Positions 1 to 64,000 of a stretch of DNA of 64,000 bases are shown one piece after another; position 1 is the first letter of the stretch; each line of letters begins with the position of its first letter. A program made the position numbers and the translations under genes. Below the pieces are notes generated by a model. That model was given only the letters and a program-made list of their open reading frames with translations. It made no database searches and was not told where the DNA came from. This stretch comes from Vibrio sp. (GTDB lineage Bacteria; Pseudomonadota; Gammaproteobacteria; Enterobacterales; Vibrionaceae): positions 6,661-70,660 of the forward strand of contig JAOICL010000001.1 in the NCBI GenBank assembly GCA_028131545.1, in the 5' to 3' direction.

Positions 1-401
1 CGCGTGGCAATTTTAGAGACAATGGTCGAATTAGCGAGTGACGAAAAAGCTAAGCCACCGTATTCTTTTGCAATAATAAGTGAAAAGAAGCGCTCTTTTC
101 GCATATAAGTCCAAACGTCTTTAGGGAGATCTCTATCGTGCTTCAAGATCTGATGATCATCGATCATAGACAATAACGTTTCTAGCTGGTTATCCATGAA
201 AGATTGTTCTTCTTCTGACAGCGTTGGTTTAGGGTAGCTGTGCAGCTTTTTGAAATCAGGTGTACCAGAAAAAAGCTCACCGTCCCACCAAACACTCCCA
301 GCTTCCATCGCTTCTTTTTCAGTATTGGATAGTGGTGGCAGCACTTTCTTAAACAACTTGAATGCTGGGTCACTGAACCATTTTCTTCGTAATGTTGTCA
401 T
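1..401 (-). CDS. fadE: acyl-CoA dehydrogenase FadE, N-terminal part (runs off the window edge)
   Basis: Manual translation from ATG 401: MTTLRRKWFSDPAFKLFKKVLPPLSNTEKEAMEAGSVWWDGELFSGTPDF... The LPPLSxTExEAMEAGxVWWDGELFSG motif is typical of FadE. Absent from the ORF track because no stop codon lies in the window. Confidence 0.9.
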   Translation of the reverse strand, partial: MTTLRRKWFSDPAFKLFKKVLPPLSNTEKEAMEAGSVWWDGELFSGTPDFKKLHSYPKPTLSEEEQSFMDNQLETLLSMIDDHQILKHDRDLPKDVWTYMRKERFFSLIIAKEYGGLAFSSLANSTIVSKIAT

Positions 402-497
402 ACCCATCCCCTTAGCAGGTCGATTGCACGTATCATCTTTGATAGATAAGTTTTAGCGAACAAACTCATCATTGCTTGTTATCTATACTATTAAATT

Positions 498-514
498 TAC
501 TCATCAGACCAGTT
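498..514. promoter_or_regulatory. FadR operator upstream of fadE
   Basis: Minus strand AACTGGTCTGATGAGTA matches the FadR consensus AACTGGTCnGACCAGTT; about 100 bp upstream of a beta-oxidation gene. Confidence 0.75.
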
Positions 515-632
515 ATTTTCAAATTTATTTATGGATAGGAAAGATAAAGAGAGTGATTGACCTTACAAAATAGAACTACCCCATTGATTTATAAAGGGAA
601 TAAATTTATTTGAAAAAATATGATTTATTTTT

Positions 633-659
633 GGAACTAAAGGCGAAACTGCCCGTCTA
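633..659 (+). promoter_or_regulatory. sigmaE (RpoE/sigma24) promoter
   Basis: GGAACT-N16-GTCTA, matching the sigmaE consensus GGAACTT-N16-(G)TCnAA. Confidence 0.75.
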
Positions 660-665
660 TATATA

Positions 666-770
666 AGTATTCACAGTAACACTGCCATGTAGACACTTTG
701 ATTACACATTGCTTTTTTTCATTTTAATTCCTTTTATTACGCCCATAACACTTTTGTTATGGGTTTTTTT
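666..770 (+). ncRNA. vrrA: VrrA-like sigmaE-dependent small RNA
   Basis: Lies between the sigmaE promoter and an intrinsic terminator (CCCATAACA-cttt-TGTTATGGG-T7). Contains CATTGCTTTTTTT, a variant of the RybB/MicV/VrrA seed CRCTGCTTTT, followed by TTAATTCC...TACGCCCA as I recall for the VrrA 3' half. Sits near fadE, as I recall for V. cholerae vrrA. The 5' end is approximate. Confidence 0.7.
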
Positions 771-847
771 ATGCCTATTACAGGGTACTGATCTACACAC
801 TGACTCGTTCACTCTTTTTCTTTCTTTTTTTTTAAACATTAAAATAC

Positions 848-882
848 AAAAAAGCACCGCTCTTAAAAAGAAGCAGTGCTTT
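848..882 (-). terminator. intrinsic terminator of the lipoprotein gene
   Basis: AAAGCAC...GTGCTTT stem with a U-tract on the minus strand, downstream of the stop at 960. Confidence 0.6.
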
Positions 883-959
883 AGTAACGTGTATAACGCA
901 ATTTAAAATGTGCTTTTAGTGGCTATAAGATACAATAGCTAAAATGGGAAGAGGAAAAC

Positions 960-2120
960 TTAGAATAAATTCATTTCAGCGATACCATTATTATCAATAG
1001 CGTAGGTCGTGTGAATGTACTCTTCTTCAATCATCAACACGACTTCAAAACCATCATTTATATGCTCTATCGCCATACGTTCGACAGGTACATCCTTCCA
1101 AAAAGAGCGTGTATATTCAAAGAGATCGTTGTTTTTCTTAAACACATGAATTGAGCTTGAACGATCACTCACAACCAGCGTATCTTGATTTGCAATCAAA
1201 GATGATAACCCAAATTCCATGTCTGCCGTTGGATAAGGGAAAGCTAATTCTTGCCAATCTTCATTATTACAAACAAAGAATGCTCGCCCAGCATGATCAA
1301 CTGACACTACGCTCTTATCTTTAGCCGAGATAATCGTACAAAGGCCATCATCACTCAAATAGGTCACTTCTAGAATATCATCATGAAGCGCGTTCGGAAT
1401 AGTCTCCGACCACAGAGTACTGTTTGATTCATTATCTTGAATGCTTAATAGGTTGCCAACAATATCGGTAGAGTAGAGAGAAAAGGCACTATGAAAGCCA
1501 AGTAAGCTATCTCCATTCGGATTGTAGGAAATAAGAGAATCATTAAATTCATCGGCTTCGTCAATCACGTTCTGATCAACAATAACTTCATTATAATCAT
1601 CTAGGTTAGTCTCTTTAACGGTGGTTTTAGCAACAGAGCCATTAACGACGACTTGACCCAGTACCTTTTTATCTGACGTTAGAGTTTCACCTTTAGGAAT
1701 GATGATCGCATCACCGTACCCAATATTCACATTATCGAAAAACCAGTGTACTTCTTGGTTCTGATTGTGTTTTGATGCCGTAATGTACGTGTGTGTGTCC
1801 GTTTCCCATGTTTCAATATCAACATGTTGGCTGTTTTCACACGAAGCATCTGAACAATACGTTGTAAATTCAATCGGCGCTAATGTCGCTGAGGGTAAAT
1901 ACGTTGTTAGAGTGTCATTGGCTTGAGGATCATTGGTTTGAGGATCATTGACTTGAAAGTCTTCGGTTGAATGAAGGGGGTTCGCGGTCTCGATAATCGT
2001 TTGACGATAACTCGACACACTAGACTCGTTCATGCTAGTCGCACTGGTATTATCTGCTTCCATCGTCTGTTCACATCCTGTGAAAAGAAGAGCAGTAAAT
2101 AATAATCCCAATTTATGCAT
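960..2120 (-). CDS. acidic hypothetical lipoprotein
   Basis: 386 aa ORF; lipobox LLFTG/C; NDPQT-NDPQA-NDT repeat; C-terminal FG-GAP/beta-propeller-like segment (EFGLSSL...DTLVVS...IHVF). Confidence 0.75.
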   Translation of the reverse strand: MHKLGLLFTALLFTGCEQTMEADNTSATSMNESSVSSYRQTIIETANPLHSTEDFQVNDPQTNDPQANDTLTTYLPSATLAPIEFTTYCSDASCENSQHVDIETWETDTHTYITASKHNQNQEVHWFFDNVNIGYGDAIIIPKGETLTSDKKVLGQVVVNGSVAKTTVKETNLDDYNEVIVDQNVIDEADEFNDSLISYNPNGDSLLGFHSAFSLYSTDIVGNLLSIQDNESNSTLWSETIPNALHDDILEVTYLSDDGLCTIISAKDKSVVSVDHAGRAFFVCNNEDWQELAFPYPTADMEFGLSSLIANQDTLVVSDRSSSIHVFKKNNDLFEYTRSFWKDVPVERMAIEHINDGFEVVLMIEEEYIHTTYAIDNNGIAEMNLF

Positions 2121-2291
2121 ATATGTTATATCCCTATAAGATCGCTTTTACATCCATTAAAAGCTGTTAACACAATAGAAAACTATCATGATAAATCACC
2201 ATGATAGTTTGAAATACGTGACTGCTATCACTCCATAATAAATCAATTTATTGAACGGCTGATATTGGCGCTAACTGATACAGAAAACGAC

Positions 2292-3146
2292 TTATAATTT
2301 GGTCACTTTAAAGGTTTCAGATGGGTTTACAATTTCTTCTTGAGCGGCAATCGTTTGAAGCTCCCACTCCCCTCTTGCATGGGTTTCCTTAAGGATGCCA
2401 TAGCATGCGTTGTGTGCATGTTCAAAGGCTTCCATCGGTGATTTTCCTGAAATCAATCCACCGGTGAATAACGCAGAAATTAGGTCACCGACACCGACAG
2501 GTTGTTTATCAAAATCTAAATGAGGACGTTGTGCAAGATAGTGGCCTTCTTTTGTCGCTAGCATCATACTGAAAGAGTCATCCGAAACACTATGAAGATG
2601 CTTAACTAATACGATAGATGGGCCTTTCTCTAACGCTTTATCACAGGCTACTTTTGCATCCTCAAGACACTGAATATCCATTCCACTAAATTGAGCCAGT
2701 TCGAATTGGTTAGGTACAATCACATCAGCAGCTGGCATGACATGATTAATTAACGCATCTTCAATACCCGGGGCGACAATACACCCTTTCTCTGGTGAGC
2801 CCATAACGGGGTCACAGACATATAATGCATTAGGGTTGGCTGCTTTTATCTCTTTCACAACGTCTATCATGGCAGCACATTGGTCCGCCGTTCCTTGATA
2901 ACCTGATAGTACGGCTTCACAGTTTTTTAATTGATCGATGTTTTTTAGACCCTGCGTCAATTCCAAAATATCCTCAGCAGAAAAAGGCTTACCCGTCCAT
3001 CCTTCTTGATACTGCGTATGATTAGAGAATTGTACCGTATGGATCGGCCAGGTTTCAAAGCCCATTCTTTGAAGAGGAAAAACAGCAGAACTGTTACCTG
3101 CATGACCATAAACAACATGCGACTGAATTGATAAGATGCCTTTCAT
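2292..3146 (-). CDS. pdxY: pyridoxal kinase
   Basis: [38 protein letters not shown] and GVGD motifs. Confidence 0.95.
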
Positions 3147-3227
3147 AAACCACTCAAACTGTATGTAATTAATTTTATTTTACGGAAGAATACTCTATTT
3201 ACATCAAAAAATCTTGACTCAACTAAC

Positions 3228-3255
3228 AAAAAAGCCAGCTAAATGCTGGCTTTTT
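3228..3255. terminator. intrinsic terminator after the small OMP gene
   Basis: AAAAAAGCCAGC-taaat-GCTGGCTTTTT. Confidence 0.75.
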
Positions 3256-3315
3256 AAGGGGGTTATCTAAAAATAAACATTGAGTTATCTGTTTATCGTA
3301 GGTGTATTGCCCTAC

Positions 3316-3816
3316 TTATAATAGATGTATCGTCGCTGTTACGTTTAAGCTGGTTGTTTCGCCATCACCCATTTCGTAAATCATGTAGTTTGCACCTACT
3401 GCAACCGGTCCAAAAACCTCAACATCAAAGCCAACGCCATACATTAAATCTAGGTCATCGTCGTCATAACTTGAATTATCATCTGAAGCGACATCCCAAC
3501 TATGAAGGCCAGCCTTACCGTACACTTGAATACCACCTAAATTGATACTCGGTTTGACCGCTGCATAAACCGACGAGACAGTAACATCACTAGCACCCAA
3601 TAGCTCAAATTCACCGTGATTAACATAACCGGCTTCAACACCAATGATAGGCAATAAACCAGTACCAACATGAACACTGTACGTGGTTTGTTCATCATCT
3701 TGGTTAGTGATCTCGTAATCGGCCTGACCTACTGAAACACCACCGTACAGTAATGAATCTGCCATTGCAGTCGATGATGCGCCAAGTAAAGCTAGAGTAA
3801 GTAGAGTCTTTTTCAT
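3316..3816 (-). CDS. small outer-membrane beta-barrel protein (OmpA-like transmembrane domain)
   Basis: Signal peptide MKKTLLTLALLGASSTAMA; YGGVSVGQA, GVEAGYVNHG, YGKAG and MYGVG beta-strand pattern. Confidence 0.85.
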   Translation of the reverse strand: MKKTLLTLALLGASSTAMADSLLYGGVSVGQADYEITNQDDEQTTYSVHVGTGLLPIIGVEAGYVNHGEFELLGASDVTVSSVYAAVKPSINLGGIQVYGKAGLHSWDVASDDNSSYDDDDLDLMYGVGFDVEVFGPVAVGANYMIYEMGDGETTSLNVTATIHLL

Positions 3817-3997
3817 AATGGTATCTCTCTTTATATATGACCGTCTTTATATAAGACAATGTCGTCAGCAATAGTGATTTTTAAAAGCGCAACCATGCAC
3901 CTCAAAATCGAATTTAATTACATCATTTCATTATCAGTGAATGCATAACAATCTTAGCTACTACTGAGAACTGCCTGTTAAAACACAGCGTTCAAAC

Positions 3998-6900
3998 TTA
4001 AAGATTATCCATCGCATTAATAATTCGTTTATCCGATATCGGGTAAGGCGTTCCAAGCTGTTGAGCAAAGTAACTGACTCGTAGCTCTTCAAGCATCCAA
4101 CGAACTTCTTTCACCGATTCTGGTACTTCTACTCCTTTCGGAATTTTATTCAGTAACTCTTTATAACGTTTGGTTACCGATTCAATCTTTAACATTTGCA
4201 AACGATCTTTATTTGGATCCTTTGGTAATTTTTCTAATCTTCGTTCGACTGCCTTTAGATACCTTAGAAGATCCGGTAACTTATTCCAACCTGTCTGAGT
4301 CACAAATCCAGGATAAATCAACCCTTCTACCTGAGCTTTAATGTCTGACATGGCAAAGGCCATCGTAAAATCAATTCGCCCTTTCAGTTTCTTACTGATA
4401 TTGAAAGCCGTCGTTAATATCACTTCAACCTGCTTTGCCGTTTCTACGACCGCTTCATTCAACTCTGCACGAACAAATTCTTTCAGTGCCTCGAACTCAT
4501 CAGGTGACCAAACGATACCACCTTTATCGGCAATCAATTTGTCGATAGTACACGCAATACAATCGTCGATAAGGTTTATGACCTTCCCGTATGGGTTAAA
4601 GTACAGACCCAACTTCGATTTATTCGGTAAGTTCGAATGCAAATAACGAATTGGCGAAGGCACATTCAAAAGAACCAATCTTCTTTGCCCTTGCTGCATC
4701 GCCTGAATTTGTTCTTGTTCAGTTTCAAACAACTTTATTTCTGTACTGTCTTTATTATCGACCAGTGCAGGGAATGCTTTGACTTTAAAGCCTCCCTTCT
4801 TCTGTTCATAGACCTTAGGCAGATCACCAAATGTCCATGATTTGACATTTTTTTGCTCGATGTCATCGTCAGCCACTTGAGATAATGTCTCTTGTACTTT
4901 TTCTTTTAAGCTGTCTTTTAATTCAAATAAGTTTTGATCTTCTTTCAACTTACGTTGTTTATGATCCACTGCTCGATACGTCACTTTTAGATGATCCGGG
5001 ATCTGATCCAAATTCCAAGAATCTCTTAGGATCTCAACCCCTGTCATTCGACGAAGTTCTTTTTCTAGTGAATCTAGCAACGGCATATCGAATGCTTTTG
5101 ATCTACTAAGGAAAGCATCGGCGTAATTTGGCGCTGGTACAAAGTTTTTACGCAGTGTTTTTGGTAAAGATTTGATCAAGCTCACAACTAACTCATGACG
5201 AAGCCCCGGAATTTGCCAATCAAAGTCGATTTGTTCGATTTGGTTCAAAATAGGTAACGGAATATGAACAGTCACACCATCGTTGTCTTCACCTGGTTCA
5301 AACTGATAAGTTAGCTTTAATTTGTGACTGCCTTGATGCCAAAAGTTAGGGTAATCCAAATCAGTAACATGACTGGCATCCCCTTTCATTAACATCTCTT
5401 TTTCAAAATTAAGCAGGTCTTTATTTTCGTTAGATGCTTTTTTCCACCAAGAATCAAAGTGCTTACCAGAGACAGCATCGGTGCTTACTCTTTGATCGTA
5501 GAAATCAAATAAATCATCATCATCCACTAAAATATCACGGCGACGTGATTTATGTTCAAGCTCTTCAACTTCCTTCAACAGTCTTTGGTTTTGCTTGAAG
5601 AAAACATGTCGAGTATCCCAGTCACCTTCGACTAACGCACTTCTTAAGAATATCTCGCGGCTCACAACAGGATCGATGCTACCATAGCTAATCAATCGTT
5701 TAGGAACGATTGGAATGCCGTAGATAGTCACTTTCTCATGCGCCATTACCGCAGCACGTTTCTTCGACCAATGTGGTTCACTGTACGTACGTTTGATAAG
5801 GTGCTTAGCGACCGGCTCAACCCACTCGGGCTGTATTTTAGCGATGATACGTCCCCATAACTTCGAGGTTTCGACCAACTCAGCTGACATGATCCACTTT
5901 GGTTGCTTTTTAAATAAGCCAGAGCCCGGGAAAATATGAAAACGCGCATTACGTGCGCCATGGTATTCATTCTTCTCCTGATCTTTCATACCAATATGAG
6001 ACAATAAGCCAACTAGAATAGCGCTATGCACACTGTTATAGCTCGCTTCAGAATCATTCACTCGGTAATCCATCCCTTTCATTGCTTGATTGATCTGGAA
6101 ATACACATCCTGCCATTCACGTATACGTAAATAATTGAGGTGATCTTGCTTACATTGTTTTCTAAATTGATTCGATGTCAGCTCTTTTTGCTTCTCTTTA
6201 ATGTATTCCCAAAGATTAACAAAGGTTAAGAAGTCGGAATCTTCATGGAAAAATCGACGATGTTTCTCATCCGCTGATTGTTGTTTATCACTTGGCCTTT
6301 CTCTTGGATCTTGAATGGATAAAGCCGATGCAATGATCATGAGCTCTTTAACACAGCCTAACTTCGGTGCTTCCAGAACCATTCGAGCCAATCTCGGGTC
6401 AATCGGCAGCTTAGCAAGCTGTCGTCCCATATTGGTTAAGCGTTTTTTGTTATCTTGCTTATCCTGTGATTGCTCTTGTATCGCGCCTAATTCACTTAAG
6501 AGTCGAACACCATCTTGAATATTACGGCTATCCGGTGCTTCAACGAATGGGAAAGCTTGAATATCACCTAAGCCTAGTGCGGTCATTTGAAGAATAACGG
6601 ACGCTAGATTAGTTCGAAGGATTTCAGGGTCCGTGAATTCAGGACGAGACAAGAAATCATCTTCAGAATAGAGACGAATACAGATACCTTCTTCAACACG
6701 ACCACAACGACCTTTACGCTGATTTGCACTGGCTTGAGAGATCGCTTCAATGGGTAATCGCTGAACTTTGGTTCGGTAACTGTATCGGCTGATACGAGCT
6801 GTTCCCGGATCAATGACATATTTAATTCCAGGTACAGTTAAAGAAGTTTCAGCGACGTTCGTGGCTAAAACAATGCGTCTTCCTGTATGAGGTTGGAAAA

Positions 6901-7954
6901 TACGATTTTGTTCACTCGCGGTTAATCTTGCATACAAAGGGACAACTTCAGTATCACGCAACTTACGCTTAGATAAGGCTTCTGCTGTATCTCGGATCTC
7001 ACGCTCACCATTCATGAAGATCAGAATATCGCCCAAGCCTTCATCACAAAGCTCATCAACGGCTTCAAAGATACCTTCTAATTGATCGCGATCGGCATCG
7101 TCATCTTCTTTCAGAGGGCGGTAACGTAAATCAACAGGATAAGTTCGGCCAGACACTTCAATAATAGGAGCATCATTAAAATGATTAGAAAAACGTTCAG
7201 GATCGATCGTTGCTGATGTAATGATGATCTTAAGATCGGGACGTTTAGGAAGTAATTCTTTGAGGTAACCTAAAATGAAATCAATGTTTAAGCTTCGTTC
7301 GTGAGCTTCATCAATGATGATAGTGTCATACTTGCTTAGATAGCAATCATGCTGGATCTCTGCCAGCAAAATACCATCCGTCATTAACTTGATCTGCGTA
7401 TTATCCGAGACTTGATCATTAAATCGAACTTTGTAGCCAACAAACTCACCTAATGGCGTTTTCATTTCTTCTGCAATTCGATTCGCAACGGATCGCGCGG
7501 CTAAACGTCTTGGCTGTGTGTGACCAATTAAGCCATATTGACCTCGACCAAGCTCCGCACAAATTTTTGGCAACTGAGTGGTTTTACCCGATCCCGTTTC
7601 ACCAGCAACAATAACGACTTGATTATTTTTTATCGCTTCTGCTATATCGTCTCTTTTTTGACTAACCGGTAAAATTTCAGGGTATTCAATCGTAATCGGT
7701 TGTGCGGCTCTTTGCTGAACTTGGGACATGGATTGTGCTATGTCTAAGGCAATGTCATCAAACGCTGAAAAACGCGATGCGTCTTTTTTAATGCGACTGG
7801 CACCTGAAATGCGCTTATTTAAGCGAAAACGATCTTTAATCATACAATCCTTCAACGCTTTTCGAAGTGCTGAAGGGGTATTGTGAGTTTTCGATTGACC
7901 ATTAGAGTTGGATGAAAGGTCTGCCGAAGAAGAGGTGTTTTGGTCTTTAGACAT
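3998..7954 (-). CDS. hrpA: ATP-dependent RNA helicase HrpA
   Basis: GETGSGKTTQ, DEAH, SAT and QRKGRCGR motifs; 1318 aa; C-terminal LEELRVSYFAQ. Confidence 0.97.
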   Translation of the reverse strand: MSKDQNTSSSADLSSNSNGQSKTHNTPSALRKALKDCMIKDRFRLNKRISGASRIKKDASRFSAFDDIALDIAQSMSQVQQRAAQPITIEYPEILPVSQKRDDIAEAIKNNQVVIVAGETGSGKTTQLPKICAELGRGQYGLIGHTQPRRLAARSVANRIAEEMKTPLGEFVGYKVRFNDQVSDNTQIKLMTDGILLAEIQHDCYLSKYDTIIIDEAHERSLNIDFILGYLKELLPKRPDLKIIITSATIDPERFSNHFNDAPIIEVSGRTYPVDLRYRPLKEDDDADRDQLEGIFEAVDELCDEGLGDILIFMNGEREIRDTAEALSKRKLRDTEVVPLYARLTASEQNRIFQPHTGRRIVLATNVAETSLTVPGIKYVIDPGTARISRYSYRTKVQRLPIEAISQASANQRKGRCGRVEEGICIRLYSEDDFLSRPEFTDPEILRTNLASVILQMTALGLGDIQAFPFVEAPDSRNIQDGVRLLSELGAIQEQSQDKQDNKKRLTNMGRQLAKLPIDPRLARMVLEAPKLGCVKELMIIASALSIQDPRERPSDKQQSADEKHRRFFHEDSDFLTFVNLWEYIKEKQKELTSNQFRKQCKQDHLNYLRIREWQDVYFQINQAMKGMDYRVNDSEASYNSVHSAILVGLLSHIGMKDQEKNEYHGARNARFHIFPGSGLFKKQPKWIMSAELVETSKLWGRIIAKIQPEWVEPVAKHLIKRTYSEPHWSKKRAAVMAHEKVTIYGIPIVPKRLISYGSIDPVVSREIFLRSALVEGDWDTRHVFFKQNQRLLKEVEELEHKSRRRDILVDDDDLFDFYDQRVSTDAVSGKHFDSWWKKASNENKDLLNFEKEMLMKGDASHVTDLDYPNFWHQGSHKLKLTYQFEPGEDNDGVTVHIPLPILNQIEQIDFDWQIPGLRHELVVSLIKSLPKTLRKNFVPAPNYADAFLSRSKAFDMPLLDSLEKELRRMTGVEILRDSWNLDQIPDHLKVTYRAVDHKQRKLKEDQNLFELKDSLKEKVQETLSQVADDDIEQKNVKSWTFGDLPKVYEQKKGGFKVKAFPALVDNKDSTEIKLFETEQEQIQAMQQGQRRLVLLNVPSPIRYLHSNLPNKSKLGLYFNPYGKVINLIDDCIACTIDKLIADKGGIVWSPDEFEALKEFVRAELNEAVVETAKQVEVILTTAFNISKKLKGRIDFTMAFAMSDIKAQVEGLIYPGFVTQTGWNKLPDLLRYLKAVERRLEKLPKDPNKDRLQMLKIESVTKRYKELLNKIPKGVEVPESVKEVRWMLEELRVSYFAQQLGTPYPISDKRIINAMDNL

Positions 7955-8029
7955 AGGATCGGTATCAATACTAAAATATAAAATTGCTTTGATTATATCA
8001 TAATGTTGATGACTCGATAAGTTACCCGA

Positions 8030-9208
8030 TTAAAGATGCTTAGTAATATTCCAATAAGCGACTTGTTCTTTTTCACTATAAGCGATGTCTAAACTGGAAT
8101 ATAGACTTAACGTTGTATCCATCACGAAAACAACACTGGAACCGAACGTGTGAAACTGCTCTGTATGAACTTGGCCTTTTAGATTCTTTTCAACAAGACC
8201 AAGGCCTGTGAATGCCGATACAGACCAATTTGAGTCAATTAGCCATGTTGTTTCAGCTTGCAGACTCATCGCTAGATCACCTTGGAATCGATGATGTGCT
8301 AAACCCTTAAGTTCTAATTCTGGGTACACCATAGGTGGTAAGTAATCATTGTCTGTGTAAAGTTGGTTAAAGCCAGACTCCACTGATACATTCATTCTCT
8401 CTGAGATAGGGTAATAATGTGTTGCTTCTATTTCTAAACGGTTGTACTCAATCGTGCTGCCAAATGAATCATTATACGATAAGAAGTGCGCATCAAATTC
8501 TGAACCTGAAGTTGGATTGAAATAACTATTCGTATTGTTGTATTCAAGTGATACGCCCAACGCTGACAGTACCATTTCAGATTCCACTAAATTGGCATTA
8601 AACGCATTATGATAATTATTGCTATTAGGCGTTAGCTCTGGCATTAAATACGTATGCACTACACCTAAAAACCATTGTGAATGATTGACTCTAAGTTGAG
8701 CTTCTTGAAACCCACCTGAGCCACGAATATTCGTATTGAGAACATCGCTATCATCACTATAAGATACAAAGTAATCCATGTTGGTATTGCCACTGAACAT
8801 TGAGCTAGTGTAACGAACGCGATCATCATCCCACGTATGACGATGAGCTGAAAATGTTGCCCAGCTGCCATCTTCTGATTTCAATGTACCAAACAAAGTC
8901 ATATTAGGAATTTGTAATGAAGCATTCGACATATTACTTGTTGCTTCCATTGCTTCACGCTCAATTCGCTCATTATTGGTTTCATGAAGGGCCACGCCAA
9001 CCACACCCTTACTGTGTGTTCCTTTTGTTCGAGATGAAATCAAAGGCAATGGCATGAAGCCTGAAATATCTTGGGCTAAGTAATTACCCATTTTTGCTTT
9101 GTGCTCTACCGAGCCATTCGACGCATTCGAATTCACACTAAAGATAGACGCCACGACTAACATTAGCATGTTGTTAAAGACTCTATTTTTTGTGAAAGAT
9201 AAATGCAT
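8030..9208 (-). CDS. Omp85/BamA-TamA-like outer-membrane barrel without POTRA domains (divergent)
   Basis: Signal peptide; YNNTNSYFNPTSG resembles the Omp85 YDxRDxxxxPxxG motif; amphipathic strands; LDIAYS near the C-terminus. Confidence 0.65.
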   Translation of the reverse strand: MHLSFTKNRVFNNMLMLVVASIFSVNSNASNGSVEHKAKMGNYLAQDISGFMPLPLISSRTKGTHSKGVVGVALHETNNERIEREAMEATSNMSNASLQIPNMTLFGTLKSEDGSWATFSAHRHTWDDDRVRYTSSMFSGNTNMDYFVSYSDDSDVLNTNIRGSGGFQEAQLRVNHSQWFLGVVHTYLMPELTPNSNNYHNAFNANLVESEMVLSALGVSLEYNNTNSYFNPTSGSEFDAHFLSYNDSFGSTIEYNRLEIEATHYYPISERMNVSVESGFNQLYTDNDYLPPMVYPELELKGLAHHRFQGDLAMSLQAETTWLIDSNWSVSAFTGLGLVEKNLKGQVHTEQFHTFGSSVVFVMDTTLSLYSSLDIAYSEKEQVAYWNITKHL

Positions 9209-9571
9209 GAATAACCCTATTTGGTATTTGACTGCCTGACATCATGTCCGCAGTTTAGTTTGTCTGTTATTGATGTCATCTATTTTCCTAAAAATTCCTT
9301 TCAATAACATCAACCCAGCGTAATCAATTGCTAATCACTGCATAACAAAAATATAAAACAAATTAAAAACAACGAGTTATTGAGTTTTCAATATTAAACA
9401 CGGGGAGTATAAAAACAACAACAAATATTCACTTTAGAGTTTTAACTCTACGAAATAATCATGATCTTACCTATTTAAGACTTATTTATGCCTCGAGAGA
9501 AAGCGCAAATTAATGACATATGCTGGCGTTAACACTAAGATTATGAGTGCCGTCTTGATTATTTGGTTACT

Positions 9572-9946
9572 ATGAATACACATACTTTCATGCAACAGCT
9601 TCAGAGCATATTAACTGAATCACAACTGAGTGAAGGGAAAGGCGATATTGAAATGGTCTCTGGGGAGGAGTGGTTACCCGAACGACTTCTGTCTATGAAG
9701 CTCGACAATAACCTACTCTTTTTAACGTTTGATGATGCCCCGATAGACGATGAAAATATAGAAAGAGGCTTGGTCGACCATGAAGTCGACCTCATCAAAA
9801 CTTTATTAAGTCGTGTTTTAAAAGAAGCGGATGAACAAACCAAGATTAAGAAACTCTTACTATTAATTATGCTTGCCCATAAGCAAAGCAGTAATGAGTT
9901 AGTCGAGTCCTTAGAAAAGATACTCTTAACTGAGTATCCAGATTAA
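9572..9946 (+). CDS. conserved hypothetical protein
   Basis: 124 aa acidic ORF from ATG 9572; convergent with the exonuclease. Confidence 0.7.
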   Translation: MNTHTFMQQLQSILTESQLSEGKGDIEMVSGEEWLPERLLSMKLDNNLLFLTFDDAPIDDENIERGLVDHEVDLIKTLLSRVLKEADEQTKIKKLLLLIMLAHKQSSNELVESLEKILLTEYPD

Positions 9947-9991
9947 ATCCGCTGATAAGGCGATTGAAAGATAGAATCTGCTTCTAGCTCT

Positions 9992-10042
9992 TCTTTGGTT
10001 ACAGTATTTCTTTTGTTACAGCCTCTCTTTTATTACAGCATC
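9992..10042. repeat. degenerate 17-bp tandem repeat x3
   Basis: tctttggttacagtatt / tcttttgttacagcctc / tcttttattacagcatc. Confidence 0.7.
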
Positions 10043-10563
10043 GTCAACGCAAGCTTCGCGAGATTATAGGCGTCAACATACCCTGAATGCTGGCGACCTT
10101 CCCATTCAATATCAAGGTTCTCTTGTGCTGCTTTATGCCCAATACGTTTGTCTTTTAAGCGATGTTGAATGCGATATAAGGTCGCTAGATTAATAAATTC
10201 AATAAAGGGAGCATCAATTCCCTTTTCTTTACATTCTTCAAACAGAATATGATCATCCCTACCCCAGGCGGCATAAATTTTCTTATTGCCCCCAAAGTTT
10301 TTAATCATCGAGCGAATCACTTCTTTTAATGGTCGACCTTGTTTTTCTATTTTTCTTGGAGTGATTCCGGTTAAATCGACACAAAATAACGATATTTCAT
10401 CACGTTCTGGCTTCACATAATATTGAGCTCGCTTCACTATCTCACCTTTAGCAAGATCGATTTCAGCTAATCCTATTTCAATGATTTCTCCAGTGGTGCC
10501 CTTACCATTTTCATTCCAGCAGCACATTTCTAAATCAAAGCATACAATGCGATTGTGATTCAT
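10033..10563 (-). CDS. DEDDh 3'-5' exonuclease (ERI-1/KapD-like)
   Basis: CFDLEMCC, EIIEIG, LTGIT, WGRDD and HSGYVDA motifs. Confidence 0.9.
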   Translation of the reverse strand: MNHNRIVCFDLEMCCWNENGKGTTGEIIEIGLAEIDLAKGEIVKRAQYYVKPERDEISLFCVDLTGITPRKIEKQGRPLKEVIRSMIKNFGGNKKIYAAWGRDDHILFEECKEKGIDAPFIEFINLATLYRIQHRLKDKRIGHKAAQENLDIEWEGRQHSGYVDAYNLAKLALTML

Positions 10564-10728
10564 AGCTCTCTCTATCTTCTCATTTTTATCATTGGCAATT
10601 CTACGCCTGAGCTAAGATTACATCAACTCTATGCTCTTTTCATGGGTAACTATTCATCAAATCGAATACAATATAGAAATAATGAAGGTAGCGAACTCGC
10701 TCACAAAACAGTAAAATTTATCTAAACA

Positions 10729-10756
10729 CTTGAATGTGGTATTATAACCCCCATTA
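10729..10756 (+). promoter_or_regulatory. sigma32 (RpoH) heat-shock promoter
   Basis: CTTGAA-N14-CCCCATTA, near-consensus (CTTGAA-N13/14-CCCCATnT), about 70 bp upstream of the DUF2760 start. Confidence 0.8.
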
Positions 10757-10823
10757 CTGACGCTAATGGCAAAGCCAGCAATCCATTGCTGCTCGACACA
10801 ACCCTATTAAAGAGAATTCATTA

Positions 10824-11456
10824 ATGAACTTTGATTTACAACTTGTACCTCAAACACTCGATATGTTCCACGCTGGTCTCGCTGCCGTCGCTGTGGTCTT
10901 CTTATTTATAGCAATGACTCGTAAACCTCAAACGATTGAAAAGATCGTTGAAAAGCCAGTCGAAAAGATTGTTGAGATTGAAAAAACAGTAGAAAAAATC
11001 GTTGAAGTTGAAAAGGTTGTTGAAGTTGAGAAAGTGATTGAGAAAGTCGTGGAAGTCGAGTCTAAAGTGACAACGGCATCGACGGATTCTGCAATGCAGT
11101 TATTATCACTGATGCAGCAAGAAGCGCGTCTCATCGACTTTTTACAAGAAGATTTAACGGGATTCTCCGATGATGAAGTCGGTGCAGCTGCACGTGTCAT
11201 TCATACTGGTGGTCAAAAAGTATTAAAAGATTATGTGACGTTATTGCATGTTCGCTCTGAAGAAGAAGAAACTCGAATCACCATTGCTGAAGGATTTAAC
11301 CCTCAAGAAGTTCGTTTAACCGGTAATGTGACGGGTTCTGCACCATTCACGGGTATTCTAATCCATAAAGGATGGAGAGCGGCTGAGGTTAAGTTACCAA
11401 AACTGGCTGAAAACTATGACGCATCAATTATTGCTCCTGCTGAGGTGGAACTGTAA
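10824..11456 (+). CDS. DUF2760-type membrane-anchored protein (putative GrpE-like)
   Basis: N-terminal hydrophobic helix; EKIVEV repeats; QLLSLMQQEARLIDFLQEDL and VRLTGNV..HKGWR..IIAPAEVEL motifs; stop overlaps the next ATG (TAATG). Confidence 0.85.
   Translation: MNFDLQLVPQTLDMFHAGLAAVAVVFLFIAMTRKPQTIEKIVEKPVEKIVEIEKTVEKIVEVEKVVEVEKVIEKVVEVESKVTTASTDSAMQLLSLMQQEARLIDFLQEDLTGFSDDEVGAAARVIHTGGQKVLKDYVTLLHVRSEEEETRITIAEGFNPQEVRLTGNVTGSAPFTGILIHKGWRAAEVKLPKLAENYDASIIAPAEVEL
10935..11060 (+). repeat. intragenic (I/V)EK(I/V)VE peptide repeat
   Basis: IEKIVEKPVEKIVEIEKTVEKIVEVEKVVEVEKVIEKVVEVE. Confidence 0.85.
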
Positions 11457-13357
11457 TGGATAATTCTTTACCTAAATTCAGTATTGGTATCGATTTAGGA
11501 ACAACACACTGTGTTTTATCCTATCTAGATACAACCAATGAAGACGCTCAAGTTCAAGTTATGGGTATTCCACAACTGACAACCCCGGGTAATGTTGAAG
11601 AAAATACGCAACTTAGCTCATTTTTATATCAACCACATGAAAATGAATTAGCCTCTGATACGCTAGTTCTACCATGGAGTGAAGAACCGAAAGCGCTAGT
11701 GGGTGCGATTGCACGTAATCTAGGTTCTAAAACACCGATTCGTTTAGTGTCGAGCGCAAAATCTTGGTTATGTCACAGTGAAATCAATCGTCGAGAGGCT
11801 TTTCTCCCTGCAGGTAGCCCTGAAGAAGTGACAAAAGTGTCTCCTTTGCGTGCCACTGAGTTATACCTAGAACACCTAAAGAACGCATGGAATCACCAAA
11901 ATCCTGAGCATACTCTTGAAGAGCAAGATGTCACGATTACCGTTCCTGCATCTTTTGATCCAGCTGCAAGAGATTTAACCGCTGAAGCCGCTCGTAACGT
12001 TGGCATGCAGCACCTAACTCTGCTTGAAGAGCCACAAGCGGCTTTGTACAACTGGATTGATAACCGCCAAGAAGCTTGGCGCGATGAAGTCGCAGTGGGT
12101 GACATTGTTCTCGTTGTTGATGTTGGTGGCGGTACTACGGATTTATCTCTTGTCGAAGTCACTGAAGACGAAGGTAATCTCGTGCTCAACCGTATTGCTG
12201 TTGGTGAGCATATTTTACTCGGCGGCGATAATATGGATTTAGCTCTCGCCTTCCGTCTCAAAGTCAAACTCGCAGAACAAGGTAAAGCGCTTCAACCTTG
12301 GCAAATACAAGCGATGACTCATGCTTGTCGAGATGCAAAAGAAGCACTATTAAATGATTCTGAGCTGCAATCGGTTCCGATTACTGTTCCTAGTCGTGGT
12401 TCAAAATTGCTTGGCGCTACATTAAAAACCGAATTAACGCAGGAAGAAGTTCAGCAAACCTTAGTGGATGGCTTTTTCCCTCAAGTGTCTATTTCAGATC
12501 ACCCAGTACAAAAGTCACGCGGTGCCCTCACTAAGATGGGACTACCTTATGCACAAGATGCTGGTATTACTCGTCATATTGCCGCTTTCTTATCAAAGCA
12601 AGCAAACGCGAATACAGATTCAGATTCATCAAATACTGACTATGACCCATTTGGCGGTATGTCGGGCATTCCGGGTATGGAAGAATCGACACCAACAGAT
12701 TTTATCAAGCCTACCGTGGTGTTATATAACGGCGGCGTTTTAAAATCGGATCTTTTAGCTAACCGCCTATCAGACACCATTAATCAATGGTTAACTGACG
12801 CAGAGGCCAAACCAGCAAAACGCTTAGAAGGTGTTGACCTTGATCTCGCGGTAGCCAGTGGCGCATCCTATTATGGATCAGTACGTCGTGGACAAGGCGT
12901 TCGTATACGTGGTGGTATTGCCTCTTCTTATTATGTTGGCATTGAAAGCGCAATGCCTGCCATCCCTGGAATGGCTATTCCTTTAGAAGCCATTTGTGTG
13001 GCTCCATTTGGTATGGAAGAAGGATCTCAAGTGACGGTTCCAAATCAAGAGTTTGGGTTAGTCATTGGCGAACCCGTTCACTTCCAATTCTATGGTTCGA
13101 CCGTTCGTCGTGACGATGAAGCGGGAGTGCATCTGGATTTTTGGAATGAAGGTGAACTTGAAGAGCTACCTGAAATTCACGCAACGTTGTCAGCGGAAGA
13201 TGGACGTAAGCAGGGAGACATTGTTCCTGTGACATTAGCTTCACGCGTTACAGAGCTTGGAACATTGCAATTAGAGGCCATCGCCTCCGACAATGGCCAA
13301 CGTTGGCATGTTGAATTCGATGTCCGTGAAGATACGCCATCGAGCGAAACTGAGTAA
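11456..13357 (+). CDS. atypical Hsp70/DnaK-family ATPase (copy 1)
   Basis: GIDLGTT, AKSWL, TVPASFD, EEPQAA, DVGGGTTDLS, LGGDNMD and NGG actin-like ATPase motifs. Confidence 0.9.
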   Translation: MDNSLPKFSIGIDLGTTHCVLSYLDTTNEDAQVQVMGIPQLTTPGNVEENTQLSSFLYQPHENELASDTLVLPWSEEPKALVGAIARNLGSKTPIRLVSSAKSWLCHSEINRREAFLPAGSPEEVTKVSPLRATELYLEHLKNAWNHQNPEHTLEEQDVTITVPASFDPAARDLTAEAARNVGMQHLTLLEEPQAALYNWIDNRQEAWRDEVAVGDIVLVVDVGGGTTDLSLVEVTEDEGNLVLNRIAVGEHILLGGDNMDLALAFRLKVKLAEQGKALQPWQIQAMTHACRDAKEALLNDSELQSVPITVPSRGSKLLGATLKTELTQEEVQQTLVDGFFPQVSISDHPVQKSRGALTKMGLPYAQDAGITRHIAAFLSKQANANTDSDSSNTDYDPFGGMSGIPGMEESTPTDFIKPTVVLYNGGVLKSDLLANRLSDTINQWLTDAEAKPAKRLEGVDLDLAVASGASYYGSVRRGQGVRIRGGIASSYYVGIESAMPAIPGMAIPLEAICVAPFGMEEGSQVTVPNQEFGLVIGEPVHFQFYGSTVRRDDEAGVHLDFWNEGELEELPEIHATLSAEDGRKQGDIVPVTLASRVTELGTLQLEAIASDNGQRWHVEFDVREDTPSSETE

Positions 13358-13370
13358 TTTCTTTTCTTTC

Positions 13371-13396
13371 AAGAGCAGCTATTCGCTGCTCTTTTT
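13371..13396 (+). terminator. intrinsic terminator-like hairpin between the two Hsp70 genes
   Basis: AAGAGCAGC-tattc-GCTGCTCTT followed by TTT. Confidence 0.65.
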
Positions 13397-13465
13397 CTAC
13401 ATATACGTTAATAGCGTATATACTCTTTTTACCTTATTCTTTGACATACAAGCAGACTGTTAACT

Positions 13466-16303
13466 ATGCCCTCACCTCGTTATCTTGTTGGTATTGATTT
13501 AGGAACTACCAATACCGTCGTTGCTTTTAGCGAAATCACTTCCGATCTAAAAACGGCTCCTGTCTCTATCTTTGAAATAGATCAGCTAATTGGCCCAGGT
13601 GAAGTAGTACGAAAGCCTCTACTTCCCTCTTTTCGCTATCACCCATTAGCCTCTCAATTTGATCGTTCTGATTTAACCCTTCCTTGGGGTGAATCGGTTT
13701 TAGAAGGTGATATTCATCAAGTCATTATCGGATCATGGGCAAGGGAATTAGGGTCTAAAGTCGAGGGGCGACAAATTGCCAGTGCAAAAAGCTGGTTATC
13801 CCATGAAGGTGTTGATAGAGAATCCGATATTTTGCCTTGGGCAGCGGCACAGGATGTAGAAAAAGTCTCTCCCGTTATCGCCAGTGCTAGCTATATCAAT
13901 CACATCAAACATTCTTGGAATCATCATAATCCAATCAATCGTTTAGAAGACCAAGATGTGGTCATTACGATTCCAGCTTCCTTTGATGAAACCGCTCGAT
14001 CATTAACCTTAAAAGCGGCAAATCAGGCTGGGTTACATAACATTGTCTTACTCGAAGAACCTCAAGCGGTTTGTTATGACTGGTACGCTAGGCATATAGA
14101 CCACGCGACTGAACAATTACAAGATATCCCATTAATACTGGTATGTGATGTGGGTGGTGGTACAACCGATCTCAGTTTGATTGAAGCCAGCTCTAAAGAT
14201 AATGCCTTAAAATTGAACCGAATTGGTGTTGGTGAGCACTTAATGCTAGGCGGTGATAATATTGACTTAGCATTGGCTCACTTAGCTGAGCAACGCTTTA
14301 GTAACACGAAAAAATTAAATGCGGCGAATCTCACCAAGTTAATTCAGCAAACGAGAAAAGCAAAAGAATTGCTTTTACAAGTTAACTCACCTGAGCAAGT
14401 TAAGATCACGATGTTAGGCAGTGGTTCAAAATTGTTAGGCGGTACAAGGAGTGTTGCTTTAGAAAAATCAGAAGCCAACAATATTATCTTCGATGGTTTC
14501 TTCCCCCTGTCTGATTTTAATGCTCTACCGGATACCCGACGTAGTGCCGTTGTCGAGTTTGGTTTGCCCTATGCTTCTGAGCCAGCTGTTAGTAAACATA
14601 TTGCGGCTTTTTTACATCAACATCAGCACGTTTCAGCCTCTGCGTTACAGGGTCACCAAGATGAGAAAACAGAGGAACCTGCTTTACCCGTCGGCTTATT
14701 GCTCAATGGGGGTGTTTTTAACAGTCCTTTAGTGACGGAACGGTTAGAAGAACTGCTAAAAAGCTGGAAAGGCACGCCTTGTACACTACTAGATAATCCT
14801 CATCCTGATTTATCTGTCGCTTTCGGCGCCGTCGCTTTTAATAAAGCAAGACGCGGTGCCGGTGTAAAAATTGGTGGCGGTAGCGCACGATCTTATTTCT
14901 TACATCTACCTGAAAAAAATAAGTTAGGTAAGGCTCTGTGCTTACTCGCTAAAGGAACAGAGGAAGGACAAGAAGTTCGCCTGACTGGCCGTCGATTTAA
15001 TCTAACGCTTGGTGAACCCGTTAAATTTAACTTATTGACGACCACACACGATACCTTAAATAATGATCAACGCATCCAAAATGGATTATTAGTGGATGTC
15101 GACCCTGATATATTCAAGGCGCTACCTCCTTATATATCCACTCTGGATAGCTTAGGAAAAGAGCTACAGGAAAATCAAAAAGAACGTATTGAAGTCACCT
15201 TAGCAAGCCAATTATCAGAAATCGGTACGCTAAAATTAGACTGTGTCTCAAATGAGTTCGATCAACATTCAAATAAAGACGTTGAACAGCGTTGGAATTT
15301 AGAGTTTGAAGTCAGGAACCAACAAGCCACGGAAGAAGCCGATGCAGAAGATAACCTGCCTCCACGCTTTAAAGAAGCGGCGGCGTTAATATCTCATTCG
15401 TATAGCGGTAATAAAAAAAATACGGATGTAAAAAGCATTAAAGCTCTGACCAAAGATATTGAAAAGCACATTGGTAAACGCGACAACTGGGATTTTAATA
15501 CCTCAAGGCAAATATTTGATACCTTAATGCTTGGGCGAAAGCGCCGTCGTCGCTCTACACATCATGAAAAGCAATGGTTGCGATTAGCTGGATTTACTCT
15601 ACGTCCTGGCTTTGGTTCACCTACAGATACTTGGCGTATTGAGCAGATTTGGTCTTTGTACAGTCAAGACATTCATTTCAAAGACCATCAAGGCTGGACG
15701 GATTGGTGGGTATGCTGGAGACGAATTGCTGGAGGCTTGAATCAAGAACAACAAGAAACCATTCTTTCTGATATTGCAAAGTACTTGCACCCTGGAGCAA
15801 TGAAAAGTCAGCAATCAGCGAAAGCCGCTCATGAGATTGGTTATGAATCAATGGTAAGGCTCGCGGCATCATTAGAGCACCTTGATATCGAAGATAAAAC
15901 TCTGTTATCAAATTGGTTTATGAATAAAGCGCAAACCGGTAAACAATTTAAACAAGCACATTGGTGGGCATTAGGCCGACTTGCCTCTCGTAGCATGTTA
16001 TATAGCGGTAATAACACGGTCATACCAAGAGCGCAGGTTGAACAATGGTTACCGACTGTATTACAACAAGATTGGAAAGACGAACCCATGGCTGGCTTTG
16101 CTGCCGTCATGATGTCGAGAATGACGGGCGATCGTACTCTGGATATTTCAGATGACATCCGTAATCACATCATCAAAAAATTGAAAGAGAGCAAAGTTCC
16201 ACAATCTTGGATAGAAATGGTTTCTGAAGTCAAAGAGCTCGATAATCAAGAAGCTCAAAAGATTTTTGGTGATACAATTCCGGCAGGGTTGATTTTACTT
16301 TAA
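13466..16303 (+). CDS. atypical Hsp70/DnaK-family ATPase with C-terminal extension (DUF3731-type)
   Basis: GIDLGTTN, TIPASFD, EEPQA, DVGGGTTDLS and LGGDNID motifs, plus about 300 aa of W/R-rich helical tail (WLRLAGFTLRPGFG, WWALGRL). Confidence 0.9.
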   Translation: MPSPRYLVGIDLGTTNTVVAFSEITSDLKTAPVSIFEIDQLIGPGEVVRKPLLPSFRYHPLASQFDRSDLTLPWGESVLEGDIHQVIIGSWARELGSKVEGRQIASAKSWLSHEGVDRESDILPWAAAQDVEKVSPVIASASYINHIKHSWNHHNPINRLEDQDVVITIPASFDETARSLTLKAANQAGLHNIVLLEEPQAVCYDWYARHIDHATEQLQDIPLILVCDVGGGTTDLSLIEASSKDNALKLNRIGVGEHLMLGGDNIDLALAHLAEQRFSNTKKLNAANLTKLIQQTRKAKELLLQVNSPEQVKITMLGSGSKLLGGTRSVALEKSEANNIIFDGFFPLSDFNALPDTRRSAVVEFGLPYASEPAVSKHIAAFLHQHQHVSASALQGHQDEKTEEPALPVGLLLNGGVFNSPLVTERLEELLKSWKGTPCTLLDNPHPDLSVAFGAVAFNKARRGAGVKIGGGSARSYFLHLPEKNKLGKALCLLAKGTEEGQEVRLTGRRFNLTLGEPVKFNLLTTTHDTLNNDQRIQNGLLVDVDPDIFKALPPYISTLDSLGKELQENQKERIEVTLASQLSEIGTLKLDCVSNEFDQHSNKDVEQRWNLEFEVRNQQATEEADAEDNLPPRFKEAAALISHSYSGNKKNTDVKSIKALTKDIEKHIGKRDNWDFNTSRQIFDTLMLGRKRRRRSTHHEKQWLRLAGFTLRPGFGSPTDTWRIEQIWSLYSQDIHFKDHQGWTDWWVCWRRIAGGLNQEQQETILSDIAKYLHPGAMKSQQSAKAAHEIGYESMVRLAASLEHLDIEDKTLLSNWFMNKAQTGKQFKQAHWWALGRLASRSMLYSGNNTVIPRAQVEQWLPTVLQQDWKDEPMAGFAAVMMSRMTGDRTLDISDDIRNHIIKKLKESKVPQSWIEMVSEVKELDNQEAQKIFGDTIPAGLILL

Positions 16304-16311
16304 CGACCTTG

Positions 16312-16406
16312 GAACTCATTCGCTTTTAAATTCAGGTACCTTTAGACTCATGCTCTTTTAAACTCGGGTATATTGAACTCATGTACTTTTAAACTCGGGC
16401 ATAAGC
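16312..16406. repeat. degenerate 15-16 bp minisatellite x6 with 31-32 bp higher-order period
   Basis: gaactcattcgctttt / aaattcaggtaccttt / agactcatgctctttt / aaactcgggtatatt / gaactcatgtactttt / aaactcgggcataagc. Confidence 0.75.
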
Positions 16407-16460
16407 GCCTTAGCCTACATGAAAATACACGCCACTTTATACTCATCCTGATCTTCATTT

Positions 16461-16487
16461 AAAGCTCCTACTTTAGGAGCTTTTTTA
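16461..16487 (+). terminator. intrinsic terminator of the Hsp70 cluster
   Basis: AAAGCTCCTA-ctt-TAGGAGCTTT followed by a T-run. Confidence 0.8.
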
Positions 16488-16769
16488 TGCCCCAGTGAAT
16501 TTATAAAGTAAGCTCACACCTAAAAACATCATCTTTGAATATTAAAACCAAGTTTAAGCGGTTGTATTTTAATGTTTTATTTTTATTTTATTCTTTCAAT
16601 ATCAAGAATTATAAAAATAAGATAGCCGACACGTGAGAATGACCCTACATTGTCCACATCAGCAGCAATTATCGCTTAATCGCATCGCTACTATAAGATT
16701 CTAACTCTCCTTCAAAAACCAATTTTCAGGAGAGTAACAGACCATAATTTATTCAAGGAAATACCCGTA

Positions 16770-16934
16770 ATGCCAAAAGCAACACAACCATCAACGACTA
16801 AAACTCTGACTTCTACAACCGTACTAGCATCAAGTAAAATACTGGGTATAGATGAAACAGCACTTGAAGAATCACATATCATTAGAATGACAGTCATTGT
16901 TATTGCTCTTTGCTTTATCGAATTAATGAGTTAA
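16770..16934 (+). CDS. small protein (54 aa) with C-terminal hydrophobic tail
   Basis: AAGGA RBS; MPKATQPSTTKTLTSTTVLASSKILGIDETALEESHIIRMTVIVIALCFIELMS; followed by a terminator. Confidence 0.5.
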   Translation: MPKATQPSTTKTLTSTTVLASSKILGIDETALEESHIIRMTVIVIALCFIELMS

Positions 16935-16969
16935 TTCTATCGAATTCAGAATCTTATCCGTGTCGTCAT

Positions 16970-17024
16970 AAAGAATAGATAATAAAAAAGCGCCTTATAG
17001 GCGCTTTTTTATTATCTATTCTTT
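16970..17024. terminator. bidirectional terminator, 26-bp perfect inverted repeat
   Basis: aaagaatagataataaaaaagcgcct-tat-aggcgcttttttattatctattcttt. Confidence 0.85.
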
Positions 17025-17027
17025 TTC

Positions 17028-17207
17028 TTAGTGGTGGTATGCGTATCTTCTTAAACGAGACAACCAGCCAGCTTTTTCCTTTAACTTATGAATGCGGCGT
17101 GACTTACTACCAGTCCACTCTTTCGACATCACTAAAATATGTTTAGATTGCTCAATATCTAATGACTTCTGCCATCTTTGAACGGTTTGCTTTTCTATAT
17201 TAAACAC
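17028..17207 (-). CDS. small basic protein (59 aa)
   Basis: GGTGA RBS then GTG start; MFNIEKQTVQRWQKSLDIEQSKHILVMSKEWTGSKSRRIHKLKEKAGWLSRLRRYAYHH; stop abuts the terminator. Confidence 0.55.
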   Translation of the reverse strand: MFNIEKQTVQRWQKSLDIEQSKHILVMSKEWTGSKSRRIHKLKEKAGWLSRLRRYAYHH

Positions 17208-17642
17208 AACTTCACCACTGTAACTGACATTAGATAGCTAGTCTCATTATTTGATTTATCGAATGACTAACCGGATATGTCGCAATTATGTAGGAAGCGA
17301 TGCTCAAAGAAATAACATCAACCTAAAATTACAGTATGAATAAATTTTTATAAATTAACGTGTTATCAACAAATGAAAAAGAACCTAAATAAACCTAAAT
17401 AAACCAACTTATCAATCAGATACACCATCGTCCATTTATAGTCACAATCGATTACACTTCCATGTCACTATACGCAAATTTAGCCTTTATTGACTATATT
17501 GAGTTTTATAGAGGAATAAATAAAGACGTGATGAGTTCAATTAACAAGTATCATGACTTGCAACCTTACTTTTCTTGTTTAAAATATCTGAAGCTTTATT
17601 GTTCATGTTTCCCTTACTGATTAACCTTATGGTCTTATTTTT

Positions 17643-18191
17643 ATGAACCAAGATAAATTTACCAATATATATCGTCTTCCAGGGTCAATACAGATTCGCA
17701 TCGGAAAGTGGCAGCAAACATTCCGTGGCACATCGGATCTCGTCCTGCATAATGCGATTCAGGTACGTAATCAGCAATTTAAACAATTCAATTTTTTACC
17801 AAAGGGATGGTGCGTAACTCCGTTCCTTGAAACTGATATCTCGATTACACATCATGATAAATACATCCAAACCGCAATGAGAACTCTCATTGACCGTAAA
17901 GTGTCCTATAAGCGAGTGTATTTATCACGAGTGCCATTAGAAGAAGCTGAGCCTCTGCTGAGAAGATATAAAGAAGAGTGGATAAGGAAACACAATCGAG
18001 TGGCAAAACAGTATAATCAGATCAAGAAAAAAGAGCTTCTCTTTCATGCTCGAGAAGAACAAGAAACATTATACCCTTCAATACCAGTACAAAAGTTTGA
18101 TAAGACTTTATGGAATAAACTCGTCGTGTCAGATTTTGGTCCCGCTAAAAAATATTCGAACCCGTATTTTGTGAAAAAATCTGATTTCTAA
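17643..18191 (+). CDS. basic conserved Vibrio protein, putative DNA-binding regulator
   Basis: 182 aa K/R-rich ORF with a long AT-rich upstream region; the N-terminal beta-beta-beta-alpha pattern is AP2-like by eye. Confidence 0.7.
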   Translation: MNQDKFTNIYRLPGSIQIRIGKWQQTFRGTSDLVLHNAIQVRNQQFKQFNFLPKGWCVTPFLETDISITHHDKYIQTAMRTLIDRKVSYKRVYLSRVPLEEAEPLLRRYKEEWIRKHNRVAKQYNQIKKKELLFHAREEQETLYPSIPVQKFDKTLWNKLVVSDFGPAKKYSNPYFVKKSDF

Positions 18192-18243
18192 ATTCGTATT
18201 CACTAAAAATTACATTTCTAGTGTGAAGATAATCAAACGTTAC

Positions 18244-18285
18244 CTATAAAAAATGGAGAAACGATCGTTTCTCCATTTTTTATAG
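18244..18285. terminator. bidirectional terminator, perfect 42-bp palindrome
   Basis: ctataaaaaatggagaaacga|tcgtttctccattttttatag between convergent genes. Confidence 0.85.
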
Positions 18286-18305
18286 TATTAAGTTAAGGGT
18301 AGCGG

Positions 18306-18686
18306 TTAAGTTGCTTTATATTGCACCTTATTTCCATCCAATGTTTCTTTAACCACTAAACCCTCATCAACTAATTTTTTTACACCACCACTCGCCCAAG
18401 ATGAGGCTTTGGCATCGTCTTGACCTGCTTCAAGTCCAATTGACTTGGCATTAATTCCGGTTGGTGCCCCCTTAATAATAGAGAGTATTTGCTCTTGTTT
18501 CGGGGTTAGACTAACCTCTGTACTTGAAGGTGTATTATTAGTAGTCGACTTAGCCGTACCCGCACTCTTTTTCTTTGGTGACGATACTGGAGGTGACTTG
18601 GCTTGAGATGATTGAGTTTTAGACGAACTGGCTTTAACAAACTTCTTTAACTTCATTTGAACACTTCGCTTATGCGCTAGTCTCAT
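18306..18686 (-). CDS. winged-helix (MarR-like) protein with basic low-complexity N-terminus
   Basis: LTPKQEQILSII...INAKSIG...VKKLVDEGLV..V.Y winged-helix pattern. Confidence 0.75.
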   Translation of the reverse strand: MRLAHKRSVQMKLKKFVKASSSKTQSSQAKSPPVSSPKKKSAGTAKSTTNNTPSSTEVSLTPKQEQILSIIKGAPTGINAKSIGLEAGQDDAKASSWASGGVKKLVDEGLVVKETLDGNKVQYKAT

Positions 18687-18806
18687 TAGAACCCCCTAAC
18701 TGATTCACAAATCTATAAATTAATGAAAAATATAGTTCTTATCTTTGAAAATAGCAATTTTTCGACAATGTCGATCAATAATGAACACTAAATAGGTTGC
18801 TTAGAT

Positions 18807-19487
18807 ATGCGTACACAAAGGATTTCTAACTATAAATACCCTCCTCGTAAAGTTTCGCTTGTAACTTGGTTATGTCTATCATTTGTTGTCTTTGCCTTTC
18901 TAGAGCGCTTGTTTGTCGATCTAGCTCAAGCGATTGTTATTACCTGTATTCTTATTTCTATTTGCGCTTTCATCTACCAAATTTATCAAAAGAGTTATAT
19001 CGAACATATTTTTACTGCAGCTCATTTACAACAAAACCTACGCCATGGTGGTTGGGTCATTCAATGGCAAAATATTGCTGAAGTTAATGTCGTTACAATA
19101 GAACAAGAGGGGTGGCACCAAGAACTGCCTTGGGTAGGTATTCGTTTAAAGGAATACTCCCCTATTTTAAAAGGAATATGTCCGCGAATTATTAGTGACA
19201 TTCTTTTACAACAAAGGCCTTTATTGATTTTGGGCTGCAGACATCATAAGAAACCGTTCGAAGATATCGTTCTCGATGAAAAGGAATACATTAGCCCATC
19301 TGGACAAGTTTATACTGGGTTAAACGCCATGTTAGTCAATCGAATGCGACACCAGAGGCGATTTTTTGGGTTTGATCTTTACATATCAGAAAGTGATATT
19401 CGAATGGATAAAAATGAATTTATCGGTATTGCGAGACGTTATTTAGCCGCTAAAAAAGAGAATGTTGAATGCCCTAAAAAGGATTAA
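18807..19487 (+). CDS. DUF2982-type membrane protein
   Basis: Two N-terminal TM helices; GGWVIQWQNI, LPWVGIRLK and GFDLYI motifs. Confidence 0.7.
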   Translation: MRTQRISNYKYPPRKVSLVTWLCLSFVVFAFLERLFVDLAQAIVITCILISICAFIYQIYQKSYIEHIFTAAHLQQNLRHGGWVIQWQNIAEVNVVTIEQEGWHQELPWVGIRLKEYSPILKGICPRIISDILLQQRPLLILGCRHHKKPFEDIVLDEKEYISPSGQVYTGLNAMLVNRMRHQRRFFGFDLYISESDIRMDKNEFIGIARRYLAAKKENVECPKKD

Positions 19488-19553
19488 CTATAGAATCTAA
19501 AATGGCGAAGATGTGGGCTTTGTCTTTTTTATTGTAAAACAAAGCCCTTCTAT

Positions 19554-20216
19554 TTAACGGTGGAAACGATTCAAGCCATCACCAACAAATGGATTATGCT
19601 GGCGCTCATGACCAAATGTCGACTCTTCTCCATGACCAGGTACAAAGCGAACATCATCACCTAATGGCCATAATTTGCTTTTTATTGAGTCAATCAATAC
19701 TTCAAAGTTGCCCTTCGGAAAATCGGTACGACCAATGCTCCCACTAAATAGGACATCACCAACAAAGGCTAACTTAGTTTCTTCAGAGTAAAATACAACA
19801 TGCCCAGGTGTATGCCCTGGAGTGTGGATAACCGACAATTCTTGCTGACCAAATCGAATACGGTCACCATCGTTGAACCATTCATCCGGTTGAAAATTCG
19901 TTGTGGGAGGGAAACCAAACATCTGACTTTGACTCTCTAATGCTTGCAGCCAGAAGTTATCTTCTTCATGTGGGCCATGAATAGGGAGGTCAAACAAGGT
20001 ATCTGATAATTCCACTGTTCCACCGACATGATCTAAATGCCCGTGCGTTAAAATTATCTTAATAAGCTGAACCCCAAGTTCATTCACTTTTCCGATGAGC
20101 TTCTTAACATCACCACCGGGATCAACGATGACGCCTTCCATTGTTTCGTCACACCACACTATCGAACAATTTTGAGCAAATGCTGTTACGGGCAGCGTAA
20201 AATATTGTAATGCCAT
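19554..20216 (-). CDS. MBL-fold metallo-hydrolase (YcbL/GloC-like)
   Basis: THGHLDH, HTPGHTPG, GDVLF, GRTDFP and PGHG motifs. Confidence 0.9.
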   Translation of the reverse strand: MALQYFTLPVTAFAQNCSIVWCDETMEGVIVDPGGDVKKLIGKVNELGVQLIKIILTHGHLDHVGGTVELSDTLFDLPIHGPHEEDNFWLQALESQSQMFGFPPTTNFQPDEWFNDGDRIRFGQQELSVIHTPGHTPGHVVFYSEETKLAFVGDVLFSGSIGRTDFPKGNFEVLIDSIKSKLWPLGDDVRFVPGHGEESTFGHERQHNPFVGDGLNRFHR

Positions 20217-20334
20217 GATAAACCTTACCTATCAACATAATTGATGTTTTTCAAACGATGAGTAATCGACATCAATAACAGTAACTTAATAAAATTGGAA
20301 TGACTATGGCAAGAATTTGTTCACAACGCAAGTA

Positions 20335-21420
20335 CTACAACGATTTCCAATGATTATCCCATTGAATAGAAGTCCGTATAGGCTCGAGTTCGCCCATTGG
20401 TGAATACGCTAAGACTTTACCCACTCCTGAACTAAGATACAGCTTATCTTTAATGTTGGTTGCCCCTGATGCATCCGGTAATACATGCAGCTCTTCTAAC
20501 GTTAGAGAATGTCGAGACCACACCCCATAGCAATTTCCTCGTGGAGAGGTGGCGATAATCCAATCTTTATTTGAAGTAATACTGGCTATATAACCGTTAA
20601 ATCTTGCCCACTCTTCTGGTTCAGCCTGTAAATAATGTAGTTCTTTACCCTGTTGATGGATCGCAACCAAAGGGGCCGTTGTATCCTCGCCACCACGCAA
20701 CTGTTGCCCACAAAATACGGTATCAATACCATCATGGGCAAGATGCCTGATACTTAATTTCGAGTTAGGTAATGTATGTTGGGATAATACTTCACCATTC
20801 AATCCTAAGTAAGTCAGGTTAGGTGCCATTGTGCTGATATTCAATGGCTTTCTTTCTTTCGTATGAACTCCACCCACGCCCACCGCTAACGTATTTTGAG
20901 GGGTTAATATGATCTCATGTGGGCCAATACCAAATCCTGTAAATTCAGCAACTTTCTGATATTTGTCCCTGGCATCATACACACCAACATACCCACGACT
21001 ATTGTTTACATGCCCTTCTGTGACATATAAAAATTGTCCATTCTTCGAGTACACTCCATGTCCATAAAAATAACGGTGACGTTGAGGTTTTATCGTGTGT
21101 AGGTAATCCCCCGTTTCAACATCAACAACGATAAAATAGTGTCCAGGCCTTCTTGCAAAGATCGTGGCTTGGTTAGTGGTTGGGTGCGTAGCAACACCAT
21201 GCCCTCTCGAAGGTAATGGCCAAGAATGTTGCAATTGCCCTTTGATATCAATAGCACAAGCTTGATATTCATTAACGTTTCTAATCGCACAACCAATCAG
21301 TTCTGATTTTGGCGTATTCAATGACGAACACCCCGATAGTTGCCCTAGTGTTGAGACACCAAGGCCGCTATACAGTAATGTTTTCAATGATCGTCGTTTG
21401 TTTTGATCAACATTTATCAT
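20335..21420 (-). CDS. DUF1513 beta-propeller lipoprotein (Tat-like signal)
   Basis: KRRSLK signal; RGHG, FARRPG, FYGHG, GIGPHE, LSIRHL and WDNHW motifs. Confidence 0.85.
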   Translation of the reverse strand: MINVDQNKRRSLKTLLYSGLGVSTLGQLSGCSSLNTPKSELIGCAIRNVNEYQACAIDIKGQLQHSWPLPSRGHGVATHPTTNQATIFARRPGHYFIVVDVETGDYLHTIKPQRHRYFYGHGVYSKNGQFLYVTEGHVNNSRGYVGVYDARDKYQKVAEFTGFGIGPHEIILTPQNTLAVGVGGVHTKERKPLNISTMAPNLTYLGLNGEVLSQHTLPNSKLSIRHLAHDGIDTVFCGQQLRGGEDTTAPLVAIHQQGKELHYLQAEPEEWARFNGYIASITSNKDWIIATSPRGNCYGVWSRHSLTLEELHVLPDASGATNIKDKLYLSSGVGKVLAYSPMGELEPIRTSIQWDNHWKSL

Positions 21421-21473
21421 TTGTTTAAATCTATTTGATTGGTGTTCCTATACAAGTCAGTCACCGTTGATAA

Positions 21474-22472
21474 TTAATCGCCATCAGTGGAGTTAAAGCC
21501 AAGGATGATACCTAACTTAATCGCAGATTCTTCAGATAACTTATAACGTAAGTGGTTCAATCGGTTATAGTTATTTAATGCATCTCGGTACCCTTCTTTC
21601 GTTTGAATCGTTTCAAACAATGAGCGATTAGATGGCCATGCCTCAAGAACATCACTAAACTGCTGTTTGATATCATCAGCCAGTGCAACATGTCCTTGAT
21701 TACGTAAAATCGCATCTAACCCTTGTCCTTTAGCAAAGTATAATTTTTCAAGTGAACGAATATTATACTCTAGATTCTCATAAGATGTTTCTGAACGCCA
21801 AGCTTCAGCAAAGTGCGCTCTTGGTTGTCCAATCTTAGCTAAAGGTCTCTTCATTTTGCTCAATGCATAATCCAGTTGATTCGTCATTAGAGCGAGGTAC
21901 TCTTTATGCCAAGCTTCTTCATCTAACGATGTCCAAGGATTATCTTGCCATGCCTGTTGAATCTGTTCTGATGTCGTGACTAAATTACCTGAAATCGCGG
22001 CTCCAAGAGCGCATTTTTCATTGTTCTTAATAGCTTGTGATTCTTCATCATAGAGAAGCCACTCGATCGCTCCAATGCCTTGAACTGCGACACTTTGATT
22101 CGAAATATCACTGGATGTCCACGATGTTGACTCTGCGAGTAATGCTCGCATTTTTCTCCCCGTTGTATTTTTTTTATCAGGCCAATATTGCATATTCCAG
22201 CTTTGAGCTATCGCTTCTTCCGGGCCACGTTGCTGCGCTTGAAGCATCATCCAAGAATGAGCGACATCACCCCATGCTTTCTTTAATGCTGCCTCATCCG
22301 TTCCACAGGTTTCGGTGTAGGAAATGGCTAAGCCTTTTGTACTTTGATGCAAATTCTGAGCATAAGATTGCTCTATCTTAAAAACTTCATGACTCGGATG
22401 TGGAGCGGTCGAAAACATTGAGCTGCACCCCGCTAATGCCAACGCAGAAACACTTGATATGAACACTTTCAT
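21474..22472 (-). CDS. imelysin-family lipoprotein
   Basis: Lipobox LAGC; YWPDKKN, QGIGAIEWLLY and C-terminal LGFNSTDGD motifs. Confidence 0.85.
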   Translation of the reverse strand: MKVFISSVSALALAGCSSMFSTAPHPSHEVFKIEQSYAQNLHQSTKGLAISYTETCGTDEAALKKAWGDVAHSWMMLQAQQRGPEEAIAQSWNMQYWPDKKNTTGRKMRALLAESTSWTSSDISNQSVAVQGIGAIEWLLYDEESQAIKNNEKCALGAAISGNLVTTSEQIQQAWQDNPWTSLDEEAWHKEYLALMTNQLDYALSKMKRPLAKIGQPRAHFAEAWRSETSYENLEYNIRSLEKLYFAKGQGLDAILRNQGHVALADDIKQQFSDVLEAWPSNRSLFETIQTKEGYRDALNNYNRLNHLRYKLSEESAIKLGIILGFNSTDGD

Positions 22473-22499
22473 ATGACTTCACCAATATTCTAATAACGA

Positions 22500-23885
22500 T
22501 TAAAGAGAACGTAAAAAAGCTACAATCGCTTCACGTTCTTCCTGATTAAATTTGATCACTTGTTGTTTCGCAGATTCAGCTTCACCACCGTGCCACAAAA
22601 TCGCTTCTAATTCATTCCTAGCTCGGCCATCATGCAAAAAATAGGCGTGTCCATTCACTTCTTGAGTATAACCTAATCCCCATAGAGGTGGTGTTCTCCA
22701 CTCTTGCCCTGACGCTAAATATTCCTCACGATTATCCGCTAACCCTTTCCCCATATCGTGCAATAATAAATCGGTGTAGGGATGAATAATTTGGTTTGAT
22801 AAAGCGGTTCTATCCGACCTATTTTCCGTTTTTACTTTGGGTTTATGACAATCAACGCACCCTGTTTGTGTAAATAGTGTCTCACCTAAAATAACGAGTG
22901 GATCATCAGTATTACGCCTAACCGGTACCGCTAAATGCTGCGAATAGAATTCAACAAAATTAAGGATTTTATCACTTACCTCGATCTCTCCGCCATTCGG
23001 CAGCTCATCACAAATGTTCTGGGCTTGAGTACAATTTTCATTAGGGAATAGCGTCGTCGTTAAGCCAAGGTCACCATTAAAGGCCGCTGCATTTTGTTGC
23101 ATCAGATTCGGTTGACCGGCTTTCCAACCAAATCGACCGATCACATGTTGCTCTTTTCTCACATCCCATACTTGATTTAATCGTCCCGATATACCGTCTT
23201 TGTCGTGATCCAATGGGTCAGCCCAACGTGTTAACGTCTTTTCTGGTATGGATTCTAATAACCCCAACCCAATCATTGGTGGAGCGACTCTTGCTGAGAG
23301 CAAAACATTATCGTGAATGGGCCCAAAACCAAATTCCGATAACTGTATATTGGGTTTTCTGAGTTTGACCACCGTCCCATCGGTGAAGGTAATCGGCACT
23401 TCTGTATAGTCAACATGGATTTGAGCTTCTGGCTTATGCCCTGGTAGTGCAAAATTCTGAATCTGTTCTCCATATGTTGGCTCTGGCACTACACCAAACA
23501 TCTGCTGTTGTTGTTTTTGTATATCAGATTCAGCAAGAAGGCTTATTCGTACCAGCATGGATATTGGTTGTTTATCCTGTGCCTCTGGAGGGTGTCCTCT
23601 GCCGTCTTTAATGTGGCAATTTTGACAGCCATTCGTATTAAACAAGGGTCCTAGCCCATCACGGGCATCCGTTGTTGCTGGGGCTTGGACCCAAGGGTTT
23701 CTAAAAAAACTATTCCCGACACTGAAATCCAACTTATCCATTAAAGGGAGATTTGCCGCAGGCTGAGAAAAGGCATTGTGTCCCGTTTTATCTACACTTG
23801 TCTTTCCTCCTGATGTGTTATCAAAAGCGTGTAGATGAGCCGAAAAAAGAAGAGTGGCTAATAACGTTGTGATTACTGCATTCAT
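22500..23885 (-). CDS. di-heme oxidoreductase family protein (DUF1111)
   Basis: Two CxxCH motifs (CQNCH, CVDCH); DGLGPLFN, GRFGWKA, WRTPPLWG and LHDGRA motifs. Start trimmed to ATG 23885 because the longer ORF crosses a terminator hairpin. Confidence 0.85.
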   Translation of the reverse strand: MNAVITTLLATLLFSAHLHAFDNTSGGKTSVDKTGHNAFSQPAANLPLMDKLDFSVGNSFFRNPWVQAPATTDARDGLGPLFNTNGCQNCHIKDGRGHPPEAQDKQPISMLVRISLLAESDIQKQQQQMFGVVPEPTYGEQIQNFALPGHKPEAQIHVDYTEVPITFTDGTVVKLRKPNIQLSEFGFGPIHDNVLLSARVAPPMIGLGLLESIPEKTLTRWADPLDHDKDGISGRLNQVWDVRKEQHVIGRFGWKAGQPNLMQQNAAAFNGDLGLTTTLFPNENCTQAQNICDELPNGGEIEVSDKILNFVEFYSQHLAVPVRRNTDDPLVILGETLFTQTGCVDCHKPKVKTENRSDRTALSNQIIHPYTDLLLHDMGKGLADNREEYLASGQEWRTPPLWGLGYTQEVNGHAYFLHDGRARNELEAILWHGGEAESAKQQVIKFNQEEREAIVAFLRSL

Positions 23886-23927
23886 AAACTGACCAAATAA
23901 TACATAAATATACAGGAACAATAAAAG

Positions 23928-23958
23928 AAAAATGGATAGCGAGGCGCTATCCATTTTT
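23928..23958. terminator. terminator/stabilising hairpin after the irpA-like gene
   Basis: AAAAATGGATAGCG-agg-CGCTATCCATTTTT. Confidence 0.75.
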
Positions 23959-23986
23959 TATACTCAAATAAACAAACCAATCAATA

Positions 23987-25240
23987 TTAAAATTCGTGAT
24001 CAGCTGTATCTGGGTTTAAAGATGAAACGCCAACCAATTTTGATGCACGTTCGATAGCTTCCGTCTGTTTCACTAAAGAAGTGATGGTCTCATTGATTAA
24101 TGCATTACCCTTTTTATTACCCGATGCAATCAATTGGTCAAAGTACTGACCATTTTCTGCTGATGTCACTAGTTCACCAACTTGTGCACGCGTATCATCA
24201 AACTGTTCTTGAATTTCATCTGCTGCTGCTGCATCATTTTGAGCGACTAAATCAGCAATACTAGGCCCATCGATCACACTGCCGTCTGCTCGCTTGTATT
24301 CACCTGTATAAACGTTATAAATACCTTGCTCATTGTAGTAATGCGAATTATGTGTGTTATCCGAAAAACAATCATGTTCATCTTCTGTTGAGTTCGCTTC
24401 TAACGCAACTTTCATACGCTCACCAGCCAACTCACCTAATGACAGTGACCCCATACCAAATAACATTTTACGTAGGCCATTATCTGATGAATCATTCAAT
24501 AACTCTTCGCGGTAGTTCCCAGCTTCTTCTGAAGACCACTGCTTCTCCATCCAAGTTAAGTCCTGAATAAGTAGCTCTGATGCGGCTTGAATATATTGAA
24601 TACGACGATCACAGTTGCCATTCGTACAGTCTGCACCTTGAGCAAAATCAGTATGAGAACGCTCACCTGCACCGGTATTTGTTCCGTTTAAATCTTGTCC
24701 CCATAATAGGAATTCAATCGCGTGGTAACCTGTCGCTACATTCGCTTCTGAACCACCAAGTTCATTAAGGTCAGCCAGTAGCTCTGGTGTAATCGTTTTA
24801 AGATCTAATGTTGAAGAACCAAACTGTAAACTTTCATTATTCACAATATTGGCTGTTGCACCATCGTTACCTAATTCATATTGGTAATCCGTTGCAACGT
24901 AATCAATCATACCTTCATCTAGAGGCCATGCATTCAATTGACCTTCCCAATCATCAACAACGGCGTTACCGAAACGGAAAACTTCTGATTGTTGATAAGA
25001 AACACGAGCTTTTAACCATGCTTGTTTTGCTGCTTCTTGATTTTCTTTTGATGGGTTAGCAACAAACGTATCAATAGCTTGATCAAGTTGCTCTGCTGTC
25101 GTTAATGAATCTTGATATACCGCATGTGCAATATCTGCATAATGTTCAACAACTTGTTCCTTTGTTACTTGAGAAGGCTCTGTAGAAGCACAACCAACAA
25201 TAGTTAATGCGAGAAGAGAAAGTGGAAAATGTTTGCGCAT
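23987..25240 (-). CDS. iron-regulated imelysin (peptidase M75) lipoprotein, IrpA/IcmP-like
   Basis: Lipobox IVGC; LNAWPLDEG, TGYHAIEFLLWGQD and EDEHDCFSDNT motifs. Confidence 0.9.
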   Translation of the reverse strand: MRKHFPLSLLALTIVGCASTEPSQVTKEQVVEHYADIAHAVYQDSLTTAEQLDQAIDTFVANPSKENQEAAKQAWLKARVSYQQSEVFRFGNAVVDDWEGQLNAWPLDEGMIDYVATDYQYELGNDGATANIVNNESLQFGSSTLDLKTITPELLADLNELGGSEANVATGYHAIEFLLWGQDLNGTNTGAGERSHTDFAQGADCTNGNCDRRIQYIQAASELLIQDLTWMEKQWSSEEAGNYREELLNDSSDNGLRKMLFGMGSLSLGELAGERMKVALEANSTEDEHDCFSDNTHNSHYYNEQGIYNVYTGEYKRADGSVIDGPSIADLVAQNDAAAADEIQEQFDDTRAQVGELVTSAENGQYFDQLIASGNKKGNALINETITSLVKQTEAIERASKLVGVSSLNPDTADHEF

Positions 25241-25366
25241 AATTAGCCTACTATAATTTTATGACGTATTTCATCTATCTAATGAATTAAAAAGGCGAAA
25301 ATAAAGCGTTCATCAATGAATGCTCTGTTTCGTATATTCACCATGTTATTGCTAATAATACACTTG

Positions 25367-25385
25367 AATGAGAATGATTAGCAAT
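25367..25385. promoter_or_regulatory. Fur box
   Basis: AATGAGAATGATTAGCAAT versus consensus AATGAnAATnATTnTCATT (2 mismatches), upstream of the imelysin cluster. Confidence 0.8.
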
Positions 25386-25461
25386 AACATGGTGAGGTTA
25401 AAACAATTCAACTCAGTGCTGTCGATCACATTTAGCACATATATTACCTCTCAATGATACT

Positions 25462-25524
25462 AAAAAGCCCCAAAACGATTAAATACCCCTTCATTTGGGT
25501 ATTTCAATCAATTTTGGGGCTTTT
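25462..25524. terminator. long hairpin terminator after ribA
   Basis: AAAAGCCCCAAAA..GATT.AAATACCC / GGGTATTT.AATC..TTTTGGGGCTTTT. Confidence 0.7.
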
Positions 25525-25567
25525 AGCTATTCAATGAACACTGCTCAACTGAATAGAATCAAATACG

Positions 25568-26164
25568 TTACAGATCTAAATCATGTTTTCCATGAGCAAC
25601 TTTTGCAGCTAAGTAACTTTCATTACCTTGCTTTATATGAGCAGAAGTATTCAACACTTTATCAATTTTAATACCATGACTTGTTAGCTCACGAATTTTG
25701 CGTGGGTTATTCGTCACTAATCGTACCGTTGTTATGCCTAATGCATTTAGCATTTGAGCTGCTTCTGTAAAATCACGAAGATCATCAGGAAAACCAAGGT
25801 GATTATTCGCTTCATAGGTATTCATACCTTCACTCTGAAGTTTATAAGCGTCAATCTTATTGTACAATCCAATACCACGCCCTTCTTGGCGTAGATACAA
25901 TAAAATACCACCTTGTTTACCCATTAACTCAATAGTCTCATCAAGTTGTTCACCACAATCACAACGTGAAGAGTGGAATACATCACCGGTTAAACATTCC
26001 GAGTGCATTCGAACGATTGGAGCGCTCTTTTCCATGTCCGCTTTTTTAAAAATAATCGCGACATGCTCGTTGTCTGTTTTTAGTCCATTGAAAGAGACTA
26101 TTTCCGCGTCGATGTGGCTTTGCTTACCTACTTTTAAATCGACTCGACCTCTAACTTCAGCCAT
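25568..26164 (-). CDS. ribA: GTP cyclohydrolase II
   Basis: [29 protein letters not shown] and TNNP motifs. Confidence 0.95.
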
Positions 26165-26279
26165 TATCAGTCCAAATTATTCAGTTTTAAAATTTTGCTA
26201 AATTATACTTATAATCAAACAAAACACTAGACTATGTTGCTTTTACACAACTCAATTTTTTTTCACTATCCAGTCTCTT

Positions 26280-26753
26280 TTATCGATGACCAATCTTCAC
26301 CTTACCATTCGAATGGAACCACAAGGCTTGCTTTCTACGGCGTGCAATAAGGATTGGACCATCATCATAAAATAAAAAGTTCTTCCAATGCTTTTTAAAC
26401 GTGACCCATTTTGTTTCTATGATGTTGTACTTTTCATAACAAAAGTACACAGTCACATCATCTTGCCAGTCTATATGCGCAAGCACTTCAGAGGGTAAAT
26501 CATCGGAATCGTCATTATCCCACTCTGGCATCCATTCCGTTTCAGAATCCCAAGAATCAAGCTTTTCAGGCCAATCACTTGATGCAAAACGCTCATAATC
26601 AGGACTGGTAGCGCTCACATTTTCTTTCCAAAATTGCATAGATCGAGCTTGATCCATAGGCTTAATCTCAGCCAATGCTTGTTCATTTAATGGCATTGAG
26701 GGGTGAGTAAAGATCCACTTTCTTGAGTACTCATCAACCGGAAGGTAAGACAT
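26280..26753 (-). CDS. DUF2947-type protein
   Basis: Trp-rich 157 aa ORF; WKNFLFYDDGP motif. Confidence 0.7.
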   Translation of the reverse strand: MSYLPVDEYSRKWIFTHPSMPLNEQALAEIKPMDQARSMQFWKENVSATSPDYERFASSDWPEKLDSWDSETEWMPEWDNDDSDDLPSEVLAHIDWQDDVTVYFCYEKYNIIETKWVTFKKHWKNFLFYDDGPILIARRRKQALWFHSNGKVKIGHR

Positions 26754-26766
26754 AAAACCTCTGTAA

Positions 26767-27348
26767 TTATTGATATTGAAAATTTGGATTAATCAACGAT
26801 GTTAAAATATGGTCTTGCCATTCATCATTGATCAATAAATAGTTCTTCAAAAAGCCTTCTTTTTCAAAACCCAGCTTCGTGAGGACAGATTCACTTTTTT
26901 TATTGTGCGGCATATACGCTGCTGATATACGATGTAAATTATGGATAGTAAAAAGATAATCTACCACGAATTTAACTGAGCGACTCATTATGCCCTGTCC
27001 TTGAGAGTGCTCATCTAAAGCATACCCAATATTGCAGCCATGTAATGGAAAACGACATAATTGACTAATTGAAATAGAGCCCAGCATTGTCCCCGTCGTT
27101 TTCGATAGGATAATAATATAAAACCCCATTCCTCTTTTTTGTAACTCTAATAAACCTAATAGGCGTTGAGTCCAACCTGAATGAGTATAAAATGCCGTTT
27201 CACGCTTAGGCTCCCAATGTTGCAAATGCGCTTTGTTCTCTAAATAAAAATCGACAATAAGTTGTGCATCCATGACTTCTGCACATCGCACGATAATATC
27301 GTCATCTTCTTTATACATAGAGGCTGGAGTACTCACTTTGGTGCGCAT
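26767..27348 (-). CDS. rimJ: ribosomal protein S5 alanine N-acetyltransferase
   Basis: HWEP, IGYAL..QGQG, LHRISAAYMPHN..S..VL..LGFEKEG and INDEWQDH motifs. Confidence 0.85.
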   Translation of the reverse strand: MRTKVSTPASMYKEDDDIIVRCAEVMDAQLIVDFYLENKAHLQHWEPKRETAFYTHSGWTQRLLGLLELQKRGMGFYIIILSKTTGTMLGSISISQLCRFPLHGCNIGYALDEHSQGQGIMSRSVKFVVDYLFTIHNLHRISAAYMPHNKKSESVLTKLGFEKEGFLKNYLLINDEWQDHILTSLINPNFQYQ

Positions 27349-27357
27349 AATGAGGTC

Positions 27358-28908
27358 CTATTTTGATGATTTATTAATGCCATACTCTCGTAACTTATTT
27401 GCGATGGCAGTATGAGACATACTGAGTCTTTTGGCCAACTTACGACTTGATGGGTACGTTTGGTATAACTGCTGCAATATCTCAGATTCAAACTCGCTCA
27501 TCATATCATCCAGCGTGCCTTCAAAAGAGTCTATTTTCTTTAAGTTCAATGCTTTTTCATCGCTTGGAAGTTGAAAATCCGACAACGTGATTTGTGGCTT
27601 CATTTCCGTTAATGCTCTTAATACGGCGCTATTAAATTGTCTAACATTACCAGGCCAAGTGTATTGAGATAAAGAATCTAATAATCCTTCATTATAATCT
27701 GGAATCGCACAGTTGAGTGTTCGCGCATGTTGGTGTAGAAAGACATCAAGTAACCCCGGGAGATCGTCTTTACGCTCTCTTAAAGCTGGAATGTCTAATG
27801 TTAATACGTTCAAGCGATAATACAAATCTTCGCGAAAAGTCCGTTCCGTTGATAATTTATACAGATCATGTCGGGTGGCCGCAATAATTCGCACATCAAC
27901 ATGAACTTCATTGGCTTCTCCGACACGGCGGAAAGTACCATCTTGCAAGAATCGTAATAACTTTATCTGTAAATGAGCGCTCATTTCACCGATTTCATCT
28001 AGAAAGACCGTTCCACCGTTCGCTTGCTCAAAGATACCCAATGAATCTTGTTCATACTGAGACGTCGATGAACGCCCAAATAACTCAGTCTCAACAGCAT
28101 CATCAGGAATAGAAGCACAACTTAATATGAGAAAGGGTTTAGTGGCTCTCTTGGAGCGATAATGACAAGCACGTGCAATGGCTTCTTTGCCGACCCCGGT
28201 TTCACCTGTGATTAATAAAGGTTGTTCCAGCAACGATAAATGTTGCGCTTTTTTAATGCATTGCTCAAAAGACGATGAAAATGCGGTAAACGCTTCAAAC
28301 CCTAATGTATCGCCACTTTCTATCTTTATCGTGTCTGTATCTAGGTTTTGATGTTCAATTGTAATGACAATACTACTGAGTCGCTTTTGGCTTTCATCTA
28401 ACGATATGAATATGGGCCTGATACGAGCTAAGAATGACACGTTTTGTCTACTCACCGTCGCTTGAAAACCACAAAGGTCATGCATGATGGGATCAAGACT
28501 CGGAAAATCATCAAAAATGTCTGCAAGAGATAACCCCGTAAGGTCGTCTACAGAAAACAAAGGTGCTAATAGTATTTGTGCTGCTTGATTATAATTGGCT
28601 ATACATCCATTTAAATCTAAGGAAAGAGTCGCACTAGGTAATGTATCCACTATCGAAAATAGTTCTGCGTTTTTACGTTCTAATGGCGTATAAGGTACTT
28701 TACGTACATCTTGCACACCGTTAATTAAACGTATTTTTGCCATTAGCTTGCTAAATTCATCAAAACAGACTTCGGGACAATGTATGTAAAGCATGCCTCG
28801 CTTATGATCTAGCTCTATATCTTTTAAATTAATATTGTCACTGGCTAGAATATCCAATAGCTCATGCGTTAACCCTAACCTATCTTCACAGCTGACTTCC
28901 AATCGCAT
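27358..28908 (-). CDS. tyrR: transcriptional regulator TyrR
   Basis: MRLEVSCEDRLGL ACT domain; PAS domain; GETGVGKE AAA+ domain; SSRKLAKRL.MSHTAIANKLREYG HTH. Confidence 0.95.
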   Translation of the reverse strand: MRLEVSCEDRLGLTHELLDILASDNINLKDIELDHKRGMLYIHCPEVCFDEFSKLMAKIRLINGVQDVRKVPYTPLERKNAELFSIVDTLPSATLSLDLNGCIANYNQAAQILLAPLFSVDDLTGLSLADIFDDFPSLDPIMHDLCGFQATVSRQNVSFLARIRPIFISLDESQKRLSSIVITIEHQNLDTDTIKIESGDTLGFEAFTAFSSSFEQCIKKAQHLSLLEQPLLITGETGVGKEAIARACHYRSKRATKPFLILSCASIPDDAVETELFGRSSTSQYEQDSLGIFEQANGGTVFLDEIGEMSAHLQIKLLRFLQDGTFRRVGEANEVHVDVRIIAATRHDLYKLSTERTFREDLYYRLNVLTLDIPALRERKDDLPGLLDVFLHQHARTLNCAIPDYNEGLLDSLSQYTWPGNVRQFNSAVLRALTEMKPQITLSDFQLPSDEKALNLKKIDSFEGTLDDMMSEFESEILQQLYQTYPSSRKLAKRLSMSHTAIANKLREYGINKSSK

Positions 28909-28926
28909 AAATTGCCCTACTTGAAC

Positions 28927-28944
28927 TGTAACGAATTATTGACA
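28927..28944. promoter_or_regulatory. TyrR box (autoregulation of tyrR)
   Basis: TGTAAC-N6-TTGACA versus TGTAAA-N6-TTTACA, just upstream of the tyrR start. Confidence 0.6.
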
Positions 28945-29040
28945 CCTAGTGTCGCCTAAGGATTGGAATTGGTCAATAGGTTTATCACCCCGCTCACTGT
29001 GCTTGCTTTTTAATCACTGGCGTCTGATTTTTAACCTTCA

Positions 29041-29056
29041 TGTGATATGAGTTACA
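29041..29056. promoter_or_regulatory. CRP site
   Basis: TGTGA-tatgag-TTACA versus TGTGA-N6-TCACA. Confidence 0.5.
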
Positions 29057-29160
29057 CATTGTAACTAATTGACCCAATAAACTGACATTTTTTACTTTTC
29101 AAAGGGCTCATAAGCTGGTTTACTTACGGCCTAATATGCGCCAACCTTTCTTTTTGAACG

Positions 29161-29178
29161 TGTAAAAATGGATTTACA
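29161..29178. promoter_or_regulatory. perfect TyrR box
   Basis: TGTAAA-aatgga-TTTACA, 53 bp upstream of the NSS transporter start. Confidence 0.85.
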
Positions 29179-29231
29179 CATGATTCATTCTGGCGCCACA
29201 TTGAAAATAGTAATAATAATTTGGAGTTATT

Positions 29232-30656
29232 GTGGCAACTACAGGTAATTCTGCTCCTCGTGATTCGTGGGGCTCGAAACTTGGTTTCGTAATGGCAGCA
29301 GCTGGTTCTGCTGTTGGTTTAGGTAATATTTGGAAATTCCCATACACTGCTGGCGAAAACGGCGGTGGTGCATTTGTAATGATTTACCTTTTATTCGTTC
29401 TATTCATCGGCTTTAGCGTTATGCTAACCGAATTTGCAGTGGGTCGTAAAACACAGCGTGCTGCTGTTGGTGCATTTAAATCAACGGATAAGAAATGGTC
29501 GTTTGTTGGTGTAATGGGCGTTGTTTCTGGTCTACTTATCATGGGTTTCTACCCTGTTGTTGGTGGCTGGGCATTAGCTTACATCCCTAAAGTTGCTGGC
29601 GGTATGTTAGATACTCCTGCTGCTATTGGTGATAGCTTTGGTTCTTTCATTGGTAGTACTGAGCCTCTAGTGTGGATGGCTATTTACCTAGCAATGAACT
29701 TACTGGTTGTTTCTCGTGGTATCTCTGGTGGTATCGAGAAAGCAGGTAAGATTTTAATGCCTCTTCTATTCATCATCCTAATTGTTGTTTCTGTGAAGGG
29801 TTTATCTTTACCAGGCGCAATGGCTGGTCTTGAATACCTATTCTCACCTGACTTCTCTAAAGTAGACAGTTCTGTTGTTCTTGCTGCTCTTGGTCAAGCA
29901 TTCTTCTCTCTATCGCTAGGTATGGGTTGTATGATTACATACGGTAGCTACCTTAAGAAGAAAGAGAACCTAGTTCAAACTACCGGTATGGTAACGGCGA
30001 TGGATACCTCTGTTGCTATTCTAGCGGGTGTGGCTATGTTCCCAGCCATGTTTGCTTTTGGCATTGATGTTGCTGCTGGTCCTGGTCTTGTTTTCGTTGT
30101 TGTTCCTCAGCTATTTGCTGAAATGGGCGGCGCTGGTCTTATCTTTGCTCTAATGTTCTTCATTGGTTTAACGGTTGCAGCATTAACGTCTTCTGTTTCA
30201 CTATTAGAAGTGTGTGTTTCTTACCTAATCGATGAGAAAGGGTTAACGCGCGGTAAAGCCGTACTACTTGCTGGTGCAGCAATGGCTGTAATGTGTGTGT
30301 TTGCTTCTCTATCTCTTGGTGGTGTTGGTCCAACATTATTCGGTAAAGGTGCATTCGATATCTTCGATCTACTTACTGATAAAATCTTCCTAGCGGTTGG
30401 CGGTATGCTTGTGTGTATCTTCGCGGGTTGGAGACTAAACAAAGAAGATCTTAAGAAAGAAATCACAAATGACGGTGAAGTATCATTCCCATTATTTAAC
30501 CTATGGTATGTGCTTGTTAAGTTCATCATCCCTGTTGCTGTTGCTATCGTAGCACTATCTGGTATTAAATCAGGTTTCGATGCGGGCGTTGGTGAAATCA
30601 TGACACTGGGTGTTGCTATGTTTGTTGTTGCTGCTATCTTCTCTAAGAAGCTATAA
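29232..30656 (+). CDS. sodium-dependent transporter, NSS (SNF) family, probably for aromatic amino acids
   Basis: GSAVGLGNIWKFPY..GENGGGAF, QAFFSLSLG, YGSY and GPGLVF motifs; divergent from tyrR. Confidence 0.9.
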   Translation: MATTGNSAPRDSWGSKLGFVMAAAGSAVGLGNIWKFPYTAGENGGGAFVMIYLLFVLFIGFSVMLTEFAVGRKTQRAAVGAFKSTDKKWSFVGVMGVVSGLLIMGFYPVVGGWALAYIPKVAGGMLDTPAAIGDSFGSFIGSTEPLVWMAIYLAMNLLVVSRGISGGIEKAGKILMPLLFIILIVVSVKGLSLPGAMAGLEYLFSPDFSKVDSSVVLAALGQAFFSLSLGMGCMITYGSYLKKKENLVQTTGMVTAMDTSVAILAGVAMFPAMFAFGIDVAAGPGLVFVVVPQLFAEMGGAGLIFALMFFIGLTVAALTSSVSLLEVCVSYLIDEKGLTRGKAVLLAGAAMAVMCVFASLSLGGVGPTLFGKGAFDIFDLLTDKIFLAVGGMLVCIFAGWRLNKEDLKKEITNDGEVSFPLFNLWYVLVKFIIPVAVAIVALSGIKSGFDAGVGEIMTLGVAMFVVAAIFSKKL

Positions 30657-30722
30657 ATAACAATCAACGTAACTAATGTTATCACTCTTAATAGTCAGTA
30701 GACTTTAAGAGTGAACAACACT

Positions 30723-30756
30723 AAAAAAGCGAGAGTATAAACTCTCGCTTTTTTTA
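30723..30756. terminator. bidirectional terminator
   Basis: AAAAAAGCGAGAGT-ataa-ACTCTCGCTTTTTTT. Confidence 0.8.
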
Positions 30757-30789
30757 TTTAAGCTACTGAAGCTGTTTATTGTTAGCGAC

Positions 30790-31269
30790 TTATTTATGTC
30801 CTAATAATAAAGAACCTTCAATCGGGGTATATTGACTGGCTGCTTGTTTCAGGGAATCAGCTGTTAATGCATTCACACCATAAACCTCAACGAACTTTCC
30901 TTTTTCTTTCAATTTATCAACCAATAATTGAAAATCACCATCACCTGAAACTAAAATAACGTCATCGACCTCTGGCGCATGTTCTAGAGCATCGATAACA
31001 ATACCGACATCCCAATCGCCTTTAGCACTGCCATCAGATCGCTGAATAAAAGGTTTTAACTTTACGTTAAAGCCAATCGCTCTCAGAATATTTTGAAATT
31101 CCCTCTGCTTAGTGTCACCTCGATCAATTGCATACGCATACGCCTTGACGACTTCTCTATTTTTCGACACTTCCGCCCAAAATGTGTTGTAATCAAAATT
31201 ACAACGATAAGCCTCGCGACATGTGTAATAGACATTTTGTATGTCCACTAAAATTAATGCTTTTTTCAT
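30790..31269 (-). CDS. NYN (LabA/DUF88, PIN-like) domain protein
   Basis: LVDIQN, KGDWDVGI, LVSGDGDF, VEVYG and SL..AAS motifs. Confidence 0.9.
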   Translation of the reverse strand: MKKALILVDIQNVYYTCREAYRCNFDYNTFWAEVSKNREVVKAYAYAIDRGDTKQREFQNILRAIGFNVKLKPFIQRSDGSAKGDWDVGIVIDALEHAPEVDDVILVSGDGDFQLLVDKLKEKGKFVEVYGVNALTADSLKQAASQYTPIEGSLLLGHK

Positions 31270-31319
31270 TTATATCCCTGATGATAACTTGATGATGTTT
31301 ATTCTTAACAGATGATTTA

Positions 31320-31841
31320 TTAACGATATCGCCCTCGTCGAGCAGATGTCGCTTTCCCCGCTAAACTGATTAATGTTTGATTGGTATTGGCATGACAGAT
31401 TGCTGCTCCTAATGCATCCGCGGCATCCGCTTGCGGCCTTGCAGGAAGCTTTAACATTTGCTTCACCATATGTTGTACCTGAGATTTATCCGCTGCACCC
31501 GTCCCTACTACCGATTGTTTAATCAAACGTGCCGCGTATTCAAATACCGGTAAATCGGCATTCACCGCAGCAACAATCGCACTGCCTCTTGCTTGCCCTA
31601 GCTTTAATGCCGAATCGGCATTTTTAGACATAAAAACTTGTTCTATCGAAAACACATCGGGCTGGTACTGTTGAATAATCTCTGATACACCAGCATAAAT
31701 GACCTTAAGGCGGGCAGGAAGCTCCTTTTCTTGAGTTCGAATACAACCACTACCTAAATAACTTAAATGTCGACCTTGTTGGCGTATTACGCCGTATCCA
31801 GTAATACGAGATCCAGGATCAATCCCTAAAATGATCGTCAT
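31320..31841 (-). CDS. ruvC: Holliday junction resolvase RuvC
   Basis: [29 protein letters not shown] and DAADAL motifs. Confidence 0.97.
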
Positions 31842-31864
31842 ACTTTCCTCTTAACACGAGTGAC

Positions 31865-31912
31865 AAAAAACCCTTATATCAACTGATAGACTCAATCGAC
31901 ATAAGGGTTTTT
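31865..31912. terminator. his operon terminator
   Basis: AAAAAACCCTTAT...ATAAGGGTTTTT. Confidence 0.75.
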
Positions 31913-31938
31913 AACATCATAGATAAATAACGATGCTA

Positions 31939-32573
31939 TTATTTTGCGTGTCTTTCTTTTAGCTTGTTGATAACAACATCCATAGACAAGCCTTGATCCT
32001 GCAATAAAACCATTAAATGGTAAATAAGGTCAGCCGACTCGCACACTAACTCCGCCTTATCACCCGACGTCGCCGCAAGCGCGACTTCAACGCCTTCTTC
32101 ACCCACTTTCTGTGAAATACGCTTGGTGCCACGGGAGTACAAGTGCGCGGTATAAGACGAATCTGGATCGGCATTTTTTCTTTCAGCCAGCAGTTGCTCC
32201 AACTGATGAAGCCAAACCCACTGTGTTTCTTCCGCTTTATCTGCATCCCAACAGGTTGTTGTTCCTGTATGGCAAGTGGGTCCTATTGGGCGTACCTTAA
32301 CTAATAACGTATCGTTATCACAATCCAAAGAAACATTCACTAATTGCAGAACATTACCCGATGTTTCTCCCTTCGTCCAAAGACGCTCTTTAGTGCGAGA
32401 AAAGAAAGTAACATTCCCTGTTTCATAGGTTTTTTTCAGTGCATCTTGATTCATGTAGCCCATCATCAGCACTTGGCTAGACTGAAAATCTTGAATAACA
32501 GCAGGAACTAAACCATCGACTTTATTCCAGTCAATTCGTTCTGAAAGAGTCACTGCATCTGCGACATTAAAAC

Positions 32574-32577
<4 letters not shown>
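31939..32577 (-). CDS. hisIE: bifunctional PR-AMP cyclohydrolase / PR-ATP pyrophosphatase
   Basis: [25 protein letters not shown] and KVGEEGVE motifs. Confidence 0.97.
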
Positions 32578-34690
<2,113 letters not shown>

Positions 34691-34691
<1 letters not shown>

Positions 34692-35764
34692 TACAACACC
34701 CCTTTGCTGCTCGGAAGTTCATTTCCTTCAACTTTAATCGCTTGACGAAGTGTTCGACCAAACGCTTTAAATAAACTTTCAATAATATGATGATCGTTAT
34801 GACCACCAGAAGATAGGTGCAAAGTACACGCTAAGGTATCGGTTAATGAGCGGAAGAAGTGAACCACCATCTCTGTCGATAATTCACCGACTTTTTCACG
34901 ATGGAATTCGGCATCAAATTTCAGGTACGGACGACCTGATAAATCTAAAGCGCATTGAGCTAAACATTCATCCATTGGCAAGCTAAAACCAAAGCGCCCA
35001 ATGCCGCGTTTATTACCTAATGCTTCTTTCAACGCTTGACCCAGAGCTAATGCGGTATCTTCCACTGTATGGTGATCATCAATGTGTAAATCACCCTTCA
35101 CGACACACTTCATTTGGAAGCCGCCATGAGTAGCAATTTGATCCAGCATATGGTCAAAGAAATCAATACCAGTACTGATATGATTTCCCCCTTGCTCATC
35201 TAAGTTAACGGCAATGTTGATGTCCGTTTCTTTCGTCGTACGAGTCACTTTTGATGTACGAGCATTGAGGGTTAACTCTTTCAGTATTGTCGTCCAATTC
35301 ATCGTTTCTGGGTGATACTGAATACCGCGAATAGCCATATTTTCAGCTAACTGTATATCCGTAATGCGATCGCCAATCACGGCAGAATGGGCGAAATCAA
35401 CCTTACCGGCTTGTAAGTAGTCTTTTACCATACCGAGTTTAGGCTTACGACAAGAGCAATTCTCTGCCTCAAAATGAGGACAAATTAACACATCATCAAA
35501 CACCACACCTTGAGATTCGAATATCTCCATCATCATGTTGTGTGGCGCATCAAATTCGTCTTGCGGGTAGCTATCGGTACCTAACCCATCTTGATTAGTC
35601 ACCATCACTAAACGGTATCCAGCCTCTTGCAAAGCAAGAAGGCTTGGTATAACTAGAGGCTCTAATTTAAGTTTATCTAATCGATCAACTTGGAAGTCGA
35701 CTGGTGGCTCTACAATAAGTGTGCCGTCACGGTCGATAAAAAGAATTTTTTGTTGTTTGCTCAC
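34691..35764 (-). CDS. hisB: bifunctional histidinol phosphatase / IGP dehydratase
   Basis: [25 protein letters not shown] and NDHHIIE motifs; GTG start at 35764 with GAGG RBS. Confidence 0.95.
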
Positions 35765-35832
35765 AGACTGTTCCTCTGTCTGAAATAAAAGGTCCCTTAT
35801 CTTCATATTAGAACTCAGGAACCTAATGTAAA

Positions 35833-36873
35833 TCACTGATAATATTTACGGATGAATTCGAGAGTTTTGTCGCATTCTGTACGACTCCCGATACTGATTC
35901 TGACGCAATTCTCAATCGGTGAGTTTCTCAAGATAATGCCACTGTCCCATGTTGCTTTAAATAAAGCATCACCATCCGGGAATTGAACCAACAAATAATT
36001 GCCCCAACCAGGGTGAACCGTTAGCGCTTCAATTTTATCTAATTCATTCTGTAGATAGTGACGATTGAGATTAAGCTCATTCACTTGCTCTAGCGCTCTA
36101 GACAGTCCATCACCTGTTAACGCTTGAGTTGCGATTTCAGTTACGGGTACCGGTACTGGATACGGAGCGATGACTTTCAATAAGACATTAATTAATGACT
36201 CATTGGCTAAAGTAAAACCACAGCGTAAACCCGCTAAAGCGAACGCTTTCGACAATGTTCTTAAAATAGCTAAATGTTGATAAGACTGAAGTAAATCAAC
36301 CGTCGACGCTTCTGGACAAAAATCGATATAGGCTTCATCCATCACAACAATGGCTTTGTCTTTCGTCATTTCAAGTAATGAAATAATATCCGCGCGATTA
36401 ACTAAATTGCCTGTTGGGTTATTAGGACTGCATACAAAGATAACTTTGACATCATCTAAATTGGATTCAATCCCCTTGAGATCCAATTGCCAATGCTCAT
36501 TTAACGGCACCGTTTTTCTCTTCACACCCATCGTTTCTGCACTGATCGCGTACATACCATAGGTCGGAGGACAAAATAAAATAGAGTCTTTATTTGGTTC
36601 ACAAAAAGCACGGATCAGCAACTCAATACCTTCATCTGCACCGCGAGAGGTAAGTACTTGCTGACTACTTACCCCTGAATATTTTGCATACGCATCAATT
36701 AGGGACTGAGGTTGACATTCGCTATACCGATTTAACTTACTATGTGCAATCGAATATTCATTATCAAAAGGAGATTCATTGGCATTTAACCAAACATCTC
36801 CTGTACCACCAATTCGGCGTGCAGAAAGATAAGGCGTTAATGCTTGTACCTGTTTTCTCGCTAGTTTTTCCAT
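35833..36873 (-). CDS. hisC: histidinol-phosphate aminotransferase
   Basis: [23 protein letters not shown] and [13 protein letters not shown] motifs. Confidence 0.97.
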
Positions 36874-36890
36874 AAGTCGTCGCGCCCCTA

Positions 36891-38183
36891 TTACTTAGAT
36901 TCTAGCTTTTCCACTCGAATAGTTACCGCTCGCTTGTGAGCATCTAACCCTTCAGCTTCAGCCATAGTCACTACTGTTGGAGCCAACCCTCTCAGGCCAT
37001 CAGCCGAGAGCTCCTGTACCGTCATTCGTTTGGAGAAATCAGCTAACCCTAAACTAGAATACGTTCGCGTGTAGCCATACGTCGGTAATACGTGATTTGT
37101 ACCCGAAGCATAATCTCCAGCAGATTCAGGTGACCAAGCACCTAAGAAAATAGAGCCTGCATTATCCAGTACTGGAAGTAACTCTCTTGCGTTATTCGTT
37201 TGTACAATCAGATGCTCTGGCCCGTAGTAGTTTGAAATCGCAACCGCTTGTGGTAATGATTCGGCAATAATAATTAAACTAGAGGCCAGTGCTTTTTCTG
37301 CTATATCAGCGCGTGAAAGCTCCGAAAGCTGTTTTCTTACCGCTTCAGCCACTTGATCGGCCATAACCGGTGATGGCGTAACAAGGACAACTTGTGAATC
37401 AGGGCCATGCTCTGCTTGGCTTAATAAGTCAGCGGCCACAAAATCTGCATCAGCGTCTTCGTCTGCGATGACAAGCACCTCAGATGGGCCTGCTGGCATG
37501 TCAATCGCAGCCCCTTTAAAATCGTTACTGACTTGTCGTTTTGCTTCTGTAACAAACGCATTACCAGGACCAAAAATCTTGTCGACTTTAGAAACACTGT
37601 CCGTACCATACGCCATTGCTGCAATCGCCTGCGCACCACCAAGGCTGTATACCTCGTCGATACCACATAATTTAGCGACATACAGAATTTCATCAGCAAT
37701 TGGCGGCGGCGAACATAATACCACTTTGTTACAGCCGGCAATTTTAGATGGGACGCCAAGCATCAGTACCGTTGACGGTAATGGTGCACTACCACCTGGG
37801 ATATACAGTCCGACTTTTTGAATCGGACGTGTTATCTGCTCACATACCACACCAGCTTGAGTTTCTACTTTCAGATCCTTAGGCTTTTGTGCGTTATGAA
37901 AGGTCGTAATGTTACTATACGCTTGCAAAAGCGCTTCTTTCATCTTTTCAGATAGACGCTCTTCTGCCTCATCGATTTCAGTTGAAGTAATGCGGATGTC
38001 ATTTAACTCAACTTTATCAAATTTTGCGGTTAACGCTTTTAAAGCTATGTCACCATCGGCTTTAACTTGCTCAATGACACTCGATACCGCTGAAGTAATA
38101 TTCGCACCTTCAGTTATTGCAGGACGCTCTAAAATACTTTCTTGTTGAGATTCACTCAATGATTGCCATACCAAGGTACGCAT
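36891..38183 (-). CDS. hisD: histidinol dehydrogenase
   Basis: [30 protein letters not shown] and GTNHVLPT motifs. Confidence 0.97.
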
Positions 38184-38187
38184 AGGA

Positions 38188-39084
38188 TTACCCCATCATT
38201 TTTTCAATTGGTAGTACTAAGATAGAACTCGCTCCTAAAGCTTTAAGTTCTTCCATTGTTTCCCAGAATAACGTTTCAGAACTCACCAAGTGAATCGCTA
38301 CTTTGCTCTCATCACCGGCTAATGGTAATACTGTAGGTTGCTCGGCACCTGGAAGTAATGCCGTGACTTTATCTAAGCAATCAACAGGGGCATGCAGCAT
38401 GATATATTTGGATTCTTTTGCCTGCTGTACACCTTGCATACGCGTTAGCAGTCGTTCGATCAAATCTATTTTTTCTGCTGAGAATTCACCTTTACGCTGA
38501 ATTAATGTTGCTTTAGATTGAAAGATCACTTCGGCTTCTTTCAGACCATTTGCTTCAAGTGTTGCGCCTGTCGATACCAGATCGGCAATCGCATCAGAAA
38601 GGCCTGCGCGAGGTGCAACTTCAACCGAGCCAGTCAGCATAATCGTTGAAAAAGGTACGCCCTTTTCATCCATAAATGCTTTTACAAGTTGAGGGTAAGA
38701 AGTCGCAATACATTTACCTGCCAAGTCCTGCGGACCGTTATACTCATCTTCTTTATTAATCGCGATAGATAAACGACAGCCACCAAACTCAAGACGACGC
38801 AATGTATTAAATTCACACGCTTCTCCGCCAGCTAAACGGTCAAGGCGAACTTCTTCTAATTCATTCTCGCCAATAAAACCTAAGTCAACAACACCATCCA
38901 TGATCAACCCTGGAATATCGTCATCGCGTACCAGTAGTAAATCAATTGGCATGTTGGTCGAATGAACAACCAGTCGTTCACCCATAATGGTAAATTTCAC
39001 ACCACATTTCTTTAGTAATGCTTGGCTTTCTGTGCTTAAACGGCCTTTTTTCTGAATTGCAATTCTTAAACGTTGTGTATCCAT
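38188..39084 (-). CDS. hisG: ATP phosphoribosyltransferase (long form)
   Basis: [24 protein letters not shown] and DLVSTGATL motifs. Confidence 0.97.
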
Positions 39085-39147
39085 GTCAGTACCCTAAATC
39101 ATCGTCCCTAAATATAAATCTCAAATCCATATATAAAATGAGTGCTA

Positions 39148-39250
39148 ATAAAAAACCCCCGGTGACAGCGTCTCCCGAGGGTTTCAAAATATATGAGTTG
39201 ATAGCCTCCGGGATAATTGCCTCCCGGTATACGTACACCTCCCGAAAGAC
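39148..39250 (-). promoter_or_regulatory. his operon attenuator (antiterminator/terminator)
   Basis: Repeated CGGGAG/CCGGAGGC stems after the leader stop, ending AAACCCTCGG...CCGGGGGGTTTTTT. Confidence 0.85.
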
Positions 39251-39300
39251 TAAGCTGGGTAATGGTGATGATGAATTATTTGAATAAATGTGTTATTCAT
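39250..39300 (-). CDS. hisL: his operon leader peptide
   Basis: MNNTFIQIIHHHHYPA* directly upstream of the attenuator. Confidence 0.9.
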   Translation of the reverse strand: MNNTFIQIIHHHHYPA

Positions 39301-39420
39301 TTCATTTCCGTATAATGGTTATCTATCAAATGTATAACTTCACACTATATAAGGTCTGAACCTTTTGCAACCTTAAATTGTATCTTTTTTAAAAACTTCA
39401 TATTTGCGCTCGCAAAACAC

Positions 39421-39490
39421 TCAGTTTAACGATATACAACTGTGGTTAATTATATACAACTATGTTTAACAGCGTACAACTCTTCTTAAC
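39421..39490. repeat. degenerate 20-bp tandem repeat x3.5
   Basis: tcagtttaacgatatacaac / tgtggttaattatatacaac / tatgtttaacagcgtacaac / tcttcttaac. Confidence 0.7.
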
Positions 39491-41076
39491 TAAGGACATT
39501 CATCTAATTTCGTTTTTGATAAAAGTGATAGCAATACACAGACCACAACAAAAGCACCTGAGGCAGCCGCAAGACTCATTACAGTAGATTGAGTAAAGCC
39601 TAGTGCTATGAACCCAACAGAAGCAATGATGGCAACACTCAGCGCATAAGGTAACTGTGTAATCACATGATCCATATGAGCACAGCGAGCACCGGTAGAA
39701 GAAAGTATCGTTGTATCTGAGATTGGTGAACAATGATCACCGAATACAGCACCAGCCAATACAGCACTTAGCATCGGTAGCATTAACATGACATCTGTAG
39801 CCCCAGCTAAATCACCGGCTATCGGTAACATAATACCGAACGTACCCCATGATGTACCCGTCGAGAATGCCATAACGCCTGACAACAAGAAAAGAAGAAC
39901 TGGTAACCATTGTGGACCGATACTGCCTTCTAGTTGGCTTGATAAATAAGCGCCTGTTTTCATGTCTCCAATGACAGATCCAATCGTCCAAGCGAATAAT
40001 AAAATTAACATAGCACCAAACATCGATTTAGCACCCATCCATAATGTAGAGCCAATTGTCGTCGCTTTAATTGGTTGTCTCAGTACCGTCCATAAAGCAA
40101 CAGCTAAACCGGCTAATCCACCGTAATTTAAGGATAAGCCTACATCGGTATTTTCAAATGCACCTAAGATATTAAACGCTTTACCATCCGCACTTAATGC
40201 TTGTCCACCGGTATATAACATCGATGCCACAGTTGCGAATATCAGGACTAAAATTGGTAGAACAAGATCAGATACTCTTCCGTGCTCACTCTCTACGATA
40301 TCAAGCTCTTCTGTCGATTCCTCTGCTGACTTCTGATCATTATCATTATAACCACAGCCACGAGATGCTTTTATTTCATGCTTTCGCATTGCACCAATAT
40401 CAAGTTGGAACCATGCCACAGCAAACACCATTAATAATGCAAACAAAGCATAGAAGTTCATTGGTATCATTTGAACAAAAGCACTGAACGCAGAATACTC
40501 GGTGACTTCGTGCGTGACTAAAATTCCACCAACGACCGTAATAATATACGCACCCCAACTTGATGCTGGCATTAATACGCACATTGGTGCTGCGGTACTA
40601 TCTAATAGGTAAGCTAATTTAGCGCGTGATACATAATAGCGATCCGTCACAGGGCGAGAAATAGAGCCAACCGCTAAGCTATTAAAGTAATCATCAATAA
40701 AAATGAATACACCTAGAAAGGCTGTTAATAGTTGAGAGCCACGTTTACTTTTAATTCTCTTTTGAGCCCAATCAGCAAATGCTTTCGCACCACCTGATAA
40801 CGTAAGTAAGGCTGTTGTCATTCCCAAGATAAGTAGAAAGCTAAGAATACTCATGTTCCATGAGTTAATCTCACCTTCATCCCAAAAAACAGATGACACT
40901 GTTTGAACGAGATAATTGCTCGTCCCTGTTGTTGAATAGTTACCCAATAATAAAGCGCCTAGGAGAATACCTACACCAAGGGAGATAAGAACACGCTTGG
41001 TCACGACGGACAATACCAACGCAACAATAGGAGGTAAAAGCGATATAGGGGATGTTGAAAAGTCAGCTAAATTCAT
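39490..41076 (-). CDS. NhaC-family transporter, probable lysine importer (LysW-like)
   Basis: FIDDYFNSL, DSTAAP, TGTSWGTFGI and GDHCSPISDTTI motifs; lysine riboswitch upstream. Confidence 0.9.
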   Translation of the reverse strand: MNLADFSTSPISLLPPIVALVLSVVTKRVLISLGVGILLGALLLGNYSTTGTSNYLVQTVSSVFWDEGEINSWNMSILSFLLILGMTTALLTLSGGAKAFADWAQKRIKSKRGSQLLTAFLGVFIFIDDYFNSLAVGSISRPVTDRYYVSRAKLAYLLDSTAAPMCVLMPASSWGAYIITVVGGILVTHEVTEYSAFSAFVQMIPMNFYALFALLMVFAVAWFQLDIGAMRKHEIKASRGCGYNDNDQKSAEESTEELDIVESEHGRVSDLVLPILVLIFATVASMLYTGGQALSADGKAFNILGAFENTDVGLSLNYGGLAGLAVALWTVLRQPIKATTIGSTLWMGAKSMFGAMLILLFAWTIGSVIGDMKTGAYLSSQLEGSIGPQWLPVLLFLLSGVMAFSTGTSWGTFGIMLPIAGDLAGATDVMLMLPMLSAVLAGAVFGDHCSPISDTTILSSTGARCAHMDHVITQLPYALSVAIIASVGFIALGFTQSTVMSLAAASGAFVVVCVLLSLLSKTKLDECP

Positions 41077-41210
41077 GATCTTCTAAAACCAATTAAAATA
41101 ATTCTGTAGTTTTTGTATCAACTACGCCATGTTGGTCAGAGATCTACTGTGCAAACCCAGCAAGTCATCCATCTAGAAGGTTTAAAATAGATTGTCCTTA
41201 TCTATTCTTA

Positions 41211-41405
41211 CAGTAGCGCTCCATAGGTTTACTCTACTTTTGTTATTGTACGAAAAGTATAGACTACGGCAGTGTTAACCCTATTCAAGTTAACCCCAGT
41301 ACTTAAGTCTGATAAACTCAAACACTTCGGCAAGACACCCTTTTGGTATTGTTCTTTGGCATCACCCCAACAATACCGACTCTTGAGTCTCGCGCCTCTA
41401 CACTA
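41211..41405 (-). ncRNA. lysine riboswitch (L-box)
   Basis: Minus strand GTAGAGGCGCG...GATG...AAAGGG...GCCGAA...CTGG...GAATA...CTGCCGTAG...CTATGGAGCGCTAC; P1 closure and core motifs present. Confidence 0.92.
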
Positions 41406-41470
41406 TTTTGCTCAAATAAAACACGCAAGATAAGACATCATCAGCGATAATGCACAAAATAGGGTGGGAG

Positions 41471-41498
41471 ATTATATAGAATATTACTTGATACGCAA
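41471..41498 (-). promoter_or_regulatory. sigma70 promoter for the riboswitch-transporter unit
   Basis: TTGCGT-N16-TATAAT. Confidence 0.5.
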
Positions 41499-41913
41499 GT
41501 TTTATAAGACCTAGATTTGTTAGAAGAATGACAAATCGCACCTATATTTTTATACTCATTAATACCCGGTTATTGATTCAGAATTATTCTCTATTTCCAA
41601 CCTATTTTAAGTAATCTAGCCACTTTATCACTCAGCATTGAACCTACACATCTTTAATGTAGAGAACGTAACAATGAATATTCATTGATAGTATTAATAC
41701 TGAAGTCGATAAAATATTGGATTAATTTTAATCAAAGTCTAGAATCACCTTATCGGTAACATAATAACCCTGTTTTAAATGAATAAACTCGTTATAGAGT
41801 TAAATAGACATATATTATATAAATAGCCATTAAAATATTTTTATTATTATATTGAGTTATTTATTAATTTATTGTTTAATTAAACTAAGTTTGACACTAC
41901 TAATGGTATATCT

Positions 41914-42324
41914 ATGTCTGAAATAACAAAAACTCTCCTTAATCTTCGTAGTCTACGTGCCTTTTCACGCGACTTAACTTTAGAGCAACTTGAAGAAGCA
42001 TTAGAAAAACTCACTACTGTTGTCGAAGAAAGACAATCTGCTGAAGAAGAAGCAAACGCAGCTAGAGCAGAAGAAGAAGCTCGCGTGGCTGAAATCGCTA
42101 ATCAAATTACTAGCCAAGGTATTGATGTAGAAACATTAATGTCAATGCTAGGTGCAGAAACGAAAACGAGCAAACCAAAAGCTAAACGCGCACCTCGTCC
42201 AGCTAAATACAAATACACTGATGACAATGGCTTGGAAAAAACATGGACAGGTCAAGGCCGTACACCGTTACCGCTTCAACGTCACATTGATAATGGCGGC
42301 TCTCTAGACGATTTTTCTATCTAA
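41914..42324 (+). CDS. hns: histone-like nucleoid-structuring protein H-NS
   Basis: LLNLRSLRA, KRAPRPAKYKY, TWTGQGRTP and LDDF motifs. Confidence 0.95.
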   Translation: MSEITKTLLNLRSLRAFSRDLTLEQLEEALEKLTTVVEERQSAEEEANAARAEEEARVAEIANQITSQGIDVETLMSMLGAETKTSKPKAKRAPRPAKYKYTDDNGLEKTWTGQGRTPLPLQRHIDNGGSLDDFSI

Positions 42325-42336
42325 ATATAATTCTAG

Positions 42337-42377
42337 TTAATAAAAAAAGAGGCTTTAAAAGCCTCTTTTTTTATTAA
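42337..42377. terminator. bidirectional terminator between hns and gsk
   Basis: TTAATAAAAAAAGAGGCTTT-a-AAAGCCTCTTTTTTTATTAA. Confidence 0.8.
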
Positions 42378-43678
42378 CGTTCCCAATAAGCTTCTTCTAA
42401 GCTATCTTCTCTTTCTGGTAAGCCTCGTGATAATCGAGGAGAATGTTGAATTAAGACTTCATAACTCGCACGATTAGAGTACTTACATACTTGTGATAAC
42501 GATGAATACGTTAAGTATTCATATTTATGTTTGCTCGAATTTGGAACATTCGACTTATGGTATGCATTAGCTGCCATGTCATGTAGCAATGCAGATAATG
42601 CAGCATCACCTGCCCCATTCGTATTTTTAATCTGTTCTGGTCCGCCCATATAGGGTGCGATATGTGAGTAAACTTTTAATGGGTTATCACAATCTGCTTT
42701 TAAGGCAGCACGACTGAATTCATACTCATTGAATTCCGGTATAGCACCAGGTAATAAAGGCAAAGACGTGGTGCGTTTCGCTGATTCTTCGGTGTAGCCG
42801 GCCATATAGAGTCCAGCAGGCCCCGCAGTACATAAAACTAAATCAGCCCAGTCCAATACTTTATCCGCAGCAAGCAGTGGATCGGATTCACCCGTAAGCG
42901 CCTCACCTTCATCTTCATTCATCGCAACCACATTGACATGCTCTTGTATAAAGTCTTGCCAAAATTCTGGTTGATCGCAGATAACAAACTTAGTACCTAG
43001 AGTTAAAACAACAGGAATATCATGTTGCTTCGCGTACTTAATTGCTGTCATCGCTGCCTCAAACATAGGATCGCTTCCTTTCCCACGAATAAGGTAAGCA
43101 CTAAGGACCAATGCTGATGCATTTTGGAAAATGGCTTCAGGGATGCTTTCAGGATGTAATTGGTTCATTTTACCTTCACTGATCGCAAAGGTTCTTTCCC
43201 CATCTTCAGTGATCAATGTAAAGCAACGCCCTATTGGACCATCTACACCTTGTAGGTAGTTTAAATCCATACGACTTGATGTTTTACATAGATATTGATA
43301 ACCATAATCACCAATATTGATGACTGAGCTCATCACACCCAATAAAATAGATTTATCATCAGATAAAACGGAATAGTTATGTAGTGAATTCCCGATTGTA
43401 CCGCCAGCATACTCGTTAGAAACAAGGTTATTCTCTTTAATATAGCTATATAGAGCTTCGGCCGTTTCATCATCAACCACTAATGAATGCCCTTTGCTTA
43501 AGCCGTATTTAAGAATAACATCAGAGGTCACTTTTGCCTCAATATCCACTAACGTCTGATCAATACCAATAACATGTGTTCTTTGGACTATCTTCTCGCT
43601 ACCTATTGCATTAACGAGCGGGTCTCTCACATCAACAGGGAAATAGTGCTTGGATTTACGCTGACCTGGAAACTTCAT
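42374..43678 (-). CDS. gsk: inosine/guanosine kinase
   Basis: MKFPGQRKSKHYFP, NTNGAGD and EEAYWER motifs. Confidence 0.95.
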   Translation of the reverse strand: MKFPGQRKSKHYFPVDVRDPLVNAIGSEKIVQRTHVIGIDQTLVDIEAKVTSDVILKYGLSKGHSLVVDDETAEALYSYIKENNLVSNEYAGGTIGNSLHNYSVLSDDKSILLGVMSSVINIGDYGYQYLCKTSSRMDLNYLQGVDGPIGRCFTLITEDGERTFAISEGKMNQLHPESIPEAIFQNASALVLSAYLIRGKGSDPMFEAAMTAIKYAKQHDIPVVLTLGTKFVICDQPEFWQDFIQEHVNVVAMNEDEGEALTGESDPLLAADKVLDWADLVLCTAGPAGLYMAGYTEESAKRTTSLPLLPGAIPEFNEYEFSRAALKADCDNPLKVYSHIAPYMGGPEQIKNTNGAGDAALSALLHDMAANAYHKSNVPNSSKHKYEYLTYSSLSQVCKYSNRASYEVLIQHSPRLSRGLPEREDSLEEAYWER

Positions 43679-43834
43679 ATTCTCTTTTCATTATGATTAC
43701 AAGATTGTGAAAGTATATACTTAAATTGCTTCAAGTTGAATGTTATAACGTCACACTGACCATTTTAGGGGTGTTTCTATCATATCATTTCTGATAAAAT
43801 CTCCGCCGACGAATTAAATGAAGGTATTGAGTCA

Positions 43835-44944
43835 ATGTCAGAAAGCACACCTAAAAAAGTGATTGTCGGTATGTCAGGTGGAGTCGATTCATCGGTATCA
43901 GCGTATTTACTTCAACAACAAGGCTATCATGTTGAAGGACTTTTCATGAAAAACTGGGAAGAAGACGACAATGAGGAATATTGTACAGCAGCAGAAGATC
44001 TGGCTGATGCACAAGCGGTGTGTGACAAACTGGGTATCCATTTACATACAATCAATTTTGCGGCTGAATATTGGGACAACGTCTTCGAATATTTCCTAGA
44101 AGAATACAAAGCTGGACGTACCCCAAACCCTGATATTCTGTGCAATAAAGAAATTAAATTTAAAGCCTTTTTAGAATTTGCTGATGAAGTACTTGAAGCT
44201 GACTATATCGCTATGGGTCACTATGTACGTCGCTCCTTTCCTAACAATGGCGAAAAGCCACAAATGTTACGTGGTCAAGACAGTAATAAAGATCAAAGTT
44301 ACTTTTTATATACACTGAGCCATGAACAAATTGCTCGTAGCCTATTCCCTGTCGGTGAATTAGAGAAACCAGAAGTTCGTAAAATTGCTGAAGAGCAAGA
44401 TTTAATTACGGCTAAAAAGAAAGACTCGACCGGGATTTGTTTTATTGGCGAACGTAAGTTTACCGATTTCTTATCTCGCTACTTACCTGCCCAACCTGGT
44501 AACATTGAAACACCTGAAGGCGATATAATTGGTCAACACCAGGGTTTAATGTACCATACTCTTGGTCAACGTAAGGGCTTGCATATTGGTGGTACCAAAG
44601 GTGGTGGTGGCAATGAAGAGCCATGGTATGTTGCCGATAAAGACCTTAAACGAAACGTGTTAATTGCAGTGCAAGGGGCGGATCACCCACTACTAAAATC
44701 TGAAGGTTTAATCGCTTCTCAGTTACATTGGGTTGAACGTACTCCAATAAAAGCACCTCTTCAGTGTACTGTTAAGACACGCTATCGCCAAACGGATATC
44801 GCCTGTACGATTATCCCTATTGATGATGACAATATTAAAGTGGTTTTTGATGAGCCTCAAGTTGCTGTCACTCCAGGCCAGTCCGCGGTATTCTACCAAG
44901 GTGATATCTGCCTTGGTGGTGGTATTATCGAAAAGCGTCTGTAA
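43835..44944 (+). CDS. mnmA: tRNA 2-thiouridylase MnmA
   Basis: [32 protein letters not shown] and TPGQ motifs. Confidence 0.97.
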
Positions 44945-44966
44945 TTAATTTGTAGGAGTAGATTTC

Positions 44967-45584
44967 GTGTCTAACGATCTATACAACAGAACCATTGCCT
45001 TTGCAGGCATGTGCCAAGCAGCAGCGTTAGTCCAAGAGCTAGCCAAAAGTGGCCATTATGATACAAATGCATTTGGAACATCCTTAAATGCTATTGTCAA
45101 AACAAACCCTTCTTCTACTTTAGATGTGTTTGGAGATGAAGTTGATTTAAAGATTGGCCTAGACACGTTAGCGAATAAACTCGATAGTTCACCTAATGGC
45201 AGTGAATTAACCCGATACCTCATTGGTATTATTGCGTTAGCAACAAAACTGACTCAACGTAAAGATTCCCTTTCTCAACTTGGGGATCGTATACAGATGA
45301 TAGAGAGACAGTTAGACCATTATGATATTAATGATGAGAGCATGCTGTCCAATATTGCGAGCATCTATTTAGATGTGATTAGCCCTATTGGGCCTCGTAT
45401 ACAAATATCTGGTACACCAGCGGTACTTCAGCTTCCAATCAATCAACATAAAGTCCGTATATTGCTGCTATCGGCTATCCGATGTGCTGTTTTATGGAGA
45501 CAAGTTGGAGGCCGACGTACTCATCTCATTTTCAGTCGTAAAAAGATGATTGAGCAAGCCAAAATCATCTTAGCGAGAAACTAA
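44967..45584 (+). CDS. hflD: high-frequency lysogenization protein HflD
   Basis: [20 protein letters not shown] and WRQVGG motifs; mnmA-hflD-purB synteny. Confidence 0.92.
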
Positions 45585-45665
45585 ACCCCCATTAACCGCA
45601 TTCTGTGTTCGCCACAATGCGGTTTTTGTTTTTTGACTCTACTCTTCTTAAATTAGGAGCTTTAA

Positions 45666-47036
<1,371 letters not shown>

Positions 47037-47169
47037 GAACACTTCTTCTTATCTAGCGAAGCGTTAATACAGAACAGGTGAGTATAACCGAGCATTACAG
47101 CCCTTTTTATACTCACCTGCTTATTTATCTATTATCTGTCGTCTCTTCTTCTAGCCCTATCGATTAACC

Positions 47170-48414
47170 CTATTTCATTCCTTTTTCAAACGTCATATGC
47201 ACTGTGCTTATCGACTTCGCTAAAAAGCCCCCTTCGCAATAACAAAGATAATAACGCCACATTCTAGCAAAACGTTCATTATATCCCTTAGATTCAAGTG
47301 ATGGGTAAGCACGATTAAAACGGTTACGCCATTCTTTTAAGGTTTTCGCATAACTTTGACCAATATCATGAATGTCTCTGATCACTAAGTCAGAATGATT
47401 CGTTGCAGCATTAGCCACACTGGTAATCGACGGTAAAAACCCACCTGGGAAAATGTATTTCTGGATAAAGTCGACATTATTAGCATAGTAGTCGTAACGT
47501 TGATCATTAATCGTAATCGCTTGAATAGCCGCGATTCCCTGTGGTTTGAGAAGGTGGCTACATTTATCGATATAGGAATTAAGGTATTCCTTACCGACCG
47601 CTTCAATCATCTCAATAGAAACCAATTTATCAAACTGCCCTTCAAGTAATCGATAATCTTTTTTAAGTAAGGTAATTTTCTCGTTCAACCCTTCTCTTTG
47701 AATTAACGCCTCTACATAGGCATGCTGCTCTTCAGAAATTGTTGTCGTTGTGACTCTGCAACCGTACTGTTTCGCCATGTAAACCGCCATGCCTCCCCAA
47801 CCAGTACCAATTTCTATCACATGATCTGAGGGCTGTAATTGCATTTGTTGGCAAAGGCGATACATCTTATTGATCTGTGCTTGTTCAAGAGAATCCGTGT
47901 CAGACAAGTATAAAGCTGAAGAGTACAACATATTAGTATCTAAAAAAGCATCGTATAGATCATTACCAAGATCATAATGAGCTTCGATATTTTTCTTTGA
48001 TGTCGAAAGACTGTTCCTATTAAGGAAATGCATGGCTTTATCTATTAATTTAACGACAATAGAAGATTTTGCATTTATTTGATCAAGAAGATTTAAATTC
48101 AATACCATAATACGAATCAAGGTGGTTAAATCATTACTTTCCCAATCACCATCCATATAAGATTCACCAATAGCAACATCCCCCCCTTTCAGCACCTTCT
48201 CATAAAAACAAGGATCGTGAACAATAACCGTTGCGCTCAACTCACCAGAGCCTTCGATATGTATTTTTGATGAAGTACCATTAAATGATTCAACAATAGA
48301 GATGCAACCTACTTTTACACGATTCATCATTCCTAGAACACACGTTCTCGATAACGTTTGGGATCGCGTCATTTGGACTGGCACATTCATTGTTACTGAA
48401 TTCATCGTTGTCAT
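47170..48414 (-). CDS. cyclopropane-fatty-acyl synthase family SAM methyltransferase (UfaM/CfaS-like)
   Basis: AHYDLGN, YSSA, EIGTGWG, SIEMIEAVG, YIFPGG and WRYYLCYCEGGF motifs; start at ATG 48414 with AAGGA RBS. Confidence 0.9.
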   Translation of the reverse strand: MTTMNSVTMNVPVQMTRSQTLSRTCVLGMMNRVKVGCISIVESFNGTSSKIHIEGSGELSATVIVHDPCFYEKVLKGGDVAIGESYMDGDWESNDLTTLIRIMVLNLNLLDQINAKSSIVVKLIDKAMHFLNRNSLSTSKKNIEAHYDLGNDLYDAFLDTNMLYSSALYLSDTDSLEQAQINKMYRLCQQMQLQPSDHVIEIGTGWGGMAVYMAKQYGCRVTTTTISEEQHAYVEALIQREGLNEKITLLKKDYRLLEGQFDKLVSIEMIEAVGKEYLNSYIDKCSHLLKPQGIAAIQAITINDQRYDYYANNVDFIQKYIFPGGFLPSITSVANAATNHSDLVIRDIHDIGQSYAKTLKEWRNRFNRAYPSLESKGYNERFARMWRYYLCYCEGGFLAKSISTVHMTFEKGMK

Positions 48415-48476
48415 TGTACGTTTCCTTATTAAAAAATGAGAACTCAACGGCTTGATTGAGTTACCCTCATCAGACA

Positions 48477-49268
48477 TTAGCTGTCTTTTTTATCTCTGTA
48501 TTTACTGGGATGTGAATAAAGTGGGACACCTTTGATATAAAGCTTTAATGCTTCCCAATAAATTCCAATGACCACCTTTACGGTTAAAATAGGGGTTAGG
48601 ATCAATCTCCCTAATAACTTTTTTGAACTAAATTCTGTCGCATTCATCGTTAATGTTGCATCAAAGACTTTACTTTGATAATCAACGGTATTTTCTACGA
48701 TTTTAGCTTGATGATGACATTCAAGGTGAACAAATAAACGTTCAAATAACGGTTTTATTTTCCATTGATAACGTTGAGATACCGGGTTGAATGGCGAAAC
48801 ATGAAATGCTTTATCATGAGACCAATTTGTTTCTTTTTCTCCCGACTCTGCGGGTATCGCATAATAATGACGTTCATTCCAGGGAGTATTACTGACTTCA
48901 GCTAATAAATATCGCCACTGTCCTTGCTCATCATACACGTAAAAAAAGTTGACTGGGCTAAAGTAAATGCCTAAATAACGCAAATGAACCACCGCCATCA
49001 CCTTACCTTGAACACTCTCTCCTGTGAGTTCATGAATCTTATGGTGAACCGCCGTTTTCAAATCACACCCTACTTCAGAGGATAAGTAATCCTCTCGACG
49101 AAACCGAGCCCAATGAAACCACGATTGACCAAACCCAATCACTTTTTGTTCTAATTGACTGATTTCATCAAGATCGATGCACGCCATAAAAAGCGAGTAA
49201 TTCAAGTTGTGTGTTTTAGGGCTAAATCGTCGATGCCGTACCGAACCAATCATAAGACTGCTATTCAT
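48477..49268 (-). CDS. DUF1365 protein (UfaO-like)
   Basis: HRRFSP, FSPVNFFY, EVSNTPWNERH, KAFHVSPF and IYWEALKL motifs. Confidence 0.9.
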   Translation of the reverse strand: MNSSLMIGSVRHRRFSPKTHNLNYSLFMACIDLDEISQLEQKVIGFGQSWFHWARFRREDYLSSEVGCDLKTAVHHKIHELTGESVQGKVMAVVHLRYLGIYFSPVNFFYVYDEQGQWRYLLAEVSNTPWNERHYYAIPAESGEKETNWSHDKAFHVSPFNPVSQRYQWKIKPLFERLFVHLECHHQAKIVENTVDYQSKVFDATLTMNATEFSSKKLLGRLILTPILTVKVVIGIYWEALKLYIKGVPLYSHPSKYRDKKDS

Positions 49269-49377
49269 CTGTTCTCCCTAACGCTCATTATTTAAAGTTG
49301 AGTTACCGTTATTTCACTAATGTATCTCATTGTTCATATATCTAACTAATAGTGAGTTTAACTAATAATGCCGTTAA

Positions 49378-50667
49378 TTAAGATGCCATCGTATCCGCGT
49401 TGACTTCTAAATTATTCGCCTTTAATCCTTTGACCACATCCAATGCACTCACTACACCATCTTCATGAAACCCATTACGCCAATAGGCACCACAGAACCA
49501 TGTACGATTAAGACCATTAATTAATGATTTGTGTTGTTGCGCTTGAATACTTTCAGAATTAAATACAGGGTGTGAATATTGAAACGTTCGCAATACCTTA
49601 TTAGGGTCAATATATTCACGACTATTTAAAGACACACAGAAAGTATGGTCTGATTGGATATGCTGTAAAATATTCATATCGTATGTCAGTATTGGTGGTG
49701 ATTCATGCTCACCGGCTCCACCCATTATTTTATAATTCCATGCCGCCCATGCTTTTTGTCTTTTAGGCAACATCGATGTGTCTAAGTGTAAGGTCACTTC
49801 GTTCGATTGATAAGCCATTTTAGATAACAAACACACTTCCTCAGCCGTTGGTTCTTTAAGCAACGACAGTGCTTGATCACTGTGACACGCAAAAACAACG
49901 TGATCAAATCGTTGTGATTCTCCGTTAACGGTAATTAACACATGATCATCAAACCGCTCAACGGTTTCAACTGGGCTATTAAGGCGAATTCTATCTGAGA
50001 AGTGTTGGGTAATTTTAGGTATATAAGAACGAGAACCACCAGGGATTACATACCATTGTGGACGATTTTTAATATCAAGTAAGCCATGATTTAAAAAGAA
50101 TTGTAGGAAGAATCGCAATGGGAAAGCACGCATATCAGCCAATGTAGACGACCAAATAGCCGCGCCCATCGGAAGAATATAATTATCAGAAAAATAGTCA
50201 CTGAAAGAATGCTGAACTAAAAAATCACCTAGGGTTTGAGAATCAATAGAGCTATCTTGGCTATTCGCATTGTTTTTAGCTAATTTATTAAACTTCAATA
50301 TTTCAAAAATAAAAGAGTAAAACCTAGGATTCAACCAATTCCTTTTTTGTGCAAATAGAGTCTGTAAATTGTGACCATTATATTCCAAACCGTTCGTTTG
50401 ATTTGCCACACTGAAACTCATTTCTGTCGGTGTTCCTTGTATCCCAACTGAGTCCAACATTTTTATGAAATTGGGGTAGGTTCGATCATTATAAACAATA
50501 AAGCCCGTATCAACAGAATAGCTTTTTCCTTTAACGTCCACATCAACCGTCGCGGTATGACCACCGATATAATCATTCGCTTCAAAGACCGTGATCGTAT
50601 GCTCTTTGCATAAATGATAGCCGCAGGTCAATCCAGATATACCCGATCCAATAATTGCTATGTTCAT
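49378..50667 (-). CDS. FAD-dependent oxidoreductase / amine oxidase family (UfaD-like)
   Basis: IIGSGISGL, GGHT, DTGFIVYN..TYPN, WAAWNY and GFHEDG motifs. Confidence 0.9.
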   Translation of the reverse strand: MNIAIIGSGISGLTCGYHLCKEHTITVFEANDYIGGHTATVDVDVKGKSYSVDTGFIVYNDRTYPNFIKMLDSVGIQGTPTEMSFSVANQTNGLEYNGHNLQTLFAQKRNWLNPRFYSFIFEILKFNKLAKNNANSQDSSIDSQTLGDFLVQHSFSDYFSDNYILPMGAAIWSSTLADMRAFPLRFFLQFFLNHGLLDIKNRPQWYVIPGGSRSYIPKITQHFSDRIRLNSPVETVERFDDHVLITVNGESQRFDHVVFACHSDQALSLLKEPTAEEVCLLSKMAYQSNEVTLHLDTSMLPKRQKAWAAWNYKIMGGAGEHESPPILTYDMNILQHIQSDHTFCVSLNSREYIDPNKVLRTFQYSHPVFNSESIQAQQHKSLINGLNRTWFCGAYWRNGFHEDGVVSALDVVKGLKANNLEVNADTMAS

Positions 50668-50686
50668 TCTTAATCCTTAAGGGCTT

Positions 50687-51415
50687 TTATTTAATAAGAC
50701 GTGAGAAAATATGTGTTTGAAATGAGTAAGGTAAACAACCCAAAATGCGTAATAACCAAGTAAATCGTTTCGGTAAATAAATATAGGGTTGACGTTTTTT
50801 TACCCCAGCGCGAATGGCTACCGATGCCTTTTCAGGACTAATAATAAATGGCATTGGAAATGTATTTTTATCGGTCAATGGTGTTTTAACAAAACCAGGG
50901 AATATAATGGAGACATGAATATGATGCTCTTTGAGTGTCATTTGTAAGGTACGAGCTAAATAACTGATTGCAGCCTTAGTGGCACCATACAGTTCTGCTC
51001 TCGGTAAAGGCACTTCACTAGAAATGGAGCCCATAATGACAATTTGAACATCGGAACTGTTTCTTTTCAGAAGAGTTTCAATACAGTTAATCACTCCAAA
51101 TACGTTGACATCAAAGAGTTGCTTAGCCTTAGCGACGCTAATATTCCCTTTTTCAACATAATCACAATACCCTGCATTCAATATCCAAATAGAGGGGACA
51201 GAGTCGAGCGAGTCGATCACTTTATCCAATGAATTCTCAACCGTCACATCCACTTCGTAGCCCTGAATATTCTGATGCGACTGTTCCATCTCAAGCAGGA
51301 CGTGTTGATTTCGGCCACACGCAATAACTTGATGATCATCGTCTGCATAATCAAGAGCCAATTGATAACCAATCCCGGAGGTTGCCCCCGTAATTAATAC
51401 TCGTGGTTGAGTCAT
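50687..51415 (-). CDS. short-chain dehydrogenase/reductase
   Basis: ITGATSGIG, NAG, YGATK and PGFVKT motifs. Confidence 0.9.
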   Translation of the reverse strand: MTQPRVLITGATSGIGYQLALDYADDDHQVIACGRNQHVLLEMEQSHQNIQGYEVDVTVENSLDKVIDSLDSVPSIWILNAGYCDYVEKGNISVAKAKQLFDVNVFGVINCIETLLKRNSSDVQIVIMGSISSEVPLPRAELYGATKAAISYLARTLQMTLKEHHIHVSIIFPGFVKTPLTDKNTFPMPFIISPEKASVAIRAGVKKRQPYIYLPKRFTWLLRILGCLPYSFQTHIFSRLIK

Positions 51416-51416
51416 A

Positions 51417-51836
51417 TTATTGACCAAGGCGTTTATTGATGGTTTTAATCACTTTTCCTAATACAGGGATATGCTGATAGATCATCTCTCCCATATCAAA
51501 ATAGTCTCGATGATAGATGACTTTATTGTCTTGGAGTTTTAAGTGGCTTGTTCCGTTCACTTGAACAGCTATCCCTTTATTTAACCTTGGGTGGCTAAAG
51601 TGCATTGTCCAAACAAGAAAACCGTTATTATTTTCTTGTACACGATCATGGATTTCAAAATGGCACTGATCGACATTAGCGTATAAATTATCAAAATAGA
51701 GCCTAAGATTATCCCAACCTTGTATAGAGTGGGCTGCATCTTGGAAATGAACCTGCTCATGATAGATATCAGCTAACAAAAACAAGTTATCTTTACTGAG
51801 TGATTCATAGACATCACTGACTTTTTTTATATCCAT
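51417..51836 (-). CDS. SnoaL/NTF2-like protein (DUF2358-type)
   Basis: IYH..VHFQD, WTMHFSHPRL and HRDYFDMGEMIY motifs. Confidence 0.85.
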   Translation of the reverse strand: MDIKKVSDVYESLSKDNLFLLADIYHEQVHFQDAAHSIQGWDNLRLYFDNLYANVDQCHFEIHDRVQENNNGFLVWTMHFSHPRLNKGIAVQVNGTSHLKLQDNKVIYHRDYFDMGEMIYQHIPVLGKVIKTINKRLGQ

Positions 51837-51872
51837 ATATTTTGCCTACATCATTAATATAATTGAGGCTTC

Positions 51873-51898
51873 TACGTTCCTTTGAGGAGTATAGATCA
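51873..51898 (-). promoter_or_regulatory. ECF sigma (RpoE-ChrR type) promoter
   Basis: TGATC-N17-CGTA on the minus strand, 36 bp upstream of the first gene of the cfa cluster. Confidence 0.7.
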
Positions 51899-51930
51899 AA
51901 AAAAGGCTTGGAAAAAACCAAGCCTTTTTT
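51898..51930. terminator. htpX terminator
   Basis: AAAAAAGGCTTGG-aaaaaa-CCAAGCCTTTTTT. Confidence 0.8.
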
Positions 51931-51955
51931 GTTATTTTTCTAGACTGTAACGTAA

Positions 51956-52819
51956 TTACTGATTACGTAAAGCATCGATACGTTTATCTAATGGTGGGTG
52001 GCTCATTAACAATTCACTTAATGATTGTTTACCATTAATACCAAATGCCATCATCGTTCCATCCAATTGGGAGTCATGACTGACCTTAAGACGCTCTAGA
52101 GCCGCAATCATTTTGTCTTTACCAACTAATTGTGCAGCGCCAGCATCAGCATAGAATTCACGACGGCGGCTGTACCACATCGTCAAGAAGCTCGCTAAGA
52201 AACCAAAAATGATTTCCAATACAATCGATACACCCATGTAAACAAGGAAATCTTGACCGCCGCCTTCTTCTTCATCATTAGATGCAAAGAAGTTAGCAAT
52301 TAAACGAGATAAGAAAATAACAAACGTATTTACAACACCTTGCATTAACGTCATTGTGATCATATCACCGTTAGCGATGTGGCTGACTTCATGAGCTAAT
52401 ACCGCTTCAGCTTCATCACGAGTCATGTTATGTAATAGACCCGTAGAAACAGCAACAAGTGATTCATCACGCTTTGCGCCTGTCGCAAAAGCATTGATAT
52501 CATGTGCATCATAAACAGCAACAGAAGGCATCCCGATACCAGCTTGTTCTGACTGACGTCTTACTGTTTCTAAAAGCCAATGTTCCGTTTCGTTTCTAGG
52601 ACTTTCTATGATCTGAGCCCCCGTTGACATTAACGCCATTTTCTTTGACATCAACAATGAAATAAACGAACCACCAAAACCAAATACCGCAGCCATAATT
52701 AATAAAGCAGGAATAGAACCAGATGAGATCCCGGTGACAGCAAAGATGACATTAAGGACAATACCCAACACGATCATAACCGCTAGGTTAGTGGCCAGAA
52801 ACAACATCACTCTTTTCAT
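51956..52819 (-). CDS. htpX: membrane zinc protease HtpX
   Basis: [28 protein letters not shown] and SHPPL..RI motifs. Confidence 0.97.
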
Positions 52820-53137
52820 TTACATTCTCCAATAAAAATTAAACCAGCTCTATAAATATGAGATAGAGCTGTCTGTAGGTACCCACAACGACTTATCAAG
52901 GTATACAAAACCATCGTAGTAAATTATTTCTAATCATAGCGTAATAGGCTCAGTAATTAGAAGCCCAATCTCATTTTTCACCAATTTCAAATGCAACAAA
53001 ATGTTACACAAACGAAAAAGTGGCCATTTAAATATAACTCTTTTGTCATATATCAATATGGATCACACTCTTAAGCTTGAGCTCCGTAGATAATCGTTTA
53101 CTATTCAGGCTAATAAATGGATCACATGGGTAGTATT

Positions 53138-53290
53138 ATGGATAATAAAGATACCTATCAAATGGCAGTCGACTTATTAAAATGTCATCTTGATATAACA
53201 GAAGAAGAAGCACATCAGCAATTAGGCATCACGCCAGAATCAATGGATAAGCAATTCCTTGATACTCATTTAATGGCTGAAGCTGAATAA
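53138..53290 (+). CDS. small acidic protein (50 aa)
   Basis: MDNKDTYQMAVDLLKCHLDITEEEAHQQLGITPESMDKQFLDTHLMAEAE; followed by hairpin AAAACACCTCA...TGAGGTGTTTT. Confidence 0.6.
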   Translation: MDNKDTYQMAVDLLKCHLDITEEEAHQQLGITPESMDKQFLDTHLMAEAE

Positions 53291-53427
53291 AAGTAAGCTT
53301 GCTATAGCACCCAAAACACCTCATTACTAACAAACATGTTATATAGTGAGGTGTTTTTAGTTACAACCAACTCAAGATATTGATAGAAAGTATACCTAAA
53401 TCACTATCTCTATCACTCCGTATTTAA

Positions 53428-54099
53428 TCAGAATTTCATATCGAAATCTAAGTAACTATCCTTTTCAATAAATCCCTCAATAAATGGGACCTCACCGATC
53501 AGTGGTGCCGTTATGTGTTGTTTTAAGAATAGAACCATCTCTTCATAATTCTCTGTGCTTTCATTCAGTGAATTCGCCACCCACCCTCTCAGTGTTAATC
53601 CCGACGCAACAATGGCATTCATCGTGAGCAAAGCATGATTTAAACACCCTAATTTGATGCCCACAACCAACACAACTTCTAAATCTTGCTCGATAACCCA
53701 AGCATCTAATGTTGTATTATCGGATATTGGAACATGCCACCCTCCCGCTCCTTCAACGATCACCCTATCGGAGAGGTGAGTTAACGCCTCTAATTGTGTA
53801 TTTAACACCTTACAATCAACCTGAGTATTACTTCTCTTCGCGGCAATATGCGGTGAAGCGGCTTCTTGAAATACAAAGGGATTGACGGATTCATACTCTA
53901 TCTCGATATTGCTTTCTTTATGCAATAATAACGCATCATTATTGCGTAAATGCCCATTAATATACTCCGCCCCTGCAGCGACGGGTTTATATCCCACGAC
54001 CTTCATATTTTGTTTTTTAAAGTATCGCATCATCGCGATAGAAACCACGGTCTTACCTACATCCGTATCAGTACCGGCAATAAATAAACACTTAGACAT
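53428..54099 (-). CDS. bioD: dethiobiotin synthase
   Basis: GTDTDVGKT, KPVAAG, EGAGG and LGCLNH motifs. Confidence 0.95.
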   Translation of the reverse strand: MSKCLFIAGTDTDVGKTVVSIAMMRYFKKQNMKVVGYKPVAAGAEYINGHLRNNDALLLHKESNIEIEYESVNPFVFQEAASPHIAAKRSNTQVDCKVLNTQLEALTHLSDRVIVEGAGGWHVPISDNTTLDAWVIEQDLEVVLVVGIKLGCLNHALLTMNAIVASGLTLRGWVANSLNESTENYEEMVLFLKQHITAPLIGEVPFIEGFIEKDSYLDFDMKF

Positions 54100-54937
54100 A
54101 CACTTTCCCTAACAGAACATAATAAGTCACGGGGTATTGACCATCATCGGTTAGAAATGATCGATAAGCCTCTGTTAATTTTTCGTATTGATTCCGAGAT
54201 AGTATTCCTTTCCGGCTTGTCTCTTTTGAAGAAACATAATTGGCCCCGACTCCTTTTAATGATCTCATCGCAAGATGAAATGATGGATAAGTCATCGTTA
54301 TTTTCTCGACCGACAGCTCTACGTTATTGAAACCAATGCCATTAATGGCTTCCTTCAATTCAGTAAAGCTTGGGTAATGATTAATGTGTTGATGCCCATC
54401 GACCTTTTTCCATGCACGCTGTAATTCGAATAACGATCCTTGGACTAAGCTAGAAAACACTGCCACCCCTTCCGGCTTAAGGATACGTTTAATATGTGAT
54501 AATGGAGTTTGGATTTCATGACACCACTGCAAGGCTAAATTGCTGAATACAAAGTCCACGGATTGTGATGGTAAGGATAATGTATCAGCATCATCACACA
54601 CGTAAGAGGCACGCTGCCCACATTTTATTTGAGCTTGTTTCAACATGTCCAATGAGAGGTCACAACACAGAACTTGCGCTTGCCTCTCTAGTAAGAGACG
54701 AGAAAAATGCCCCGTTCCACACCCCAAATCCAGACCTGACTTACCTTTCAAATGTTGTGGTAACAACGATAATAGCTCTTCGCCAACTTGCCTTTGAAAA
54801 TGAGCATAAACGTCATAATGACTGGCCGCTTGACTAAACGATCGACAAATTTCCTTTTTTCGTCCATTCTCAGAACCATAGCCATCACTATCCTGTTGTT
54901 CTGCTGCTATCGATATAAAAGACGCATCATTCAACAT
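54092..54937 (-). CDS. bioC: malonyl-ACP O-methyltransferase
   Basis: FSQAASHYD, LDLGCGTG and SNLALQW motifs; operon position. Confidence 0.92.
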   Translation of the reverse strand: MLNDASFISIAAEQQDSDGYGSENGRKKEICRSFSQAASHYDVYAHFQRQVGEELLSLLPQHLKGKSGLDLGCGTGHFSRLLLERQAQVLCCDLSLDMLKQAQIKCGQRASYVCDDADTLSLPSQSVDFVFSNLALQWCHEIQTPLSHIKRILKPEGVAVFSSLVQGSLFELQRAWKKVDGHQHINHYPSFTELKEAINGIGFNNVELSVEKITMTYPSFHLAMRSLKGVGANYVSSKETSRKGILSRNQYEKLTEAYRSFLTDDGQYPVTYYVLLGKVYV

Positions 54938-56103
54938 ACGATTCCTTTATCCTGTTCATAATATTGCTCCATGCTATCTATCAAGGTATTTAACATGGAT
55001 TCCGTGTGGTTTGCGGTTAATGTCAGCCTAACTCTTGCTGTGTTGTTTGGTACTGTAGGGGGCCTGATTGCAGTGAGCCAACAGCCATTCTGTTTACACC
55101 ATGAAGATAAATTTAATGCGCGTTCTGATGATCCCATTACAATCGGTTTGATTGGGGTTTTGGTTTTCACAACATCCGTAAAGTGTGCGGTTTTATTGTG
55201 AAAATAGTGAGAAAGTGATCGTAGCTTATCTCGTCGCCATTCTTCTTCTTCAACAATCTCTGTCGCTTTACACAATGCCTGTGCCTGTGCCGGTGGCATC
55301 GCTGTTGAATACACATAATGACGTGCAAATTGTTTGAGGTACCTGCCCAATTCAGAATTACACAGCACAGCAGCCCCTGCGATGCCAAAGGCTTTACCAA
55401 AAGTCACTACCAGCACATCGGGTTTAACCTTCAAGTAATCAGTGGTGCCTCGCCCTCCTCGACCAAGCACACCAATGCCATGAGCATCATCGACCATAAA
55501 GCAAGTATCGTCAGCTAACCTATTTGATATGATGTTCAATGGTGAGATATCACCATCCATACTGAAGACACCTTCTGTTACCACCATTTTTGGGGTATCA
55601 ACTGATGCACTCTCTAATAATGAAAAGAGATGTTGAGGATCGTTGTGCTTAAAACGTTTCATCGTCGCGGTACAAAATAAACCCGCCTCGATCAAAGAAG
55701 CATGATTCAAGCGATCTTGCAGTAAAAGATCGCCTTTCGATAATAAAGAAAACAAGATCGATTGATTCGCAGAAAAGCCTGAACCAAATAATACGGCGGT
55801 GTCGTAGCCTAACCAATCACATAACTTCTCTTCAAGCTGATGATGCGCTGCACTTTGACCGATGACCAAGGGTGATGCCGAACTCCCTGATCCATAACGA
55901 TCGACCCCTTCTTTAAAGGATTGTTTAAGATCGGGGTGCTGAGCTAACCCCAAATAATCATTACTCGAATAATTGATGAAATGACCACCATTACAGGTTA
56001 ACTTACCCGATATCGTCGTATCACATTGAATAACATGACGAGATAATTGCGCTTCAGTGCGTGCGTCATTCGCTAATTTAGCCCTAAGTTCAATTGGATT
56101 CAT
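54931..56103 (-). CDS. bioF: 8-amino-7-oxononanoate synthase
   Basis: SSNDYLGL, NHASL, FSMDGD, DDAHG, TFGKA and IRPPTVP motifs. Confidence 0.95.
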   Translation of the reverse strand: MNPIELRAKLANDARTEAQLSRHVIQCDTTISGKLTCNGGHFINYSSNDYLGLAQHPDLKQSFKEGVDRYGSGSSASPLVIGQSAAHHQLEEKLCDWLGYDTAVLFGSGFSANQSILFSLLSKGDLLLQDRLNHASLIEAGLFCTATMKRFKHNDPQHLFSLLESASVDTPKMVVTEGVFSMDGDISPLNIISNRLADDTCFMVDDAHGIGVLGRGGRGTTDYLKVKPDVLVVTFGKAFGIAGAAVLCNSELGRYLKQFARHYVYSTAMPPAQAQALCKATEIVEEEEWRRDKLRSLSHYFHNKTAHFTDVVKTKTPIKPIVMGSSERALNLSSWCKQNGCWLTAIRPPTVPNNTARVRLTLTANHTESMLNTLIDSMEQYYEQDKGIVC

Positions 56104-56118
56104 GACCGAATCACCCCA

Positions 56119-57171
56119 TTACAGCGTCGCGTCATAAAAGAGATCTTTTTTCTTAGAATGAATCTGACTTCGCTCATTGATCTGATCTAATAACTCAAAC
56201 TCTTGGACATGATCGGGTTTTTGAGATATTGATTGACGATTAATGCCTAATTGATTAAACAATTGAATATCCGTATCTTCTTCTGGATTCGGTGTCGTCA
56301 GCAATTTACATCCATAAAAAATCGAGTTGGCTCCAGCCATAAAGCACAGTGCCTGCATTTCTTTGTTCATATTTTCTCGACCAGCGGATAACCGCACACT
56401 GGATTGTGGCATCATGATCCTTGCAAGCGCAATTAAACGAATAAAGTCAAAGGAATCAACATCTTTCGCATTTTCTAATGGGGTGCCTTTCACTTTCACC
56501 AACATATTGATTGGCACACTTTCTGGATGCTGTGGTAAATTTGCTAACTCAATCAATAACCCAATCCGATCCTGATCCGTTTCCCCCATACCAATGATTC
56601 CACCTGAGCAGATCTTCATACCGGAGTCACGAACATGGCTTAATGTATCCAATCGATCTTGATACGTTCGAGTGGTGATAATGTTCCCGTAATATTCCGG
56701 TGATGTATCCAAATTATGATTGTAATAATCTAACCCAGCTTCAGACAATGTACTGGCTTGAGATTGAGTGAGCATACCCAGTGTCATACAGGTTTCTAAC
56801 CCTAATCCTTTCACCTCTTTGATCATGTCTTTGATGAGAGGCATATCCCTTTCTTTTGGATTTTTCCAAGCTGCTCCCATACAAAAACGCGTAGATCCAG
56901 CTTGTTTTGCTTTTCGTGCTGCGTCTAATACCTTCTCAACCTCCATCAAACGCTCTTGCTCAAGTCCAGTTTTGTATCTCGCACTTTGCGGGCAATATTT
57001 ACAATCTTCCGGACATGCCCCTGTTTTTATTGATAGTAGCGTACTGACTTGTACTTCATTTGGAGAGTGAAACTGGCGGTGAATGTGCTGAGCTTTAAAC
57101 ATTAAATCCATGAATGGCATACTGATTAATGCTGAAACTTCCCTTTTTGTCCAATTATTACGCAATTCCAT
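56119..57171 (-). CDS. bioB: biotin synthase
   Basis: CPEDCKYC radical-SAM motif; YNHNLDT and RLSAGR motifs. Confidence 0.97.
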
Positions 57172-57223
57172 GTGAACCCTTAATTTCCTATTGTTTTTTA
57201 CAGTGTATGAATTTAGGATTACC

Positions 57224-57254
57224 TGTCAACAAGGATAGACACTTAAAGTTTACA
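57224..57254. promoter_or_regulatory. BirA operator (bioO)
   Basis: TGTCAAC-N17-GTTTACA between divergent bioB and bioA. Confidence 0.75.
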
Positions 57255-57274
57255 ATAGGATAAATAACAACCAA

Positions 57275-58564
57275 ATGGATATTGATTTCGATAAAGAGCA
57301 TATTTGGCACCCTTACACTTCCACCATTAACCCTCTACCATGTTACCCTGTCACTAAAGCGGTCGGTAATAAAATACAATTAGATAATAACAAAGAATTA
57401 ATTGATGGCATGTCATCATGGTGGGCTTCGATACATGGGTATAATCACCCTCGTTTAAATGAAGCGGTAAAGAAACAACTTGATGATTTTTCACATGTGA
57501 TGTTTGGTGGGTTAACACATGAACCCGCGATTGCGTTGTGTAAACGCTTAATTGATATGACGCCCGATAATCTAGAGAAAGTGTTTCTTTCTGATTCTGG
57601 CTCTGTCGCGGTTGAAGTTGCATTAAAGATGGCGCTGCAATATTGGCACAGTAAAGGTGAAGATCGCTCGACATTCTTAACATTACGAGATGGTTATCAT
57701 GGTGATACCTTCGCGGCTATGTCTGTGACGGATCCCGACAATTCAATGCACCGTATTTACAAAGGCTTCTTACCTGAACACATTTTTTGTCCCTCTCCTA
57801 CCATTGGTTTTCGGGAGCAATGGCATTCTTCGGCTCTGAATGATTTTAGAAGAAACATTGAACAACATAAACACGATCTGGCTGCCGTGATACTGGAACC
57901 CATAGTACAGGGAGCTGGAGGCATGAGATTTTACCATCCAGAGTTTTTAAAAGGAGTCCGATCGCTCTGTACTCAACATAATGTGTTACTTATTGTCGAT
58001 GAAATTGCCACTGGATTTGGGCGTACAGGTAAGCTGTTTGCTTGTGAGCATGCCAATATTCAACCGGATATCATGTGTATTGGTAAGGCATTAACGGGAG
58101 GATATATGTCGCTTGCCGCTACCTTAACGAGTAAGGACATCGCAGATACTATATGCTCTGGTGATGCGAATTGTTTTATGCATGGACCAACCTTTATGGC
58201 GAATCCATTAGCCTGCGCAGTCGCAACAGCCAGTATTGATTTAATTAATGAAGGTCACTGGAAGTATCAAGTAAAAAGCATTGAAGAGGTGTTTGCGAAA
58301 CAATTACCAGCTCTACTGTATCACACTATGGTCAAAGAAATACGCTACCTAGGTGCAATCGGTGTCGTTGAAACCCATCATCCTGTTGATATGGAAAAGA
58401 TACAAGCCTACTTTGTCAAGCAAGGAGGCTGGATAAGACCCTTTGGTCGATTAATTTATCTCATGCCACCGTATCTAAGCCCAAAAGAAGATATCGAGAA
58501 ACTCATTATGATCATCGATTCCGCTTGCCAGGATACGCATTTATTTTTGAGTCACGTTGGATAG
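57275..58564 (+). CDS. bioA: adenosylmethionine-8-amino-7-oxononanoate aminotransferase
   Basis: IWHPY, SSWW, GSVAVE, DEIATGFGRTG, KALTGG and HGPT motifs. Confidence 0.97.
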   Translation: MDIDFDKEHIWHPYTSTINPLPCYPVTKAVGNKIQLDNNKELIDGMSSWWASIHGYNHPRLNEAVKKQLDDFSHVMFGGLTHEPAIALCKRLIDMTPDNLEKVFLSDSGSVAVEVALKMALQYWHSKGEDRSTFLTLRDGYHGDTFAAMSVTDPDNSMHRIYKGFLPEHIFCPSPTIGFREQWHSSALNDFRRNIEQHKHDLAAVILEPIVQGAGGMRFYHPEFLKGVRSLCTQHNVLLIVDEIATGFGRTGKLFACEHANIQPDIMCIGKALTGGYMSLAATLTSKDIADTICSGDANCFMHGPTFMANPLACAVATASIDLINEGHWKYQVKSIEEVFAKQLPALLYHTMVKEIRYLGAIGVVETHHPVDMEKIQAYFVKQGGWIRPFGRLIYLMPPYLSPKEDIEKLIMIIDSACQDTHLFLSHVG

Positions 58565-58625
58565 TTGTCTCGAAAGATTAAACCATCGATAGTTGATATT
58601 AATTCAAAGTTTTAAAAGCACATAC

Positions 58626-58652
58626 AAAAAAACCTCGCGTAAGCGAGGTTTT
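58626..58652. terminator. bidirectional terminator between bioA and the porin
   Basis: AAAAAAACCTCGC-gtaa-GCGAGGTTTTT. Confidence 0.8.
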
Positions 58653-58683
58653 TATATTCTAAATTCTTACTAAATCGGAGAGA

Positions 58684-59682
58684 TTAAAGAGAGAAGTAAG
58701 AACCGATAACGATCATTGTGTCAGATTCGCCAGCGTAAGAGTTGAACTCTTGGCTACCGTATTCTGCGAATACTGTCCAGTTACCAGACATAGCGTAGTC
58801 AGAACCAACAGAGTAGTAAGTTAGATCTTCGTCAGCTTGATCCCATTCAGCAGAACCAACGTTACCGTAGAAGCTTAGGTTATCAGTTAGGCCGAAACGA
58901 GAAGAGATACCGAAACCAGTGATTTCTTCGTTGTTACCTGTAGCAGTACCATCACCGTCTTGCATCATGTAGTTAGCACCTAGGTAAAGCTTACCAAAAG
59001 TACCTTTAACTGCAACTGCAGTTTGTGCAGTTTCTGCGCCGTCAACATCTTGATCTAAGTGAGAAACACCAGCAGTGATAGGACCTAGGTTAAGCGCTGC
59101 AGAAATGCCTGTAGACTCAATGTTTTGACCAGATGCATCACCGTGGTGATCAACGACAACTTCAAGAAGCTTAGTTTTGAATTGGATTGCTGCGCCGTCT
59201 GCACCAGACTCTGTACGGTGGTAGAAGTAGTCGTCAAGAAGAGCTGCGCCTTCGTTAGAAGCGTCAACTGTAGTTGCGTTTTGAGCGTCAAATTTTTCAC
59301 CAACTTCACCAAGAACAAGAGTGATGTTTTCAGTTAGTTGAGTACCAAATACTAGGTCATCAAATTGAGCAGTACGGTCATCATCATTTTCTACAGAGTT
59401 CGTTGCTGCACCTAACCAGTCAAAACCAGCGCCGTTTTCAATTTCGAAGCTTGCGAATACTTCTTTGTCGCCAGAGTATTTGTGAGCAACGTCTAGTTGA
59501 ATTTTAGCATCAAGGTCGAAGTTAGCATCAGCTTCAGAACCGTCGTGGTTGTCTAGGTCAGACCAGAAAGAGTCCGCTGCAACTTTAAGACCGATAGTGT
59601 TAGTGTCATCAGCGTAAATTTCTGCTGCGTTTACGTTAACTGCTGCTGCTGCAACAACTAGAGCTACTAGAGTTTTTTTCAT
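58684..59682 (-). CDS. general outer-membrane porin (OmpT-like by position)
   Basis: MKKTLVALVVAAAA..VNA/AEIY porin N-terminus; acidic beta-strand pattern; strongly biased codon usage; divergent from dinG as I recall for V. cholerae ompT. Confidence 0.85.
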   Translation of the reverse strand: MKKTLVALVVAAAAVNVNAAEIYADDTNTIGLKVAADSFWSDLDNHDGSEADANFDLDAKIQLDVAHKYSGDKEVFASFEIENGAGFDWLGAATNSVENDDDRTAQFDDLVFGTQLTENITLVLGEVGEKFDAQNATTVDASNEGAALLDDYFYHRTESGADGAAIQFKTKLLEVVVDHHGDASGQNIESTGISAALNLGPITAGVSHLDQDVDGAETAQTAVAVKGTFGKLYLGANYMMQDGDGTATGNNEEITGFGISSRFGLTDNLSFYGNVGSAEWDQADEDLTYYSVGSDYAMSGNWTVFAEYGSQEFNSYAGESDTMIVIGSYFSL

Positions 59683-60086
59683 AATAATCCACTGCCTTTT
59701 TTATTGGATAACATCTTCTGATGTTTTTATTTTTTAATGACTGGCCTACATCTTCTAATCCGTAGAGATAAGCCCGTCCAAATTTCGGGGTTAACTTTGC
59801 AAAAGATTTGCTTTCATGTCAAACATCAATTCAAAGTCATCAAAAAACAATCAAATCTTTATTTATCAGTGGCTTAAATTAAAATCTAGTTACATAAATT
59901 TACATTAAGTTAATAAATGTAAATTATCCAAAAATAATAAGCACCATAATAATCAGAACTTTATATCGAAAAATGTACATATACCAGTTCAAATAACCAT
60001 TAATAGTTACATTTAACAGGGTAAAAAGAAGATTAAACTTAAATATTTATGCAACAAAACCTTCATGTAACGATAAAAATGTTTTG

Positions 60087-60102
60087 TGTGATCGGAATCC
60101 CA
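60087..60102. promoter_or_regulatory. possible CRP site in the porin-dinG intergenic region
   Basis: TGTGA-tcggaa-TCCCA. Confidence 0.4.
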
Positions 60103-60175
60103 TTTATTGTACAGCGTTAATTAAATAGTGACCTAGAGCACATTCAATTACTTATGGTACAATGAGTTCTAACCA

Positions 60176-62260
60176 ATGAGAGTGCCTATGATTCATCCAA
60201 ACATCCAAAAATCCATCAAACAAAGCTATGCCAATTTAAAGTTTCAGCTCGATAACTTCATTCCTAGACGAGCTCAAAACTATCTCGTCGCCGAAATAGC
60301 AAAAACACTTTGTGGGCAATATCACAAAAAAAATCGCCTATTAATCGCAGAAGCTGGAACTGGGATCGGTAAATCGTTGTCTTACCTGATGGGGTCCATA
60401 CCCGTTGCATTGGAAAACAATCGTAAAATTGTCATTTCAACAGCAACCGTTGCTCTTCAGGAGCAATTAGTTCAAAAAGACATGCCACTTTATCGCCGTT
60501 TGATCGATAAAGAATTTTCATTCATCTTACTGAAAGGTCGTCAACGTTATTGCTGTGCAGAAAAATTAGCGGCTCTATCAGGGGACTCTTCACAAGCGGC
60601 ACTCTTTGAAACAAAACCCAATAAAAAAGACATCGACTTATTAGCACGTTTATATAAAGCTTATTGTGATAAAAAATGGGATGGTGATAGAGATTCATGG
60701 CCAACGCCAATTAAAGATTCGGTTTGGCAAGCGATTGTCAGTGATAAGCACAGCTGTAATAACATGCTCGCAGCGCATCGTGATTGCCCATTTCAAAAAT
60801 CTCGTGCTGATGTTGATAAAGCTGATGTGGTGATTGCTAACCATAGTTTAGTCATGGCTGATTGTGATTTAGGCGGTGGTGTTATCTTACCTGAACCCGA
60901 AAATTGTATTTATATTTTCGATGAAGCGCACCATCTACCAACCGTTGCACGAGATCATTCTGCCGCCTCCTCTAGTTTTAAAGGGACGGCCGTTTGGTTA
61001 GAAAAATTAAATCAATCTCTGGGTAAAGTCGCTTCGCTTGCAGACAGTAAGCGCTCGGATCGTTTTTTAACAGAAGCGCAAGAATCCATCCAGTATCTCA
61101 TCCCTACTCTTACTAGTTTACCCAATCAGTTTAATGCGACTCAATTTACTGAAGATGGCTTGAGATTCGAAAATGGGGAATTACCCAATTGGTTAGAACA
61201 AGAATCCGTAGAGCTCAAAAAAAGCACATCAAAAGCTTTAAAGGCAATGAATAAGATTGCTGACTTAATCACTGAAGGGATTAAAGATGGCGACCTCTCG
61301 GCAAGATTAGCAGAGCCAGCCCTCTCAGAACTGGGGTTTTATATTCAAAGAATGGAAAATCTCGCCAAAGTCTGGAACTTAATGGCTGAACCCGTAAGAG
61401 AAAAAGGCGCGCCTTTAGCCAAATGGCTGACACTGAATACCGATCGCGAGGGGGATTTCGTTGTCCATGTTTCTCCGTTAGAAGTGGGATGGCAATTAGA
61501 GCAGCAGTTATGGTCTCGTTGTTTAGGGGCTGTACTGGTTTCAGCTACATTGCGTGCATTAAACTCATTCACCTACTTTGCTCGTAAAGTAGGGATCAGT
61601 GAAAATCCTGATGAAGGGGCTCAATTTCTGGCTTTATCTTCTCCCTTTGATTATGAAGTTCAAGGGACTATCCACATTCCAAAAATGCAGTATGAACCTC
61701 AAGCAGACGCATTTACTGATGAATTGATCAAGGTTATTCCTAATCATATTGTTGAAGGTAAAGCCAATCTCGTCTTATTCGCTTCCTATTGGCAAATGAA
61801 TAAAGTCAGTGAAAAGCTCAATAGTGCTTTCATTAAAAAAGGTTGGGGGCTACAAGTTCAAGGTGATGCCTCTCGTAATGAAATATTAAAGCAACACCGA
61901 GCATTGGTTCAGATGGGGAAAACAAGTATTCTATTTGGTACAGGGAGCTTCTCTGAAGGCCTCGATTTACCAGGAAAGCTATTAGAGAATGTGATCATCA
62001 CCAAAATTCCTTTTGCTGTTCCTACATCCCCTGTCGAACAAGCCTATTCTGAATACATAGAAAGTCGTGGTGGCAACCCTTTTATGCAGATCTCTGTGCC
62101 TGAAGCAAGTAAGAAACTCATTCAGTCGGTCGGTCGTTTAATACGTAAAGAGCAAGATGAAGGCACCATTATTGTCCTAGATCGCCGTATTATTACCAAA
62201 CGTTATGGCAAAGCTCTTTTAGACGCATTGCCTCCTTTTAAGCGACATATTGATTACTAA
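60176..62260 (+). CDS. dinG: ATP-dependent DNA helicase DinG
   Basis: AEAGTGIGKS, Fe-S cysteines, DEAHH, FSEGLDLPG and QSVGRLIR motifs. Confidence 0.95.
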   Translation: MRVPMIHPNIQKSIKQSYANLKFQLDNFIPRRAQNYLVAEIAKTLCGQYHKKNRLLIAEAGTGIGKSLSYLMGSIPVALENNRKIVISTATVALQEQLVQKDMPLYRRLIDKEFSFILLKGRQRYCCAEKLAALSGDSSQAALFETKPNKKDIDLLARLYKAYCDKKWDGDRDSWPTPIKDSVWQAIVSDKHSCNNMLAAHRDCPFQKSRADVDKADVVIANHSLVMADCDLGGGVILPEPENCIYIFDEAHHLPTVARDHSAASSSFKGTAVWLEKLNQSLGKVASLADSKRSDRFLTEAQESIQYLIPTLTSLPNQFNATQFTEDGLRFENGELPNWLEQESVELKKSTSKALKAMNKIADLITEGIKDGDLSARLAEPALSELGFYIQRMENLAKVWNLMAEPVREKGAPLAKWLTLNTDREGDFVVHVSPLEVGWQLEQQLWSRCLGAVLVSATLRALNSFTYFARKVGISENPDEGAQFLALSSPFDYEVQGTIHIPKMQYEPQADAFTDELIKVIPNHIVEGKANLVLFASYWQMNKVSEKLNSAFIKKGWGLQVQGDASRNEILKQHRALVQMGKTSILFGTGSFSEGLDLPGKLLENVIITKIPFAVPTSPVEQAYSEYIESRGGNPFMQISVPEASKKLIQSVGRLIRKEQDEGTIIVLDRRIITKRYGKALLDALPPFKRHIDY

Positions 62261-62338
62261 TTGCGATGTATGAGAATTATCACCACATCCTCGTGATACA
62301 TAAACAGTGATATTGGTTAGCACAATAATGAGATTGTC

Positions 62339-62884
62339 ATGAATCAAAATGATCAAGCATTACATCGAGTTCTTGACGCTTTAAAACAACAAGCAAAAGG
62401 AATCGATCAGCGTAGAGGTGAGCATCACCTGCCCCTATTCGACAATAAATTATTCCATTGTCATTATTCTCGTTTATTGGTGCCCTATGTCCAAGAAGCA
62501 GAAGAAACATTGAATAATTTATTGCAAGTTGAATCCGGTAAAGTCGATTACGCCAATCACCTTTCCGATCGTTTATTAGCCCAGATTGGCGCGATTAAGA
62601 AAGAAGTAGAAACACAAGGTATCCGTAAACAAACGCCGAAGCATTATTCTTATTTTCGTAAGCCTATCAATCAATTGTATCAAGAAATGGCACAGCACCA
62701 AGAATGGGAAAGGCGTTTAAAAGAAATGGTCCGTGACCAAGAATTTACTCTAAAAACCGCACCGCAAGCCAATCATGCTTCGATGCAACGCACCTTACTG
62801 GCGACCGAACAGCGATTAAAGCGCTGCCAAGAATCAAAGGTAAAATTAGAGCAACAAATCCAATATCGTGAAAAAAACCAATAG
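62339..62884 (+). CDS. priC: primosomal replication protein N''
   Basis: FDNKLF, HQEWERRL and RLKRC motifs; priC-ybaM synteny. Confidence 0.85.
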   Translation: MNQNDQALHRVLDALKQQAKGIDQRRGEHHLPLFDNKLFHCHYSRLLVPYVQEAEETLNNLLQVESGKVDYANHLSDRLLAQIGAIKKEVETQGIRKQTPKHYSYFRKPINQLYQEMAQHQEWERRLKEMVRDQEFTLKTAPQANHASMQRTLLATEQRLKRCQESKVKLEQQIQYREKNQ

Positions 62885-62890
62885 TGAATT

Positions 62891-63055
62891 ATGAATACTA
62901 CCCCTTTAGATAATGCATCCGATGACATTAAGCTTGCTGTTGATCTCATTTACCTATTAGAGTCACATGATATAGCACCTGAAACCGCCCTTTCTGCTCT
63001 AAAAATCGTAGAAAATGATTTAAAACAAAAACTATTAACGAGTACGCCATCATGA
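62891..63055 (+). CDS. ybaM: DUF2496 small protein (YbaM/RsmS)
   Basis: MNTTPLDNASDDIKLAVDLIYLLESHDIAPETALSALKIVENDLKQKLLTSTPS; below the ORF-track length cutoff. Confidence 0.85.
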   Translation: MNTTPLDNASDDIKLAVDLIYLLESHDIAPETALSALKIVENDLKQKLLTSTPS

Positions 63056-64000
63056 GCTTAACGTTCACTTTTAAACAACAAGACTTTCTTGAACACTATT
63101 GGCAAAAAAAACCCGGCGTTTTTCGCCAAGCATTAGCAAATTTTGATGATCTCATTACTCCTGATGAACTGGCTGGGTTCACAATGGAAGAAGAGATTGA
63201 TTCACGCTATGTGTCCAATTACCAAAATACATGGGAAGTGGAACATGGCCCATTTGATGAAGAGAAATTAACGTCACTAAGAGAAAGCCATTGGCAATTG
63301 ATCATGCAAGCTGCTAATCATTGGCATCCAGATGTCGCCACTCTCGCTCAACCCTTTGAGTTTCTCCCTCAATGGCTATTTGATGACATCATGGTGTGTT
63401 ATTCATCTCCTAAAGGAGGGGTTGGCCCCCACATCGACCAATACGATGTCTTTATCATCCAAGGGCATGGAAAAAGAAGTTGGAAGGTGGGTGCGAAAGA
63501 TAACGGTCAATATACCGAAACGACCCAACATTCTCAATTGCGTCAAATCGAAGGTTTTGAGCCTATCATCGATGAAATATTAGAGCCGGGGGACATGATC
63601 TATATACCCGCGGGTTTCCCACATGAAGGCGATACATTAGAGCATTCAATGAGCTACTCTGTTGGCTTCCGATCACCAAAAGAACAAGAGTTATTAAGTA
63701 ACATTGCCGATTATGTGATTGCACACGATAAAGGTGATCATCATTTAGAAGCACCTAATCGTCCCGCGCAACCGACTTTTAATATGATAACCCAGTCTGA
63801 CCGAGCTTTATTAAAAGAAATGCTCCTTAAGCAGCTGGACGACTCTACGTTCGATGAATTTTTAGGATGTATGCTAAGTCAATCAAGGCACCTTCTTGAT
63901 GTTGTTGAACCAGAAGAACCGTATCACCCTTCTGATGTACAAAGTAATTTATACGCCGGTGATCGCTTAATTAAAGTACTTGGCCTAAAAGTATTATTTA
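63052..64000 (+). CDS. roxA: 50S ribosomal protein uL16 arginine hydroxylase (JmjC/cupin), truncated at the window end
   Basis: FLEHYWQKKP, PDELAG, WQLIMQA, GGVGPHIDQYDVFIIQG, LEPGDMIYIP and YSVGFR motifs; ATGA overlap with ybaM. Confidence 0.92.
   Translation, partial: MSLTFTFKQQDFLEHYWQKKPGVFRQALANFDDLITPDELAGFTMEEEIDSRYVSNYQNTWEVEHGPFDEEKLTSLRESHWQLIMQAANHWHPDVATLAQPFEFLPQWLFDDIMVCYSSPKGGVGPHIDQYDVFIIQGHGKRSWKVGAKDNGQYTETTQHSQLRQIEGFEPIIDEILEPGDMIYIPAGFPHEGDTLEHSMSYSVGFRSPKEQELLSNIADYVIAHDKGDHHLEAPNRPAQPTFNMITQSDRALLKEMLLKQLDDSTFDEFLGCMLSQSRHLLDVVEPEEPYHPSDVQSNLYAGDRLIKVLGLKVLF

What the first reader, a model, noticed from the sequence alone, without database searches (positions are those of the whole stretch)
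10729..16303. Candidate undescribed chaperone machine: sigma32 promoter, membrane-anchored DUF2760 and two atypical Hsp70s, no J-protein
Seen: a near-consensus RpoH promoter (CTTGAA-N14-CCCCATTA) and translational coupling (TAATG) of DUF2760 to Hsp70-1. Both Hsp70s keep catalytic residues equivalent to DnaK D8, K70, E171, D194 and T199. Both replace the DVLLLD interdomain linker with GV(R/K)IxGG. They share private motifs (SAKSWL, RIxVGEHxxLGGDN, GLPYAxxxxxxxH, NGGV, RWxxEFxVR), so they are paralogues of a distinct clade. No HPD-containing J-domain gene lies nearby. Established: canonical Hsp70s need the hydrophobic linker and a J-protein for allosteric activation. Inference: a dedicated, possibly heterodimeric and J-independent Hsp70 system tethered to the inner membrane and acting under heat stress on an unknown client. 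The gene trio is conserved in other bacteria, but I know of no characterised function.
Basis: partly seen in the sequence, partly recalled or inferred. Interest (0 to 1): 0.8.

Follow-up and report, generated by a model that had tools for sequence, protein, structure and literature searches.

The report
Membrane-tethered twin lidless Hsp70 module
Three adjacent genes, a small predicted membrane-anchored protein and two Hsp70-type ATPases that lack the usual linker and lid, travel together in many bacteria and likely form a dedicated protein-remodelling machine whose client and mechanism are untested.

Summary
DUF2760 (10824-11456) overlaps Hsp70-1 by TAATG, and Hsp70-2 with DUF3731 follows. 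ATP-site residues are invariant in both families and DVLLLD is absent. The predicted fold is an Hsp70 ATPase domain plus a docked beta substrate domain; Hsp70-1 has no lid and Hsp70-2 has a 310-residue helical domain instead. The two domains of unknown function co-occur in 28 of 29 positive genomes among 401 sampled. DUF2760 is in 77 of 78 same-genus genomes.

A terminator-like hairpin separates the two Hsp70 genes. The GV(R/K)IxGG linker is general only for Hsp70-1. J-independence is inferred, since J-proteins lie elsewhere in the genome.

It is not undescribed: both domains are in Pfam, and the M. xanthus Hsp70-2 counterpart (MXAN_5323) has been deleted, with mild sporulation and peroxide defects and no dnaK rescue. 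No mechanism turned up in my searches. This scan noted the same trio in other genomes (8 earlier notes). Verdict: a real, widespread, mechanistically open Hsp70 variant.

The parts
10729..10756 (+). sigma32-type promoter candidate: -35 CTTGAA, 14-nt spacer, -10 CCCCATTA; predicted start near 10762-10764
   Evidence: Sequence. Among 56 distinct sites from 71 of 80 upstream regions: TTGA in 50, exact CTTGAA in 37, and a -10 of the form CCCnATnT one base further on (C10750 53, A10754 54, T10755 49, T10757 49). A near-strict form precedes 10 genes in this genome, among them dnaK and three that I read as clpB, htpG and hslV from recalled N-termini.
10737..10745 (+). extended -10 element (TG-n-TATTAT) of sigma70/sigmaS type, nested in the spacer of the sigma32 site; predicted start near 10752-10754
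   Evidence: TGnTAnnnT in 55 of 56 distinct sites, the best conserved part of the region. Use by sigma70 or sigmaS is inferred.
10824..11456 (+). DUF2760 protein, 210 aa: predicted single N-out membrane helix (residues 14-32), charged V/E/K repeat stalk (about 35-80), conserved cytoplasmic domain (81-210) of two helices and a small beta region
   Evidence: PF10816 E 2e-53; hydropathy 2.19, 79 of 79 Vibrionaceae at 1.6 or more; AlphaFold2 of residues 81-210 pLDDT 95.8; R124, H127, D105, F106, E148, H181, W184 in 150 of 150.
11454..11458 (+). TAATG stop-start overlap coupling DUF2760 to Hsp70-1
   Evidence: stop-start overlap in 77 of 80 Vibrionaceae loci and 62 of 72 other loci.
11456..13357 (+). 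Hsp70-1, 633 aa: ATPase domain, non-canonical linker, beta substrate-domain homologue, no lid
   Evidence: PF00012, far below the DnaK and HscA cut-offs; ends 4-19 residues after the last conserved strand in 140 of 143 rows; its beta domain matches that of Hsp70-2 (hhalign probability 99.8). Not folded itself.
13371..13398 (+). 9-bp hairpin with T tail between the two Hsp70 genes, terminator-like or RNA-stabilising
   Evidence: Sequence; a hairpin plus T-rich tail in 72 of 78 Vibrionaceae loci with differing stem sequences, and 4 of 56 other loci. The consensus scan did not list it.
13466..16303 (+). Hsp70-2, 945 aa: ATPase domain (1-465), linker, beta domain (476-615), flexible joint, all-helical basic C-terminal domain (635-945, DUF3731) where the lid would be
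   Evidence: PF00012 and PF12531 E 1.8e-96; AlphaFold2 pLDDT 88.7, pTM 0.84; best match ATP-bound BiP 5e84, Z 33.5, rmsd 3.9, 474 residues, model 1-616; ATP-state DnaK 4b9q tops Foldseek.

Best explanation
The three genes are a co-inherited module of a predicted membrane-anchored DUF2760 protein and two Hsp70-type proteins with intact ATP sites, which likely work together as a dedicated ATP-driven remodeller of a specific, unknown client at the inner face of the cell membrane. Inferred steps: DUF2760, made 1:1 with Hsp70-1, would hold the ATPases at the membrane on a flexible stalk and control their nucleotide cycle in place of the usual DnaJ/GrpE helpers. The beta domain would dock on the ATP-bound ATPase domain through the new [RK]IxxG linker and grip clients only briefly, as there is no lid. 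The helical DUF3731 domain of Hsp70-2 would pick the client or partner. In Vibrio the operon likely has basal sigma70-type expression plus a sigma32 boost, and the internal hairpin would lower Hsp70-2 relative to the first two proteins. It is an auxiliary system, not a DnaK substitute.
For: Co-inheritance: DUF3731 in 28 of the 29 DUF2760-positive genomes and in none of the other 372; Hsp70-1 follows DUF2760 in 71 of 71 metagenome loci with room, DUF3731 in 34 of 35; no other neighbour recurs outside Vibrio. ATP-site residues invariant. Fold matches ATP-state Hsp70 including the beta domain. Several DnaK positions that I recall as J-contact or allosteric residues are changed: Y145 to S, N147 to D and N170 to E in all 245 rows, T173 mostly to Q, K155 lost, R167 lost in Hsp70-1. 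No J-domain hit in 180 loci, GrpE in 1. N-terminal membrane-type segment in most relatives, though of different kinds. M. xanthus MXAN_5323 does not rescue E. coli dnaK and its loss gives mild sporulation and peroxide defects (PMC8265645).
Against: No binding or activity is shown for any pair. The trio is not always contiguous: Hsp70-2 is adjacent in 16 of 20 non-Vibrio loci, split off in 3, untestable in 1, and absent from the fetched flank in L256 and L267. 15 of 150 distant DUF2760 relatives have no hydrophobic stretch and 39 only an intermediate one. R167 is kept in 86 of 102 Hsp70-2 rows and R151 in 140 of 143 Hsp70-1 rows, so trans-acting J-proteins are not excluded. My J profile was narrow: it missed two J-domain genes that Pfam finds in this genome. 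The beta domain has no detectable sequence likeness to that of DnaK (two-sequence template), so peptide binding is unproven.
Confidence: 0.45

Rival explanations
1. Hsp110-like co-chaperone pair: one Hsp70 acts as nucleotide exchange factor for the other, or both act on DnaK through ATPase-domain contacts, and DUF2760 is only a tether.
For: Proposed in general for bacterial DnaK derivatives (PMC13580251, sections 6 and 9). HSP110 and Sse1 are among the top structural matches (Z 32.4 and 29.5). Probable sigma32 co-control with dnaK in Vibrio; one plasmid copy lies beside groES-groEL.
Against: Both paralogues keep all catalytic residues checked. DUF2760 has 25 positions at 90% or more conservation, including two invariant histidines, more than a passive tether should need. 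No physical link to dnaK except L188.
Confidence: 0.2
2. An ordinary J-dependent specialist Hsp70 system like HscA or HscC, served by J-proteins encoded elsewhere (DnaJ, a CbpA-like or DjlA-like protein) and by GrpE.
For: J-domain genes exist elsewhere in the genome. The nine non-Vibrio trio carriers searched all have a standard GrpE. R167 is kept in most Hsp70-2 rows.
Against: The hydrophobic linker, recalled as needed for J stimulation, is absent in 245 of 245 rows. No linked J gene in 180 loci, unlike hscB-hscA (adjacent in this genome).
Confidence: 0.15
3. Not a chaperone: a membrane-anchored actin-fold scaffold or signalling switch (in the manner of PilM, FtsA, MreB or BeeR) built from Hsp70 parts.
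For: The invariant EEP motif replaces DnaK NEP, as I recall in MreB; weak MreB and BeeR profile hits; no lid; partner on a stalk; heat induction weak in M. xanthus.
Against: Hsp70/Hsp110 structures outrank BeeR and MreB (Z 33.5 against 27.8 and 27.4) and the Hsp70 beta domain is kept.
Confidence: 0.15
4. Anti-phage defence system.
For: Patchy spread outside Vibrionaceae; one plasmid copy lies among annotated anti-phage genes; weak PADLOC hit PDC-M61B on the ATPase domain (E 3e-6 and 6e-5).
Against: Single match per genome, present in 77 of 78 same-genus genomes, with a conserved upstream exonuclease neighbour in 77 of 80 loci; the PADLOC hit covers about 90 residues of the generic Hsp70 core.
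Confidence: 0.05

Closest known systems
Pfam DUF2760 (PF10816) / Hsp70-family / Hsp70-DUF3731 (PF12531) cassette; M. xanthus MXAN_5321-5323; V. cholerae VC1375-VC1373
   Same: Same domains, order and sizes (MXAN: DUF2760 208 aa, Hsp70 620 aa, hsp70 925 aa, adjacent, same strand; PMC8265645 supplement). VC1373-1375 is listed as one operon with DnaK-related proteins (PMC9201469, PMC5816637); the match to this trio rests on those names and on synteny, not on an alignment.
   Different: Nothing essential: this is a member. Only MXAN_5323 has been deleted; no biochemistry was found. The dual promoter and internal hairpin were seen in Vibrionaceae only.
DnaK-DnaJ-GrpE
   Same: ATPase fold, catalytic residues, predicted docked beta substrate domain, probable sigma32 input in Vibrio.
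   Different: No DVLLLD linker, no lid, altered positions around the recalled J-contact surface, no linked J or GrpE gene, two paralogues, scores of 51-57 bits against cut-offs of 648 and 822; MXAN_5323 does not rescue dnaK.
HscA-HscB and HscC-DjlB/DjlC specialist Hsp70 systems (HscC partners recalled)
   Same: Dedicated Hsp70 with a linked partner gene; HscC partners are membrane anchored.
   Different: The partner here has no J-domain or HPD; HscA profiles score 74-81 bits against cut-offs of 620 and 709; separate branch in the tree.
GrpE nucleotide exchange factor (for DUF2760)
   Same: Order helix-loop-helix then small beta region; collinear look-alike motifs (F[DN]P, [HQ]KG[WY], xPAxV at the very C-terminus); human GrpEL1 is rank 10 in Foldseek (E 2.1, TM 0.21).
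   Different: No PF01025 hit; profile-profile probability 0.1-1.7, no better than controls; structural overlap only on the helical hairpin (Z 3.5, rmsd 5.5, 52 residues); no long coiled coil; the GrpE arginine of RPA is not kept.
Eukaryotic Hsp70-Hsp110 pair
   Same: Two diverged Hsp70 paralogues with altered linker, possibly acting on each other.
   Different: Both keep catalytic residues; no lid helices; third, membrane-type partner; no complex shown.

Membership tests
DUF2760 / Hsp70 / Hsp70-DUF3731 cassette | PF10816, PF00012, PF00012+PF12531 in this order on one strand | tested here: met
Hsp70 superfamily | Actin-like ATPase domain of Hsp70 type with catalytic D8, K70, E171, D194, T199 equivalents | tested here: met
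Hsp70 superfamily | Beta-sandwich substrate-binding domain after the linker | tested here: met
   Predicted fold of Hsp70-2 aligns over residues 1-616 with BiP 24-527; Hsp70-1 by homology. Not detectable by sequence against DnaK.
Hsp70 superfamily | ATP-controlled peptide binding | not testable with these tools
   Needs biochemistry
Canonical DnaK | DVLLLD interdomain linker | tested here: not met
   0 of 143 and 0 of 102
Canonical DnaK | Helical lid after the beta domain | tested here: not met
   Hsp70-1 ends after the last strand; Hsp70-2 carries DUF3731 there
Canonical DnaK | NCBIfam PRK00290 / TIGR02350 cut-off | tested here: not met
   51-57 bits against 648 and 822.55
HscA / HscC systems | Profile cut-off and a linked J-domain gene | tested here: not met
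   HscA 74-81 bits against 620 and 708.55; no J hit in 180 loci with a narrow profile
GrpE (DUF2760) | Sequence or profile similarity to PF01025 | tested here: not met
GrpE (DUF2760) | GrpE fold (helical hairpin plus beta domain) | tested here: inconclusive
   Foldseek rank 10, E 2.1; VIA Z 3.5 on helices only; the beta region was not folded alone
GrpE (DUF2760) | Dimer that binds the ATPase domain and releases ADP | not tested
J-domain protein (DUF2760) | J-domain with HPD motif | tested here: not met
   No PF00226 hit; no HPD in the sequence
Hsp110-type exchange pair | ATPase-domain heterodimer with nucleotide exchange | not tested
   No complex job was run
sigma32 promoter | CTTGAA, 13-15 nt, CCCCATnT, conserved in relatives | tested here: met
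   Window: CTTGAA-14-CCCCAT exact, last T not matched; relatives mostly CTTGAA-15-CCCnATnT; 9 of 80 upstream regions lack a good site
sigma32 promoter | RpoH-dependent transcription start | not testable with these tools
   No RNA run listed; the V. cholerae rpoH and start-site papers were not held under the ids tried
Anti-phage defence systems (PADLOC) | Match of the genes to a defence-system model set | tested here: inconclusive
   Only a 90-residue weak hit on the Hsp70 core; nothing for DUF2760

The most novel reading that the evidence does not exclude
A J-protein-free bacterial Hsp70 machine: DUF2760 is a membrane-tethered cofactor, either of a fold not yet solved or a GrpE descendant diverged beyond recognition, that alone drives a heterodimer of two lidless Hsp70s, with DUF3731 as built-in client adaptor. 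It would be a core but unstudied arm of protein quality control in Vibrio.
Probability: 0.2. Interest if true: 0.8.

Novelty: new variant of a known kind. Interest (0 to 1): 0.5.

Why it matters
Textbook Hsp70s need a J-protein, the hydrophobic linker and a lid. A 2026 review calls the bacterial DnaK derivatives unexplored 'dark matter' and asks what they do (PMC13580251). This trio is a compact, widespread case (2018 DUF2760 clusters at 50% identity; near-universal in the genus) with a candidate cofactor encoded alongside. Three purified proteins are enough to test whether an Hsp70 can cycle without a J-domain. The family is catalogued and was flagged by this scan before, so the value lies in the test, not in the discovery of the genes.

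Tried and rejected
Complex prediction (DUF2760 dimer with Hsp70-1) was not available: nothing was folded, so no binding verdict exists.

GrpE hypothesis (my 60% guess): hhalign with 29 GrpEs gave probability 0.1 and score 9.8 against 12.7 +/- 1.9 for 60 block shuffles. With 42 more varied GrpEs it gave probability 0.7 (1.7 for the C-terminal part), score 15.0 against 15.3 +/- 6.1 (max 28.2) for 31 unrelated windows. Lowered to a remote possibility.

DUF2760 fold searches: best Z 5.0 among 48,161 chains, no Foldseek match at E 0.001 in PDB or BFVD, PDB sequence search best E 0.42, Atlas no usable hit. These blanks do not show a new fold. DUF3731: PDB sequence search best E 1.6; the three Atlas structure rows shown are all DUF3731; no internal repeat by hhalign; it was not folded alone.

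No relative confirmed among 358 pattern hits in viral contigs; 11 of 72,556 plasmid records match, several of them multi-megabase. No RNA holder was listed.

Papers: 0 hits for DUF2760 and DUF3731; the search with PF10816, PF12531, 'DNA-K related protein', 'DUF 2760', MXAN_5322, MXAN_5323 gave only PMC8265645. VC1374 in PMC11395875 is a strain name. Supplements of PMC12909929, PMC8559950 and PMC10848872 had no VC1373-75 rows; that of PMC4618957 gave no identifiable trio gene. In PMC10328515, 11 supplement files were unreadable pictures and 15 were not searched; they may show which direction the HapR-activated 'VC1375 promoter' faces. The listed start is on the + strand, which I read as the divergent VC1376, so I did not use it as evidence. 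The careful tree did not finish; the quick tree is quoted. L224 was dropped from the paired alignments because the script had picked a truncated Hsp70-2.
Full report
OBSERVATION. The region holds three co-directional ORFs: 10824-11456 (210 aa), 11456-13357 (633 aa) and 13466-16303 (945 aa). Pfam assigns DUF2760, Hsp70, and Hsp70 plus DUF3731. Both Hsp70s score far under the DnaK and HscA cut-offs. The promoter string, the TAATG overlap, the catalytic residues, the changed linker and the shared motifs are as described. The closest relatives are Vibrio species at up to about 82% identity.

CO-INHERITANCE. In an even sample of 401 genomes of the phylum, 29 have DUF2760 and 28 have DUF3731, all 28 among the 29; the exception has its contig end just after Hsp70-1. 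Kin are not independent, but the positives span six families. In 20 non-Vibrio loci Hsp70-1 always follows DUF2760; Hsp70-2 is adjacent in 16, split off in 3 and untestable in 1, and no other neighbour recurs widely. In 80 metagenome loci, Hsp70-1 follows in 71 of 71 with room and DUF3731 in 34 of 35. DUF2760 is in 77 of 78 same-genus and 163 of 200 same-family genomes and in 2018 clusters at 50% identity. Source names reach Magnetococcales, Rhodospirillales, Terrimicrobiaceae and Myxococcota. A quick tree of 57 rows puts all 45 Hsp70-1 and Hsp70-2 rows on one side of a long branch (SH-aLRT 99) away from DnaK, HscA, YegD and MreB; Hsp70-1 is one group (100), Hsp70-2 is unresolved, and the tool warns of long branches.

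PROTEINS. AlphaFold2 on a 102-row alignment models Hsp70-2 with pLDDT 88.7. Residues 1-616 align with ATP-bound BiP (Z 33.5, rmsd 3.9, 474 residues) and ATP-state DnaK leads Foldseek, so a beta substrate domain is predicted and docked although its sequence no longer resembles DnaK's. Residues 635-945 are all-helical and basic (median net charge +8) with no relative found outside DUF3731. Hsp70-1 was not folded; its beta domain matches that of Hsp70-2 and the chain ends right after it, so it has no lid. Catalytic positions are invariant, while Y145, N147 and N170 are replaced in all 245 rows and T173 and K155 in nearly all; R151 is kept in Hsp70-1 and R167 in most Hsp70-2 (the roles of these residues are recalled). 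DUF2760 has a hydrophobic helix at 14-32 followed by RK, which fits an N-out anchor with a cytoplasmic body (topology inferred). All 79 Vibrionaceae have it; among 150 distant relatives 81 have a membrane-like stretch, 39 an intermediate one, 15 none and 15 are partial. Its C-terminal domain folds with pLDDT 95.8 and has no clear match among solved structures.

IS DUF2760 A GRPE? This was my first guess, from three collinear motifs ending at the C-terminus. Profile comparison reproduces the collinear alignment but scores no better than controls. GrpEL1 is rank 10 of 327 Foldseek rows at E 2.1, and on a second look only the helical hairpin overlaps (Z 3.5). Sequence membership is not met and the fold test is inconclusive. 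Earlier notes of this scan came to the same view. A cofactor role remains an inference from coupling and conservation.

J-PROTEINS. A profile from three J-domains found none in the window or in 180 loci (2.6 Mb), and a GrpE profile found one. The profile missed two J genes that Pfam finds in this genome, so it is not exhaustive, and trans-acting J-proteins exist. J-independence is therefore inferred from the linker and surface changes, not shown.

REGULATION. The strict sigma32 pattern occurs 3 times in the assembly against 1.3 expected; the other two copies are not in front of genes. A near-strict pattern precedes 10 genes, including dnaK and three that I read as clpB, htpG and hslV. A profile seeded on the window site found good sites in 71 of 80 upstream regions, 56 distinct (related species, and seeded, so partly circular). 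Both sigma32 boxes are conserved, the -10 mostly as CCCnATnT at spacing 15. The best conserved bases, however, are TGnTAnnnT (55 of 56) inside the spacer, a sigma70-family extended -10. A nested dual promoter is the simplest reading. No such motif was found before DUF2760 in 20 non-Vibrio loci. Stop-start overlap of DUF2760 and Hsp70-1 holds in 139 of 152 loci, while a hairpin with T tail lies before Hsp70-2 in 72 of 78 Vibrionaceae loci but only 4 of 56 others, so in Vibrio the third gene is likely expressed at a different level.

LITERATURE. PMC8265645 (parts 1-3 of 6, passages, supplement rows): MXAN_5321 is annotated DUF2760, followed by Hsp70s of 620 and 925 aa; heat shock changes them 1.16x, 1.66x and 0.67x; deleting MXAN_5323 lowers sporulation and peroxide survival, has no heat, cold or osmotic effect, and the gene does not rescue E. 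coli dnaK; similar defects were seen for the other deleted Hsp70s, so they are not specific. I did not align MXAN_5323. PMC13580251 (abstract, sections 6 and 9) calls such derivatives unexplored and proposes Hsp110-like roles. Passages only: PMC9201469 lists operon VC1373-1375 among biofilm-repressed genes; PMC5816637 has VC1373 down in the ribD comparison with dnaK, dnaJ, clpB, ibpA, htpX and groES/EL among 177 changed genes; PMC5636140 has VC1374 lower in a two-component mutant comparison; PMC3706606 detects a 'DnaK-related protein' in Photobacterium whose identity I did not check; PMC10328515 (passages, section 6) reports HapR activation at VC1375/VC1376 of unclear direction. The VC assignment rests on these names and on flanking GGDEF genes in L012 and L019 (that VC1376 and VC1372 are GGDEF genes is recalled). 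Searches for the domain names gave nothing; most subscription papers are not in the library.

MECHANISM AND VERDICT. Shown: gene content, coupling, co-inheritance, intact ATP sites, loss of linker and lid, conserved promoter elements. Predicted: folds and membrane anchor. Inferred: physical complex, cofactor role of DUF2760, client selection by DUF3731, sigma32 use. The best reading (0.45) is a dedicated membrane-tethered remodeller auxiliary to DnaK; rivals are an Hsp110-like pair (0.2), a J-dependent specialist (0.15), an actin-like scaffold (0.15) and defence (0.05). It is a member of a catalogued cassette and a variant of Hsp70 systems with no known mechanism. The scan has noted it in other genomes, not in this one. 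Interest 0.5.

Noticed in passing
G000:C97:1138-3030 (outside the window): The genome's own dnaK reading frame starts MGNTNSC and lacks about nine residues that carry the GIDLG phosphate motif; an assembly slip or a real in-frame deletion. No grpE was found in this 73% complete assembly.
   Followed up: no
window 10930-11060: The DUF2760 stalk is a run of EKIVE/VEVEK repeats; in many betaproteobacterial-type relatives it is an Ala-Pro run instead. It recalls the EKIVEVP repeats of membrane-skeleton proteins (recalled, untested).
   Followed up: no
L266 (Bradyrhizobium plasmid NZ_CP121651.1), 8752-17263: The trio lies about 1 kb upstream of groES-groEL on a conjugative plasmid; a second Bradyrhizobium plasmid has it beside trb genes.
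   Followed up: no
L267 (Thiodictyon plasmid NZ_CP020372.1), 8707-11225: DUF2760 and Hsp70-1 without Hsp70-2 in the 18-kb flank, among annotated anti-phage and TIR genes.
   Followed up: no
window 16975-17019: Perfect 20-bp inverted repeat with T tails on both strands, in a 1.3-kb stretch without an ORF over 80 aa between Hsp70-2 and an MSHA operon regulator homologue at 17643-18191.
   Followed up: no
family sample: DUF2760 is all-or-none by genus within the family: 77/78, 64/64 and 14/15 in three genera, 0/22 and 0/8 in two others. A comparison of those lineages could point to the client.
   Followed up: no
L188, L269-L272: A divergent second GrpE type (LDPxxM, RxAEV) in several genomes, in L188 next to a divergent DnaK and the trio.
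   Followed up: partly
PMC8265645: The text names MXAN_5323 as an exception to 'unchanged or decreased' on heat shock, but its supplement row falls to 0.67x while the MXAN_5322 row rises 1.66x.
   Followed up: no
L064, 12611-15456: Hsp70-2 is in two ORFs (554 and 356 aa) in this one Vibrio assembly.
   Followed up: no

Follow-up and report, generated by a model that had tools for sequence, protein, structure and literature searches.

A DUF2760 protein encoded beside two Hsp70 genes in Vibrio has a predicted GrpE-like fold and may be a dedicated exchange factor

To our knowledge, GrpE is the only exchange-factor family that has been described for bacterial Hsp70s. In published complexes, the GrpE head and short helices contact Hsp70 subdomains IB and IIB, and the long helix contacts subdomain IA and the substrate domain (PMC10803776, PMC11685456). 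The FDP proline of human GrpE (P172, whose position in the motif was fixed by alignment in this analysis) contacts subdomain IB (PMC11685456). In Mycobacterium tuberculosis GrpE, mutation of the long helix nearly abolished both binding and exchange, mutation of a short-helix patch reduced exchange, and mutation of a beta-sheet patch had little effect (PMC10803776). Not every Hsp70 uses GrpE. The review PMC8215388 states that HscA and HscC, neither of which uses GrpE, carry a deletion of the GrpE signature in their subdomain IIB hairpin, and that fast spontaneous ADP release, as in HscA, which has no need of GrpE, is tied to the loss of the K55-E267 and R56-E264 salt bridges. The same review describes Escherichia coli HscC as a specialized Hsp70 with the membrane-anchored co-chaperones DjlB and DjlC encoded nearby, and reports that localized exchange factors are known in eukaryotes and that E. 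coli GrpE is evenly spread through the cell (PMC8215388).

The arrangement described here, a DUF2760 gene followed by genes for two Hsp70-family proteins, the second of which carries a C-terminal DUF3731, has left few traces in the literature. Neither DUF2760 nor DUF3731, nor their accessions PF10816 and PF12531, is mentioned in the main text of the literature searched, the scope of which excludes subscription journals and most supplements, and the papers retrieved for a GrpE-like fold or domain were all unrelated. We take V. cholerae VC1373-1375 to be the same cassette. Two papers report that the VC1373-1375 operon, with a DnaK-related gene, is repressed in biofilm (PMC9201469) and that the VC1375 promoter is activated by HapR (PMC10328515). 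In Myxococcus xanthus, MXAN_5321 (DUF2760), MXAN_5322, and MXAN_5323 (Hsp70 family) lie side by side and have similar transcription (supplement of PMC8265645). Strains with MXAN_5323 deleted sporulated less and survived peroxide less well, an outcome shared by four other hsp70 deletions; the deletion had no clear effect at high temperature, and MXAN_5323 did not replace E. coli dnaK (PMC8265645).

In the window (the whole stretch of 64,000 nucleotides of a Vibrio sp. contig that we analyzed), the DUF2760 gene is at positions 10824 to 11456 on the + strand, a 210-aa ORF (Pfam PF10816). Its stop codon shares one base with the ATG of the next gene (TAATG), which encodes Hsp70-A, a divergent Hsp70-family ATPase of 633 aa (11456 to 13357, +; PF00012, E = 7.5e-17). 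Hsp70-B, a 945-aa Hsp70-family ATPase with a C-terminal DUF3731, follows at 13466 to 16303 (+; PF00012 and PF12531). The DUF2760 protein is a full-length member of PF10816, and its cassette (DUF2760/Hsp70/Hsp70-DUF3731) has the standard gene order. Past Hsp70-B is a 1.3-kb stretch without an ORF longer than 61 aa, which contains a 20-pair inverted repeat (16974 to 17020) that scores as a terminator on both strands, and at 17643 to 18191 there is a basic 182-aa ORF with no Pfam match at E values up to 10. A promoter scan found 15 sites, compared with 18.7 in shuffles, which is no excess.

The closest named relatives of the DUF2760 protein are Vibrio records (82% identity). A Pfam scan of the 210-aa protein assigned DUF2760 alone, with a match to PF10816 over residues 87 to 209 (E = 2e-53; 179.9 bits against a cut-off of 25) that covers essentially the full model (positions 2 to 124). 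The region that drew attention in the initial annotation, 11061 to 11453, is open throughout in translation and corresponds to residues 80 to 210, the last 131 codons; the domain numbering used below counts from protein residue 80. Ahead of this domain are a predicted transmembrane helix (residues 14 to 32, 10863 to 10919, +; Kyte-Doolittle 19-mer mean, 2.19), followed by RK, and a V-E-K repeat stalk that forms a low-complexity linker (residues 38 to 79, 10935 to 11060, +). The domain itself begins with a two-helix hairpin (domain residues 8 to 29 and 37 to 58, 11082 to 11234, +), delimited from the AlphaFold2 model, the alignment with Thermus thermophilus GrpE, and conservation. It ends in a putative GrpE-type beta head with two insertions (11235 to 11453, +), delimited from the head model, structure matches, and strand-pair coevolution. 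The head carries the motifs FNP (11295 to 11303), HKGW (11364 to 11375), and PAEVEL (11436 to 11453), all on the + strand.

The proposal that in DUF2760 the long N-terminal coiled coil of GrpE is replaced by a transmembrane helix plus a repeat stalk fits this protein, which has a hydrophobic helix plus a stalk in that place, and fits its family only in part. Among 1.84 billion representatives, 1,784 relatives were identified at E = 0.001, and N termini could be surveyed in 137 of the best 150 of these (13 were dropped for a short or unrecognized start). A hydrophobic 19-mer scoring at least 1.9 is found in 52 of the 137, an aromatic amphipathic-helix pattern in 62 others, and neither in 23, so that 114 of 137 have a membrane-type N terminus by hydropathy or motif pattern, about half of the family having an amphipathic-looking helix in place of a transmembrane one. 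The V-E-K stalk occurs in only 5 of 137 homologues and is a lineage feature; in 40 of 137 the linker is more than 30% proline plus alanine. Apart from its Vibrio-type transmembrane helix and V-E-K stalk, the copy in the window does not differ structurally from the rest of the family. From these sequences we infer that DUF2760 is attached to the membrane in one of two forms, by a hydrophobic helix or by an amphipathic-looking helix.

The association of DUF2760 with Hsp70-A is very constant. In the best 80 of 591 genome matches, the next Hsp70 gene after DUF2760 is Hsp70-A in 80 of 80 loci, and the two genes overlap by 1 or 4 bases in 74 of them; Hsp70-B is present in 61 of the 67 genome loci with room to show it. 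A set of 80 metagenome loci, seeded with a distant member of the family, has a cassette Hsp70 downstream in 61, and the other 19 end less than 325 bases from the gene; genome and metagenome loci are related to each other, so these counts are not independent. No DUF2760 gene stands without a cassette Hsp70 among the loci long enough to tell. We consider Hsp70-A the most likely candidate for the partner of DUF2760. No fusion to Hsp70 was found among the best 120 of 508 longer homologues (the longest is 404 aa), and no DUF2760 relative was confirmed in viral contigs.

Several loci vary in the rest of the cassette. Six (L086, L089, L092, L104, L113, and L124) have DUF2760 and Hsp70-A with no Hsp70-B within 7.7 to 8 kb downstream. 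At L133 (3244 to 6128), Hsp70-B is present as two ORFs (676 and 276 aa), the second of which matches the C-terminal part only, reflecting either a natural split or a sequencing break. At L184 (3707 to 6448), Hsp70-B is encoded in the reverse orientation relative to DUF2760 at a distance of 1.2 kb, and the interval contains no Hsp70-A ORF.

As pure sequence, the resemblance to GrpE is not above chance. The GrpE family PF01025 does not match the DUF2760 protein at E values up to 10 in the Pfam scan, and Pfam, NCBIfam, and PDB-sequence searches (phmmer and profile) returned no GrpE match. The profile comparison of the HHpred type that had been suggested gave no significant score (P values of 0.05 to 0.35). 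By hhalign, 145 DUF2760 rows against 30 proteobacterial GrpEs gave P values of 0.34 to 0.35, which is not significant, and 421 DUF2760 rows against GrpE C-terminal parts gave P values of 0.19 (27 canonical GrpEs), 0.054 (44 divergent GrpEs), and 0.088 (71 pooled), with block-shuffled controls scoring at least as high as the real alignment in 12 of 40, 10 of 40, and 13 of 40 cases, respectively. Under a relaxed threshold, hhalign does produce colinear alignments (end of helix 1, helix 2, FDP, G-aromatic, and PA), which carry no evidential weight alone. The ESM Atlas returned DUF2760 clusters only and, with those left out, no usable match.

The strings on which the GrpE proposal was based, QLLSLMQQEARLIDFL, ARVIHTGGQKVLKDY, EGFNPQEVRL, GILIHKGWR, and IIAPAEVEL, are all present in the translation in that order. 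The claim that FNP, KGW, and PAxVxL follow the order found in GrpE stands insofar as the motifs are colinear with those of GrpE and conserved in the family; as a sequence match, hhalign does not place it above chance. In 421 aligned homologues, F79 is conserved in 88%, D/N80 in 96%, and P81 in only 52%, H-x-G-W is found in 421 of 421, and P/A/Q-A-E-V in 407 of 421. Alignment with E. coli GrpE pairs P81 with P151, H102 with Q175, G104 with G177, and L131 with V192. The hairpin also contains near-invariant residues (Q19, R23, D26, F27, D37, G41, R45, and H48).

The predicted fold is more informative. The AlphaFold2 whole-domain model (145 rows; pLDDT, 95.7) has helices at residues 8 to 29 and 37 to 58, as had been expected of the region ahead of the C terminus, followed by strands, and the hairpin sits where GrpE has the end of its long helix and a short helix. 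In a Foldseek search with the whole domain, nothing reaches E = 0.001, and T. thermophilus GrpE is at rank 25 with the best TM-score (0.31) of the 49 rows shown. When the matches were realigned, T. thermophilus GrpE gave the longest alignment of 50 rows (90 residues, model residues 1 to 109 on chain residues 54 to 155; Z = 3.3, rmsd 5.6), and two human GrpEL1 entries were also among the realigned matches. In a wide structure search, the whole domain has no GrpE among 50 rows, which are dominated by generic helical hairpins (best Z, 5.0).

The head was also considered as a separate model (window positions 11226 to 11453), which has a pLDDT of 94.1 (82 to 84 in the other four models) and contains six strands of at least three residues plus a short first strand. 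Compared with 48,161 representative chains, this model has 49 matches that reach Z = 2 and none that reach Z = 5. The first three ranks are human GrpEL1 (9bls_B; Z = 4.1, rmsd 3.0, 51 residues aligned), E. coli GrpE (1dkg_B; Z = 4.0, rmsd 4.1, 56 aligned, model residues 1 to 76 on chain residues 132 to 192), and T. thermophilus GrpE (3a6m_B; Z = 3.2, rmsd 4.3, 55 aligned), and Geobacillus kaustophilus GrpE (4ani_A; Z = 2.6) is at rank 7. The best non-GrpE chain has a Z of 3.0, and the remainder are mostly S1, OB, TRAM, or Tudor barrels. By the scale of the tool, Z = 4 still counts as a common arrangement, and chains less than 1 Z apart share a rank; only the top two GrpE chains are therefore clear of 3.0. 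Foldseek with the head alone (350,542 chains) placed G. kaustophilus GrpE 4ani_A first (E = 1.1, TM-score 0.38), with 6 GrpE chains among 37 matches and no match at E = 0.001; realignment left 6 of these 37 at Z = 2 or above, and the five entries listed are without exception GrpEs. A sequence search found only 9 GrpE entries in the PDB, of which 8gb3, 9qid, and 9qin are on no fold list. As background, a viral structure library gave nothing at E = 0.001 and a best TM-score of 0.31. The GrpE-type architecture that had been proposed is supported by the top matches of the head model in both structure searches, and the check for a missing beta head found, in the predicted fold, one that resembles that of GrpE most closely.

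These structure scores are low, too low to identify the fold in a blind search. Their weight comes from GrpE having been named in advance, from the agreement of two programs, from the position of distant GrpEs at the top, and from a match that covers the head end to end. One possible alternative is that a small beta domain with no relation to GrpE (S1, TRAM, or SH3-like, perhaps nucleic-acid binding) has converged on this shape and that the motif match is due to chance. This would fit the lack of a significant profile match and the predominance of S1, OB, and TRAM domains from the fourth rank onward (Z values of 2 to 3.0), and AlphaFold2, which was trained on GrpE structures, might be drawn to the GrpE fold. 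These barrels score below the top GrpE chains but within 1 Z of the third, and none has a Pfam match here. Against convergence, the chains that two programs put on top are GrpEs of several distant lineages, the match runs from end to end and reaches into the preceding helices, the three motifs are in the order of GrpE, and every genome locus examined couples the gene to an Hsp70. Moreover, coevolution yields matching strand pairs without AlphaFold. In a mean-field coupling analysis of 421 rows (effective number, 234), the top 45 pairs (z = 3.2 to 6.3, many of them unexplained) include the head pairs L62-A108, L61-I124, N89-V129, and A94-L131 and the hairpin pairs A22-G51 and E21-K53. The head pairs agree with the way strands pair in the GrpE head. 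Two further pairs, L28-L55 and Q29-K56, do not match the register of the hairpin and may reflect contacts across chains; GrpE itself dimerizes by way of a four-helix bundle. We regard convergence as improbable and conclude, from the models, that DUF2760 is very probably a homologue of the GrpE fold. It is not filed in PF01025 because it lacks both the score and the long helix of that family. ECOD, TED, or InterPro may already group the DUF2760 and GrpE folds.

Compared with GrpE and GrpEL1 (PF01025; PDB 1DKG, 3A6M, 4ANI, and 9BLS), DUF2760 likewise is predicted to form a helix-loop-helix and then a small beta head that can be superposed on the GrpE head over its full length, shares the order of the FDP, G-aromatic, and PAxV motifs, and is encoded beside an Hsp70. 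In contrast, it has no PF01025 score, and structural alignments show only 12 to 20% identity. The long basic coiled-coil helix of GrpE and the disordered tail give way to a membrane-type helix and a low-complexity linker, and helix 1 of DUF2760 is only ~22 residues long. The insertion that had been noted ahead of the last strand is confirmed by the Gly-to-Pro spacing, which is 22 residues in DUF2760; among the GrpEs counted, it is 10 in 26 of the 27 canonical and in all 42 divergent sequences, a difference of 12 residues. The second head insertion is an extra strand (RITI) ahead of the FNP motif, the distance from FDP to Gly is 25 residues rather than the 27 to 28 of GrpE, and the end of the protein is an acidic PAEVE rather than RPAMV. 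DUF2760 retains the parts of GrpE that contact subdomains IB and IIB and is without the long helix that contacts IA and the substrate domain. With this helix missing, exchange by DUF2760 cannot be assumed; any exchange activity would require a different way of gripping its Hsp70.

Specialized GrpEs beside their own Hsp70s are also found as divergent paralogues in operons with a J-like gene and an Hsp70 (e.g., L146, 1099 to 1860). These have RPAQV or RPAEV in the last strand, but unlike DUF2760 they keep the PF01025 score, the long helix, and the GrpE spacing, and their use as a bridge raised the profile match to DUF2760 only to the P value of 0.054 given above, with 10 of 40 shuffles as good. 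The operon at L146 (806 to 3688), which encodes a J-like protein (NPPD for HPD), a divergent GrpE, and a 610-aa Hsp70, is 1.3 kb upstream of a DUF2760 cassette, and at L112 (10769 to 12538) an Hsp70 similar to this 610-aa protein is directly downstream of the cassette. A J-domain pattern had no match in the 160 loci, but the pattern also missed the J-like ORF of L146. Five J-domain matches are present in the genome under study, all on other contigs. The HscC system differs from the DUF2760 cassette in that its anchored partners are J-domain proteins and HscC has no GrpE signature, while here the anchored partner has a predicted GrpE fold and the Hsp70s have a long IIB hairpin.

We aligned 105 Hsp70-A and 75 Hsp70-B sequences with the DnaK and HscA of this genome. 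The residues that match DnaK K70, E171, D194, and T199, which we take to be catalytic, are kept almost without exception in Hsp70-A and Hsp70-B (in 105 of 105 Hsp70-A), which suggests that both are active ATPases. The subdomain IIB hairpin is 35 residues long in 102 of 105 Hsp70-A and 73 of 75 Hsp70-B, compared with 33 in DnaK and 23 in HscA, and a long hairpin favors an exchange factor. On the other hand, the cleft salt bridges of DnaK are lost in both Hsp70s, which counts against an exchange role: the position of E267 is Arg in 104 of 105 Hsp70-A and 61 of 75 Hsp70-B, and that of E264 is mostly His or Tyr in Hsp70-A. The loop around DnaK G32 is longer and changed in the cassette Hsp70s. Both families also have insertions that are absent in DnaK and HscA, among them LPW (lobe I) and GLPYA (lobe II) segments, and Thr is at the position of DnaK R167 in 91 of 105 Hsp70-A. 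Mutual information between DUF2760 and Hsp70-A (106 pairs; effective number, 46) gave no signal: the top pair, I101-N88, is near the expected cleft, but its z of 6.1 is at the level of five partner-swapped controls (5.5 to 6.0).

The lost salt bridges would also fit another job for the same GrpE-derived fold, in which DUF2760 would bind an Hsp70 of the cassette and tether or assemble Hsp70-A and Hsp70-B at the membrane without faster exchange. Such a role would agree with the absence of the long helix on which exchange depends in M. tuberculosis GrpE (PMC10803776), with the prevalence of membrane-type N termini, and with the translational coupling in 74 of 80 loci, which suggests a complex of fixed ratio. 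It accounts less well for what has been retained, since the head and short helices make the IB and IIB contacts of GrpE, mutation of a short-helix patch lowered exchange (PMC10803776), and the Hsp70s have kept the long IIB hairpin. We consider tethering without exchange unlikely, although it is the most serious of the alternatives.

A GrpE fold could also mean that DUF2760 acts, as an exchange factor or a competitor, not on its neighbors, which have altered the residues that DnaK offers GrpE, but on the housekeeping DnaK or some other Hsp70 of the cell. We consider this very improbable. DUF2760 is without the basic long helix needed for DnaK binding (PMC10803776), it never occurs without a cassette Hsp70 in loci long enough to tell, and a canonical GrpE is also present in 19 of 19 complete genomes that have DUF2760, which indicates that DUF2760 is an addition to GrpE and not a replacement for it. 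In 301 genomes of the phylum, DUF2760 is found in 20 and DUF3731 in 19, all 19 within those 20, and DUF3731 is found in 0 of the 281 others. In the assembly under study, which is 73% complete, a six-frame search did not find GrpE (PF01025); all 6 complete Vibrio genomes encode it, and its absence here most likely reflects a gap. The dnaK of this genome (contig C97, 1138 to 3027) has a Met start without the N-terminal GIDLG phosphate motif and an in-frame stop shortly upstream, possibly an assembly error.

Of the readings weighed here (dedicated exchange on Hsp70-A, tethering without exchange, convergence, and action on DnaK), we favor the first. We put the probability that DUF2760 is a dedicated exchange factor of the neighboring Hsp70-A, and possibly of Hsp70-B, at roughly 50%. 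DUF2760 would be a remote GrpE homologue reduced to a helical hairpin and a beta head, probably tethered to the inner membrane through its N-terminal helix, and it would exchange nucleotide on Hsp70-A and possibly Hsp70-B. The affinity that GrpE draws from its long helix would be replaced by the two head insertions, the invariant hairpin residues, and tethering. The housekeeping DnaK would not be served by DUF2760 and would keep its own GrpE. A more specific proposal, which we make only tentatively and hold somewhat less likely than not to be correct in full, is that this membrane-tethered GrpE restricts the resetting of its own dedicated Hsp70 pair to the inner membrane and manages without a long helix by means of joint changes in its head and in the Hsp70 cleft (the acidic last strand and invariant His on the head, and Arg for DnaK E267 in the cleft).

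The DUF2760 cassette is real, widespread, and already cataloged as a DUF; the addition made here is the predicted fold. It is present in all 7 genomes of this genus that were searched and, judged by record title, also in Oxalobacteraceae, Methylococcales, Myxococcales, and others. If the exchange role is true, a membrane anchor that replaces the long helix of GrpE would be a bacterial case of localized exchange, and the family would be a natural test of which GrpE parts are sufficient for opening the Hsp70 cleft. A widespread, unstudied three-gene cassette thereby gains a concrete proposed function that is cheap to assay.
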